DNA from: Vitrella brassicaformis CCMP3155
Taxonomy: Eukaryota; Protista; Chromerida
Reading direction: 5' to 3'
Assembly: GCA_001179505.1 (NCBI GenBank)
Contig: CDMY01000384.1
Coordinates: 26,468-90,467 of the forward strand
Length of the DNA stretch: 64,000 nucleotides
Under the pieces are notes generated by a model that saw nothing but the letters and a program-made list of their open reading frames with translations, had not been told where the DNA came from and did not search any database. Of the stretch, positions 1-64,000 are shown piece by piece; positions within the stretch are counted from its first letter, which is position 1, and each line of letters starts with the position of its first letter. The position numbers and the translations under genes were made by a program.

Positions 1-39
1 ATGGATGTGTCTGTGTGACGGTGCGATGGAGGGTTGCAG

Positions 40-1482
40 GTGAGTTCTTTGATTCCATGCGGCGTGAGGCGGGCGTGATCATCTCTATCACCGAGCGCGG
101 CGCCTTCCGCTCCGGCAAGGAGTATCGGATACTCTATGTAAGGGGACCGATCAAGGGCATCCTGAGGGCACTCGAACACGTCGTGGTCAGCCACACACAG
201 ACAGGCATGCCAACAGACGCTCACACACACACATTTATCTGAACCTGTTGCATGAATGTATGTGTGTAGAGTAAGGTGTACGAGGCGTGTTCGGCCAAGT
301 GTGTGGTGTGTCGCGTGCTCGTGCCGGCGGGGGACACGGCGGGCATCACGGGCACGGGAGGCGGCGGCCTGTCGACGCTGCTTGACGCCACGGGGGCCAC
401 GGTCAAGGCAGAGGGGACCGAGTACCAGTAAGTGTGGATGGAATTGGCCTGCTTGAATCACATTTGTCTGATTTGCGTGTGGTTGGTCACGTGGATGTGC
501 AGTGGTGGGGAGACGTTCCGTATCGTGAGTGTCAGTGGGGGAGAGGAGGCGGTGCTGTGCGCACTGACTCACATCGTACAACAGCCGCTTCAGGTCCGCC
601 TGTCAGAGAGAGCAAACAACATTACACACACGAACACCCCAGCATCATACCGTGCCTGCGTGTCTGCAGGTGGCTGAGAAGGGCGGCCCTGGTGCTGCCT
701 CTCCGCACCAGCACCGCACTCACAAGGCTCCCCCGCCTCCCCCGCCTCCACCCCCACCTCCACCTCCCCGTTTCCCTCCCCCGCCCCCGCCCCCCCGGCT
801 ACCCGTCGTGCTCTCCTGCTGCTGGCCTTACCAACAACCGCTGCACCAGTACTGAATGCACCACACCCGGATGTGGCAGGGCGCGTGGACGCATACTCGA
901 ATGTGTGTGTGTGTGCGTTCAGGTCATCGTCTGTCTCATCCACCATGTTGGCCACTACCAGCGGCTCCTGCAGTGGCGGGGAGGCCGACAGTCTCGGCCA
1001 TGAGGGGGAGGAGGACCGACACGCCGACATATACACACCTGCTGCTGCCAGACCAGTGGCGCACAAGAGGTCAGCCATCTCCACCACACTGCCAAAAGAC
1101 CAACACAAAGACCAAACATAAACACGTACAGCCGCTTGTTGTCTGCCTATGGAAATGTGCGTCATGCAGTGATAAGCACGATATCAGCAGTGGGGATCTG
1201 GGGGCCGGCCACTATGACGACCGCGCTGATAAAGGGTCCAGGTACGCACATACCAACGCAACGCACATCAACCAGCGGTGACTTCTGCTGTCGCGAATGG
1301 ATGGCTGCAGTGGGTGTGATGAGATGAGTGAGGTGGAGTATTTGCGGATGCAGGTGGAGGCGATGCACATGGAGAAGGAGGCCATCCAGAGGCGACACGA
1401 GGCCTTCATCCAGGAGATCATCGCCGCTGCATCAGAGGGGCTTCCCGACCTCCAATCGCAGCTCACGGTCGTCTTCTCCTGA
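40..1482 (+). CDS. KH-domain RNA-binding protein, 3' part (spliced; begins before the window; true stop uncertain: 855 or 1482)
   Basis: GT-AG exons encode KH-like segments: ...REAGVIISITERGAFRSGKEYRILYVRGPIKGILRALEHV, RVLVPAGDTAGITGTGGGGLSTLLDATGATVKAEG (GxxG-like loop) and GGETFRIVSVSGGEEAVLCALTHIV. A poly-Pro exon follows (stop 855). Further exon-like stretches run to MSEVEYLRMQVEAM...VVFS* (1482). Confidence 0.55.
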
Positions 1483-1499
1483 CTCATCCGCCATCCATG

Positions 1500-1650
1500 T
1501 GTTGCGAGAAACGAGTGTATGTGTATGTGTGCGCGCGACACGGCGATGATAAAGGGGGAACGACGAGAGGGATAGAGGCGGGTAGATAGATTAGTTGTTG
1601 GGTGGCTGAGACATGTTTAGGTACGTGCATGTGCATAGGTCGCTTCCGTC
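1500..1650 (+). repeat. Dispersed ~150-bp repeat, copy 1 (others at ~4350-4510 and, partially, ~4706-4757)
   Basis: Shared core tgttgcgaga...cacggcgatgataaaggg...gacgagagg...gatagatt(a/g)gttgttgggtg(g/a)ctgagacatgtttaggtacgtgcatgtg...gtcgctt. Confidence 0.8.
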
Positions 1651-1826
1651 ACCTGCATACAGGGAAGCGTTCGGGCACGGTGAGGTAGCTATGGATGTGA
1701 ATACTGAAAGGTACATGCCATCTGTCGCGATCGCTTGCGAGCTCGGGGGGCTGGTGGGGGCCCGCGGCCGAGAAGGAGGACCACGGAAGAACGCCGCCCC
1801 GGCCTTCAAACCACAATTGTTTCGGC

Positions 1827-3601
1827 ATGTCGGAGTCTGTCGATGAAGGGGCGAAGAACACCGAAAAAAAGCTGGAGGGCGCCGCTGACCAGGAAGAAGA
1901 CCTTGCGGCGGAGGACGTAAGGAGTGCTGGCTTGATGAATCAGACGTGGATGTGCACGTGTCGACATTCACCAGATTGAGCAACTGGAGTACCAGGGGTT
2001 GACATTCCTTGAATACATGGAAGAGTTCGAAGTCATCAAGCAAGATGCCCTGGGCGAGACGCGAAAAGACATATACTCTTACAGTAACTCAAGAAGTACT
2101 GAGAAGCAGAGTTCTCCTGGTTTGTGTGACATACGTTAACTCATAGCGCAACGGCAGGCAGAGTCTGTCGGTCTCTCATGAAACGAACTACGTCAACGTC
2201 GACCAACCCTCAAGTTCTCCTGGTTTGTGTCCTGTGATTCTTCTGCAGTGGCTGTGGCCACCAGGGAACCTTCATTGGAAATCAAACCACAGCGACTCCT
2301 TCGTTCGAAATCAGCGATCATGCCAAAGGGACTCTATCAGGGATAGCGAATACGATACTGGTGCAACCTCTTAGCCGTTTTGTGGCTCCAAATTGGGGGG
2401 CCCACAATTCTCGGCCTCCGTACACAAAACATGACTCGTTGTTGCTTTCATCGAGTGAATGAGAGCTTTTTGTCCTTTCTCGTATGCAGACTTGTATTGA
2501 AAGTACACCTCCGCTAATCGTGAAGACCCAGATGACGATGGATACTATGACAAAACGCCGCGAGAAGAACTGCCTGCTATAGACGACAATTTTGATGTAG
2601 GCATCGGCGCTCTGACGGCCAGATTGCTAGCCATTGGTTTCTTGCCACCTATGTTCTTCAACACCTTCCACGTGAGAGGATGCTTCTTTAACCACATCGA
2701 TGTGTTTCTTTTGTGGCTGCTTGAATATAGGAGTTCACCCGACTCGTGTACTCCTGGTTTACCGTGGAGATATATTTCATTCCTCGAATAGTCTGACGGG
2801 CATTGTGGTTGACATATTGGTATCTGGATGAAAAGATGAAACACTTTGAGTTCATCATTGTTTTTAACTTTCAATACCTTTCTTGCTCACTCATTTCTGA
2901 TCATGCTCTACCTCATCCTGCTACCTATTCTGCTCTGGCTAGAGACGGACCCCATCAATGTTGTACTCAATGCTCTAGCATTTCACTTCTTCGTCTCCAT
3001 CGTGAGCACTAATGAAAAAGCAAAGGCTTCTAAGGCGTGAGCTGTATATCATTGTGGTAGGACAATATTGGAGACACACATCAAGTCACACTGGTTGATG
3101 ACATCGATGTCAACGCCTGTTATCGTCTAATTGAACACAAGTTCGACATCTACAAGAAGCGATTCTTCAAAGAGCTTACCGAGTGCCTCAAATGGACTCA
3201 CGGACGGTTGCGTAGAAAAGAATACACAGCAAGATAATAGCACGATACACATTGTTCTATTCTACTCCTGATTTCACTTGAACAGCGGCAGAGTTGCGGA
3301 GCCTGATATTTCTGCGAAACTGAGAGTGAACTTGGTGGCTTGGGAGCTTCGATACAGTCGCATGATGCGAGGCGCATTGAGCTATGCCATTGATGGTATT
3401 GGTAACGTTGTGAACTTAGTGATATTCTTCTTCTTCATCATATTCCCAAGCATAGAGGGCCTGGCTATTGTTGCCATAGCGTCAAGCATGTGCTGCTTCC
3501 TTGGTGCAAAAAAGGAATTATTTGGTATCAACTTTTCTTTTGCACTCGTGGTTCATTTTTGCGTGCAGGAGCATTTTTTGCCTTGTGTAATACTGCGGTA
3601 A
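1827..3601 (+). CDS. Hypothetical multi-pass membrane protein (spliced, lower-GC region)
   Basis: The exon MSESVDEGAKNTEKKLEGAADQEED|IEQLEYQGLTFLEYMEEFEVIKQD joins across gtaagg..ccag. Later hydrophobic exons are FLAHSFLIMLYLILLPILLWLETDPINVVLNALAFHFFVSI and LAIVAIASSMCCFLG. The full exon chain was not resolved. Confidence 0.5.
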
Positions 3602-3649
3602 AAAAAAATACTCACACTCGATACGCAGCTTTCCACGTGTGTGTGTGTT

Positions 3650-3685
<36 letters not shown>

Positions 3686-4044
3686 ATCTCTCATATTCAG
3701 TTTTGGACTGAGTGCGAATTGTGTATAGGCGCACGCCATCTGGGGATTTCGTCAGGTGGATTGACATTACTAATCACACACACACACACACACACACGCA
3801 CAAAGGGCACATGCATCTTTCTGCAGAAGACCCCTTTCTCGAGGAACTACCAACTCGCAGGGCGTACGCAAAAAAGAAGAAAGACAATTTCGGACTCCTT
3901 CAGCTTGATGGCGCACTCACTTAGTGTCTGTCTAAATATCGAGCCGGTCAAAACATATATGCGTGTTTGGACGTCCGTGTTAGGTGCTTCTTCTGTGTAT
4001 TGCTTGTTTGTTTGCTGTGCGGTGTGACCTATCATATATTGCTG

Positions 4045-4114
4045 AGTCCTTTGGCAACTAAGTCCTTTGGCAACTAAAGACTACCGAAGGAGAGGATTTA
4101 GTTGCCAAACAGGA
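4045..4114. repeat. 16-bp tandem duplication plus inverted repeat (hairpin)
   Basis: AGTCCTTTGGCAACTA occurs at 4045-4060 and 4061-4076. TTTGGCAACTAAA pairs with TTTAGTTGCCAAA (4097-4109) around an 18-nt loop. Confidence 0.85.
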
Positions 4115-4349
4115 AAGACAGCCAAGGCAGTAGTCGACGAGGCGTTCAACGGAAGTATGTCTGTCCAGTATTGTATGGGCACACTTAACTACTCCCGGCT
4201 CTTTCACACACACGCAGGATTACGTCTTCGCATTCCCCATGTTCGCACACAACACACCATACGCCACACACACGGATCAGCTGCCTTATTCTGTCGATTT
4301 TCCTGGCCGTCTGCGTTCTCCTGACGTTAGCCTTCTTCGTCTCATCTAT

Positions 4350-4510
4350 CTGTTGCGAGATACGACTGCATGTGTGTGCGTGCCACGGCGATGATAAAGG
4401 GAGTACCGACGAGAGGTAGAGGGGATAGATAGATTGGTTGTTGGGTGACTGAGACATCTTTAGGTGGCTGAGACATGTTTAGGTACGTGCATGTGTACGA
4501 GTCGCTTCTT
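4350..4510 (+). repeat. Dispersed repeat, copy 2, with an internal ~18-bp tandem duplication
   Basis: Homologous to 1500-1650. Carries ctgagacatctttaggtg/gctgagacatgtttaggta in tandem, where copy 1 has a single unit. Confidence 0.8.
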
Positions 4511-4924
4511 TCAGCTGCAGACGTGGGACGGATGGATGGATGGATGGATGTGTGTGGGTGCGCTGGTAGGTGTGTATAGCTAGCTATGAATGTGTGACAC
4601 GTCAATCAATGCTCATGGTTCTCTCGGCGGAGGGCGGACGCATTCATCAACGAGACGCGTAGAGCAGCACAACGACAGCACCCAGGACTGACGAGAGATC
4701 GGATGTTGGGCGACTGAGACGTGTCTAGATCTACGGATGTGCATAGGTCGCTTCCTTGATGCATATATGGGATAGGGTGGGATGGGATGGGATGGATGTG
4801 TGTGGGTACACGCGTGACATTGGAGGGAGGGACAAAGACAGATATGCGTCAATCAAGGCTATTGGATGGGATGTGTCGATTAATCGACTGCATCCCATCC
4901 CATCCAATAATGTGTCTCTCACCC

Positions 4925-5095
4925 CCATTTGCGACACGCAACTTGCTCCAGGTCTTAAATCGACATGGCAGGACGGGATCAGCAGGCAGGCACATAGGAG
5001 GAAAAAGATCAACCGACGTTTGTGGATGTGTACGTAAAGTATGTAGATACAAATAGGCAGACAGAGAGACAGGCAGGCAGGCAGACAGCCAGACA
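4925..5095 (+). repeat. Direct repeat, copy A (copy B at ~6215-6420)
   Basis: acacgcaactt(g/a)ctccaggtcttaaatcgaca(t/c)ggcaggacgggatcagcagg...cacataggaggaaaaagatcaaccg...atgtagatacaaatag is present at both sites, followed by CAGA/CAGG microsatellites of different length. Confidence 0.85.
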
Positions 5096-5339
5096 CGCAG
5101 ACACACAGGGGTGGTCAGCATGGGATTGGGCAGCCTCGGCCTGCGCCCAGCGACGTGAGGGCCCGTGCGACACACGACAGACGCGCACGTACCACCCCCA
5201 GCCCCCCAAACCCATGACCATGGGGAAGGAGTAGTGAGGCTGACAGACATGTAGATACGAGAGGACGACGGACCAGAGATGCAAGAATGCAGGCTTGCAC
5301 AGCACAGAGAGAAGGCAAGAGTGGTCAGTAGCCAGATAG

Positions 5340-5690
5340 CCAGACAGCCAGCCTCCAGACATGCGAATCAGGCGAACGATACCGATGGCTGACAAATCGA
5401 CAAATGCATGATGGAAGGAAGCAGACAGGCAGCGAGAAAGGCAGCCAAACAGACGGACAGGCAGCGAGCGAGGCAGCGGAAGAGATGAGCGAGCAGGTAG
5501 GCAGGACCGGCAGGCAGCGAGAGTGGCTGCAGCCAGACAGACAGACAGACAGACAGCGAGCCACCGATGGGAATAGCCGCTGGATCGACGAGCGCGTAAT
5601 GGAAGGAAGCAGAGAGGCAGCGAGAAAGGCGGCGAAAGAGCAATGAGGGGAACAAGCAGGACAAACGGGCAGCAAGAGAGACAGCCAGCC
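5340..5690 (+). repeat. Degenerate tandem repeat (two ~190-bp units) built on CAGA/GGCA motifs
   Basis: atggaaggaagcaga(c/g)aggcagcgagaaaggc occurs at ~5411 and ~5599, each preceded by accgatgg...tcgac. Confidence 0.65.
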
Positions 5691-5997
5691 AGCCACAGTC
5701 CCTTGAGTGTCTTAGGTCGACGGCAGTGGCTTATGCGAGCTTGCACACATCACATGCACTAGGCATCCACGACCAACATCTTCACACACATGCCGATCCC
5801 ATGAACGAAAACCGACACAAAGCTCGCCAGGCAGGCCGCACCAGCAACGCGTCGCGTGAAGACCGGAGCGTAGTGTGGGTGGCGAAAGACCTCCACACAC
5901 ACACACAGAGAGAGAGAGCGCGAGAGGGATGGATGGATTGATGCACGCACACAGAAAAACCGACAAGTATCCATCCACATGCTGGCTCGTGCACATG

Positions 5998-6126
5998 GGC
6001 GATCTTGTGTGTGAGCGCCAGGGCGTCCTTGAGCGAAGTCAGCTCACGCGAAGGCGTCGCTGCATCGACACCGAGGGTGAGCTGACTTTGTTCAGGGACA
6101 CCTTGGCACTCACCAACAAGATCGCC
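5998..6126 (+). other. Long intergenic fold-back hairpin (pre-miRNA/siRNA-precursor-like or palindromic element)
   Basis: Arms 5998-6049 and 6075-6126 are 52 nt each: 43 Watson-Crick pairs, 4 G-U pairs and 5 mismatches by manual pairing. The loop contains a further short stem. Confidence 0.8.
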
Positions 6127-6214
6127 ACCCTCCCCTCAGGAACGAACAACATGAACCAATGCCCGTGCACGTGTGTACGTGGTATGGGTGTGAGGGTCGC
6201 AAAAATGGGGTGTT

Positions 6215-6420
6215 TGCAACACGCAACTTACTCCAGGTCTTAAATCGACACGGCAGGACGGGATCAGCAGGCACATAGGAGGAGGAAAAAGATCAACCGT
6301 CGTTTGTGGGTGTGTACGTGTGTACGTACGTATGTAAATATGTAGATACAAATAGACAGACAGACAGACAGACAGAGAGACAGGCAGGCAGGCAGGCAGG
6401 CAGACAGGCAGACAGGCAAA
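6215..6420 (+). repeat. Direct repeat, copy B of 4925-5095
   Basis: See copy A. Confidence 0.85.
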
Positions 6421-7068
6421 TTGCTCCACTCCGTCGCCACTCTCTCTCTCTCCCCCTATCTCTCTCCCACACGCAGCCCGCACGTCAGCCACCGACACAC
6501 AGCCAGCTTCCTGAGCTATCTATCCCCCGCTCCACATACATGTCCACGGTGCAATGGATGGATGGATGGATCACCCCTTCTCCCTCATACATGCCACTTA
6601 GGGTCGATGTGTCTGTCTGTCTATCCGTCTGTCCCTTATTGTGGGCTGGGAGCGGGCACCAACATCTGATGACGACAAGATAAGGGATAAGCAAGCCGGC
6701 CGGGCCAGCGGGGAGCAAAACCTCTCAGGCTCACTGCACTGCACGCAGAGGAAAAAGGAGCTGCATACATGTGTGTGTGGATGTGCAGGCACACAGGCAG
6801 GCAGGCAGACCGAGACGAACAGGGAGGGAGGGACGGGACGGGACGGGACGGCAAGAGAGAGAGACCAGGAAAGCAACAGTGCGCCCGCCCAGAGGGCATG
6901 GATAGATAGAAGTGTGTATGTGCAGATACCCAGACAGACAGACAGACGTGAATAATGACCATCTCTCCCCTCTCATAAGTATGAGTGTCAGGATGCAATG
7001 GATGGACGTGTGTGTGAGTGAGGGATGGATGGATGGATGTGTGTGAGGCCTCATTGTCCCTCCCTCCG

Positions 7069-10000
7069 TCATGTGTCTGTCTGTCTGTCTAAGGCTGCTG
7101 GTGTGGCTGTGGGTTGGGGGTGGGGGGTGGGCACAAATATCTGAAAGGGAGGGAACCGATAGAGATAGACAGACGCCGTCCGTCTCTGTGCCGATTGTGA
7201 GTGTGTGTGTGTGCCGACCTGGTCAGTATTCTTCATCTTTTTCAGCAGCCAGATTTTGATGGCGCACACCTCTTGTCTGGACAGTTTCCCGCCGAAATTT
7301 TGGACGGACGCGTCGTTGGCCGGCGTCTTCTCCTCAAGCATGAGCGCGAGCGACGCTCCGGTGACACCCTCCTGCTGCAACAAAACACAACGAACGCATC
7401 CCGCCCACCCACCCACACACCCCCATCATGTGAAGCATGCGCTGTGCTGTGTGTCTAATCACTGACATCTTTGACGTGCTGCCAGAGGTCCGGATTGGCT
7501 TTGAGGATCCCTTCCTGTTGTTCCAGCAACGCCAGCACGTCTGCATGGCTCAACTCCTCGAGCTTCTTGGGGCCGTGCTGAGCTGCACTCACGCCGGATG
7601 GTGGGCCGCCTTGGTGCCCCTGCTGGACTCCACTGCCTGCCTGCACTGACGGCACACCTGCCACACATATACACACACACACACACACACATACACACAC
7701 ACACATGGGTGCATGCGTCTGCGAAGGTATGTGGGCCCCTCCCTGCCTTGTCCCCCGGTCCCTCACCTGGTTTGTCGCTTCCCTCATTTTTGACATCCGC
7801 AGCCGGCTGGTTGTGCGGCATCGGCGGGGGAGGCGCATAGGGTGGCAAACCGTACGGGCACGGGCCTGACACGCGCATACAACCGTGCCTTGTTTGTTTC
7901 CAGACAGACAGACAGACAGACACTGACCCTGCTGGGGAGCCGGATACTGTGCGTGTGGGTATGTGCCGTAGGGCCAGTAGGGATGTGGTGGCGGCCAGTA
8001 GTGAGGGTAGTGTGGTGGCGGATGTTGGGGTGGCCCTTGACTCCGGCCAGCCCCCTTCTTGTCGCCCTTGGAGTCGTCACTTGCCGTTGCCGCTCCCTTC
8101 TCCGCGGCCGCAGCACCAGAGCCACCTCCGGCACGCTCACCGGACGATGCGGCAACACCCACACCTGCAATCACGGATAGAGAGATGAATGGCAAATCCA
8201 CTCACGATGGTTTGATGTGTCTGTGGCCTTCCCTTCTCACCGTTGTTGGCTGTGTCGGCCGGCACTCCCTCTTCTCTGTCCCCGCCAGCAGACTGCCCGA
8301 CTTGGTTGCAGTCACCGCCACTCCCTGAATGAAGGTGCACATGCAGGGTGCGTCACTCCCTTTCTGTTCCTTTTACCACTGGCGTGCCGCTCCCCGTCAC
8401 CACCACCCCCACCACGACCTGAAAGGGACGGGGATGAGCTGATGATGTCGGTCTCAATCTGGACCAGCTCACCGGTCTGTGCGTTGGCGGCCGGTGCTAC
8501 TTCCCCTCCCCCTCCCCCTGTCCCTTCGCGTGACTCCTGCACAGAGGCCTGGAAGCCATCGCCATCGTCATCGAACACAATGGGACGGTCAGATGATGAT
8601 CCATTCTCTCCGGGAGAAATGCGTATCTGCCCATCCCACTGGGGCAGAAACTGCCCGCGGCGGCGTGCTCGCGGCGGGAGTCCCGGCGCACTCGCGGCGT
8701 GCTCGCCCTTGACGGTCTCGGACTTGACGGTCTCTTCGTCTTGCTTTGCTTCCATCTTGAAGGGCTGGGGTGGTGCGGCAGCTGCTGGGGTGGGGGGAGC
8801 AGCCATGGGTGGTGGCTGCTCGTGCTGGTGTTGGTGCTGGTGCTGTGGAGAGGGTGGGGGAGGGGGCTGAGGCTGGGCAGCAGGGGAACCTCCTGCACGC
8901 ACAGAGGAAGGCCATATACACACAGCAGGGTCTGAATGCGCGCATCGAGCTGCCTCACGTACCGTGCAGCTGAGCCATTGCGGCGGTTTGCTGCAGCATG
9001 GCCAACTGGACAGCGTCGACAGCGTCGGTGAGCGGCACCCAATTCCACCACCTACGCCTTCCCTTCGACACGATGACATCCACGCCCAGCGCAGCAATCA
9101 CCACCCGCACTGCCGGCACGTTATCGTTGACGTCATCCGCGATCTCCAGCTCGGCGTCGTCGGCGTACCTCTTGAGCAATCGGGGTGTACCTTTCGCTGC
9201 GACCTTTTTGACAAGCTTCTGTCGGCAGTCGGCGACGACATCCTCTGGGTCAGGCATGGGCGGGCCACCAGCACCCATCGGCGCGGCCGCGCCAGAAGCA
9301 CTAGTATCTAATAGAGACGCACGCGCAGCAGTAGGTATCCCTCTATCGGTTGGGTGTCCCCCCGTTGCTTCCTGACTTACCAGCCATCGGGTCATCCCCC
9401 ACGCCACCCCCCCCCCCCNNNNNNNNNNNNNNNNNNNNNNNNNNNNNNNNNNNNNNNNNNNNNNNNNNNNNNNNNNNNNNNNNNNNNNNNNNNNNNNNNN
9501 NNNNNNNNNNNNNNNNNNNNNNNNNNNNNNNNNNNNNNNNNNNNNNNNNNNNNNNNNNNNNNNNNNNNNNNNNNNNNNNNNNNNNNNNNNNNNNNNNNNN
9601 NNNNNNNNNNNNNNNNNNNNNNNNNNNNNNNNNNNNNNNNNNNNNNNNNNNNNNNNNNNNNNNNNNNNNNNNNNNNNNNNNNNNNNNNNNNNNNNNNNNN
9701 NNNNNNNNNNNNNNNNNNCCCCCCCCCGCCGCCTCCTTGCGGCCCGTGTGTGCTCCCGTCCCTGTAGTACGGCGTCCTGTTGCGGCTGTCCTGGGCGAGC
9801 TGCCAACCAGAATTCGGCAAATCAAGCCGATCGGGAGACGTCGTCAGCGCCCGCAGCCCCTCCAGCAGCTTGTCAAAGCGCCACTGCCCTGACGACGGGT
9901 CGCGGGAGGCCGTCGCGCTGATGTAGCGGGCCCTGCCGTCGCTGAGGCCGTCGGCGGACACCGTCACCGTCACGGTCACTGCCTCGTTGGTCCCAGGGAT

Positions 10001-12745
10001 GGGGTGGCAGGTGACCTTCAGCCCTTTTGTCTCGTTGCGGGCCTTGACCGCGTTACTGCACTCCTTCACGTGCAGCGGGGCGCTCCCTCCCCCACCGCCC
10101 GCATGCTGTGGAGGGTACGGAATCGGGACACACACACACACACACATTGTCGCATGCACGCGTACGGATGACGGACCCGCCGTGTGTTTCGCGCTCTTGC
10201 GATGCTTCTGCTTTCTGTTGTGTGCGAAGTCCGAACCGCCAGCGTCCTGCATACATGTGCACATACATACAGCCTGCCTCCCTGCCCTCCTGTAGGTTCT
10301 CGCAACTCACCTCGGGTGTCTTCTTGCGCTTCTGAGGAGTCACATCTACACGACAAACACGAACGTGAACAGCGTGCCCGCCAGAGAGACGTTCGCCCAT
10401 TTGCACGCATACCTGCAGGGGGCATGGGGTGGTCTGCCCCTTCCTGCACCGCGGCGCGGCCTCCCTCTCCCTCTTCGCCTGCAGAAAACAAGACGCAGAC
10501 AAAGCCGTATGAGGTCTGTCTGTCATCTGTCTGTGTGTCTGTCTGTCTGTCCGTCCGTGTGCCTACCTGTGTGGTGCTCGCCATTCGCTGCGCCCCGCAT
10601 GTCCTCGGCTGCCGCAGTGGGGGCCGTGGTGTCGTCACGGTGAGGGGTGTCGTGGCTGTGCTGCTGGAGTAGCGCAGCCAGGTTGCCTGCACCCCCCACA
10701 TTCTCTCTATGTGTGGCGATCATGGCCCGCCCGCTGCCTCTCGGCATACCTGGGCCAACAGCGCCCGTCGACGCGGCCGCACCCGAGCCACCCACAGCAG
10801 AACCACTACCACTACCTGCAAAAGAACAAAATGCACACAGGCGTTTGGGGGGCGCGTCTGGCTGTTTCCTTACTCATTCAACCACTTACCGTCCAACTGT
10901 TCCTTCTTGCGCTTTCTGCCCCCGCCCTTTCCCTCCCTCTCCCGCTGCTCTTTCTCTGCCCCCCTCGTGGCCGCCGGCTTGCTGATCCTCTTCTTGGCTG
11001 CCGCTACTGGCGAGTACTGCTCCGGCGCACCGGCAGACCCTTGGCGGGGGGGCAATCCCCCCGTGGGCTTGTACTCTGCCTGTTGGGTCGTCTTGCCTAT
11101 GGCGACCTGCCAGCCGGGGTGGTTGTCAAGGGCGTCGCGCGACGTCCTCAGCGCCCGCAGCCCCTCCAGCAGCTCCTCACACTGCCACTGCGCTGACGAC
11201 GGGTCGCGGACGGCGGGCGCGTACAGGTACTCGGCCTTGCCGTCGGTGAGGGTGCTGATCTGCACCCGCACGACCATCGTGAGGGCGAATGCCGTCGGGC
11301 GGCAGGTGAAGTGCAGCCCCTTCAGCTCTGGACGGGCATTCAGTGCCTTGGTCAGTGCGGCATGGCAGTCGCTCTCAGGTCGCGGTGCCCCTCCTGTACC
11401 ACCGGCCTTCGCAGCGGCCTGAACGACAAACAGGCGTGGAAGCGTGGACGCGTGATGTGTCGCGGCGGCAACTCCCTCCTGTCCATGCACACCTTCGGGG
11501 GGCGTGCCTTGGGAGGTCGGTCGCTCTCATTGTCCTGCAGAAGACACAACACAAACTCACGAATGGACGGCACATTAACTTCTTCCTTCTCTGAGTGCGG
11601 CGCCCACTTGGGTGGCACTGTCGCATTGATTGACGGTCGTCACCCGCTTGGCGAGCGGAGCTTCCCCATCCACCTTGCACACATCACGACACCCACAAGT
11701 ACAGGGGTCAGTTTCCTCCTGCTGTGCGTTTTCGCAACTCACCTCAGACGCCTGCTTGCGCTTCTGGGGGACTTCACCAGCAGCAGCACCTACACGCCAT
11801 CAAATGAAACGTGAACAATGTCCCAGCCAGGGAGACGTTCGCCGATTTGCATACCTGCAGGCGGCATGTGGTGGTCTGTCCCTCCCTGCGCCACGACACC
11901 ACTCCCCTCCTGGCTCTGGACTGCAGCACACGCAGACGAAGTCAGCAGCCGATGAGAAAGAGATGGTCATGTGGCTGGCTACCTGTGTGGTGCTCGACAC
12001 TCGCTGCGTCCACCATGCCCTCGTCTGTCGCAGTAGGTGTCGCGACCGTGTGCTGCTGTGCCTGCTGCTGCTGCTGTGCCGGCTGCTGGAGTGTGTGCGG
12101 CAGTTGGGATGGGGGGATGGTGATGAGGTGCATGTGTGGTGGCAGAAGTGGGGTGGGTGTGGGAACGGGAGGGGCGTCCTGCTGCTGTGTATTGGGTGCG
12201 GGTCGGTGAGGGGGGGCAGGTGGCCACGTGGCGTCGGGGGGTGTGGTCGACATCGTCACGAAAACGACAGTGTCTCGACGGAGAGACTGGTGAGGGTGAG
12301 GAAGAGCCGCTCAATAGCCGAAAATAGCCACTACCTGACGACACGCACACACAAGACAGACAGACACAACGACCAATGCACCAGAACAAACGCAAACCCT
12401 CCCTCCCTCCCTCCCTCTGTGCAATGGGACGCGCACACACACGGCGCATTCGATTGTGATACCTTTGCCGTGCCGAGCCCCGAGCTGATCGTGGCCGAAG
12501 GCAGCCCTGGTGTGGCACCTAGTGTGCTCCTCTGTACGCCTGCTGGCGCCGCCTCAACGCTCTCCTGCCCGCTCAGAGATGCCACCGAGTCGACTCGCCG
12601 GAGAGCGCGAGGCGCAGAGGTTGTGCTGCCGGTGGACGGCAGCACCGAATAAGCTCCTCTTTCTGCCCGTCGCTGCCGCGGAACGCCGCAGCAGGACCGT
12701 CACCAGGAGGTTTGGATCTTGGCGCAAATCGAGGAGATCCTGCAC
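7069..12745 (-). CDS. Large low-complexity hypothetical protein with an internally duplicated ~85-aa domain and a possible C-terminal SAM-like domain (spliced; spans the gap; start uncertain; could be two genes)
   Basis: Paralogous exons read LKGLHFTCRP..RDPSSAQWQCEELLEGLRALRTS (~11140-11380) and TKGLKVTCHP..RDPSSGQWRFDKLLEGLRALTTS (~9830-10060). Pro/Gln/His-rich linkers lie between them. The 3' exons read LSHADVLALLEQ..QEGVTGASLALM..QEVCAIKIWLLKK, then a final exon ending at 7069. Confidence 0.55.
9419..9718. other. Assembly gap (300 N) flanked by poly-C
   Basis: Run of n characters. Confidence 0.99.
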
Positions 12746-12920
12746 GTATCCCGTCCACTAGGGCTGGGCGACTCACCCGTGCCGCTGCATCGTTGCCAGG
12801 CAGCCAACACAGGAAGGGCGGAGAATTTGAGCTCGCAACTTCCTCCCTGCCTAGGGTGTTCCCTGAAACCGCTCTAAAAAGAGTTGTGGTGTGCCTTGCG
12901 ATGAGAGAGAGCATGTGGTG

Positions 12921-13328
12921 ATGGCGTTGTTTTGCCCTACGTGCGCCAACATCTTGTTGGTTGACCAGCAGCACCTGGGCAGCAACCTGCGGTTCTACTG
13001 CCGCAGCTGCCCCTACGTCTTCAGGATAACCGAGAAGGTCACGCGCAAGACAACCTTCGAGCAAAGGAAACGCGACGAGGTCTTCGGCAAGGAAATGTGG
13101 GACGGCGCACCGAGGACACAAGGTACGCAAATGGCAGATGACATGCCCGCGTCCCGCCTCTGATCTGCTCTGTGTTATGTCTGTGTGTGTTTGATGCGGT
13201 CAGTTGTGTGTCCGGGTTGCGGCCACCGTGAGGCGTTCTTCAAGCAGATGCAGATCAGGTCGGGTGACGAGCCCATGACGAGCTTCTACAGATGCTGCTC
13301 GTGCGAGAAACACTGGAGGGAAGACTAG
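12921..13328 (+). CDS. RPC11: RNA polymerase III subunit C11 (RPC11/RPC10/POLR3K), 2 exons (12921-13122, 13204-13328)
   Basis: MALFCPTCANILLV..FYCRSCPYVF (N-terminal Zn ribbon) plus VVCPGCGHREAFFKQMQIRSGDEPMTSFYRCCSCEKHWRED* (TFIIS-like ribbon). A phase-1 GT-AG intron joins them in frame. Confidence 0.95.
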
Positions 13329-13452
13329 ACTGACTGGTGGCTCTGTGTGGATGACGTGTGTACAGTACTCATGTGACAGCAAAGCAGAGAGTGTGACGGA
13401 CCGGCAAGGCACTTCTGTGAATACATCCATTCATTCATTAGTTCATCGATTG

Positions 13453-14624
13453 TCATTGACACACGAGCACGCTCTCGACTTGGTGTCCCATGAGCAGCTG
13501 CATGATCTCGACCTCACTCCGCTCACGATGCGTACAGAACGACAACACCTGCATCACATCCATTCATCCCGCAGGTCCATCCATTCATTCTCCGCTCACT
13601 CACCTGTTGGCTGCGGTAAGTGACATAAATCTCGCCGGGCGATGCGGACGGTGTCCTCTCAGAGGCACAGACAGGCTGAGCTCTGGTGCGCTTCGCCCTG
13701 CAGTCCATCCACGTGAGAGACAGACGACAGACTGACTGACTGACTGACTGAGACACCCACTCCCCCGCCTCCGGGCTGCGTACCTCCGATGGCAGCAGCA
13801 GAGCAGTGCTGCCGTCGCGACGACCGCACAGAGAGTGACCACCCACCCAACCTGACATCGATGGGTACTCACACGCGAAGCGTTGTGTGGTTACTCCCTC
13901 ACCAGTGTGTTGTTCTTGTCGCCTCTCTGCACGATGGCTGGTGGCGCTGGCAGCACATTGCCGGTCGACATTGATGCGGGCGAGGCCGCCACACACTCAT
14001 CCTCGCCGGTTCCCATAACGGTGAGGAGCGCCTCGCACACTGATTCCTTGGGCGGGTTGGCGGCAGCGGCATTGGCGCGAGAAATGAGGCCGTGGAAGAG
14101 CCGCCACGACGCGACCAGGCTGATAGTGTGTGTGTTGGTGTGGGTGGTGTGTGGGTCGATGACAAGGCTGACGGACAACACACCACCAACACCTGCACAA
14201 ACACGACACAAGACAAGACAATCAATGAAGCTAAGCACACACAGACACACGGTGATGGTGTCTCGTCTCGCTCACCTCGTTGAGTGTGTGTCGGCAGTGC
14301 CATGAGAGTCACTCTGTGCTGGTGCTTGACGGCCACCACCACACCACCCCGCCGACTCACCAGCAGGTCGGCCTGCCCAATGCTGTTTGTTCCCTCTCGG
14401 CCAAACGCCCTCACCATCATCGCTTCACGACACTGTGGTGGTCCTCGTGTGTGCGTGGCGCACACACACAGCCGCGGGGTGTCATCGGGCGGTGGATGCT
14501 GTAAGTGTGGTGCCGATATGGTCAGGCGGACGAGCTGATGTTCCGACCGCTCATTCACCACCACCAAACGCGACATAACCGACCGCAATAACGACAGCAG
14601 TAAGGGCAGGAAAAGCAGCAGCAT
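13453..14624 (-). CDS. Hypothetical type-I membrane protein, paralog A (signal peptide, ectodomain, TM helix, short tail; about 5 exons)
   Basis: MLLLFLPLLLSLLRSVMSRLVVVNERSEHQLVRL... then the TM exon VGWVVTLCAVVATAALLCCCHRR, then the last exon VLSFCTHRERSEVEIMQLLMGHQVESVLVCQ*. A closely similar copy lies at 49273-50269 on the + strand. Confidence 0.65.
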
Positions 14625-14812
14625 CTTTTTCACACGGACTTGACGAGAGGCGGCATTCCAGTTCACTCACACGGAAAAAGTCATATCATGCGTATTGCGA
14701 TGCGATAGGTCAAGGGAATGTACACACACATACATAATCGCGATGTATGTCGATACAACCAACGTCAGTCAGTCACGATCAGCTCCGGATGCACCCGCCA
14801 GCCATCGTATCA

Positions 14813-15570
14813 TCATCCCCTTCCCCTGCCTCCGAAGCCCTTCATCTCGCCCCTCCCTGCACACCACACGCATTACACGCATCACAGGTTACCATGCACA
14901 TGTCTACTGTTACCTCTGCCGGCAGGCGCGCCTCGGCCCCTTCCCCGACCACGGCCCTTCGCCGCCTGGCGAGCTGAGAGCATTGACAACACACACACAC
15001 ACACACACATGCGCACACACACATATGGTGATGGATGACAAATGCATGGTTTGCCTGAGTGTCACCTTCTTTCTTTTGTTCCTCCTTGACCATATCGATG
15101 ACCTCGTCGGGCAGCCTCAAGTACTTGATGTTGTTGCCGCGGATGTTGACCTCGGCGATCTTCCAGAAACGATCTCCATCCTGCACACACAGTCACACGA
15201 CAAGGAGAGAGAAAGAGAGGCGGCATCATCACGCCGACTGTCCACGTGCATCTGTGCACGTGTCAGTCAGCTCACCCGTGAAGTGCATATGACGTCCCTC
15301 ATCTGCAGGTTCATGAATGTGTCGCAGTTGGCGAGCACGCCGCTGTAGGTCTCGCCGTTCTTCAGCTCAACCATCTGAAACGAACGCAGAGAGCAGAGAA
15401 CCCGAAACGCCATTGTCTGCTTTCCTTGCCGTCTTTTCATCTCTCTCTGGCCGCACCATTGGTTGATTCTGAGCTGTCCTCAGCAGATTTAATGGAAGCT
15501 GATGGGAGAGAGATCACACACATCATCGAACGTCGCCGAATTCGATTCTTTCTCTTGCACTTACCACCAT
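14813..15570 (-). CDS. LSM4: U6 snRNA-associated Sm-like protein LSm4
   Basis: Spliced MV|[14 protein letters not shown]|[33 protein letters not shown]|[38 protein letters not shown], plus an RG-rich tail [25 protein letters not shown]. Confidence 0.95.
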
Positions 15571-15702
15571 TGTGCTCTTCTGGACAAGGCAACGCTGCCA
15601 ACGACTTGATCTGTGGCAGATCAGCAGTCACGACGATCGGATTTGAGCTCGCAAATGGTAGCTACGATCGGCGTGGCGTTAGTTTGAGAGCATATCGCGA
15701 GG

Positions 15703-17912
15703 ATGTCCCGTTCGCGAAGTCGCAGCGCCGACCGTCGGGAGCGCCGTGACGAGAGGGGCGATGACCGAAGCCGTGAGCGTGAGCGAGAGCGTGAGCGTGA
15801 CAGAGACCGCCATGATGACCGCGACGAGCCTCGCGACGAGCGTCACGGCAGGCGGCGAGGCCGATACGATGACGACAATGGGGAGAAACCTGACATCATG
15901 GTGAGAGATGGCCCGCATGCAGCAGTTAGCAGAAGGGAATGGCGTGCTTGATTCTGTGTGTGGATGTTGCAGGAGGTGAGCGAGAGTGATGCGGCCTTCC
16001 TGCTCGGCCGCAAGGGTGCGACCAAGGAGAAGATTGCCCGGGTGGCCGAGGCCGTCCTCGACCTCGACGAGAAAGGTGAGCGAGCCAACGAAGAACGTCT
16101 GATGCCTCCCACATTGACATCGTGGCTGGCTGGCACCCAGATCTGATATTGGAGGTTCGTGGGAGGCCTGAGGCTCGCGAGAAGGCCAAGCTGTACGCCA
16201 AAGTGGTGATGGCTCAGAGGGTGGGGCCGGTGTCCATTGACTTCGACGAGAAGGACCGTGACGACCTCTCACTGGTCCCTGTGCCGGCTGACTGTGTGGG
16301 ATACGTCACTGGTGAGCGACGTAGTAGACAGAGAGGGAGCGAGCAAAGCTGTATGGTGTGTGTGCTATGCGTGCAATAATCAGGCAAGAAGGGCACGGTG
16401 TTGCGTTCTATAGAGGAGGAGTGGACCACCATCATGTTCTTCGTCGAGAATGCCAAGGGGCGCAAACTCAAAAGCGAGATCCAGGAGCACCTCGCCATCT
16501 TCGGAGCTGAGTGAGGCAGCCATCTCGTTCACAGTCGAGCGTCGATGACGAATCCATGTGTGTGCGTGTGTGCGTGTGTGTGTCAGGCGCAATCGTCGTG
16601 GTGCTGAGCTCAAAATCATGAGCGCAGTGGAGGGCAAGTCCAAGGGGTTCTACACAAAAGGTATGTGCCTGGCAGCCAACCACATCAATGTCTTGAGCTC
16701 CCCGCCTCCCCTTGTGCGTGTGTGCATCGGCAGCGGTGACTGACTACTTCGACCCCCGTGACATGTTCTCGACTGACTACTATCGCATCCCCGAGGAGGA
16801 CTTCTCATACGCACTGGGCTCCCAGGGCACCACGCGACGCAAACTCGCCATCGCATCGGGAGCCGTCATGGAGTACGTCGGTCGCATCGCATTCATGTCC
16901 GGTAAGCAGACACCCATGAATGCATCACTGGGGGGGGGGAAGGGGCGGGAAAGCGTCACAAACGTGCTCGTGCTGTCGGCGTGTTCAGGCACGTTGGCTC
17001 AGCGGAAGCGTGTGTATGAGTACCTCCGGTGGCTGTGCGATCAGCGTGTCAAGAGCGTCACAGTCGACACCGACGGCAGGTGCGTTGACCAATAAGCGTA
17101 CTGAGCATGCACACCGGATGACGGACGTGTACGCGTGTGTCTTTCAGGGACGATGTGACGGTGCTGCACATCCCGTATGAGTATGTGGGTCTGGTCACCG
17201 GCTCCAAGGGACGCACTCTCAGGCAGGTGGAGGAAGACACGAGGACATTCTGCTTCGTCGAAGGCCTCAAGTAACCAACACACACACACACACACACACA
17301 CAAGCCGTTGATTCCACATCACACACCTCGCTTCATCTGTCTGTCTGTGTGTCAGCCGTGAGAGTCGTGGTGAGGGCACTGGTGAGCGTCTGCTGATCTT
17401 CGCCGAGAACCCCAGGTCACGGGAGCGGGCCAAGGAGATCATCCTGCGACGCATCGACGACCACAAGAGCGGACGCCTCTACCGGTATGTCTGCGGCTTC
17501 GCAGGCTGCACGCCAGACCATGCACCGTACAGTCGATATGTGTGTCGCTCAGTGGTGGTGGTCATGATTCCCGCGACTACGGCGATGAGTCCTATCGGTA
17601 TCGGTGGTGGGACTACGACAGCCGCAACAGCAGGGGCTACTACGACCGCGACAGGCCGGAGCGCTACGACGACTATGACAGGGGCAGGGACGACCGATAC
17701 CGAGACAGGTGCGGAGGGAGGGAGAGAGTGAGGGAGAGAGGGAGGGAGGGAGAGAAAGGGCACATGGATAAAATTGATGGACTGTATGTATGTGTGCGTG
17801 TCTGTGGCTTGCGTTGGTTGTCAGGTACTATGACGACCGTCGAGACCGCTACGACGACCGACATGACGACAGGCGGGATCGCCACTATCGCGATGACGAC
17901 CACTATGGGTAA
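15703..17912 (+). CDS. Multi-KH-domain RNA-binding protein with RS/RD-rich N- and C-termini
   Basis: KH GxxG loops in FLLGRKGATKEKI, YVTG|KKGTVLRSIEEE, YALGSQGTTRRKL and LVTGSKGRTLRQVEEDT. Starts MSRSRSRSADRRERRDER and ends YDDRRDRYDDRHDDRRDRHYRDDDHYG*. Confidence 0.88.
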
Positions 17913-18237
17913 GGCGGCCATCGAATGCGATACTGGCTATTTAGTGGCGGGCGGGCGGGCGATGAATGGATGGATGGATGGACATGAAGCTGAGCTGGGT
18001 GGCGATGCCGTACAGACAGTGCAGCTGAACCATCTCGTCACGCTGACTTTCGTGCCTGTCTGACGCCGGTGGCTGGTGTGACTGAGAATGATGATGATGT
18101 TCTTGTGCTTGATGATGATGGCAATGCAGTCGAGGGCCCCCGGGGGCGGGTGAGCTGCATGCACGTCTTTTCCGTTGTCTATGTGTGTGTGCCGCCCGCG
18201 ACTTCATTTCTGACCCTTCATTTCACGAATGTTCATC

Positions 18238-18270
<33 letters not shown>

Positions 18271-19137
18271 TGGGTGTGTGTCTGTGTGTGTGTTAGGTCT
18301 GACGCTCGCAACGGCCGACGATGATAGGTACACACAAAGGAATCAGCACACACGCAACGAAACGCAGAACGGCATTCAAGTGTCCTCTCTGCTCGACGGG
18401 TCCGTGACAGACAGGCGAATGGGCGGCCGCTGACCGACCGAGGGATGGGTGTTGTGTGTGCTGCGCTGAGGTGCTGTTCGGTGATTGATGTAGAGGCTTG
18501 CCGAGAGACCGTGTGGAGGGTAGACAGACGCGTGTGTGCGTGTGCCTTTATTGGGCCGACTGACTGTGAGTGAAAGAGTGTGCCTTTTGCCGTCCGTGTG
18601 TTCGGTCACTCCCCGTGTTCACCACCGCCCACAGACCGACAAATGCAGTGGTACGTGTGCCCGTATACGCACGCACCCCTGCATTCGTTGTGTGTGGTGA
18701 TGGAAACGGTGAAGGACGGCACGTGGACTGAGCAGCCAGACGCTTTAGTATACACACATAACTTACTGGTTGAGGTGAGTTTTTGTCTTGGCGACTTCGA
18801 CCCCACTCGTGCATTGCATATCACTGAATGTGTGCATGTGTGATGGATCCCACCCACCCACCCGACAAGGCATCGCACACGCGTACACTCCGACCGACGC
18901 TATATAGCTCTCTATAGACACAAAGGAAGGAAAAGTGCGCCATCGGTGCGCCTGTCTTGCCACACGCTAGTACTGTGTGATGGGATCAAAGTGGCGCACA
19001 GCACAGCAGTCGCACACCAACTGCCAGTCCCCTCTACACACGCACACCTCCCAGCCTCTGGCCGCCATCAGCTCAGTGCATCGTTCGCTGGCCACTCTCT
19101 ATCTACCGATCTAGCTGCTCTACACGCTCCCATCCTA

Positions 19138-20090
19138 TCAGTGTGTGTCTCCTCCTGCCGGGGCGGCAGATGCTGCTGCGGCGGCGGCGGCCGGGGCGCT
19201 GCTGCTGCTGGCGCCTTCCTGGTCCACGTCCATGTCGGCGGGGCCGCCCTCCTCCTTCTTGACCTTGCCGTCGCCGCTCTTGGCGCCCCAATACCTGCGT
19301 TCAGCACAAACGCAACATGAGGCGTGTCTTGTCGGTTGGTTGGGCGGGTGTGTGATGGTTGTGGGGCTGACTTGCAGCTCTCGGTGTAGAAGGCGTTGGG
19401 GTGGTTGCCCACGCCGTCAGCTGCACTCATCACAAGACGCACACAGATGGAGAGGAACATAACTTCTGTGTGTGTCGGCTGTGGCGCGAGTAGGTAACCT
19501 TACCTGCTGAGTCGGGGTGGGTGGCCCTGAAGTACTCCACACACCCCAGCTGAGCGACCCGACCACAAAGAGAACCACGACGTCAGTGGATGGATGGACG
19601 TTGAGCTCCCGCCCACCTGACCTGGTAGTGGTGTCCCTTGACGAGGTCCAGGATCTTCTTGGTGGATCCGTCTGCATTTATGTGTGGGGGACAGACAGAC
19701 AGACGCGCAGACACCCGCCCAGAAGTGGAAGGACGCAGGGCAGGGCTGTGTGGCGCTCTTTGGTTGTGCCTCTTACCTGGCACGTTGTAACGCCTCATGA
19801 GCTGGCTCAGAGGGCCGGGGTCGAAATGCTTGAACGGACAACCTGCGCAACGCAACACAGACAACCAACCGACCAACCGACCACACACAGGCAAATCACA
19901 GGACTGGCTGCTGGCTGCACTGTCGTTCCCAGCTCGTGGCTGGTTCTTGTCTGTCGGTGACTGACCGTGGTAGTCTCCCGGGCCAGGGTTGGGTGGTGCG
20001 TCGCCGCTCATGAGTTTGGCGCAGCCGTAGGGGGGCTTGCTCTTCATGTGACCGACCTTGCCGTAGATGTGCTTGATGTGGTAAGCATGC

Positions 20091-20140
<50 letters not shown>

Positions 20141-22255
20141 TCTACCCATCCCTGTCGGCGTGGTGACGTGCTTACTCCTTGTCAAACGCCGTGGCCTTGA
20201 GCGTCATGTTCTGCTTGAAGTAGGAGAGTTCCTCCTCCATCGACATGCCCGCGCCCTTGAGGAACAGCCAGATCTGCAGACGGCCCCAGTGCTTCAAGTG
20301 ACGCTCGCTCCTGACACACACACACACGCCCGACAACGTGTGTGTGTGTGTGTGTGTGTGTTCGTTGCTGTGGTGATGGATCGTGGTTCCCACCTGAGCC
20401 CCTCCATCAGGCGGCGCATGCACGGCGGAAACGAACGCGGCACGACCTGATGATAGACACAACCACAACCACAACCACAATATGCCTAATGGACTGACTG
20501 CATGTGTCTGGCCGCTTCCCCCTCCCTCCCTCCCTCCCTCCCCAAGGCACCGCACCTTGTCGATGTTGTGTGGCGTGAGTCGCTCCACGTGCTGCTCCTC
20601 AGGGCTGAAGGCTGACGGGTCCGGACCTGCACACGCCAGCAGCATCGGCCAGCTCAGCTGGTCGCAGTGTGGTGGTGGTGGTGGTGCGTCTCTCTCCCAC
20701 CCACCCACCCCACCCCACCGCCCATTGCCTGCCTGCCTACCTAGGTATATGTTCTTGAGGTTCTTGACGAACGAGCCGAAACGGGGGTCGTTGTGCACCT
20801 CCTGACCCACCCACACATCCTCACATGGACCGACAAGCTGCGGTTGGGTCGGCTGATGGGTGTGGTGTGTGCGTACGTACCACGATGTGGCGCGAGTTCT
20901 GCAGGCACTTGAGCTGAGCCAGCAGGAACTGTCTGAACGGACAGACACCGACGAAGGACTTAGAGGATGCCAGTGGGGTGGTAGTGGTCACCGAACCAAC
21001 CACCCACCTGTATCTGTTGGCAATGATGGTCTTGAGGTCCTCCTCGGCCACAAACGCTACACCACCTGATCGGTCAAGAGCCACAGCAATCGGCAGGGGC
21101 AGTGACGTTGTTTCCTTCCTGGCTCACGCACGTCGTAAGACGACTTTCCGCCGCGCAACGAGTGATGCAGCGGCCTCCCACGGCACCTGACGTCCGTCAG
21201 CCGCATGTTATGCACACGCAGGTGTGGCTGTCCGAAGCATGCACTGTCAGCCTCTGCTTACCTGATAGAAGCGCTGGTCTTTTTTGCCGGGCGAAACATC
21301 GTAGATGTCGAGCCGCAGCCCGTCAGGGATGTCATTCCACTCCATCTGAGACCACGGTGGTGCACAAGACGCACAAAGAGTGTGTATGCGTATGTGTATG
21401 TGTAGAGGTGTGTGTACTGACCGAGTGGTATCTGATGCCCTCTCTGAGGAGGAAGTTGGCCGTCACGGCAGAGCTGCTACCTGGCACACCACACCACAAC
21501 ACACACACACCCACACCCACACCGACACACACGATACACATACCCCAATCACACCAGGTCTATGTGTGGCGACCCTGGCCTCTCTCTGCCCACCTAGTTT
21601 GGCCTTGAGCATGTGCACCTCCTGCGAAACAAACCAGTTCTGCTTCTCGCTACTCTCGCAAAACCTGACAGACAATGGCACACAACACCAACACCCACAT
21701 AGCGTGTTGGCGGACTGTGTGCGGCTGGCTCCCCCCCTCCCGTTCTTACGCCAGTCTGAGTGTGAAGTGGGAGTGCTCGTCGCACTCCTTGGCCCGCTCT
21801 GTTGACAATGGTCCGTTAGGGTCCTCGACGGCCAGGCCATGTTCGTAGAGCGATTTCATGACTTTGTCCTCCCGCTGCCGCACCATCTGGCCGTAGTTGC
21901 TCATGTCGGCATCGTCGCTGGCGTCCAGGTCTGTGGCGTCCAGGCTGTAGATGCGCTCGATGTCCTTCAACACTGACAGATGTGAGATGCATCAGATCAA
22001 CACGACACACACGGGAGATCCATCCATCCATCCATCCATCTGCTCTGCGTGTGGAGTGTGTGTTGTATGTGTATGTGTGTGTGTACCTTTGAGTCTGGCT
22101 ATGGCATAGTCCTTGAAGTCCCTCACGGGCAGGGTGATGTCGGGGAACTCGCGATACAGGCTGATGAACACTCCCTTCCGCACAGGAGGCGGCGCTGGCT
22201 GTGCAGCGCTGCCAGCAGCGGCTGCAGCCGATGCTTTCCCCCTATTCGCCTGCAT
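19138..22255 (-). CDS. PRIM2: DNA primase large subunit (Fe-S domain)
   Basis: HLKHWGRLQIWLFLKGAGMSMEEELSYF, AYHIKHIYGKVGHMKSKPPYGCAKL, PGPGDYHG|CPFKHFD, ILDLVKGHHYQ|..EYF and NHPNAFYTES match the PriL/p58 C-terminal motifs. Confidence 0.92.
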
Positions 22256-22308
22256 CCCCTCTAGACCGTCAGCACATAGGGTTCAGGGTTCAGGATTCCA
22301 ACCCCGGG

Positions 22309-22395
22309 GGAAGATGCGCGTGCAGGTCTTGCATCTGACCGAACAGACGGCGGCCGTCTGTTCGGTCATGTGCAAGACCTGCAGGCGTGTCTTCC
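22309..22395 (+). other. Near-perfect palindrome/hairpin just upstream of PRIM2
   Basis: Arms 22309-22351 and 22353-22395 are 43 nt each: 38 Watson-Crick pairs, 3 G-U pairs and 2 mismatches by manual pairing. Confidence 0.85.
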
Positions 22396-24316
22396 ACCTC
22401 TTCTACGCCATTGAGTGAGCACCCTGCATCGTTGTGAGCCCTCCTGACGGCCCACTGCACACGCGAGATCTGTCATCTGTCCTCACCCCTCCCTGCCTCC
22501 CTCCCTCCCTCCCTCCCTCTGGCGGTGTGCTCGGCCGACCCACAGGATGCACACACGAGTGACACACAGGCAGGGCGGCTGCTGGCGGCACTGACTGACA
22601 GACAGACAGACATCGGTGTGCAGTCAGGTGAGCGACCAGCGAGTGACACACCGAGGTGGTGCATGGCGCTGTGATGACGGCTGGTGCTTGTCATCTGTCT
22701 GTGTGTGGTGTGCTGCAGATGTCGCGTCGTGTGGTGTGTGTGGTGCGGCGGTGGTTGGCGACAGTCCTGCACTCGAACAACTGGTACGCCGAGAGAGATG
22801 GGCACACGGACAGCAGGACGCAGGCAGGACTCACACGCACGCACAGGTGTCTTGTCTGTCTGTCTGTCTCTGTGTGTGCAGGTGTGACTGACTGACTGAG
22901 TGGCTGATGACTCCGACGCGCTGATGGCGATGATATGTGCGGAAGGAAAGAAAGATCGGCCGATGAGTCGACGGACATGTCAACTGAAGTGAACTGGACC
23001 TCTCACTATGTCGCGTTTGGGTCGTATGTGCGTGTCGATTTGTCTGGCTGCCGCTGTCATGTCTCCTTTGACTGGCACTTGTCGGCCGTCTGCTGCCATG
23101 AGTGTGTCGGCCGGTGAGTGGGGGGCGGGGAGAGATGACAGACAGACAGACAGACAGAGAGGGAGGGAGGGAGGGATGATTGGCTGGCTGGCTGCACATG
23201 AATCGCTGTGTGGTGTGGTGTGGCGGCTGCGGTCTGTCTGTGACGAGGCCACGTGTCACGTCTGCTCGCGAGAGTGCTTTGATCTCTCGTCGATGCATCC
23301 GTCACACACGGCCGGCTGACAGACAGACGGGCCGACACACACCCTGATCTCTTCGCCTGCGTGACTGTGTGAGAAAGGGAGAGAGAGATATGATCTTTTT
23401 CTGTTTCTGTATGCTTTCGTGTCCTCCCCTCTCCCTCTGTGGGCATCTTATCAGCCTGCCGGCCACCCTAGAGCATCAGCCCATGAAGGGTGTTGGTGCT
23501 TGAGGGTTGCCGGGCGGTGACAGAGATGCGCAAGGGGGGGCGGGCGAGGGGATGAATGGACACACACACGAGACTGCTTACCCGTCCCGCCAAATGAGGC
23601 AGCGGGTGGGTCCTGTTGCCGACCGTCCTGATGTCATGCTTCTACGCACACGCGCACACACGCATGGACCGATGGATGGATGTGTCCACGTGTTGTGTCT
23701 GAGTGCGAGTCGTTTGCGTGGGTGTGGGTGGATTCGAGCTGTTGAGAGACGAGAGAGAGATGGGATACCGAGAGAGACGTCGATTTGGTTCTTGTGGTGT
23801 TGCCTGCGTGTGTCGGTGTGCTGACTGTGATCTTGTTTGTGACCACGAAACAAATTGATTGTTGATTATCACTCTGTGTGTGGTGGCCATCGACCGGCTG
23901 ACAGACACACACACACATACACACACAAAGGGGTGGACAGGCCACTCGTCGGTGTGCAGACTATACCATTGGCAGGCCAATGGCCAAGTCATTAAGGACA
24001 ACCCATGCGCTCAGGAGCCATTGCACTGCATCGGTCTCACATCAATAATAGTGCCTAAGCCGATCGCCGGCTGAGAAATGATCAATGACAGAGAGAGGAA
24101 CGATGTCATCTGTGTCTGTGTGTGAGTGAGACAGACACACAGATCTAGCTAGAGAGAGACGTCGAATGCGTTTCTGTGCGCTCTTCTCGGCTGGCCGTAC
24201 GTACGTGTGGCCGTCTTGAGAGGTTTGCTTGGGTTCGTTTCGGTGTGTCCGCGTCGGACAGGGAGTGAGGATACTGGCCCGACCGAAATAATAGCACAGC
24301 GCGACCAGCACAAGCA

Positions 24317-26736
24317 ATGCAACTCGCCGCAGCCTTGGCACTCAACCTGGCGGCGGCGGGAGTGCTCCTCCTCCTCCTCCTCCTCCTCCTCCTCCCTCTG
24401 TCGGTGCTGCCGTCTTGCCCTGTGGTGTCCGCCTCGCCACCTCTCGCCAGCCGTGCCCGCTTCTCATTTCCGTCCCCCTTCACCAAGGGCAAGCTGCTGA
24501 GGCGAGAGCTGCAGGACGGTGAGGAGGACGACTCAGAGGAGACTGGCAAGGAGGGCGCCACGCTGCAGCACCGGGTGGTGGGCCGCTTCGACGCCAAGAA
24601 GGCCCCGCCCAAGGACAAGCCGAAAGATGCGAAGAAGGAAGAGAGCAGCGTAAAGGAAGATAAGGAGGCTGAGGGTGATAAGGGTGATTACGAGCTGGAC
24701 TATGGCGAGGACGGCTTCAAGGGTGCCGTGCCAGAGCTCAAGGGCGGACCCAAAGGTGAAGAAGCTGCGGACGGAAAGGAGGAGGCCAACACAGAATCGC
24801 CACCTGATGATAATAATGAGGGCGAAGCAACCACGTCAACATCAACCACCACCACAAGCACGACCACCTCAACCACCACCACTACCACGACATCTACCAC
24901 TAAAGCCCCCAGCAAAGAGGAGCGGCAGGAGGCCACAGAGTCACCCTCTGACAGTGACGAGGGATGGGAGGACAACTACATCGAGGAGCCCGCCGCCAGC
25001 GGCTTGCAGGGCAAGACAGATGCTGACGCAAGTGAAACGGATGGAGGGAAGGCAGAGAAACAGCAGAAGGGGGACCCACAGGACGGTCAGGAGAAGGAGA
25101 CCACCAAGGAGTCCAAGCCCATCTCGATGGAGCAGGCGGTGAAGGCAAGGCTGCCTGCCAAGGATGAAAACCGGCAGAAAGAGGACAAGAAACAAGAGAA
25201 CAAGGCGGCAACAGCAAGCAAGCAGGATGCCACGGCAAGCACACCGGCAACATCTGCCACATTCTACTTCCGCAACAGCCTGACCAACGAGCGCATCCCG
25301 GTGCCGCTGCAGCCCGGCCGCACACGCAACCCCCTGCTCACACACCCATTCACCATCGAAATGGTCCTGGAACACCAGAGAGACGGAGCCAATGTGTCCG
25401 CCACACACGGCCTCCCCGCCCCAGCGGCCCAGGAGATCGCCGCCGTCGAGATGAGCCTCTTCATGGAGACCGCTGACAAGAGGCGGCTAGAGGAGGTCCA
25501 TCTTCACTCACCCTCTGCGATGTCGCTGCGTGTGTCGTCTCTCGCCGACAACAAAGGTGATGTTACAGCTGTTGGCGAGACGCCCCTGCTGAGTGTGGAG
25601 CACCGCAAGGAGCCGTATGTGATGTGCAGCGACGGGCAGAGGGGCTGCTGGGTGGGGGACTTCCCTGGCACTTATCGGGTGCGGGCCGTGTTCCGGAGTG
25701 TGCATGGCAACACCCTGCCGCCCGTCGAAGTGCTCATCGATGTGCCGAGTGAGCGGCGTGGGTGTTTGTATGTCAACAACCGTCATGTGTCCGGCTGTCT
25801 GTGTGCTTCTGCATCCTTCAGGGCTCGATCCCCGTGCTGCCGACTGCCTGGCAGTTGGCGGTGTGCCGAGCAAATCGCCGGCCGACGACAAGGATGCCGA
25901 CAGGCTGGCGTGCTGCCCCGTTGCGTGTGGGAGATGTGACGCTGCACCCGACACCGACGAGTGCGTCAGGACACCGGAGTGCTGCCCTTCTCGCGTTCTC
26001 GAGAGTGACCAAGCGACGGTGTGCAGAAGTGAAGACGGCAGCAAGGATGCAGCAGCGCCGCCATGCTTCACAGGCACGGGAGCATCCACATACACATCCA
26101 CACACACACAATTGGACGGGTGGGCATGACAACGCTCGTGTGCGTGTGGCTGCAGAGCCCTCATCGCGTCTCGGGGATCTGTATTTCGTCCATCCGGCGA
26201 CCGGGCAACGCATCGGCCCGCCCCTCCTCCCGCCCCCACACATCAACCGGCAGCTCACATCGCCATTCAACATGGAGGTCCACACATGGCACGCCACCAA
26301 AGACGACAAGCCGTCCATCAAGATGGAGCTGGCGCGCATCGACGGACTCATCGGCCACGACGCCGCATACGCCGGCGCGCTGATGAACGTATCATTGCCG
26401 TATCTCGATGCCGGCAAGGACGGCGACATGTGGCCTACAAAAGCGAAGGAGCGGATGGCAAATGCGGTCGAGGCGGGGGCGGTGCTGTCACGTGTGGGCT
26501 CTGGGGCGCCGTTCACTCTGTGTCAAGCCAAAGACGGTGGCAAGAGGGACGCACTGGGGGCGTGCGAGGTCCGTGCCGATGGAGACAAGAAGGGGAGCCA
26601 GCTGCCCGGGGGCATGTATCGGCTCACGGCCACCATGCTGGACGAAAAGCAGCAGCCAGTCGGCCAGCAACAGACGGCCATCATACAACTGGAACGTGCG
26701 CAAGAGAAGCAAGAAAGAAACTCACACACCTTTGTT

Positions 26737-26767
<31 letters not shown>

Positions 26768-29700
26768 GTGTGCTTGCAGGCCCGTCCGCGTCTGAGGCGC
26801 AGTGCTTCGAGCACTTGGGTGTGCTTGACGTCGCATCCCAGGCCTGCTGTGCGTCCACATGCGGGGTGTGCCACACAGACGATAGTCAGCAGTGCAGTGA
26901 CCGCTGGGGCGGAGCCGAGAGCTGCTGTGCCAATAGGATCGTGGAGACCAGGACATTCTGCAGCCATGCCAAGGCGGCGCCGTGCATCGGTGGTAGCCTA
27001 GGCGCGGTGCGGGGCGCAGATCCATTTCGCACATCCGTCATCGTCTCAATGCGTGTGTGGTTCAGATGCATCCTTGAGTCTCGGCGAGTTATCCCTGATC
27101 CGGCCGACAGTCACCACCGAGACGGCCACTACCGCCCCCTCTGCCCTCATACCCCTCAACGCCACCACTCAGCCACAAGCACAGCCATTCGATCTCACGT
27201 CCCTCATTGCTGACCTATCGACCACCACCGCCCAGCAGCCTGCAGGCCCCCTTCTCGCGGTCACTCAATCCTCAGCGGCTGATTTCAACTTCCACGTAAC
27301 CATCAACGGCCTCCCGCGGCAGCATGACGGCTTGGTCGGCGTCAAATTCGATGTGCACCGGGTGGAAAAGGGCAAGAAGGAAAATGCCGCAGCGCTGTTC
27401 CTGACACGCGAGCAGAGAGAGCCTCCGTATGCTCTGTGCTCGTCGAGTGACGGGAGGGAGCGGCTGGTTTATCGGGGGTGTGGGTGGCCTGCGGGTCAGT
27501 ACCGTGTGACGGCCCAGATGATGTCCCAGGGCAAGCCTCTCAAGTCGCCTGTGGAGGTCACTGTCAAGACAAAGGGTGAGAAGTGGGATGGATACACGAG
27601 ACAGGGTGACTGCATGTCGATCTGTGTGCTCTGTGCATCCCTTTGAAGGTCCGTCTGCAGCGGCCAATGCGGTGGGCATGGACGGCGTCTCAACCTCCGC
27701 CGATTTCTCAACCTTCCTGTGCTCGCGCATCCGCGGCCACATGAGCGACGACAAGGACTATGCGACCAGCTGCTGCCCCGCATTCTGCTCAACCTGCGGC
27801 GCGTCACAATGCGCGAAAAGCGGCAGCGAGAAGCAGCGCCCATCGCCCCTCGACTGGGCCCGCCTGCCGTCCGTCCCCCCACACGCATTCGCCAACACCA
27901 CCACACTGCTCACATATCTGAAAAGAGACCAAGAGGGAGGTGGTGTGGTGGATGGTGTGGTGGATGGGCAGCATCGCGATTCGCTGGTTGCGAGGCGTGC
28001 AAAAGGTATGGAGGCGGTTGATCGTGCTGAGGCGCTGGCAAGGCTGGAGAGGGAGGTGCGGGAGCGGCTGTGCTGCGCGTCGTTCGTGGCTGAGCATTTC
28101 GGGTCCTGTTGGGAGGGGGCCTCGCCGCACCCCCCATGTTTGGCGGACGAGCCAGAAGCCAAAACCTTCGCAAACAGCCAGGGTGAGCATTCCGACTCGT
28201 TGTCCTTCACGCTTGTCTGGACCTCTGTGCCTGGCCGTCCTTCAGTGGCTGTCAGCCCGTTGCTGACTTCCATTAGCTTCATCGATCCCATCCCCCCCGG
28301 CGCTGCCAAGCCCTCCACAGCCACGGCAAGCAACGTGCCTCTCTACCTGCCGAACGAAGCAGCGTTCAATGACCAACCAGCAGATGCGTACGAGCTGATC
28401 CCGCCCCTCGCACCCCGCATCCACGGCACACCGAGACACCTGCCCGTCGCTTTCGCCACGCCCCAGCTCAAGAGCCCTTTCAATCTGCAGATCGGCCTCC
28501 ACCCCGCCATTGACGAAGACACCTCCCACATCGGGTTCCACGTCATGGTCCGCCGCGGCAAGGAGGTGGTGTCGCAGCTCTGGGACTTCCGCGCCCCTTT
28601 CACGCTCTGTGAAGACATTGTGAGTGACGGCCAGGATATTGTCAAGGAGTTCTGCGGTTTCGAAGGTCGGCCTGGCAACTACACGATCGTTGCGCAGGCC
28701 TTCTGGCTGCAGGGGAGGGAGGGGGAGGGGAAGGGTGTGAAAGAGGAAACAGAGAGGGCGAGGCGGCTGCAGGGTCAGGACGACGCGCAGCTCGCAGCAT
28801 GGCACGGGGCCACTGAGAAAGAGGTGTCCGCCACATTCAATCGTAGACCGATCGGACCACCCATCACCATGAGCATCGACGTCCCCGGTGAGTCAGGCCT
28901 GCTAACGTCCGTCCAACCAACCCTGTCGGTCGAGTGACCTCCTTGTCTCTGTGTGCGTCTCTGTGTCTCAGAGAAGTCCCCCGCCGTGGAAGAGTGCTTC
29001 CGCTCACACGGCATCCTGCAGCCTTCCCCCACACCACACTCCCCTTCTCTGGCCTGCTGCCCAGCCGAGTGTGGCCGGTGCGACAACGACGATGGCGAGT
29101 GTGCCGTCCGCGGCAGGGCCCTCTTCCTCGACCCACGTGCGTGCTGCCCCAATGAGATCCTCAAGGCGGCTGTCGGCATGAAGACCTACAAGAGTGACAG
29201 TGACGGCGAGACACGAATGCCAATAGGCGAGCCGTCGCCTCGGTGCGCGCTGCAGGGTGCAGCGCCGTGTGTGGCGGCCACGAGCGGGTTGAGTGTTGCG
29301 CTGCGGCGAGACATCTGCGAGAGCGCCCTCAATGGGAACTTTAACGCTTTGCACAACACATGCTGCTCGGGGTCATGCGGCACATGTGCGGCAGACTCAA
29401 TCTGCCACCTGCGACAGGGCGGGGCCGATGGCTGCTGCCCCCTCACCATCACAGACCAGCAGCAGTTGCCGTGCTCAGCCAAGGGAGCGGCGCCATGCCT
29501 TGTCGACGATGGGCCCTACCATTTCCCGTCCGCTGAGGTCCGCAGATGGGCATTTCGTCCGTCAGAACAACCAAGACGGTCCGCTCACGGCTGCAGCGTC
29601 GACACGCCAAGCCGGTGTGTGATCTACCAGGTGGTCACTGACCGCTTTGCGCTCTCGCCAGGCAGTGAATCGGACGATGTGTGTGCCGGGGAGGTGGAGA

Positions 29701-32190
29701 GCGAGTGTCAGGCCATGGCTGGCGGGGTCGGTGAGGTGGGTCATGGGTATAGGGGTCGGTACTGTGGCGGCAGCTTCAAGGGCATGGCGGCGAAGGTGGC
29801 CTACCTCCGAGACCTGCACGTCACGTCGCTGTGGATGTCCCCACTAATGCAGAACACCAAATGCACTTTCGACGGTAGGTATCCACTCACAGCGCACAGA
29901 TGTGTCCATCTCGCTGGTCAGGTCATGCTGTGTCTTTCTCTCTCTGTGTGTGTGTGTGTCATGCAGGGTCCGCCCCGAGCAACTGGGAGCGCATCAACAG
30001 CCACTTCGGTACGTCAGCTGACCTGCAGTCGCTCGTCACGGCCGCCCACAGCCAGCACATCGGCCTGATACCCGAGGTGGTCGTCAACCACGTCGGCAGG
30101 GCGGGGCCGCACTGGGGCGACGTCGTGTCGTCCCAGCGGCCCGCATACGCCACCATTTACCCCTTCAACGCCACCCACTTCTACCGCCCCTTCGCAAAGT
30201 GCCACCCTGCCAGCGAGGTGGCCAGCACCTCCAAGCTCACATCACGCGAGCGCATCAGACGGCTGGAGCAGTGCTGGCTCAATAGCTACCCCGACCTCGA
30301 TACGACCGACCCATTCGTGGAGGAGTATCTCTCACAGTGGGCTCTTGACGTGGTGCTGCGGTACCAGTTCGACGGCGTTGCTGTGAGGGACATCGGACAT
30401 GTCGACACGGCTTTCTGGGAGCGGTTCCTGCGGCACTTGTCCACCCCAACAGAGCGGGGGGCGAGGAAAATGTGGGCGATCGGCGAAGGCATGACCTTTC
30501 CCGATGAAGCGCTTGGCTCGAGGGCGTTGCAGCTGCAGCACCTGGCGGCTTACCAACACCGGCAGCAGGCCAGCATGTTTGATGGCGTGCTCAACTACCC
30601 CCTGACATGGGCGCTGCGAGAGGCCTTCGCGCCCGATGTGGTGAGACGCAAGTCGATGCACGGGGTGGCCGAGACCTTCGCCCTCATGAAGCAGCTCTAC
30701 AGCGCTCCAGGTCGAGCGGTGAACTTCCTGGAGAGTGTGGACATGCCCCGGTTTCTGCACGGAACGCTCCCATGGGACATGGGGCGGAACGAGGCGCCAA
30801 GCCGGGACACGCTGTCGATGGACGCACCGTCTGTGCGGCAGTACCAGAATGCACTCACCATTGTGGGGGCTGCGGAGGGGGTCCCCATGTTCATCTACGG
30901 CACAGAACAGATCAAAATGGCTGACAAAGGTGCGTTGGCAAGGGGGGAAACACATTGACGGATAAATGTACGTGTGTGTGTGTGTGTGTAGATGAGCGTG
31001 CGCCACTCTGGCTGAGTGCGTATGACACGGCAGAGGGGTCGCTCTACGGCTTCCTGAAGACCCTCAGTGCCCTCCGCGTCAACGGGCATCTCGACGGGCC
31101 GCAGAGAGAGCTCCTGGTGACGGAGACAGGGAGGGAGGGGAAAGACCGCCCCAGCCCACCCACCCACCCAACCACATGTGTGTGTCGTGTGTCTTGTCTC
31201 AGGTGGAAGATGACGTATACGCCTTCAGCCGGGGCGACGGCGGCAGTGCCGGCACAGGCACATACGCCATCGTCGTCGCCACCAACATGGGCGTCGGCAA
31301 ACACACGACCATCAAGATCCCCAAACGCGCCCTGCCCTCCTCGCTTGTCGACACTGATGCGGCAGAGCAGGGTCTGTGTGAGGCACTGATTCCTTTGGGC
31401 AACGCGGCTCACTGCTTTGGGCTGAGTGTGCGGTTGGAGGGCAAGGAGAAGTGTGTCGTGCCTAAGGGAGAGGGGGACGCTGCGCAGGTGGAGGAGATAT
31501 ATGACCCTGACACTTGCCTGGTCAGCAAGCCCACACACACACACACACGACATATAGCCACCCACCGCTTGTGTGTTCCGTCTCTGTGCCACGCACAGGC
31601 GCAGGAGGGCTGCTGCTGGGTGCCCATGTCCGGCCAGCCGTCGTGCTTCAAAGCCAGAGAGGGAAACGGAGACAAAGGTGCCCTCACAGCACAGGCCCTG
31701 TCAGCGCCGTCACCGTCGAGTGACTGCCCGACGGACGCTCTGTTCGAGGAGAGGTGGCCGTGTGGCTCAATCCGCGACCAACACGCTTGCAGGGTAAGTG
31801 GGCACACAGACCATGTGAATGAGCACCGGCTGGGTAATCATCTGAGTGCGTGTCTGTCTCATGCAGGCTCAAGGGTGCTGCTGGGACCCCCAGCCCGACT
31901 CGTTAACGAGCCCGCCATGCTTCACCACATCACCCCATTCTCCCCCCAGCCCCCACACACACGCATCAACGTCGGCGTCGTCTCTCCAGGCCGACACCAC
32001 CCAGTCGCCCCCGCCGCCGCCGCAGCAGCTGACCACAAGTGACTGCTACCCTGTGTCTGCCCCTGGGGGCGAGGAGGGCGATGGTTATGTGCACATTCCC
32101 ATCCGTGGTGGGATGCCCCGGGTGCTGCTGCCCAGACACACGTACACGCCGTCAGCGGCAGTGCAGGTCCATGGCATCAGCGATGAATGA
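24317..32190 (+). CDS. Giant secreted modular protein: signal peptide, acidic/Thr-rich stalk, 4 beta-rich modules alternating with 5 Cys-rich modules, a GH13 alpha-amylase-like domain with degenerate catalytic motifs, 2 trefoil-like domains
   Basis: Leu-rich leader. GH13 motifs: IYQVVTDRFA, GGSFKGMAAKVAYLRDLHVTSLWMSP, HFGT, EVVVNH, PDLDT, FDGVAVRDIGH, IGE, FLESVD, GVPMFIYGTEQ. Trefoil-like CPTDALFEERWPCGSIRDQHACR|AQGCCWDP..PPCF. The introns checked join the exons in frame. Confidence 0.75.
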
Positions 32191-32610
32191 GGGGAGCTCG
32201 GCTGTGGCGCCCGATATATGGGTGGGTGATCTAGGTGCGGTGTGGTGTCTCTGTGCTGTTGCTGTCGGACGGAGTGCCTGTTGGTGTGTGTTGGTAGGTA
32301 GTTTGGTGGGATGGGGGGGGGCTGTCGTGTGCATGCTGCTGGTCTGTCTCCATCAAAGCGTGCGTGTGTGTGTGCGTGTAGTAGTAGATTTTTGCTGACG
32401 TCTAAACGTCAGTCACTTTCTGACCGAAGAGAGTAGTGAACACTACACACCACACGCCAGTAGAAGCACATCCAACACACGTACACACACGCACTGGGCT
32501 GCTTTGCTTACATACAATTGGCCACAACACTGACACATTTAATTACGACGCCAATTCGGTGCATGAGAGATTTGGTTTCGTTTGGTTTGGTTTGCCCGGG
32601 GTGTGTGAAT

Positions 32611-32642
<32 letters not shown>

Positions 32643-33750
32643 GGATGTAAGGAGACTTGATATGATGTAGTATGACAGTGGGAGTGTCCACATGCATATA
32701 AATGTGTGCAGGGTACGGTCGGTACACACAGAGGCGGGGAGAGAGCCACGACACGCACACACTTTGTGTCACCAGGCAGACAGACAGACAGATGCCATAG
32801 AGGTCTCGATAAGCTCAACCAGTGAGAGCCTCAGCGCCCTGTCCGTCGGCATTTCCTTGGTGTGGCAGCACCTGGCAACGCAAACCGATGAAGGCTCGCC
32901 GCGCCTCATCGACTGACATCGCCGGGCGCTCCCCGACCACGGAGTTGCCGACGTGATGGAGCGTCTTGTTGCAAGGGGAGAGAGAAGCGCACGCAAAAAT
33001 CGACACAGGAAAGCAGCTACAGTAGAAGCTCAGACCAGCTTGACAAATCAACAACTCATCCATCCATCCAGCCAGCCATCCAGCCATCGACTCATCGACT
33101 CAGGTCACTCAATCACTCATCCGCTCACGGAGAAACGCATACCTCTGCACATGAAGTGAAGGTCAGAAAGCGTATTGGCTGGCGAGGCGGGGACGCTCAG
33201 CCGTTTACTTTGCTGCGAAAAACGAGGCAAAGCAAAGAATGACAGAGACAGAACGGAGAAAGAAAGACACAAGAGCTGGCGCCGCCCAGCTGGCCAGTGA
33301 TACGTGTGTGTATGCGTGTATGTGTGTATGCACTATGTACACCTGCACCCACAGACAGGCATCCGCGTGTGAGCAGCAGTGTGCCGTGATGTCAGCCGGC
33401 TGTGGGCCACCGGCCTCTCGTCAGCTCATTCGCAGACAACGAGGGGGCGATCGCCAACATCGAGCCGACACCACGGCACGTACAGCCGCCCACCACGACC
33501 CACAGCAATACACCAAAAGCACCAGACAACCATCGTCACACGTGTCGGGTCAGGCAGGACCTTCCTTAAGTCTTAAGTACCTGTGTTGTCACGCATACAT
33601 GACAGACATCATGTGTATAAAGCGGCCCCATGCCCGCATCCACGCCACAACGAGAAACGACCGATGAAAGAAACGAATAAAACCCCACAACGACCGACCA
33701 ACACACGAAGATCGCTTCACACAGCATCTATCCATCCATTCATCCATCCA

Positions 33751-36700
33751 TCAGGGGTGGCTAAGTGTCGACCCCTGCCGAGTGAGCTGCCTGGCCATTT
33801 GGTTCTTGAGGCTCAGCTGCACCGTCTGCACACTCACGGCGTGGCTGGTCAGGGGCGTATAAGGCATGAGCACCGACGAGGTGCTCCCCTGCGGCCGCAT
33901 CCGGTGGGTCGGGAAGAGGATGGGCTTGGCGGGTATGCCGCCGAACCGCTCGCCGCGCTCGAACTCCTCCCCCTTCATCATCAACGACATGGGGGCCAGG
34001 TAGGAGCCGTCAGCCTTCATTGGACGGTAAGGAGATCCAGGCACATGGGTGCGTCGGGATGGAGGGAAAAGGTGTGTGTGTGTGAGTGATTGTGTGTGTA
34101 TACCATGTTGGTTGTGTAGAGGACGACGGCGCGTGTGCCGACTGTGCACCTGCGGCCTATGGTGATGGTGCCCATCTTCATGATGCGGTCCTCAAACAGG
34201 TGGCCTGCACAACACACCAACAGACACACACACACGACACACACATGCACTCCCAAATCCCAAATGCGATTTCCCCTCCCTCCCTCTCTCCCTCTCTCCC
34301 CTGTCAGCTCAGCTCACCCTGCACAGTGACATCGTCGTTGATGCAGGCGTCATCGCCAATCGCCACCAAGTCAGGCTCGGTCAGGTGAGGCGTCGCCATG
34401 TACACCCTGCTGCCAATCCGCGCACCCAGCAAATGGAACCACATGGGCAGCAGGGGAGTGCCGATCAGCACCCGGATGAAGCTGTTGAAGGCCAGGTCTT
34501 CCTCCAGCGCATTGGAGAGCTCGGCGCGCCAGACGAACGACGACCAGAGGGGCGCCTGCTGCTCGCCGTACCTGCCCACCAGCAGCCACTTGCCGGCGAT
34601 GGCGACTATGGCGTTGACGGAGCCGTACAGCCAGAACATGGCCGGCATGAGGAAGAGGCCCCACCAGCCGAGATCGGTCAGAGTGATGGTCCCCACATAC
34701 CTGACACACACACACACACAGGGAGAGAGAGAGAGATTCAAACACACCTCTCCCTGTCTGTCCGGTTCTAGTGGATACCTACCATGCAAGCAGAAACGAG
34801 TAGACCGACACGATCCCCGGCAGTATGGTCCTCAGCGCCTCAATCGACCCCCGTATAGGGTACAGGTGCACAGGGGGGTTGAAGGTGCGGCTGTCCCCGC
34901 TGTCCTTGACCACGGCACGGTTGGCGAGCGGGAAGGGCAGCGACCCCAGCCACGACGTCCCATCCTTGGCCTCGTCCGCACCGGGGGCAAGGGACATCAC
35001 CCCCAGCAGCGTCTCCTTGCCGAAGCGGCTGCCCCCCGGCACACAGGCGTTGTTCCCGAGGAATGTCCTCTCCTCACACATCACCTTGCTGATGCAGAAG
35101 TTGCGCTTGGCGTCGACGGTCCAGCCCCCCAGGCCGACGAAGTCTGCCACGAAGCAGTCGTCACCGATGTGCAGCATATCGGGGGTCCAGTGGCGGGCGT
35201 CGGAGATCTCCACACGGCGCCCGAGCTTGGCGCCAAGAAGGTTGAAGTAGGTCCGGGTGAACATGGTGGAGTAGAACTGAGTGAGGCGGAGGAGGCCCAG
35301 AGAGAAGCACATGGATGGTATGGTATAGGTGTGTGGGGGGGGAGCTGACCTGGTGGGCGAATGTGAGAGTGATCTGTTGAGCCCAGTGGTTGACCCACCA
35401 CCTCAGGTAGAGCCACCCGTACAGCGGGTAGGCGCCCTCCTTGATGCGCTGCACCGTCACCCACTTGAGCACCACCGTGAACAGCAGGTACCACAGCAGC
35501 CCGCCCACCACCAGCACCGGCGCCCACGCAGCTCCCACAGAGAACCCCTCATTGGTCGACACACGCACGGCCTCGGTCGTTGCCCAGAGCCAGGCCATCA
35601 GGGGCACCCCAAGGGCGAGGAAGATCACGTAGTAGCCGAGGAGCACGCCAAAGCAGAACATGGCGAGGGTGGCGGCGCCCACACGTCTGTGCTCGACCCT
35701 GTCGTCCTCGACGTCGATGGCGATGGTGAGGTGCCGCTTTGGCGTGCGGACGTTGGCAGCATTGCTGTCGTCGTGGGTCTTCTTGACGGATGACTTGGTG
35801 GGGATGGCCACTCTGTTGGAACCCCTTGCAGGTGCTCCCTCCCAGTGTGCTGATGCGGGGACTTTTTGGCCAGAATGGAGGACGGCGAGGTTGCCGATGG
35901 AGCCGCCGTCGCCAATCTCCGTGTTGAGGTTCACGCCACTGGGGGGCAGCAACGCAGAGAGAGGGGTGGTGGTGGTGTGTGTGCGTGCGTGTGTGGGGCT
36001 GTGGTCTCACCTTCGCTGTCCGAGCACAGCGCCTCGGCCTAGTTTCACCGTTCCAAGCCTCAGCTTCCCGTCCTCGACCTCCCAGCATGACACCCGAGCA
36101 CCCACATTGATCACCTGCACACCCACACCCACACAGAGGTGAGTGGTTGTCCATGTAGAATGCGGCCATCCATCCCCTTCCTCTCTCTCTGCTCACCACA
36201 TCGTCATCGAGTGTCAGGAGGTCATAGCCCGACACGAGCGTGGAGGCGATGTGCACGTTGCGGCCGACCTTGACGCCATACAGCCGCAGCACCCACGACA
36301 GCACTGGGGTGCCCGAGAACATGGCCAGGGGGGCGCCCCAGGTCTCGACGATCCACCACCTCAGGAAGTACCAGCCCCACCTACTCATTCATTCACAGAC
36401 AACACAAGACATGTCAAAGAACCGCTCCTTCCCTCTCTCTCCCTCTCTCTCTCTCGTCTGTCTCTCTTCCTTACAGAGGGTGTTCTCCGGGCACCACTTT
36501 GCCGAGGACGATCCACTTGACGGCGACGGACACCAGCACCCACACGGCCCATGACACGATCGTCCACGCGGGGAATGTGAAGATGACGTATGTGACGGAG
36601 TACTGGTCCAAAGTCTCCTCGATCGCCCACAGCCCGGCCGCCACCCACAGCGCCGCGAAGGCCGACAGGAAGAGCAGGAACACACCCTGCAGGAACCACA

Positions 36701-38612
36701 CCGTCCAGCGCGTCAGAGCCGGGGCCTGATAGCACAAGACAACACAGCCACACATGTCCATGAGGACAAAGGTCCATCACACACCACCACACTCATCTCG
36801 TTCCTACCCCGCCTGATTCGGTTTGTGTCTGCAATCTTGACTTGATCGACTTAAGACCCGTCGCAAATCGTGTCGCCAGGCGGCCCAGCGGCGTCTGTGG
36901 TGGTGTGTGGGTGAACACACGCGCCCGGGGCAGCCGCAAAGGCACCCCCTCGGCCCTGCATGTGTCGGTGATGTTGGTGGCGAGCTTGCGGACTGTCCGG
37001 GCGTCGTAGAGGTCGCGGACGGCCGTGGGAACCATCCGGATCTTCTTGCGCAGGGCGGAGATGAACTGACGATCGACACACGAGGGACTGTGCATGTGGT
37101 CGTGTGATGCGGTGTGGTGTGGTGTGGTTGTGCGAGAGTGGGTAGGTGCCCGGGCAGGTACCTACCTGTGCGGCGCTGAGCGAGTTGCCTCCCAGTTGGA
37201 AGAAGTCGTCTTCGGCGCCGACCCTCTCCACATTCAACACCTGCACTCACACACAGAGAGAAATCCCCGCACCCCTACACATCACACCCTCTCACAACAC
37301 TCTCGCTCCCTCCCTCCCTCCCTCCCTCTCACGTCCGAGAACAGCTCAGCGAGCGTCGTTTCCAGGACTCCCTCAGGCTCAAGGTACTCGTTCCCCGGCC
37401 CCCCACCGGCACCACTGCCCGGTGCGGTCTCGCTGCCCGGCGTGGGCATCTTCTCGAGCGCCTTCCTGTCCACCTTGCCAGTGGGTGAGATGGGAATGGC
37501 GTCGAGCAGGACGTACCGGGCGGGCACCATGTAGTCGGGCAAGATGGAGGCCGCGTGGGCGCGGAGGGCGTCGGGGGTGAGGGTGGAGGGATCTGTGTCG
37601 GGTGAGTCCTCCTTCTTGGGCTCGAGGTATGCGACCAGCCTGTGTGCATGGCATGGTGGGAGGGAGGGGGAGTGCTGGGGTCTTGTGGTTGTGCATTTGT
37701 GTGTGTGTGTGAGCGTTCGGTTACGTTTTGGCGCCGCCTTTGCCGATGTCCTGTCGCACGATGACGCACACGTTGGCGACGGGCGGGTGGCGGCCGAGGG
37801 CTGACTCGATCTCCGACAGCTCCACACGGAAGCCCCGGATCTTGACCTGTGTTTGCGAAGGACAACAAGCAAGAACACACACACATGCGCAGTGCAGTAG
37901 ACTCAGAGTGGCCTGTGCCACCCACCTGTGAGTCGATGCGTCCCAGGAACTCAATGTCGTGGTTGGGTGACCACTGCACCAAGTCACCTGTCCGATACAA
38001 CCTGCACCCATTCACACACACACACACACACACGTACTCATGGGTGCGATTCGCTTGCGCTGAAGACACCCGTCCACCTCCCTACCCTACCCCACCCACC
38101 GTGGGACATATCCAAAGGGCCCCTCCTCCCTCCTGATCAGCTCCGGCCGCACCCGGCCCGAATACGTCGGGCTCACCGCCACCTTGCTCATCACGTCCGT
38201 GTTGACACTCATGCCATCCACCTCAACCCAGGTCTCCTCAGCCTCGGCTCGCGGCGTCTCCGGCGCGCGTGTGGTGATGTCGTCGTTGCTGTTGCCCTTG
38301 CTGCTGGCCTTGCCAATGTTGCCGGCCAGCTGCAGCCAGTTGGGCATCGGGGGACTGTACTTGTCAGGTATGAATTTCTCAGGGTTGAGGTCGGGGCGGT
38401 TGATGTAGCCACGGGCGACGGACATGCCGCCGATGAGCAGCTCGCCTGGTTTGCCCGGTGGGCAGAGGGCGCCCTGCTCGTCGACGATGTAGCACGAGTA
38501 GCCTGGGAGGGGCTTGCCGATCGTGACGGGCTTGCCAGACGTGAGCGTGTCGTAGGTGGCCACCACCGTAGCCTCTGTCGGACCTGACACAGAAAATGGA
38601 CGTGTTTGTGGC

Positions 38613-38643
<31 letters not shown>

Positions 38644-40065
38644 TTATGTGTGTGCCCCTACCGTATGTGTTGAGCAACTGTCTGCCTGGTGCATCCCACT
38701 TGTCCACGACCTCTGGAGGGCACGCCTCGCCGCCGGTGATGACGATCCGAAGCAGAGGAGGCGCCGGGATATCCTCAACCAAACGCAGCACCTGCACACA
38801 CACACACACACACACGCACACAGAGCCGTGAGACAACGGACTGATGGGTGTGTGGATGATCGCAGGGTGGCGTACCGTGGGCACAGTGGAGAAGACAGTG
38901 ATGCCCTTCTTGGCCAGCACCGCCCCCAGGGCGGGCCCCTGCCTCATGGTCTCCTTCGTGCCCACCACCAGTGTGGCTCCCGCCGCAAAGGCCAGCCAGA
39001 TCTCCTCCACACTGGCGTCAAACGACGTCGAGAAGCCTTGCAGCACCCTGAGCCAACGCCCACAAGGAAGGGTGTGTTGATGGGTCAGGCTCTCCGTGCC
39101 TGTGTGTGTGTGTGCGTGTGTGTACCTGTCTTCTGAGGTGGTGGGGAAGGACATTTGCTCGGCGAGCACGAAGTTTGAGGCGCATCGGTGCTCGATACAG
39201 ACGCCCTTGGGCCGCCCTGTGCTGCCGCTGGTGAAGATGGCGTAGCACGCGTGACGCGGCTCGACGCCCACCTCTGACGGGCTGAGCGGCAAAGCCGAGA
39301 TCATCTCAGAGTCCATCAGCGACCTGTCCACAGCCACACACAGACACACAACACATATGTGAGACCTGTGCGTGTGTGCCGAGCAGGAGGGCAGGGGGGT
39401 GTTCATCGTTCGCTTACCCCCATTTGGTGGCGGTAAGGACAATCGTGGCGCCCGGCTCGACGCCCTCAGCAGCCCAGCTTGTCAGCATCGACAGGTCGGT
39501 GACCAGATCCGGCGGCACCACACCCCCCATGGCCTCCACCACAGGCACCAGGTCGTCGCTGGTCAGCACCAGCTTGGCCTTGCCGTCCTCGAGAGTCGAC
39601 TGCACCCGCTCAGGCGGGTACTCAGGGTCGATGCTGACGTAGGCTCCTCCAGCCTTGAGTATTGACAGCATGCAGAGGTAGAAGTGGGCGCCGCGGGGGA
39701 GGAACACCCCGCACAGGTCGTCGGGGAGCACGTGGCAGCTGCGGATGATACGCGCAAGGACGTTGGCAGTCTCCTCCAGCTCCGCATAGGTCCACCGGAT
39801 GTCATCCTCTTCACACTGCACACAACACAACACAACATAACAGAGGGACAGACACAATCACCATGCAGACAGATGTCAACACACTTGTGGATCAACCTTC
39901 GTATCATTCTGTGTGCCAGCAATGTGTGTGGTGTGTGCATCGGTCGGTTCTGCGCACCTCCACCGCCACGTTGTCAGGATGAGCAGCGGCGGATCTTTCG
40001 AAGATCTCGTGCAGCAGAGGTGGCTCGCCGCTCGTCGGCAGCAGGTGAGCGACGTCTTCAGGCAT
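33751..40065 (-). CDS. Single-module membrane-bound NRPS-like enzyme of the epsilon-poly-L-lysine synthetase (Pls) family: A-T-(TM/C1)-(TM/C2)-(TM/C3), about 19 exons
   Basis: A-domain motifs: WTYAEL (A1), [12 protein letters not shown] (A2), [15 protein letters not shown] (A3), FDASVEEIW (A4), NTYG|PTE (A5), [14 protein letters not shown] (A6), LYRTGDL (A7), GRIDSQ|[14 protein letters not shown] (A8), PTGKVDRK (A10). T domain: [11 protein letters not shown]. Three repeats follow, each with hydrophobic helices, KW(I/L/V)..G/Q..PL(W/Y)..(LRWW/VWR), an LG(A/V)K(V/L/I)G hexapeptide stretch, and a final GHLFEDR. Confidence 0.9.
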
Positions 40066-40494
40066 AGACAGAGCTATCTACACTACAGGCAGGTGGCTGC
40101 TGCTGATGCACGACAGACAGATGAACGTCAGAGATGGGGAAAGTGATGATGAGGGAAATCGACAGATCTGAAGACTCCTCTGCTGGACAGATCTGCGAGT
40201 GGGGATGAGTGGGAGTCAACGCGGCTGGAGCAGGATCCTTGCGAGCTGATCTCGTCCTCTTCGGATTAGCTCGCATCCTTCGACGGGGTGTTCCTTTGCT
40301 TCTCTCTCCCTCTCCCCTCTCGTCTCCTCTTCTGTGTGTGTGCAGGAGGGAGCGCATAGGAGAGATCTATGTGAGAGCTCGAGCCTGAGCCTGTGCGTGC
40401 CTTCTCGCAGAGATCTGCACACGATGGCTGCACGGGCACTGCACGCTTAGGCTCCTCTGTGCGTGTGGTGCCCGCATTTAAATTATGGAGATCT
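40002..40494. promoter_or_regulatory. Cluster of six AGATCT palindromes across the NRPS start and upstream intergenic region (candidate cis-element)
   Basis: AGATCT at 40002, 40164, 40189, 40363, 40411 and 40489. Confidence 0.3.
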
Positions 40495-40796
40495 CGTCAC
40501 GGGAACGACGAACGACGCGCCTCACACCTTGCACCTGGGAGTCGTTCATTCTTTCGAGGACACCTGACTGCCTCGATGAGGGCATGAGAGTCTTGTCACA
40601 GAGATCAGGTATGTACGCTCTTTTGCACGGCACAGCATGGCACGACTTGGAAGAAAGACAGACGACGGCGCGTCTTTGCGTGGCTGTCTTTTCATGCACT
40701 GTGGGGCTTCGAAGATGGCCTGTCGGCACTAAAGACTTTTGCCTCTTTTGTTTTGCCTCTTTGCCCTTTTGCCTCGTTCGTTGCTACGTCTGTCTC

Positions 40797-42572
40797 ATGA
40801 TAGGGGCGGCGGACAGGCACGCAGGCAGGTTTGGCGAAAGAGTGCTGTCCCTCTCTCTCTCTCTCTGTGTGTGTGTGTGGGGGGGAGTTTGGTCACCATC
40901 GTCTGGTTCGCTCCCTCGACTCGCCGGAGCACAAGCAGATCCTCAAGATGGTTCAGGCTGCCACACGGGTAACCACAGACACGCAACACGCCCGTCCAAC
41001 CACACACATTCACCGGTTTCTCTCTCTCTCTCTCTGCGTGTGTGTGGATGAGTGCAGGAGTTGACCATTTTGGGCTTCATAGCGTTGCTGCTGTTCTCTG
41101 CGGTTCGGTGGGGCATTGTCAAGGCCATCAACGACAGCCTCTTCGGCATCGACCGCATCGAGGCCACCGCCGTCCGCGAGCTGACGTCACACCACGAGCC
41201 CAAGGAACTGGCCATTACAAAAATGTTCGAACGTGAGTCAGCACACACACACAGAGACGACAGAGAGGGAGAGAGACATGTCTACGTGTGTATTCAGTGT
41301 TCGAGTCGGTGCACTACTTTGTGTTTGCGGTCATGGTGACGTTCATCCTGATGACGACGCTGCTCATCATTCTCGCACTCCGCCAAACCAACGTCTGGCA
41401 CCGATACGACAAACTCACCATGGCCGACCTCTCTCGGCGGGGCGTGAGCAGTGCGGCAATCAGCTACTGGGGAACGAAACACCGCTTCCACACGTACGTG
41501 AATCAGCCAGTCAGCGATGGGACGCTGGCAGATAGACGGCCGTGTCATGTCTCTCTGTGTGCGTGTCCATCTACATGTCAGCAACGACAACATGTTCATC
41601 GCCAAGCCGACACAGCCGTGTCGCTTCTCGTTCGCGTCGTATCTGTCAGTGAGTCTGCTCGCCTTCCTGACGTCACTCGTGGAGATCCCCGTCATGTCAT
41701 GGTACGCACACACAGAGACATGGACACATGGACACACCACATCTCTCTCTCTCTCTCTCTCACGCAGGATGGTGCTCCTGGCTGTCGCCGTCCTTGCCAA
41801 GTACAGCCGGCTCCACACACAGTGTCACAACACACTCTCATGTCACATCTGTCTGTGACAGGCCGGCGTTGTCACTTGGCGAAACAGATCTGGCGGTGTT
41901 CCTCTCAGTTTGCCTGGCGGGCCTCTTCCTGGTGTCGCTGACCTTCTGCGTCCACATCGGCAACAAGCGCAGCTATGTCGAGCCCAACGTCGTCAGCGTA
42001 TCTCAGGAAATCCACCAGGGCACACGTAAGGAACATCTGAGACACACACACACACACACACAATGGATGTGTGTGCATGATCAGCTGACCGCGTTCACGC
42101 GGCAGTTGAGAAGGACGCAGTGGTGATTCCGTCTGGTCAGAACGCCATCAGCCGTGCCATCAACGCCACCTTCGGGCTGCCCTCGTTGGTCCATCGAGAC
42201 GAAATGGCATTTGCGCCACCACCTGAACGGAGCGATGGCGTGATCGAACTCAATGGGCTTCCCGTCGCATGCTCCACGTAGATGGGTGCAGGTCTGTTCT
42301 GTCCCTCCTGGCTGCATGCCAGGAGGAGTGCATGGCCATGAACTGTCTGAGACCACAGACCATTCATGATCGATCATGCCCGTAAGCTTAGCGAGGTCAT
42401 GTACTGTATGGCATTCAACCACACCCGCAGGCAGCACATCGACACGACAGAGTCAAGGACACCCAAGCATGCGAAGCAAGTCAAGCGGAATTGGGGTTTA
42501 GTCTACCCACTCGAGTCGCTCACTACGCACCCGTCGTTGTCCTTGACCCGTCGCGTACTGCGCCAACTGTGA
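40797..42572 (+). CDS. MLO-like multi-pass membrane protein (spliced; start approximate)
   Basis: ELTILGFIALLLF resembles the MLO motif ELMLLGFISLLL. FE|SVHYFVFAVMVTFILMTTLL, ..VWHRYD and RFSFASYL..LTSLVEIPVMSW follow in MLO-like order. Confidence 0.6.
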
Positions 42573-42664
42573 CAGATAGATAGATACAGCAAGCTCAGTC
42601 AAACCGCCCTATCCCTTTCACCCATGACAAGGAACAGCCACAAACACCAGTGCCACTCACTCAT

Positions 42665-43930
42665 TCACTTCACAGTGTCTGTGATGGGTGACGCGTCGTC
42701 ACTCTTCTCTCCTGCAGGGCTCCCCGGGGGCGTCTTGAACTCTTCTGCCGGGCAGTCTGTCTCGCCCGCAGCCACAGGGGTCTCCCCGCCCTCACCACAG
42801 CAAATGGCATCACCTCCTGTGTCTTGGTCCGAGCTGACAGCAGCCGTTGTCGAGTCGGCCGGTCCCTCTTGTACATCCTGGAAGTCGTCCTTGTCCTCGA
42901 GCGCCTCGCGAATGAACTCATCAGCCTGAATGCACGGACACACAAGTCCATTCCATACGGCTACCGTGTGTGACTTGGGTTCGGTTTCCTCCCACCCCGT
43001 GGACCCACCTCCGCGAAGTGCTCGTCATTGATCACGTTTGAGTTGGCCGCGTAAACGGTCCCCAGCACAGCCAAGTCGTCAATCAGACCTGCACACACAT
43101 ACACACGGGACCTGACCACGTTCAAGGCAAGCAGGCGCAGCAAAGCTGGCCTAGCTAGCTGCCCCGTCCGCTCACGTACCAGCCCCGAGAATGAAGTCCG
43201 GCACCAGGTCAAGTGGCGCACAGAAATAGAGCAGAGCCAGCGCCAGCATCACTCTGCAAACACAAACACACCTCGCTGACTGGTCAGCAAGTGAAATGTA
43301 TGTCGCCCACTCACTTGTTGATGGTCGATGCGTTGGCACGCAATGCATAATACATGGCCAGCGGCACACGAGCCTGAACACACACACACACATATACCAA
43401 TCCTGCGTTCCGATCCTTCCCCCTCCTCTCACCACAGTGCCGCCTGCACTTCGGATCAGCCATCGAGCCGCCGAGCCGAACTGCAGCTGCAGCGTGCTCT
43501 GCATCGCCTCCAGATCCATCTCCGGGCCTCCCGACACATCAGCCGTTGCACCAGAGGAAGAAGACGGGCTCGATGCCGAGCCATCGCCCGTCGATGACAT
43601 AAGCTTGAAGTACAGCTCACTCCACTGCGCCCGGTCGTCCATATCGATGTCCTTTATGGCGTTGGGAGGCCCCTCTCGCCCGGGGGATGAGTCATCCTTG
43701 CCCTCACTGCGGGTCGATGATGAGTTGGAGGTCTCCCCCGCCTCACCGAATCCGAAGTATGAGGCAAAGTGGTCCCATGATGAGGTGCTCTCCCGTGATG
43801 TGGATGTCTGCAGCGAGCACGCGGGGACGGTCCTGAGAGAGCCGATGCTGTCTGGGCGACTCTGAGGCGATTCGTCTTTGTTGGCAGGGCAGGAGAAGGG
43901 AAGAGCCGCGCATGATGTGGGCTCGTCCAT
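42665..43930 (-). CDS. DUF1232 (YkvA-like) domain membrane protein with Ser-rich N-terminus and acidic tail
   Basis: LALALLYFCAPLDLVPDFILGAG|LIDDLAVL matches the DUF1232 signature Y..SP.D.IPD....G..DD. Confidence 0.75.
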
Positions 43931-44105
43931 CTCACCCGGGAGGGGAGGGAGGGAGGGGAGAGCTCGCGATCGCCCTTTACCGTTGGGCTGCCGTTGAGTG
44001 GGCGGGCCGGCTCTTTCTACGGGGCTCTTTTGGTGTGCCTTGGCTGCTGTCTGCCGCAGTGAAGCGTACCAGCACAAACGACTCACAGCCCCGCGGTTGT
44101 CCGTG

Positions 44106-44747
44106 ATGGAGACCTTGCCATCGGCCGGCGGCCGCCTGGTATCCTCGCAGGAGAGCCGCAAGCACTCCCTCGCCTCCCCATCCCTCTCCATCCCTTCCTC
44201 GTCTGCCCTGGCACACAGCCTGATGCTGCTGTTCTTTATCTACGCCGGCTACGTCCAGGGTAATGACCCCGATGGCGCAATGTGGATGGCTCTCTACAGC
44301 ACTGCGGCTCTCGCGTGTGTGCTCCGGATGGCCCGGTTGGACGGGCCCGCCCGGATGCTCTCGGATGTGGGCCTCATCTCTGCCTTATCTCTTCTCGCCC
44401 TGACCTCCTACAGCGCTCCCGTGTCTTCTTGGTTCGACTTTGCCCTCGAGAGCGGCCGTGAGCAAGGCGGCTCGCTGATCATGGTGATATGGGCGGTGAC
44501 GACGACACGCGGCCTCAGCAGGGGGGAGGGGGAAGGCGTCTGCCGCAAGTGTTTCCCCGTGGCGGCGGTGCTCTTCCCATTGGCGGTGCTGGTGGCTGCG
44601 TACGCCATTCCCAAGGTCATGGTGGGTGTGGACACGCCGGACCACTGCAAGGGCCTCGGCGTGCAGTTCTACGCCCACACCGAGAGGCGGCTGCCTGTGG
44701 AGCAGCACCTGTTTGTGCCTACCACACATGCCCATGTGACCAATTAA
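44106..44747 (+). CDS. TMEM220-family membrane protein (intronless)
   Basis: AGYVQGNDPDGAMWMALY...ESGREQGGSLIMVIW...DHCK resembles the TMEM220 motifs (Q.NDPD..W..Y; E.GRE..G..I..W). Confidence 0.7.
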   Translation: METLPSAGGRLVSSQESRKHSLASPSLSIPSSSALAHSLMLLFFIYAGYVQGNDPDGAMWMALYSTAALACVLRMARLDGPARMLSDVGLISALSLLALTSYSAPVSSWFDFALESGREQGGSLIMVIWAVTTTRGLSRGEGEGVCRKCFPVAAVLFPLAVLVAAYAIPKVMVGVDTPDHCKGLGVQFYAHTERRLPVEQHLFVPTTHAHVTN

Positions 44748-46278
44748 ATGTGTAATTAGATGGATGGCACCTAGTGCACTATATGTGTCCTGGGTTTTGA
44801 CGAGCACAGGGGCTATACGGACAATTAAGACAGATCGCAATACGACGAACGAAGTGATATGTAATTCGACATGACCTTCACTCATATGTCAATGTATTTT
44901 TAAGTCATAGGCTTGTGAGCACTGCCCTGTGTGCGTGTGCATAATTACTTCTTATATAGCCTACCTGCCTGACCGACTTGATCGTCTATTGCATGCAATT
45001 CAGCTTTCCGCGTGTGTGTATGTGTGTATATGTGTGTATACGTGTGTATGTGTGTGTGTATGTCTCTGTGATTGATCAGTGCCCCGAGGCAGCGAGGCCT
45101 CTCCAATCTGTCTTGTCCATCCTCTACCACTACCACTGGATGGATTGACCGGTAGGTATCGATACAGATGGAGCGAGAGAGGTCCACGACCCGCTAATCG
45201 CGTCCGTGCATGTTGTGCATGTGTGTGTGTGTGTGCGTTGACACCTATGCTTGTCCGGCCTGACTGACAGTGAGGGATGGTGAGAACGCAGCAATTGCAA
45301 TTCAGTCATGCCGGACTGCTTTCTGCGGCAAAATCATGATTGATTAAAAGCGACAGTGTCACTCACTCACTCACACCACACACGCAGCGCAATGCATTCA
45401 ATGCAGTGAATCCATCACATCCATGTCATGACGTCATGTATGGTCAGCGTCTCCATTACCCACCTAGGTCACTCACGTCCACCCACCACCAGGCACCATT
45501 CATTAGGCAAGTAAGTACACCCGAAAATTGACTGCTCACTCAAAGTAGTCGCTCGCTCACTCGCTCGCTCGCAACCCCACCACGCACCCACCCCTGCCCC
45601 AGCCATGGATGTGCTTAAACATGCCATCGATCGATCAGGTGGTTGCATTGACAGCCGCCCGCCCACCCACCTGTCTGTCTGTCTGTCTGTCTGTCACTCG
45701 CTCCCTCGTTTAATTGCAGGGGAGGGAAGGAGAGCGTGAGAGACCTCACAGAGTGCACAGAGTGAGGGGACACACAAACACACAGATACACACGCATCGC
45801 GTTGCATGGTTGCCTTCGCCCGCGCCCTTGCGGAACCAACAAAGACAAAGCGGGAGGGGAGGGCAACACCGCGAAAATAAAACGAAAACCATCGCAGGTG
45901 CACGACCAGGCAGGCAGGCCGACCGTGATAGAGAAGACAAGAGCGACGAAGGGAAGGAGAGGGGAATAAATGCGGTGTGTCTGACAGCCTTGCCTCTTCC
46001 TTCCCTCCCTCCCTCACGCACTCCCTCACTCCCTAACTCACTCCCTCATTGTGACAGCCAGACACCTTCAGACAGACACACACAGACCGACCCGCCTCGA
46101 ACCTCTCACCCCCTTTACATACCCAACACACGCACCAAGCCAGGCTGGCTGGCAGGCAGGCAGACATGTGAGCAAGACGGTCAGGCGAGACAGAGACAGA
46201 CAGACAGGCAGACAGACAGACAGATGGGCAACCAAACCACCCTCCCCTCCCCCCCTGTCCCCGGTGGTGGCCGGCCCT

Positions 46279-47299
46279 CTAGCTGCTGATGTATGAGTGT
46301 GTGTCGATTTTGTCGGGCATGGGGCCGATCTTGACCTCGAACCTGGCCTGGATCTCGTTGAGCATGGCCGTGTCGGCCTCGGTGGATGTGAACGACACCG
46401 CCAGGCCCTTGGTGCCGAACCGCCCTGCCCTCCCCACCCTGTGCAGGTACTGGTTGCTGTCGTCAGGCATGTCGTAGTTGACCACGATGTTGACGCGCTC
46501 GATGTCGATGCCGCGACCTAACAACACGCACAGGGGCGGCCGGGTGTGACGTGCAGATGCAGATATGGCCACATGTGTGTCGTCCCCGGTGTCTGTGACG
46601 GTGTGTGTGGCAGCATCCTGCGCATTACCCATGAGGTCGGTCGAGACGAGGATGCGTTTCTCGAATTTCTTGAACTCGGTGTACCTCTTGATGCGCTCCT
46701 CCTGCTTCATGTCGGAGTGTATGACGGTGGAGGGGAAGTTGCACTCGGTGAGGAGCTTGTTGAGTGCCTTGGCGCGCGAGACGCTCTTGACGAAGATGAT
46801 GACCTGGTTGAACTCGAGGTTGTCGAGCAGGTCGTTGAGCTTCCTGTTCTTCTCGCTCTCGGTCAGCTGCACGTAGTACTGCAGCAGGCCGTGCAGCGTC
46901 AGCTTGCTCTCGTCGTCGATGAAGATCTCGACCGGGTTGCGCATGAACTTGCGGCAGACGTCCCGGATGTCGCCCTTGAGGGTGGCGCTGAACATCATGA
47001 CCTGCTTCTCCTGCGGGGTCGCGATGAAGATGTTCTGCACGTCCTTGCGCATGTCCAGCTTGTCCAGGCACTTGTCGCACTCGTCCAACACGAAGTACTT
47101 GAGGTGGTCCACGTTGAGGTGCTTCTCGCGAATCAGCTGGTTGATCCGCCCGGGAGTGCCGATCAGGATGTGCGGCCGCTTGCTGTCGTCCTTCAGGATG
47201 GTCTTGTGCTGCTCGATCGGCACGCCGCCATAGAACTGCACACACACAAAAACACACACACACACACGTTTGTGTCCTCACATGAATCAACACCGTACA

Positions 47300-47333
<34 letters not shown>

Positions 47334-47866
47334 TGTATGTCTGTCTGTCTGTCTGTCTGCCTATCTGCAAGTCTGTCTGTGTGTCACTCACTGACCACGT
47401 CGATCCTGAGGCCCTGTGCGAACTTGCCGAACCGCTCGAACTCGTTCTTGATCTGGTAAGCCAGCTCCCGCGTGTGTGCCAGGACGAGGGCCGTGACCTG
47501 GTTCTTGCTGGCGTCGGCGGTGTCCTTGTTCTGGACGATGTCCCATGAGGCGTGGAGGATGCCGATGACGAAGACGGCGGTCTTGCCCATGCCTGACTTG
47601 GCCTGGCAGAGGATGTCCTTGTTGGCCACGGCGTGCGGGATGCACTCGTGCTGCACCTCCGACGGGTGCTCGAAGCCCGCGTCGTTGATGGCCCGCAGCA
47701 ACTCCTCCCTCAGGAAGAAGTCCTTGAACCCCGTCGCGTGCACCCCGACGTATCCCGCCTTCTCGACACCGCCCTCTGTGCCGTTTTTGGCCTCGGTCTG
47801 GCCCTGCTCGTCCTCCTCATAGTCGTCGAGCTCCTCTGTCTCATTCGCGTTGTTCTGCGGGTCCAT
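46279..47866 (-). CDS. UAP56: DExD-box RNA helicase UAP56/DDX39B/Sub2
   Basis: [43 protein letters not shown], the family-diagnostic [19 protein letters not shown] and [17 protein letters not shown]. Confidence 0.97.
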
Positions 47867-48221
47867 CGCAGCACGCTGATCCGCTAGATCTGATCTCTGT
47901 CACACTTCACGCCAAAGCCGAATCGCGAGCGGAGCACGACTGCACCACACCTGAGGCAAGCGACACGCAACAGCACAACAGTGAGTCTCAGCGATGCGCG
48001 ATTCGCTGGTGTCGGATCTCACCTTAGCTGGAAAGCGTGGCAGCAGACAGAGCACAGCGACGTGACTGTGATGCACGCAGGAGCGAAGCCAAATCCGGAG
48101 CGGGAAAATTGCGAGCTTGGATCTGATCTTTGGCTTAGCTCGCAGAGCCAGAAGGGAGCAGCAGGCGACAAGGGAGGCAGGAGGACGAGAACATCGGCCT
48201 TGCTCACCTTTTTGCCTCGAC

Positions 48222-48935
48222 ATGATCTTTGTTCCCGCTTTCATCGTCGGCCTGGCGGCAGCCCTTCTCCCCATCTCTCATGCCTTCACTGCCTCCCCAG
48301 TGCCCGCCCTGCTGCACTCTAGAAGATCCGTGGCATCGCCGGCCACGCGACGGCAAGTGGCAGCTGACGAGTATGAGGATGTTGTGCCGCGGGTGTTGAA
48401 GCGCACAGAGGAGCTGCAGCTGCTGTCCAAGCTGGCGGAGGCGGGGCTGCTGTCCAAGGCAGAGAAGGCGGGACTGACTTTGAGCCAGATTGAGCCCCTG
48501 CTTAAGGTCGTGGACGAACAATACGCCCTGTATGGGCTGGAGGAGGTCGCTCCGAAGGTGAATAAGGGTGTGAGGGAGAGAGATGAAGGCATGCCATCAG
48601 CCAAACAGGCGGGATCTGGCAAGACAACATCCCAGCATGAATGCGGTGTGGTTGTGTTGACGTTGCAGATTGTCCCTGCGCTTCCTGCCCTGCTCGAGGC
48701 CGCGCCAGGACTCCTCCCTGTGGCATCCGCTGTCCTCTCCACCCCGTGGTTTGTGTTTGTGCTACTCTCCATCGCCTCGTTTGCCGGCGGTGTGGGCCAG
48801 CTGCTGTACCTGCCTGACGACTCGGTCACTTCCGTGGCGCTGCAGACCTTCCTGTTCGTCCCTCTGGCAGTCATCCTGCCCGGCGTGGCCCTCGTGACGG
48901 CATTCATCACTGCAAGGGTGCAGTCCAAGTCGTGA
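48222..48935 (+). CDS. DUF1118-like algal/plant protein with a bipartite plastid-targeting leader (2 exons)
   Basis: Leader MIFVPAFIVGLAAALLPISHA|FTASPVPALLHSRRS has Phe at +1 after the predicted cleavage site. Core LLSKLAEAGLLSKAEKAGLTLSQIEPLL, with two C-terminal TM helices. Confidence 0.7.
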   Translation: MIFVPAFIVGLAAALLPISHAFTASPVPALLHSRRSVASPATRRQVAADEYEDVVPRVLKRTEELQLLSKLAEAGLLSKAEKAGLTLSQIEPLLKVVDEQYALYGLEEVAPKVNKGVRERDEGMPSAKQAGSGKTTSQHECGVVVLTLQIVPALPALLEAAPGLLPVASAVLSTPWFVFVLLSIASFAGGVGQLLYLPDDSVTSVALQTFLFVPLAVILPGVALVTAFITARVQSKS

Positions 48936-49272
48936 GTGAATGCAGAGCCAGCCGTGCCTTGTGGTGTTGATAGATGGGCTGACTGACTGGGTGGTGGGCG
49001 GCTGCTGGGTGATTTTTCTATCGATTCGTCGATTTGATCCAGTTTTGCGTGCGACGTGGGAGGGAGGGGGTGAGGCGCTGACAGCGATGGACGGACGAGA
49101 GGTGAAACTTGCATCATTTGGACCTGTCTGAGAATGAAGTGTTCATGCTTCGATTGTGCCATGTCCCTCGTTCGTCCACTTGTGTACACAAAAAGAACCT
49201 GTACGTATCGTTCAGCATGTCAGTCTGTATACAGGTTCTCCGCCGCTTGTCAAGTGAGCCTCTGTGACAGAG

Positions 49273-50269
49273 ATGCCGATTTTCCTTGCCTTACTGCTGT
49301 CGTTATTGCGGTCGGTTATGTCGCGTTTGGTGGTGGTGAATGAGCGGTCGGGACATCAGCTCGTCCGCCTGACCATATCGGCACCACACTTACAGCATCC
49401 ACCGCCCGACGACACCCCGCGGCTGTGTGTCTGCACCACGCACGCACGAGGACCACCACAGTGTCGTGAAGCGACGATGGTGAGGGCGTTTGGCCGAGAG
49501 GGAACAAACAGCATTGGGCAGGCCGACCTGCTGGTGAGTCGTCGGGGTGGTGTGGTGGTGGCCGTCAAGCACCAGCACAGAGTGACTCTCATGGCACTGC
49601 CGACAAACACTCAACGAGGTGAGCGAGACGAGACACCATCACCGTGTGTGTGTCTGTGCTTCGTTTCATTGATTGTCTTGTCTTGTGTTTGTGCAGGTGA
49701 TGGTGGCGTGCTGTCCGTCGGCCTTGTCATCGAACCACACACCACCCACACCAACACTCACACTATCAGCCTGGTCGCGTCGTGGCGGCTCTTCCGCGGC
49801 CTCATGTCTCGCGCCGATGCCGCTGCCGCCAGCCCGCCCAAGGAGTCAGTATGCGAGGCGCTCCTCACCGTCATGGAAATCAGCGAGGATGAGTGTGCGG
49901 CGGCCTCGCCCGCATCAATTTCGACCGGCAATGTGCTGCCAGCGCCACCGGCCATCGTGCAGAGAGGCGACAAGAACAACACACTGGTGAGTGAGTAACC
50001 ATACTTCGCGTGTGAGTACCCATCGATGTCAGGTTGGGTGGGTGGTCACTCTCTGTGCGGTCGTCACGACGGCGGCACTGCTCTGCTGCTGCCACCGGAG
50101 GTACGCAGCCCGGATGCGGCGGAGAGAATTTCCCTGTCTGTCTGTCTGTCTGTCTCTCACGTGGATGGACTGCAGGGCGAAGGGCAGCAGAACTCAGTCT
50201 GACAGTGTCTGTGACAAGTCGCCGTCCGCATCGCCCGGCGAGATCTACATTTGTTACCGCAGCCAACAG
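49273..50269 (+). pseudogene. Paralog B of the 13453-14624 gene, inverted and apparently lacking the last intron and exon (truncated duplicate or variant)
   Basis: Exons and introns align with paralog A from the signal peptide to ..YRSQQ|gt at 50269. Homology then stops and the sequence becomes the antisense strand of the neighbouring gene. Confidence 0.55.
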
Positions 50270-50279
50270 GTGGGTGTCG

Positions 50280-51628
50280 GAGAGTCGGAGGTGGCCGCGC
50301 GTGTGGGTGTTGCGGTTGTGCCGCATGGCGTGGCGGATGCGCCTCTCGATGGCGCGGGCCTCCTCGTCCTCATCCACCCACTCGTCGTCATCCTCGTCAT
50401 CGTCGGGCAGGGGGTTCTCCTGCTCCCACTCGCCCATGATGGTCTGGAGGTTGTCGGCCGAGAGGTCCCAGCCAGCCGGCACGGAGCCGCTGTCATCACT
50501 GATCCCGAAGAGCGCCGGCAGCAAGCCGAGACACTCGTCAGGATCAGTGATGAGGTACGACTCGGCCTGGACCTCCTCAGACCACTGGAACCTGAAGTAC
50601 AGACCAGCGCGACACACATGGATGGATCAATGGTGGAAAAAGAAAGTCGTTTGTCTCCTGTCTCTTGCTTACGGGTGCAGCTCGTCATCGCTATCCAGAA
50701 GGTCGAGCAGGAAGGGGCGGTAGGTGGCCTTGTTGACATGGCTGCGCATGATGGCGGCCTTGACGCTGTCGATCCGCTCCCCCCACCCGGCCTCCTCAGC
50801 AGCAGCAGCCTCGCTGTCGTCGCGGTCGCCGCGATCGGAGCCGCGCAGCGCCTCCTCCTCATCCTGATCCAGCTCGTGGATCTCGGCGGCGGTGCCGAAG
50901 CGCTCAGGGATGAGGAAGGGGGCGCCGCTCTCCATCTGGATGTACCATCTGCCGTGCTGCTGATACAGGTTGACCCGGCCGTCAACGATGCGAGGCTGAC
51001 GGCCGGTCGCCCTGATCAGCTGGCAGATGGGCACCACGACGACCTGACACCAGATGATGATACACCACTTAAACCTGACAAGCACATAAGTAACGAAGAC
51101 GCCAAGCAATACGTCACATGTGTCAGAATGGCCAGGATACCGCACATCCATCCATCCATCAGATCAGGTGTGTTACCCATCGCCTTACTTTGGGCAGAGC
51201 TTGCAGATGATGATGATTATGTCGGTGAAGAGCCACAAAATATTCCAGTGCTTATTCATCCGGCACTGCCCGTTGGTCAGGTTCAGGTAGCGGAGCACCC
51301 GCGGGATAACGTAGTCAAGCAGGATGGTGTACTGCCGACACACACCAATGGTGGAGTGAAGAGATGCATGCATCGCGCTCACATTGAATCACTGCCCGTC
51401 TGCCACGGATGCATGCCTTACGTGCTCGTTCGTCTCGTGATGCCGGGCGCTGAAGTGGAGGAGGTAGCCGAACACCTCCATGTAGCCATCAAAACCCTCG
51501 AACTTGATGCGCTGGAGGTCGGCCTTTCTGAGCGGCCTCTCGCTTGGGCTGCGCTTGTGCCGGCTTTTGAGGCGGCGGATGGCTACTTTAACCCACAACT
51601 CCTCGTGGGGGTGGCGCTTGCGTGCCAT
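50280..51628 (-). CDS. Hypothetical protein (spliced; 3' end unresolved because it runs into paralog B)
   Basis: In-frame GT-AG exons: MARKRHPHEELWVKVAIRRL.. | YTILLDYVIPRVLRYLNL..CPK | FKWCIIIWCQVVVVPICQLIR..DDELHP | LYFRFQWSEEVQAESYLI..DDDEDDDEWVDEDEEARAIERRIRHAMRH. Confidence 0.6.
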
Positions 51629-52229
51629 TGTGGCGTGGGTGGTTGTGGTGGTGAGGGCAAGGAGGGCCTATTATCACTTGCTGAGGGCCGAGGGCGGGGC
51701 TATCAGATGCTAAGATTGCCAAACGATGCTGGCAGAGAATGCACCACACTTTGCAGGTGCATCTAAACGCGACTTTTGGCCAAGATCGTCACGCGCTGAT
51801 CTCGAGACCTTCATCTGAGGCAAACAAACAAACAAACACGGCAGGAGTGAGGCTGGTTCATCACTGTTTGATAGGCTCTCATTCATATGCAGAGGGGCGG
51901 AGATGCATTGGATGAGTCGACAGTGACGAGCAGATGACCGGCTGGCATCGGCCGCTCAAGCCAGCCAAGACTCGCAAAGTGACTGTCAGCCACCAACACG
52001 GCACGAGGAGGCTGTCAGAGGGTGGAGCGAGAGGCGTCAGCAAGCTCCTGAGAGCCATTGCATTGCAAAGGTAGTCACTCACTCTTTCACTGTACGGGAG
52101 GGTGGCTAACGTGACGGGCAGACACTCAAAGAGCTCTCATGAAGTGTGTTTGTATGTGTACTATGTGTATCTCCCCGCCCGAGAGCCTTCTCGTCACTTG
52201 CACTGCTTTGTCTGTGTGTATCAGGCCGA

Positions 52230-53460
52230 TGGAACAACGCTCACGAGCCGAAACGCATCGCTGGGACAAGCAGAGTGATGGGCGGCGAAGGGCAGGGGCG
52301 GCGGTTGCTTCACATGGCGGCGGAGAGGGTGGCAGACAGTCACAGGTGAGAGGGCGGCAAAGCATGGCCAAGCGGTGGCTGATTTTGCTTGTGAACGGTG
52401 TGATTGTGTTGGGTGATGTGTACAGGATGGTGTCAGAGCGACAGAGAGTCCAAACGATGGAAGCAACCCAACGGCAATCGAGAGAAACAATGGCCACAAG
52501 TAAACAATGAGCAAGATCCGAGATCAGACGATTTCATTGTGTTTTGCTTCGTTGTGTGTGTACAGGGTTCGTCTACGCGTCGAGGGGTGCGTCACGGTCG
52601 TCACCGAAGGCGAGGAGAACAAACGAGGTGCGCACACTCGAGTGATGTATCTGTATGTGTACTGCGGCGTGCTGGGCGTGCGACTGGCCTGCGATGCGCT
52701 CGTCTGCGTGTGTGTGTACACGTGTACGTACTCATTCACTCGTTCACAGCGTCTGTGCTCATCTTGGCTCTCTGTGTGCGTTGAATTGCTCTATGCAGGC
52801 GTGTGTGTATTGTACGCTCAGACATATACGTATACACCGTCGCGATCGGCCTCCCTCCGTCCTCTTCTCCGGGTTCGCAAGTAGGACACACGTGTGCGTC
52901 GATGTCCGGACGTTGCGGCTCGTGTGGGGTGTGTATGTGTGCGTTCCCTGTGTGCAGACCTCTGTCGACCTTCTGCGGCGTGTTGTTCTCGTCACCGGCA
53001 GCGGTGGCCCTTCGTGGATGGTCTGCGTGTCTGTCGATGCGCTACAGTGCTGCTAATGCGATGACCGGCCGCCCATCTCTTCCACACGTGTGACCGACCA
53101 TCCATCGAGTCGAATCTGACGGGGCGTGGCGGATTGGTCTACTGACGAGCGCGGCGTGGTGGGATCTGGCGTGAGGGAGGTGTCCGAGCGCATCGCACAA
53201 GGGCGGCCATGCATCTGCTGGAATGGGTACGCGCGTATGTGTGTGGATGGGGGAGGGGGCGGGAGCAGACAGCCGCAGAGACCGCCGTCAGGTCGATCTT
53301 TCATGTGCCGTGTGTGTGTCAGGGGTGTCTGCCCTCACTTGCTGTTGCCGACGATGGCAACCGCAGCAGACGCATCGATTCTTCCATCTATTTGTGCGAA
53401 CGAAGAGCATCAACTCTGGTCATTGGTGCCGGAGTGGATAGGGCTGGTGTCGGGGAGTGA
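52230..53460 (+). CDS. Possible spliced hypothetical gene
   Basis: Several short AG/GT-bounded exon-like segments (e.g. VRLRVEGCVTVVTEGEENKR; TSVDLLRRVVLVTGSGGPSWM; GCLPSLAVADDG..GVGE*) are separated by microsatellite introns. No family recognised. Confidence 0.3.
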
Positions 53461-53503
53461 AAAGCACGCTAATCCATTCCTCCCACTCCATGTGCATCTG
53501 TTC

Positions 53504-56111
53504 ATGATGACGATGGATTCATATCTGGCGCTCGTGGTGTTTGCAGCATGTCTGCTGACGTTTGCCCATCGTTGCTCATGCGACACGCTGGCCTTTCACC
53601 CTCCTGCGTCGAGCGCTGCCGACTTCGCCAAATCATCCGCATCCTTGCTGAGCGCAAGACGCATACACAGCAAGGTACGGCACGTGTATCTACACGGCCT
53701 GCATATATGTGCACACGCCCTGCACTGCCAGACACTCCGCAGAGAACGTGTCGTGTTTCCTCATCTTTTTGTTCCTGCAGATCGATGCCAGCAGCAAGCC
53801 TCAGGCCAGCGGTGACTCACTCGGTGAGCTCCTAAAGGATGGCATCCACGATTCTATGCCATTCATGGACCGACATCCGTGACGGCATGACGACATGGCG
53901 TGTTGTCCTGTCTCAACTCCCGCAGATGAGTGGGATGCCCGATTTGACCGGCTGTTGGAGAAGAAGGAAGGCTACGCTGTCGGCAGGGGCATCAAGAGGC
54001 TCTCTTTCGGTCTCAGCTGGGAGTGGAACAGAGGAAGGGAGATAGATGTCGACGTACAATGCCTGGTAGGTTGGACTGTGCACGCACTGGTGCATGATGA
54101 AAGTTGCCTCCATCTTTCTCGCTTGGCGTGTGTAGGCGGTGGACGCGTCAGGGCGCATTATCGACGCCTGCTATTACAACAACATGAACGCAAGCAAGAA
54201 ATGGAGGGCCGAATCTCAGTTCATTTCATGAGAGACCGCCAGACTCTGCCTGCCGTTGCGCTATGAGTTAATGTATTTTCACACTCGCCACTCGCTGCCT
54301 GCATAGGCTCTCGGAGGCGCCCTATCCCATTCAGGCGACTCTTTAGATGGCAGGAATGAAGGCGTGGACGAGAAGATACCACTAGGTAGAGCAGCAAAAC
54401 GAGAGAAGCGCCCATCTCGTTCTTGTTTCCTACCCTGACTCAGATAACCGTTGCCTTGGACCGTCTTGGTAACGAGGTATTCGCCCGTGAGTACGAACAG
54501 CAGCTGGTGTGATGGCGAGATATATTTGCAGGTGTCGATGCTGCTTTTTGTCGTTTGCTGCTATTCTGGAGGTGAGAAATCGCAGCCAAATGCTCCTCCA
54601 GCTCTCCATCTTATCTGCGTGTGGCTGTCTTTTCTCTCCTTCTGCTTGTAGGCAATTTCAACGACGTGAGGGAGGGGCTGCTGGAGGTCACTGATGAGAG
54701 CGGAACAGCGAAGAAGAGGCTCGCACAGGTCCGGACGAAGCGCACCTTAGAAAAAACGCACACACGGACGTGTCTGTATCCATTCAAGAATACGCGCATC
54801 CATGTGTCCTTTTTCCGTGCCCCTTTGCAGTATCGTTTGAGTGGCAAGGGGTCACACACAGCAAACATCCTGTGTGCTATGCATCGACCGACTCCCTCAA
54901 GCGAGTGGAAACTTAAAGCGATCGATCAGCCGGCCAACGGTGCTCACTTCATGGACATCCTGGACAAGATCTTAACTGAGATCCGGGCGTACATTCCAAC
55001 GGCAAAGGAGACCAAGCTTGCGTTTGCCATGAGCAAAGGTAGAAGAGCAACCACCATCGGCGTTGATTCGTTGATGGATGCTGGATGGCATGTCAGGTGA
55101 CGTGTTCCTTTCGGGACGTCCCAATCAACCATCGCATGGTGCGAGCATGAAGCGCTGCTCACACCAACGGGCATGTACATGGCATGCTGTCTCTCTTGCA
55201 GTGGATTAGGTGCAAAGGGCACATGTCCCATCCGATACGATATCGTTTGCCTGTGGATCACCAGTAGGATGGGACACTGACTCTGGCAAGGTCGACTTGG
55301 ATGCATCGTGTGTGCTGCTGGACGAGAAGGGCAACGTGGTCGAACCCGTCTACTTCGGCAACCTCGAGTCCAAGAAGCACGGCATCACTCACTCGGGGGA
55401 CAATTTGACAGGTAAGGAGAACCGAAATCTGCCACTCTCTCTTCGGTTGGTCATCGTCTCGTTGCCCGCTCGCACATCAGGTGACGGAGATGGCGATGAC
55501 GAGGTGATTACATGTAGGCTGGACCGCGTCGGACCAGACGTCGCCACGCTCTTCTTTGTCATCAATATATACACACTGGGAAAGACATTCAAAGTGGGCC
55601 GAGACACGACACGAGGAACATTCTCTTCACACGTCTGCGATCCCTGACCTTTGTGTCTGTTTGTGTGCAGCAAGTAGCCAATCCCTTCTGTCGGGTGATG
55701 GATCCCAAAACCGGTTGCGAGTTCTGTCGATATCAGGTGGTACGAGTTCTGTCGATATCGGGCGATGATGGCCACCGCAGATGATGTCTCGCTTCCTTTC
55801 TTTCAGCTGAATGATCCCAGTCTGTCGGGCGCCACAGGTCTCATCATCGCACGCATGGAGCGAGACAGAGGCGGCCGATGGGGGTTCCATGCCATGGGCC
55901 AGCCTGCCAACGGTCAGCAGAACAGAGGACACATTTCTACCTGAAGGAGAAACGGATACATGCATCCCTGGGCGTGTGTGTCATGTCAGGTCGCACATAC
56001 GCCGATTGCGTCGGAGAGATGAGGCGGCTGCAACGTGTCGAGACGGGAAGCCTCGGTCAGAAGGGAGGACAGGGCGGCTTCGAGCTGCCTTTCTTCGGCC
56101 GTTTCCCCTGA
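53504..56111 (+). CDS. Tandem TerD-domain protein with a possible N-terminal signal plus transit peptide
   Basis: TerD motifs: LSFGLSWE..DVDVQC, GWDTDSGKVDLDASCVLLDEKGNVVEPVYFGNL, ITHSGDNLTG|DGDGDDEVITCRLDRV..LFFVINIY and GRWGFHAMGQPANG. The upstream exons join in frame. Confidence 0.8.
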
Positions 56112-56691
56112 CTGATGTGAAGACCTCAGTCTGAGTGACATCCATCATTCAACGATGGCTGGAGAGAGCGGCACGAACTGTACAGTAGCTGTGGTAGATG
56201 CATCGATGATGCGTGAGGGTGAAGGATACGCGCATCAATGCTTCAGAACGGTCGCATGCAAAGTGGAGAACACTTAGATGTCACTGCATTGCTTGAAATG
56301 GACCACCCCACAAACGCCGTCACATGTCTTGACTCACAGAACATGCAAACAGAAAACGTCAGCAGACAGGTGGCCCGCACGAGAGACGCCTGTGGGCAAA
56401 AACGCGGCCAAACCTCTCTCTCGGGCGTAATGTACATGTACGTAGCTCTCCTGTCCTTCTCTCTTAAGCCATGCAGCACGAAAGACATGAAGGCGTGTGA
56501 ATGAGGAGCACCAACAAAAAGGGAAGCATTTCCCAGAAGAGAGAAGATGTCCCCAACGCATCCCCACCGCACAGAGAAACTCCCACTATCCACCCACCCT
56601 CACACACTGGCCACAAACTTCACTTCACTCGCACACGCACCCACACACACAAGACATCACACCCCACCCCACCCCAGCCCCTGTCTGTCGA

Positions 56692-59089
56692 TCAGTCTTC
56701 CGACCGCCTCTCGTTCGAGCAAGCCCCCTCCCCCTGCTTCTCGGCAGCGCACATCATCTGGCTCTCCCTCGCCTCCTCCTCACTATCCTCTGTGTGCTTG
56801 TCCTCATCCTCGAAGGCACCCAAAACGTCGTTGAGGGTACCGAAGGCGGCTTGGAGCATGTCGTCCAGAGGGTCCGACTGGCGCCTGCCGCGTGCCGGTG
56901 CGGCATCATCCCATCCCTCGTCGGTCTCGTCCACCACCCGCCCACCATCTTCGTCGTCATCCTTGTCCTCCTCCTCGTTGTCGTCCTCTTCCTCTTCCTC
57001 TTCTTGCTGTTCGGCCGCCCTCTGCGCTGATGCACTGGGGACATAGTCCGAGTCGGAGCTCCTGTCGTCATCGTCAAGGTCGGGCACATACCAATGCGAC
57101 CCGCGACTGACGGAACAAACACAGCACAACAACACATGAAATACATACACGTGTGGTGTGTGGTGTGGTGGGTGTGTTGTGCGGTCATTGATCACCCCTC
57201 ACCCGTCCAGGTCGATGTGATCCCATTTTTCCTCATCCCCGCCTCTCCGTGTGTTGTCGCTGTCATCCTCCTCGCTGTCCAGCTCGCCATTGCCCGAGCG
57301 CTGCAGCCGCCTGAGCAGTGCCGCCAGGTGTCCGTGAGAGCCCCTGAGGCGACCACGGGGCCGCCTGTCGCGTTCCAGCTTGGTGGCCTTGCGCTTGTCC
57401 TCCTTGATGGCCAGCTGCCGCTTGTGCTCCGCCTTATCCACGTGCTTCCACAACAACACCTGCATACAACACGACGTGATGGCCCGGTGTTGCTCTCGAT
57501 GTGTGTGTGTCGATATGCAGTGCATGTGTCGGTGTCTGTCTGCATACCCGTCCGTCCCATGCGGCGCTGGTCATGCAGGGGTAGTAGGGATGCCAACTCA
57601 CGTCACGCACCGGGTTCCTGAACAAGCCATCCATCCATCATACATACTGTCCACCCAGTCGTGTGTGAGATGGGTGCATGGCTGTGCAGTGTATCTGTCT
57701 GTCTCTGTACCGTTCGCCAGGTCTCGAGTGGTGCAGCTTCTGAACTCGCTCGCCGGTGGTCAGATCCCAGATGTACACGCGGCCGTCAGCACTGCCAGAA
57801 TACACGTACCTGCACACACACACAACACACACACGGTGACAGTGCCGCGGATCATGTATATAGTCGTGTGCTGGTCTGTGTGTGTGTGTGCCGTGCCGAC
57901 CTGCTGCCTGTGCTGGCGGGTGAGAAGTTGCATCGTATGAGTGTTTTGAGGATGCTGTGGCCCAGGAAGGTGTGCACACTCTGGTCGTGGCTGTGACGGT
58001 GACGCGCAAGGGCGGGGTTCACCGGGTACCTGTCACACACACGGACAGACAGACACACCGACACACAGGGTCATGTTGCCCTTTCGCGTGTATGTGATAT
58101 GTGACCACCCTTACTGCTGCCATCTGTAGTCCCAGCTGGGCGCCGCTCTGGTGTTGCACTTGTCCTCGTTGCCGCACTTACGAATGTCCCACACCTGACG
58201 GATGCGCACAATCAAAGACAGCAGACAAACCACCCACCCACCTAGCAATTTCGTGTGTGTTTGTGTGTGTGTGTGTGTCTGTGTGACCTTGAGGAGCTGG
58301 TCCTTAGCGTTTGAGCAGAGGTAGAAGGAGTTGAAAGGCCGCGCCCTCACACACGTCAGTCCCTGAGTGTGGCCCACCAGCACCTTAGCCGACTTGACGG
58401 GCGGCGCCAGGCTGCTGCGACGACGCATGCTGAACACACAACACACACAAACAGAGAGAAAGAGAGAGCGTCAACACACATAGAGCCATCGAGTGCGAGT
58501 GGCTGGCTGACCCAAATCTCCATCTGCGTTGGGGGGCCTCCTCAGTGTCGTTGGAGTCCTTGAGTGCCTCCTCGGGCATGCATCGGAGGTCCCATATCTT
58601 GATCAGGTTGTCATCCGAGCCCGTGACGAACACGTTGTTGTCGAGCAGGCCGACAGAGCTGCCCAGCAGCTCTACCGTGTTGACGTCATCCTCATGACCC
58701 TGCACACACACACACGCAAGGCACGAACAGCAAAAGGGAGGGTGCCGACGGGTGTGCTGTGCTGTGCTGTGTGTGTTGTTGTCTTTGCTGTTGCCGACGT
58801 ACCTTGCCCTTGACGAGGGTCTTCTTGCGCTCGATGTCGTAGATGTAGAAGTAGCCATCGCTGGCCCCGGCGATCAGCTTGGTGCCATTCGCAGAGAACC
58901 GCACCGACCATATGCCGCCGTCCCACTGCGTGTCCATGTTGTGCAGCTCGTGGAACACCCGTTCGCCTCTGGTGTTGCAGATGGCCACGTATGGCGCGAT
59001 GGTCGTGTAGGCGAAGAACTGGTTGTCGGGGCTGATGGCCGTGTCAGTGATGGTCCAGTGCATCTCTGTCGCCACCACCTCCTTCAACA

Positions 59090-59123
<34 letters not shown>

Positions 59124-59686
59124 GAGAGAGAGAGAGAGAGATGTAGCACCGGCACACGTGGAGCACAGCCCGGCTGCCCACCTTGAACTTGTTGGGGTTG
59201 GTGCTGTCGTAGAGGCGGATCTTGGCGTCCTGGCACGCCGTGAAGAACAGCTTCCCGTCCGCGCCAAAATGCCCGCCATACACGCGGCTCCCGGGATACG
59301 CACACTTGTTCAGCGGAAGAGGACTGTTCGGCACCAGCGTCTGCAAAACCTGATGACACACAACCGACACACAAGCGAGACAGCGAAGAGCTTCCTCCCT
59401 CTGATCTCGGATGGTGCTCTGATTTCCTTACCTCTGCCTGTGCGTATCTGGGCATGTCCATGCCGCACCTCTGGAACCGCGCATGCCACTGCACTATGTG
59501 CCGCGGGCGGCATATGCGCAGGTCAGACACGAAGTCGAGCGTCCCGTTGTCCGCCTCCGCCGTGTGCTGCCGTACGCCTGTAATGGGGAGGGGTAGAGTG
59601 CATCTCTGTGCTGCCAGTTGACGTTTCTTGTCCGTACAGATCTGCTTACGTTTCTGGCGCGAATCGCTGCTTGAGGAGGCGGCCAT
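56692..59686 (-). CDS. DCAF11: WD40 protein DCAF11/WDR23 (LEC14B-like) with an acidic C-terminal extension
   Basis: YGGHFGADGKLFFTACQDAKIRLYD, WTITDTAISPD, GHEDDVNTV..GSDDNLIKIWDLR, GHTQGLTCV..SNAKDQLLK|VWDIRK, WDYRW, HTFLGHSILKTLIRCNFSP, YVYSGSADGRVYIWDL and VRDVSWHP. Confidence 0.85.
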
Positions 59687-59962
59687 TTGGGGATGAGTTG
59701 CCTTTCGCTTGCTGGCGCTTCGCGCCATCCAAAGGCGGCCCTTTGCGAGGTTTTGACTGGGGATTGCTGCGAGCTCAGCTCTGGAAACGAACCATTGGAG
59801 CTGAGAAGATGCCTTCCTCCGTGACCGTCGAAGACGCCCTGGCGTCAATGCCATCATCGAACGGCAAGAGAGAGCCGTGAGCGCTGCATATAATACGTTG
59901 GAAGGCCATTGGAGGATCATGGAGAGATCTTCAATGAGTCACCTTATCATCTTGCTCACGCG

Positions 59963-62900
59963 ATGGTGATTCTTCCGTCCGTCGTCTTTATCTCCCTCTT
60001 CTTCTCTCTCGTGGCGCGTGCGCCCGTCCGCACATCGTGGAGTGCATCCCCTCCCCTCCCTCCTGGATGGCGTGATCCTAGGCGGCTGAAGCTCCTGCGA
60101 CGGTTTGCCGCCTTCTTTGTGGATGATCGTTATTTTTTTCCAGAATCTGATGACGGCTTGTGGCTTCAAGCTGATGAAGGCTTGAATCGAGGCGACAACA
60201 TCCTTCCCTACACCGAAATGGAGGAGCTGGAGCGGTGCGATTCGTGTCAGGAGGATGCGGCGGCCCTGTTCGAGTGGTCTCATGAGTCTGGATTGGTTGA
60301 CGACGACTCCATCTTCACCTTTGAGACCAACCTGTGCGTCGTGCCGTTCATCACGTGTGTGCGGCTGACAGAGGTGCTGGCGGATGGCGGCCCACGAGAG
60401 GGATATATGGTTGTTCTGACGCCAGATGACAATTTCATGGCGCTATCGGATGTGCCGCAGATCCTGTGGCGGCGAGGTCAGAAGCCTTTGGTCTTCTCGC
60501 CGTCGTTTTATCGGCTCCGGCACATGGCATGTTTTCTTGCCCATAATATGCCCATGCAGGGGAGTCTGGGTGATGACATCGCCAAACTGACCTCTCTACG
60601 TGTCATCTACATGTTGGGAGCAGAGGTGAGCTCATTCTAGTGAGCACATTCATTACTTATCCACACACATGTTCGTGTGTACGCTTTTTTCAGAACAGCA
60701 CCACCATGGATAAGTTGGAAGGCCCGCTTCCCGCTACTATCGGCGAGCTCCCCTATCTGAAGGGCCTGTACATGATATTGATGCCCTCGATGAGTGGTGT
60801 CATCCCGCCCTCTCTCTTCAGTCTATCGCGCCTCGAGGCTCTCCAACTCTCGAACACAGGCCTCTCAGTGTCCATCCCTGGATACATCGGCCGATTCCAG
60901 CGCCTACGAGTGCTAGTAATAAATTCCAACAACCGATGGGAGCAAGGCTTTCCAGTTAGTGTGATGTCTTGCCGCAATCTGACCAGACTGTCACTCCGTG
61001 GCCACGCTCTCGTTGGCCCGCTGCCTGACAACCTGGGCGCCCTTTCTCGATTGGACTGGCTGGATCTGAGCGACAATAAGCTGAGTGGGGAACTGCCTTA
61101 GTCACTGGTTCAGCTGAGCCGGCTGCTGTGGTTGCATTTGAGCAACAATCGATTCAGTGGCCCGCTGCCGGACGGGCTTGGCAGCAACATGGACAGCCTA
61201 CGGGAGCTGCATATGTCGTCCAACAACGTGCGTAAGACATAGCCGAGAGAGACGCAATGTATGTTTGAGGGCTGCTTGTGTTAGTAGACTGGTTCTTTCT
61301 CTTCTTCGTTTCAGTTTTCCGGCCCATTGCCCCCCTCCCTAGGCAATGCGGGCAAACTGTGGGGAGTGTGGTTGAATGAGAACTCGGTACGTACACTTAC
61401 AAACACGTAACGCTTCACATATTACTCTGTCCACATAGTCTTGCATTGACAGCTGTCGGGCGCCTTACCGAGTACACTGAGTGGCTGGAAGTCGGTTCAG
61501 TATCTATACATAAACAATAACAACTTTAGCGGCACGCTGAAGCCGCTGAGCAATCTCACGTCGCTCAGGGCATTGTGGGTGGCAAATAATTCGGTGAGAA
61601 GGATGAGAAATATTTAGAAGCGACATTTGGTAGGGACTTGTGTGTCATTGCAGTTTGAGGGTCACCTGCCCGTCGGGTTTCAGACTTTGAAGAATCTCAC
61701 TGAAATCCACGCAGCAGAGAACCGGTCCAGGATGCGCCAGACATATTGCATGCAATGAATGGGCCTGTGAATTGTCAGATTGATCAGCTTCTCCGATTAC
61801 GACTACATTATCGGTTTCGACTACAGTGGCGCAGGGTACGAGAGCCTTAGGCATTTGGATCTCTCATTCAATCATATCGAGTGGTCCATCGACCTGTCTA
61901 TCTTCCCTAACCTCGAATACGCCGACCTGAGCAACAATCTCATCACGGGTTTCGCCAGAAACGGACGGAACACGATCCCACAATCGTTCGCACCCCAGCT
62001 ATATATACATATTCACACACACGCGCACACTGAGATAGAGACATTGTTTGTGTTGTGTCGCAGTCGGTGTGTTTTTTACGTGCATGTCCGTGTGTCAGGT
62101 TGAAAGTGTTGCATCTAGAGCACAATCTGCTGACCGCCCTGCCGGAGGGCTTCCGCTCAATGCCCAATTTAGAGACACTTCACCTCGCCAACAATCACAT
62201 CAGCCAGTGGCCCAAGTGGGGTTCCACACCGAGCGGCTTCTGCGATAACGACCACCTAAGTCAGCTACTGACACGCAATAGAGGCGGGCAGGTAGTCATA
62301 TGTCTACAGATGTGTAGTTGGTGCGTATTTGTGTGCGATGGATTGATAGCGGCGGCAGCGTCGGAAGGCAATATCTTGAATGTGCTGAGGAGTTTGTTGA
62401 ATTCAACTTACTTTCCACTCCCACCCGACTGGGGTTCTCTCACACACTTGGATGTGTCCAACAATCCCATCGCAGTCGACGCGACCGAGTTTTTTATGCC
62501 CCTCAAATGGCAGGACAAGTAAGTGAAGATTACTGGCTTTCTGTGACTTGCTCTGTCTCTTTGTGTGTGTGTGTGTGACAGTTTGCAGGTGTTGGAAGCA
62601 TCGAATTGTGAGCTGGATGGGTTACTAGGTTGTGAGGCCTCCTTTGTGTTCGACCGTGCGGCTCTGGAGGAGGAAAAGACGATCCTTGAGCAAGCCAGCA
62701 GCACCTCATCGGTGAGCACACGCTATTGGAAAACGCGAAGATACACAAGTACTTCGGCAGAAAACCACTCAGTATGTGCACTGTGTACAGCAGACGATCG
62801 ATTGGTGGCATCTCTTTTGGCCCATGCCCAACCTTGGGAAAATCTCGTTGAGCGACAACAACATCACCGCCATCGACACGACTGAAACATGGAAGGCATG

Positions 62901-64000
62901 GGAGTCATCGATGTACCACCTTGATCTGCGGAATAACTCCCTGAGACGAGTGACCAGCTACCCCGACCTCTTTGAATCAATCGACAATCTGAAGCTTGCT
63001 CAGAACCCAGACCTGAAAAGAGAGCAGACTGCGGCATGTATCAGCCTTACAGCCATCGAGGTGAGAAGAGATTAAGCGGAGCATTCATACGTGTGTCGCT
63101 GGTCGTGGTAGTATATGTATTGTTTCGTGTGTGTCTCTTTGATGTCTGTGCGTGTGTGTGTGTGTGCTCGTGCTACAGAAGTGTCAAGATTTGCGTCGAG
63201 ACCTGAATTTGACACACAAGAATTTCAGTTGGTGTCCAGATAAGGAAACATACGAACTCAGGCCGCTCGTACCCGACCCGCTCGGTAAGTGACACAGCAA
63301 AGTGGGAGCAGACATCCACCGTGGATGCCTCTGTGTGGCTGGTGTAGGATATTCGGCGCGGAGATCAGACAACGGTGAGGAGCGTTTTGAGTGTACAGAG
63401 TTTTGCGCTGCATGGAATCAAGTTGAGGTGAGACATATAAAGTTAAGACACAGGACCATATCCGAAGCACAGCCAATGCGCTTCTGATAGGTTGACTACA
63501 CCTTCGACTCAGATGCCCTTTGTCGCTGCCTACCCGGCTATGAGGGCACGGGCATCAACTGTACTATGTGTCCGGCAGGGACATACAGCAACAGACAAGT
63601 CGGAACACAAACGTGCAAACAATGCCCCGATGATGCAGGTAAGATGCAAGCAGTATGTGATGATCATCTTGACGACTCTCACTCGACTCTCACTGTTGGT
63701 CTACTTATATGTGTCGGCAGGTTCTCATGAAGGCTCAGCTGCATGCTACTGTCGTCTTGGTTATGAGCGTGGAAACGAGCCGTGTGAGCCATGCACAGCA
63801 GGGTCTGTTGGTGTGCGCATGGGGGGCGACGGGAGCGAGAGTCTCGAAACGTGGACGTGCAGGGATTGCCTGCCTGGCCTGAACTGCTCTCTTCCCGTCA
63901 ACTACAATGCAAGTGTGCTGCCGTCGTTCTTCCAGCTCACTGTCCAGCTGCAGTCGGATGGCTTATCGCACAACGCCACACGAGAAGTGACGACGTAAGA
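59963..64000 (+). CDS. Secreted/surface leucine-rich-repeat protein with a C-terminal Cys-rich (EGF/ephrin-receptor-like) region; continues beyond the window
   Basis: Signal MVILPSVVFISLFFSLVARA. Plant-type LRRs such as LSRLDWLDLSDNKLSGELP and LRHLDLSFNHIEW. Ends with CYCRLGYERGNEPCEPCTAG..CRDCLPGLNC. Confidence 0.8.

What the first reader, a model, noticed from the sequence alone, without database searches (positions are those of the whole stretch)
33751..40065. Intron-containing epsilon-poly-L-lysine-synthetase (Pls)-type NRPS in a probable alveolate alga
Seen: a complete adenylation domain with core motifs A1-A8 and A10, a T domain with the phosphopantetheine Ser (LGGNSL) and no classical condensation or thioesterase domain. 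After these come three tandem units, each with TM helices, a KW..G..PL(W/Y) motif and hexapeptide/left-handed beta-helix-like repeats, ending in GHLFEDR. Established: this A-T-(TM-C)x3 layout defines the Pls / NRPS-terminal-domain (TIGR02353) family, which polymerises diamino acids via isopeptide bonds. Characterised members are from Streptomyces and other bacteria, plus the fungus Epichloe. Inference: this organism may make a cationic homopoly(amino acid) for antimicrobial defence, surface coating or N storage. I know of no description of such a pathway in chromerids or apicomplexan relatives.
Basis: partly seen in the sequence, partly recalled or inferred. Interest (0 to 1): 0.92.

Follow-up and report, generated by a model that had tools for sequence, protein, structure and literature searches.

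The report
Polylysine-type synthetase gene in Vitrella
This is a real, spliced and expressed nuclear gene of the chromerid alga Vitrella brassicaformis for a membrane-bound enzyme of the kind that bacteria and some fungi use to make the antimicrobial polymer epsilon-poly-L-lysine. The protein is already in public databases, and a 2023 paper listed a Vitrella homologue, so the find is solid but only mildly new.

Summary
Window 33751-40065 (minus strand) holds a 19-exon gene with 18 GT-AG introns of 72-142 nt. My independently built model of 1565 aa is identical to the deposited Vitrella brassicaformis CCMP3155 protein CEM08117.1 ("unnamed protein product"). Intron-free contigs in two RNA-type runs confirm nine of the splice junctions.

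The protein has one adenylation domain, one carrier domain, no condensation or thioesterase domain, and a C-terminal domain that scores 484.8 bits against TIGR02353 (Pls/PosA), above the curated cut-off of 423.1. That domain has six hydrophobic helices in three pairs and three mutually homologous beta-helix units. The adenylation specificity code DAESIGTVVK equals that of the characterised Streptomyces albulus poly-lysine synthetase.

The closest relatives are Piridium sociabile and two Chromera velia proteins. The four form one clade, which argues for long vertical inheritance in chrompodellids.

Novelty is limited. Patel et al. 2023 (PMC10522769) listed a Vitrella homologue under another accession, CEM14083.1, with the same Lys code. 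This scan has also followed up a second Pls-type locus on another piece of this genome (s1-235818).

No polymer has been shown in any alveolate. RNA coverage does not span the carrier-to-membrane junction.

The parts
33751..40065 (-). Whole coding region of the Pls/PosA-type synthetase gene: 19 exons, 18 GT..AG introns, 1565 codons plus stop
   Evidence: The model was built and is identical to deposited CEM08117.1 / P0151. It is collinear with the Piridium transcript P0001 over residues 41-1426.
39958..40065 (-). Exon 1 (Met1-Glu36)
   Evidence: ATG at 40065 with an in-frame TAG 15 nt upstream. The donor GTGCGC is inferred. The N-terminus aligns with Piridium P0001.
39418..39815 (-). Exon 2 (A1-A2 region)
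   Evidence: Boundaries inferred from homology and GT-AG sites. TIGR01733 hit.
39126..39323 (-). Exon 3 (A3 motif SGSTGRPKG)
   Evidence: The 3' junction 39125/39048 is seen in an RNA contig of X1.
38876..39047 (-). Exon 4 (A4 FDASVEE; code positions 1-4)
   Evidence: The RNA contig covers 38979-39050. The donor at 38875 is inferred.
38662..38791 (-). Exon 5 (code positions 5-7)
   Evidence: Both in-frame introns are inferred from alignment to P0001.
38100..38583 (-). Exon 6 (A5-A6 plus a lineage-specific insert of about 85 aa, residues ~413-497)
   Evidence: An RNA contig covers 38098-38250 and joins across intron 38099-38002. The insert was mapped.
37926..38001 (-). Exon 7 (A7 YRTGD)
   Evidence: RNA junctions on both sides.
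37725..37846 (-). Exon 8 (A8)
   Evidence: RNA junctions on both sides.
37333..37639 (-). Exon 9 (A9-A10, Lys618, start of the carrier domain)
   Evidence: RNA contigs cover 37396-37638. The donor at 37332 is inferred.
37166..37240 (-). Exon 10 (carrier core LGGNSL; Ser685 codon begins at 37183)
   Evidence: Inferred. PP-binding hit. No RNA contig covers it.
36808..37065 (-). Exon 11 (end of the carrier domain plus linker)
   Evidence: This is the weakest boundary. The donor GTAGGA at 36807 was chosen for typical intron size and linker length, with an alternative donor at 36918. The deposited model agrees.
36475..36725 (-). Exon 12 (TM1, TM2)
   Evidence: RNA junction 36474/36381.
36197..36380 (-). 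Exon 13 (start of unit C1)
   Evidence: RNA junctions on both sides.
36011..36114 (-). Exon 14 (C1 beta-helix)
   Evidence: RNA junctions on both sides.
35350..35938 (-). Exon 15 (end of C1, disordered linker, TM3, TM4, start of C2)
   Evidence: RNA contigs cover 35350-35451, 35501-35710 and 35662-35938, with junctions on both sides.
34783..35276 (-). Exon 16 (C2 beta-helix, TM5)
   Evidence: RNA junction 35349/35277. The loose end of an X2 contig matches the next exon.
34318..34700 (-). Exon 17 (TM6, start of C3)
   Evidence: The acceptor is supported by the X2 loose end. The donor at 34317 is inferred.
34104..34204 (-). Exon 18 (GHLFEDR motif; His1446 codon begins at 34202)
   Evidence: Inferred. 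His, Leu and Arg of the motif are invariant and Phe, Glu and Asp nearly invariant (90% or more) in 47 homologues.
33751..34014 (-). Exon 19 (end of C3, C-terminal tail, stop)
   Evidence: Inferred. An X2 contig at 33565-33722 lies just past the stop and is probably the 3' UTR.
37474..40002 (-). Adenylation domain (residues 22-618, introns included)
   Evidence: PF00501 at residues 22-395 and PF13193 at 534-618. TIGR01733 scores 385.5 bits against a cut-off of 317.4. The code is DAESIGTVVK.
36976..37356 (-). Carrier (T) domain (residues 658-720)
   Evidence: PF00550 scores 43.9 bits.
33904..36707 (-). Membrane polymerisation domain (residues 783-1515): three units of TM pair plus left-handed beta-helix
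   Evidence: TIGR02353 covers residues 789-1507. Hydropathy gives six segments in three pairs. The units are mutually homologous. The AF2 model has pLDDT 90.4 and pTM 0.90.

Best explanation
The locus is a functional nuclear gene of Vitrella brassicaformis for a single-module, membrane-anchored NRPS of the Pls/PosA (cationic homo-poly-amino-acid synthetase) family. Shown here: the gene structure, its splicing and transcription, the domain layout, family membership by curated HMM, and a specificity code identical to that of the characterised poly-lysine synthetase. Inferred from the characterised family members: the cytosolic adenylation domain activates L-lysine as Lys-AMP and loads it on the phosphopantetheine arm at Ser685. 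The C-terminal domain is six helices in three hairpins carrying three beta-helix units packed as a pseudo-trimer. [quoted passage not shown] My own guess for the catalytic base is His1446 in the invariant QxHLFEDR motif of the third unit, because only the third unit keeps a His at that position. The likely role is a secreted or surface-bound polycation for antimicrobial defence, and that role is conjecture.
For: 1. My gene model is identical to deposited CEM08117.1.
2. All 18 introns are GT-AG. Nine junctions are seen as intron-free contigs in the RNA-type runs X1 and X2 and not in the DNA run X3.
3. TIGR02353 scores 484.8 bits against a cut-off of 423.1, and TIGR01733 scores 385.5 against 317.4. 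AMP-binding, AMP-binding_C and PP-binding are found, with no Condensation or Thioesterase domain.
4. The code DAESIGTVVK equals the code of S. albulus Pls, which is marked experimentally Lys in Patel 2023 Suppl. Table 2. Ala at position 2 is the Lys-type residue according to the same paper.
5. PosA (8G95-98, 200 bits) and Pls (7WEW, 183 bits) are the best single-domain PDB matches to the pocket region.
6. There are six hydrophobic segments in three pairs. The three units are homologous, with E = 5e-15, 1e-11 and 4e-22.
7. The AF2 model has pLDDT 90.4 and pTM 0.90, with three helix hairpins each followed by a beta-helix. Whole-domain matches to predicted Pls-type models reach TM 0.81-0.90. In the PDB only single beta-helix acyltransferases match. 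This is the same picture Patel et al. describe for PosA.
8. The Piridium orthologue is one complete transcript with the same layout, and it also passes TIGR02353.
9. The four chrompodellid proteins form one clade, with support 100.
Against: 1. No product has been detected in any alveolate.
2. RNA contigs are shallow (word depth 4-7) and do not cover exons 10-12, so continuity from the carrier domain to the membrane domain in Vitrella mRNA is not directly shown.
3. Code-based prediction has misled in this family. The code of PosA was nearest a Lys-activating domain, yet the enzyme uses ornithine.
4. The carrier motif is GGNS rather than the usual GG(H/D)S.
5. An insert of about 85 residues sits between motifs A6 and A7.
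6. No phosphopantetheinyl transferase or polymer-degrading enzyme lies nearby.
7. The role of His1446 is my inference from conservation only.
Confidence: 0.72

Rival explanations
1. It is a true Pls/PosA-family polymerase, but the product is not epsilon-poly-L-lysine. It could be another diamino-acid polymer (ornithine, beta-lysine, Dab or Dap), a different linkage, or only short oligomers.
For: The family makes at least six different polymers, and sequence alone separates them poorly. The code of PosA pointed to Lys, but the enzyme prefers Orn. This protein sits in a clade distant from the characterised enzymes (34-40% identity to the nearest bacterial homologues). It also carries lineage-specific inserts.
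Against: The 10-residue code is identical to that of the experimentally characterised Pls, including Ala at the chain-length-determining position 2. All four chrompodellid proteins keep exactly this code.
Confidence: 0.2
2. The enzyme does not polymerise. It transfers a single activated lysine to another acceptor, such as a lipid, a sugar or a cell-surface polymer, using the beta-helix acyltransferase-like domain.
For: The C-terminal units resemble sugar and amino-acid O/N-acyltransferases of the left-handed beta-helix class. The polymerisation chemistry of this domain has no solved structure.
Against: Every characterised protein passing TIGR02353 is a homopolymer synthetase (Epichloe Epls, PMC7179176). 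The whole 700-residue domain, not just one beta-helix, is conserved end to end.
Confidence: 0.06
3. The feature is an artefact: bacterial contamination, a pseudogene, or two adjacent genes wrongly fused.
For: The nearest non-eukaryotic relatives are bacterial. RNA contigs do not bridge exons 10-12.
Against: The gene has 18 spliceosomal introns with the CA-repeat-rich style of the flanking genome. Spliced RNA contigs are present. One open frame runs across all 19 exons. Eukaryotic neighbours flank it: a GH13 amylase and a DEAD-box helicase. DNA-run contigs are continuous across the locus. Piridium has a full-length single-transcript orthologue.
Confidence: 0.02

Closest known systems
Epsilon-poly-L-lysine synthetase Pls of Streptomyces albulus (BAG68864.1; A domain PDB 7WEW)
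   Same: Same A-T-(TM pair + unit) x3 layout without C or TE domains. It passes the same NCBIfam model TIGR02353. The Stachelhaus code DAESIGTVVK is identical. The A-domain pocket region scores 183 bits to 7WEW.
   Different: This gene is eukaryotic and nuclear, with 18 introns. The protein is about 250 residues longer. It has an insert of about 85 aa between A6 and A7, a longer T-to-TM1 linker and a disordered insert between C1 and TM3. I could not align it directly to full-length Pls, because that sequence was not retrievable with these tools. The product is untested.
Delta-poly-L-ornithine synthetase PosA of Acinetobacter baumannii (ATY43264.1; PDB 8G95-8G98; PMC10522769)
   Same: Same family and layout. 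PosA is the best single-domain PDB match to the pocket region, at 200 bits. The predicted C-terminal architecture is the same: six bent helices with three beta-helices in pseudo-threefold packing. Like posA, it is a stand-alone gene.
   Different: The code is DMEHNGTVSK in PosA and DAESIGTVVK here. Position 2 is Met in the Orn-type enzyme and Ala in the Lys type. PosA-type codes fall in a different part of the tree.
Fungal epsilon-PL synthetase Epls of Epichloe festucae (PMC7179176)
   Same: It is the only eukaryotic family member with a demonstrated product, and it sets the precedent that eukaryotes can make epsilon-PL with this enzyme type.
   Different: Proteins with the fungal-type codes of Patel's table (DMENNGTVTK, DIESIGTVTK; their organisms were not looked up) cluster with Orn-type sequences, away from the chrompodellid clade in my tree. 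Epls itself was not in my sequence set.
Vitrella brassicaformis CEM14083.1, listed in Patel et al. 2023 Suppl. Table 2 as 'Alveota', code DAESIGTVVK, predicted Lys
   Same: Same species, same family and same predicted code.
   Different: The accession differs from this locus (CEM08117.1). It is probably the second Pls-type locus that the scan found on another piece of this genome (s1-235818). I could not retrieve it to measure identity.
Chrompodellid orthologues: Piridium sociabile EP00745_P012910 (P0001); Chromera velia Cvel_812 (P0295) and Cvel_1691 (P0013)
   Same: Same layout and same code. Together they form one clade with support 100. Piridium is 56% identical over the A-T part and 50-52% over the membrane domain.
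   Different: Lengths are 1462, 1729 and 2096 aa against 1565 here. None has been characterised.

Membership tests
Pls/PosA family (cationic homo-poly-amino-acid synthetases; NCBIfam TIGR02353) | The C-terminal ~700-residue 'NRPS terminal domain' matches TIGR02353 above the curated cut-off. | tested here: met
   It scores 484.8 bits against a cut-off of 423.1, over residues 789-1507 and model positions 6-695 of 695. The exon pieces also hit separately.
Pls/PosA family | A single N-terminal adenylation domain with intact core motifs. | tested here: met
   TIGR01733 scores 385.5 bits against a cut-off of 317.4. PF00501 and PF13193 are found. Motifs A1, A3, A5, A6, A7, A8 and A10 were located.
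Pls/PosA family | One carrier domain with a phosphopantetheine-attachment Ser. | tested here: met
   PF00550 scores 43.9 bits over residues 658-720. Ser685 lies in LGGNSL. The motif has Asn where His or Asp is usual.
Pls/PosA family | No classical condensation or thioesterase domain. | tested here: met
   A Pfam scan of the full protein lists only AMP-binding, AMP-binding_C, PP-binding and a sub-threshold Hexapep.
Pls/PosA family | Six transmembrane helices in three pairs. | tested here: met
   Hydropathy segments lie at 783-812, 822-856, 1042-1078, 1087-1118, 1302-1325 and 1332-1352. The AF2 model has helix hairpins at model residues 2-71, 265-338 and 511-578. Both are predictions, not experiments.
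Pls/PosA family | Three tandem, mutually homologous soluble units (C1-C3) of about 180 residues. | tested here: met
   Pairwise BLASTP gives E = 5e-15, 1e-11 and 4e-22. The C2 piece matches three stretches in most homologues.
Pls/PosA family | Asp at code position 1 and Glu at code position 3, conserved in all CHPA synthetases (Patel 2023). | tested here: met
   Asp245 and Glu249 are present. The rule is stated.
Epsilon-poly-L-lysine synthetases (Lys-activating subgroup) | Lys-type specificity code with Ala at position 2. | tested here: met
   DAESIGTVVK is 10 of 10 identical to the S. albulus Pls code.
Epsilon-poly-L-lysine synthetases (Lys-activating subgroup) | Production of epsilon-linked poly-L-lysine. 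| not testable with these tools
   This needs enzyme assays or MS of culture extracts.
Epsilon-poly-L-lysine synthetases (Lys-activating subgroup) | Phylogenetic grouping with characterised Pls or Epls. | tested here: inconclusive
   The characterised sequences could not be identified in my sets. This protein falls in a clade with Nematostella and long metagenomic proteins, all with Lys-like codes.

The most novel reading that the evidence does not exclude
Chrompodellids (the phototrophs Vitrella and Chromera and the parasite Piridium) have inherited vertically, since before their divergence, a eukaryote-type subfamily of poly-lysine synthetases. This subfamily also includes the sea anemone Nematostella and unidentified protists. 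These organisms would actually secrete an epsilon-poly-L-lysine-like polycation, which would be the first such polymer from an alga or alveolate and a possible factor in life on or in cnidarian hosts.
Probability: 0.4. Interest if true: 0.55.

Novelty: new member of a known kind. Interest (0 to 1): 0.3.

Why it matters
Cationic isopeptide polymers such as epsilon-poly-L-lysine are commercially used antimicrobials. Their products have been demonstrated only in bacteria and in one fungal genus. An intact, expressed, lysine-coded synthetase conserved across Vitrella, Piridium and Chromera makes it directly testable whether relatives of apicomplexan parasites make such a polymer. It also offers an intron-containing eukaryotic clade for comparing how the still unsolved membrane polymerisation domain works. 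The gene itself is not a discovery. The protein has been in GenBank as an unnamed product, and the presence of the family in Vitrella was noted in a supplementary table in 2023.

Tried and rejected
1. I searched for the second Vitrella protein, CEM14083.1. Searches with the C-terminal region of P0151 and of P0001 showed no other Vitrella protein among the best 120. The search with residues 1-700 was swamped by multi-module NRPSs whose scores sum over several A domains. The scan's sequence look-up was blank. The relation of this locus to CEM14083.1 therefore stays open.

2. Literature searches returned nothing for the Lys code I recalled from memory (DAESIGSVCK), for accession numbers, or for poly-lysine synthetase together with Vitrella. 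The useful source was the PosA paper.

3. A PDB sequence search with the membrane domain found only weak hexapeptide-repeat hits. Foldseek against the PDB found only single beta-helix acyltransferases and gamma-carbonic anhydrases. No solved structure of this domain is available for comparison.

4. Alternative donor for intron 11 at 36918 (193-nt intron). I rejected it in favour of 36807 (82 nt). The shorter intron fits the 72-142 nt size range, has a GTAGGA donor like the others, gives a linker length like Piridium's, and agrees with the deposited model. No RNA supports either choice.

5. I rejected bacterial contamination because of the introns and the spliced RNA.

6. I looked for a biosynthetic cluster among the neighbours and found none. 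They are a GH13 amylase, a DUF1232 protein and a DEAD-box helicase.
Full report
**What is in the sequence**

The minus strand between 40065 and 33751 carries a chain of open reading frames. These are interrupted by short stretches rich in CA/TG repeats. Scanned separately, the ORF pieces hit amino-acid adenylation models, the carrier-domain model and, over five pieces, NCBIfam TIGR02353, the Pls/PosA terminal domain.

**Gene model**

A full-library HMMER search with one C-terminal exon piece gave 770 relatives. The best was a 1462-aa protein, P0001. tblastn of P0001 against the window is collinear from residue 41 to 1426.

I placed 18 introns using that guide, GT-AG sites and RNA evidence. All are GT..AG and 72-142 nt long. 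The result is 19 exons and 1565 codons. The ATG at 40065 has an in-frame stop 15 nt upstream.

The model proved identical, residue for residue, to a database protein found afterwards: P0151 = CEM08117.1 / A0A0G4F6S1. It is named 'unnamed protein product' or 'Carrier domain-containing protein' and comes from Vitrella brassicaformis CCMP3155. This identifies the organism and shows that the public annotation already has this model.

**Transcription and splicing**

Two runs flagged as probable RNA (X1, X2) contain contigs that skip eight introns exactly. After resolving alignment ambiguity, each skip resolves to GT..AG on the minus strand. A ninth junction is supported by a loose end that matches the next exon. 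A DNA run (X3) shows the unspliced sequence.

Depth is low, at word depth 4-7. Both the adenylation part and the membrane part are represented. No RNA contig covers exons 10-12, which encode the carrier domain, the linker and the start of TM1. Several points argue against it:
- One frame stays open across all exons.
- The deposited model agrees.
- The Piridium orthologue is a single complete Trinity transcript with the same layout.

**Domains and family membership**

On the spliced protein:

| Model | Residues | Score | Cut-off |
|---|---|---|---|
| PF00501 (AMP-binding) | 22-395 | 261.3 bits | 29.9 |
| PF13193 (AMP-binding_C) | 534-618 | 49.8 bits | 24.5 |
| PF00550 (PP-binding) | 658-720 | 43.9 bits | 20.8 |
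| TIGR01733 (adenylation domain) | 45-550 | 385.5 bits | 317.4 |
| TIGR02353 (Pls/PosA terminal domain) | 789-1507 | 484.8 bits | 423.1 |

The TIGR02353 match covers nearly the whole model. No Condensation or Thioesterase domain is found.

Hydropathy gives six strongly hydrophobic segments in three pairs. The three units, each a TM pair plus a soluble part, are homologous to one another, with E = 5e-15, 1e-11 and 4e-22.

I predicted an AlphaFold2 model of residues 780-1515 with a 47-sequence alignment. It is confident (pLDDT 90.4, pTM 0.90). It shows three long helix hairpins, each followed by short helices and a beta-helix. One disordered loop at residues ~1002-1031 is lineage-specific.

Foldseek finds whole-domain matches (TM 0.81-0.90) only among predicted models of other Pls-type proteins. 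In the PDB it finds only single left-handed beta-helix acyltransferases and gamma-carbonic anhydrases. This is the architecture Patel et al. modelled for PosA: six bent helices under three beta-helices packed with pseudo-threefold symmetry, like trimeric sugar-nucleotide acyltransferases.

**Substrate**

I read off the ten Stachelhaus positions by alignment. They are residues 245, 246, 249, 288, 310, 312, 334, 342, 343 and 618, and they give DAESIGTVVK. An earlier first-stage note gave the same code.

In Supplementary Table 2 of Patel et al. 2023 (PMC10522769), this is exactly the code of the experimentally characterised S. albulus Pls, marked Lys. The same paper shows three relevant points:
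- Asp at position 1 and Glu at position 3 are conserved in all such synthetases.
- Position 2 sets side-chain length: Ala for Lys, Met for Orn, Phe for Dap.
- The PosA M218A variant gains Lys activity.

In the PDB, the best single-domain matches to the pocket region are the A domains of PosA (8G95-98, 200 bits) and Pls (7WEW, 183 bits), ahead of tyrocidine synthetase at 150 bits. L-lysine is therefore the best-supported substrate. One caveat is that the code of PosA itself had pointed to Lys before biochemistry showed Orn.

**Mechanism**

The mechanism is inferred from the family. The steps are adenylation of Lys, thioesterification on Ser685, and then iterative transfer to the side-chain amine of the acceptor by the membrane domain. 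There is no thioesterase.

In the 47-sequence alignment, the motif QxHLFEDRxMK of unit 3 holds the densest run of invariant and nearly invariant residues. At the His position, units 1 and 2 of this protein have Trp. Beta-helix acyltransferases use a catalytic His at a subunit interface. I therefore propose His1446 as the base of a single active site in the pseudo-trimer. This is conjecture.

**Relatives and origin**

The nearest protein is from Piridium sociabile (EukProt EP00745). It is 56% identical over the A-T part and 50-52% over the membrane domain. Chromera velia has two homologues, Cvel_812 and Cvel_1691. All four carry DAESIGTVVK.

In a FastTree of 310 proteins and in an IQ-TREE (LG+C20+F+G4 PMSF, quick search) of 57 proteins, the four form one clade with support 100. 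Vitrella+Piridium is sister to the two Chromera proteins. From my own knowledge, this split matches the published placement of Piridium next to Vitrella. I did not check it against a species tree here. It argues for inheritance since their common ancestor.

That clade sits inside an 11-row clade (SH-aLRT 99). The clade also holds the Nematostella vectensis protein that Patel et al. listed, together with long (1700-1900 aa) metagenomic proteins. One of these, P0077, lies on a contig next to a ubiquitin gene and a 90-aa L36 gene. That context looks eukaryotic.

The next relatives, at 34-40% identity, are bacterial Pls/PosA proteins from Verrucomicrobiota, Planctomycetota, Binatia and others. The tree is unrooted. 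I left out truncated rows and near-duplicates (listed). A donor lineage cannot be named.

**Surroundings**

The neighbours are a GH13 alpha-amylase-like gene on the plus strand at about 29-31 kb, a DUF1232 protein and a DEAD-box helicase at about 46-47 kb. There is no phosphopantetheinyl transferase, peptidase or transporter that would make a cluster. pls and posA are likewise stand-alone genes.

**What is already known**

Patel et al. 2023 reported that homologues occur in 'Amoebozoa, Metazoa, and Alveota'. Their table lists Vitrella brassicaformis CEM14083.1 with DAESIGTVVK and predicted Lys. That accession differs from this locus.

This scan has separately followed up a second Pls-type locus on another piece of the same genome (s1-235818), which is probably that protein. 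I could not retrieve it to compare. I found no paper naming CEM08117.1 and none reporting a polymer from any alveolate.

**Verdict**

The gene is a new, undescribed member, probably a paralogue, of a known family in a species where the family had already been noted. Interest is modest. It would rise if the polymer were shown.

Noticed in passing
P0095 (Nematostella), P0077 / L001:10001-15352, P0050 / L003:3632-9355, P0099, P0100, P0113, P0080: The chrompodellid proteins sit in a well-supported clade (99) with the Nematostella vectensis homologue and long metagenomic proteins. The P0077 contig has ubiquitin and a 90-aa ribosomal L36 gene as neighbours and no introns in the synthetase, which suggests an intron-poor eukaryote. 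There may be a eukaryote-enriched subfamily of Lys-coded Pls-type enzymes.
   Followed up: partly
P0154, P0172, P0325, P0381 (bacterial homologues): Some bacterial Pls/PosA homologues carry a fused 4'-phosphopantetheinyl transferase domain (PF01648). The Vitrella protein has none, and no PPTase lies within the window.
   Followed up: no
window 28953-31389 (+): A GH13 alpha-amylase-like gene lies downstream on the opposite strand. Pfam PF00128 hits two ORF pieces. An earlier first-stage note calls it a probable pseudoenzyme, which I did not check.
   Followed up: partly
window 46279-47265 (-) and 43172-44191 (-): These are exon pieces of a DEAD-box helicase (PF00270, PF00271) and of a protein with a DUF1232 hit. 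They are ordinary eukaryotic neighbours.
   Followed up: no
window 37102-37128, 39819-39841 and other intron segments: Short repeat-rich intron segments (CA/TG-type) attract many unrelated RNA and DNA contigs and give false depth peaks and false long-range 'joints' in the read layout. They look like a dispersed intronic repeat of this genome.
   Followed up: no
window 38100-38355 (residues ~413-497): An insert of about 85 residues lies between adenylation motifs A6 and A7. It is transcribed (RNA contig at 38098-38250). It is partly shared with Piridium and absent from most homologues. Its function is unknown.
   Followed up: partly
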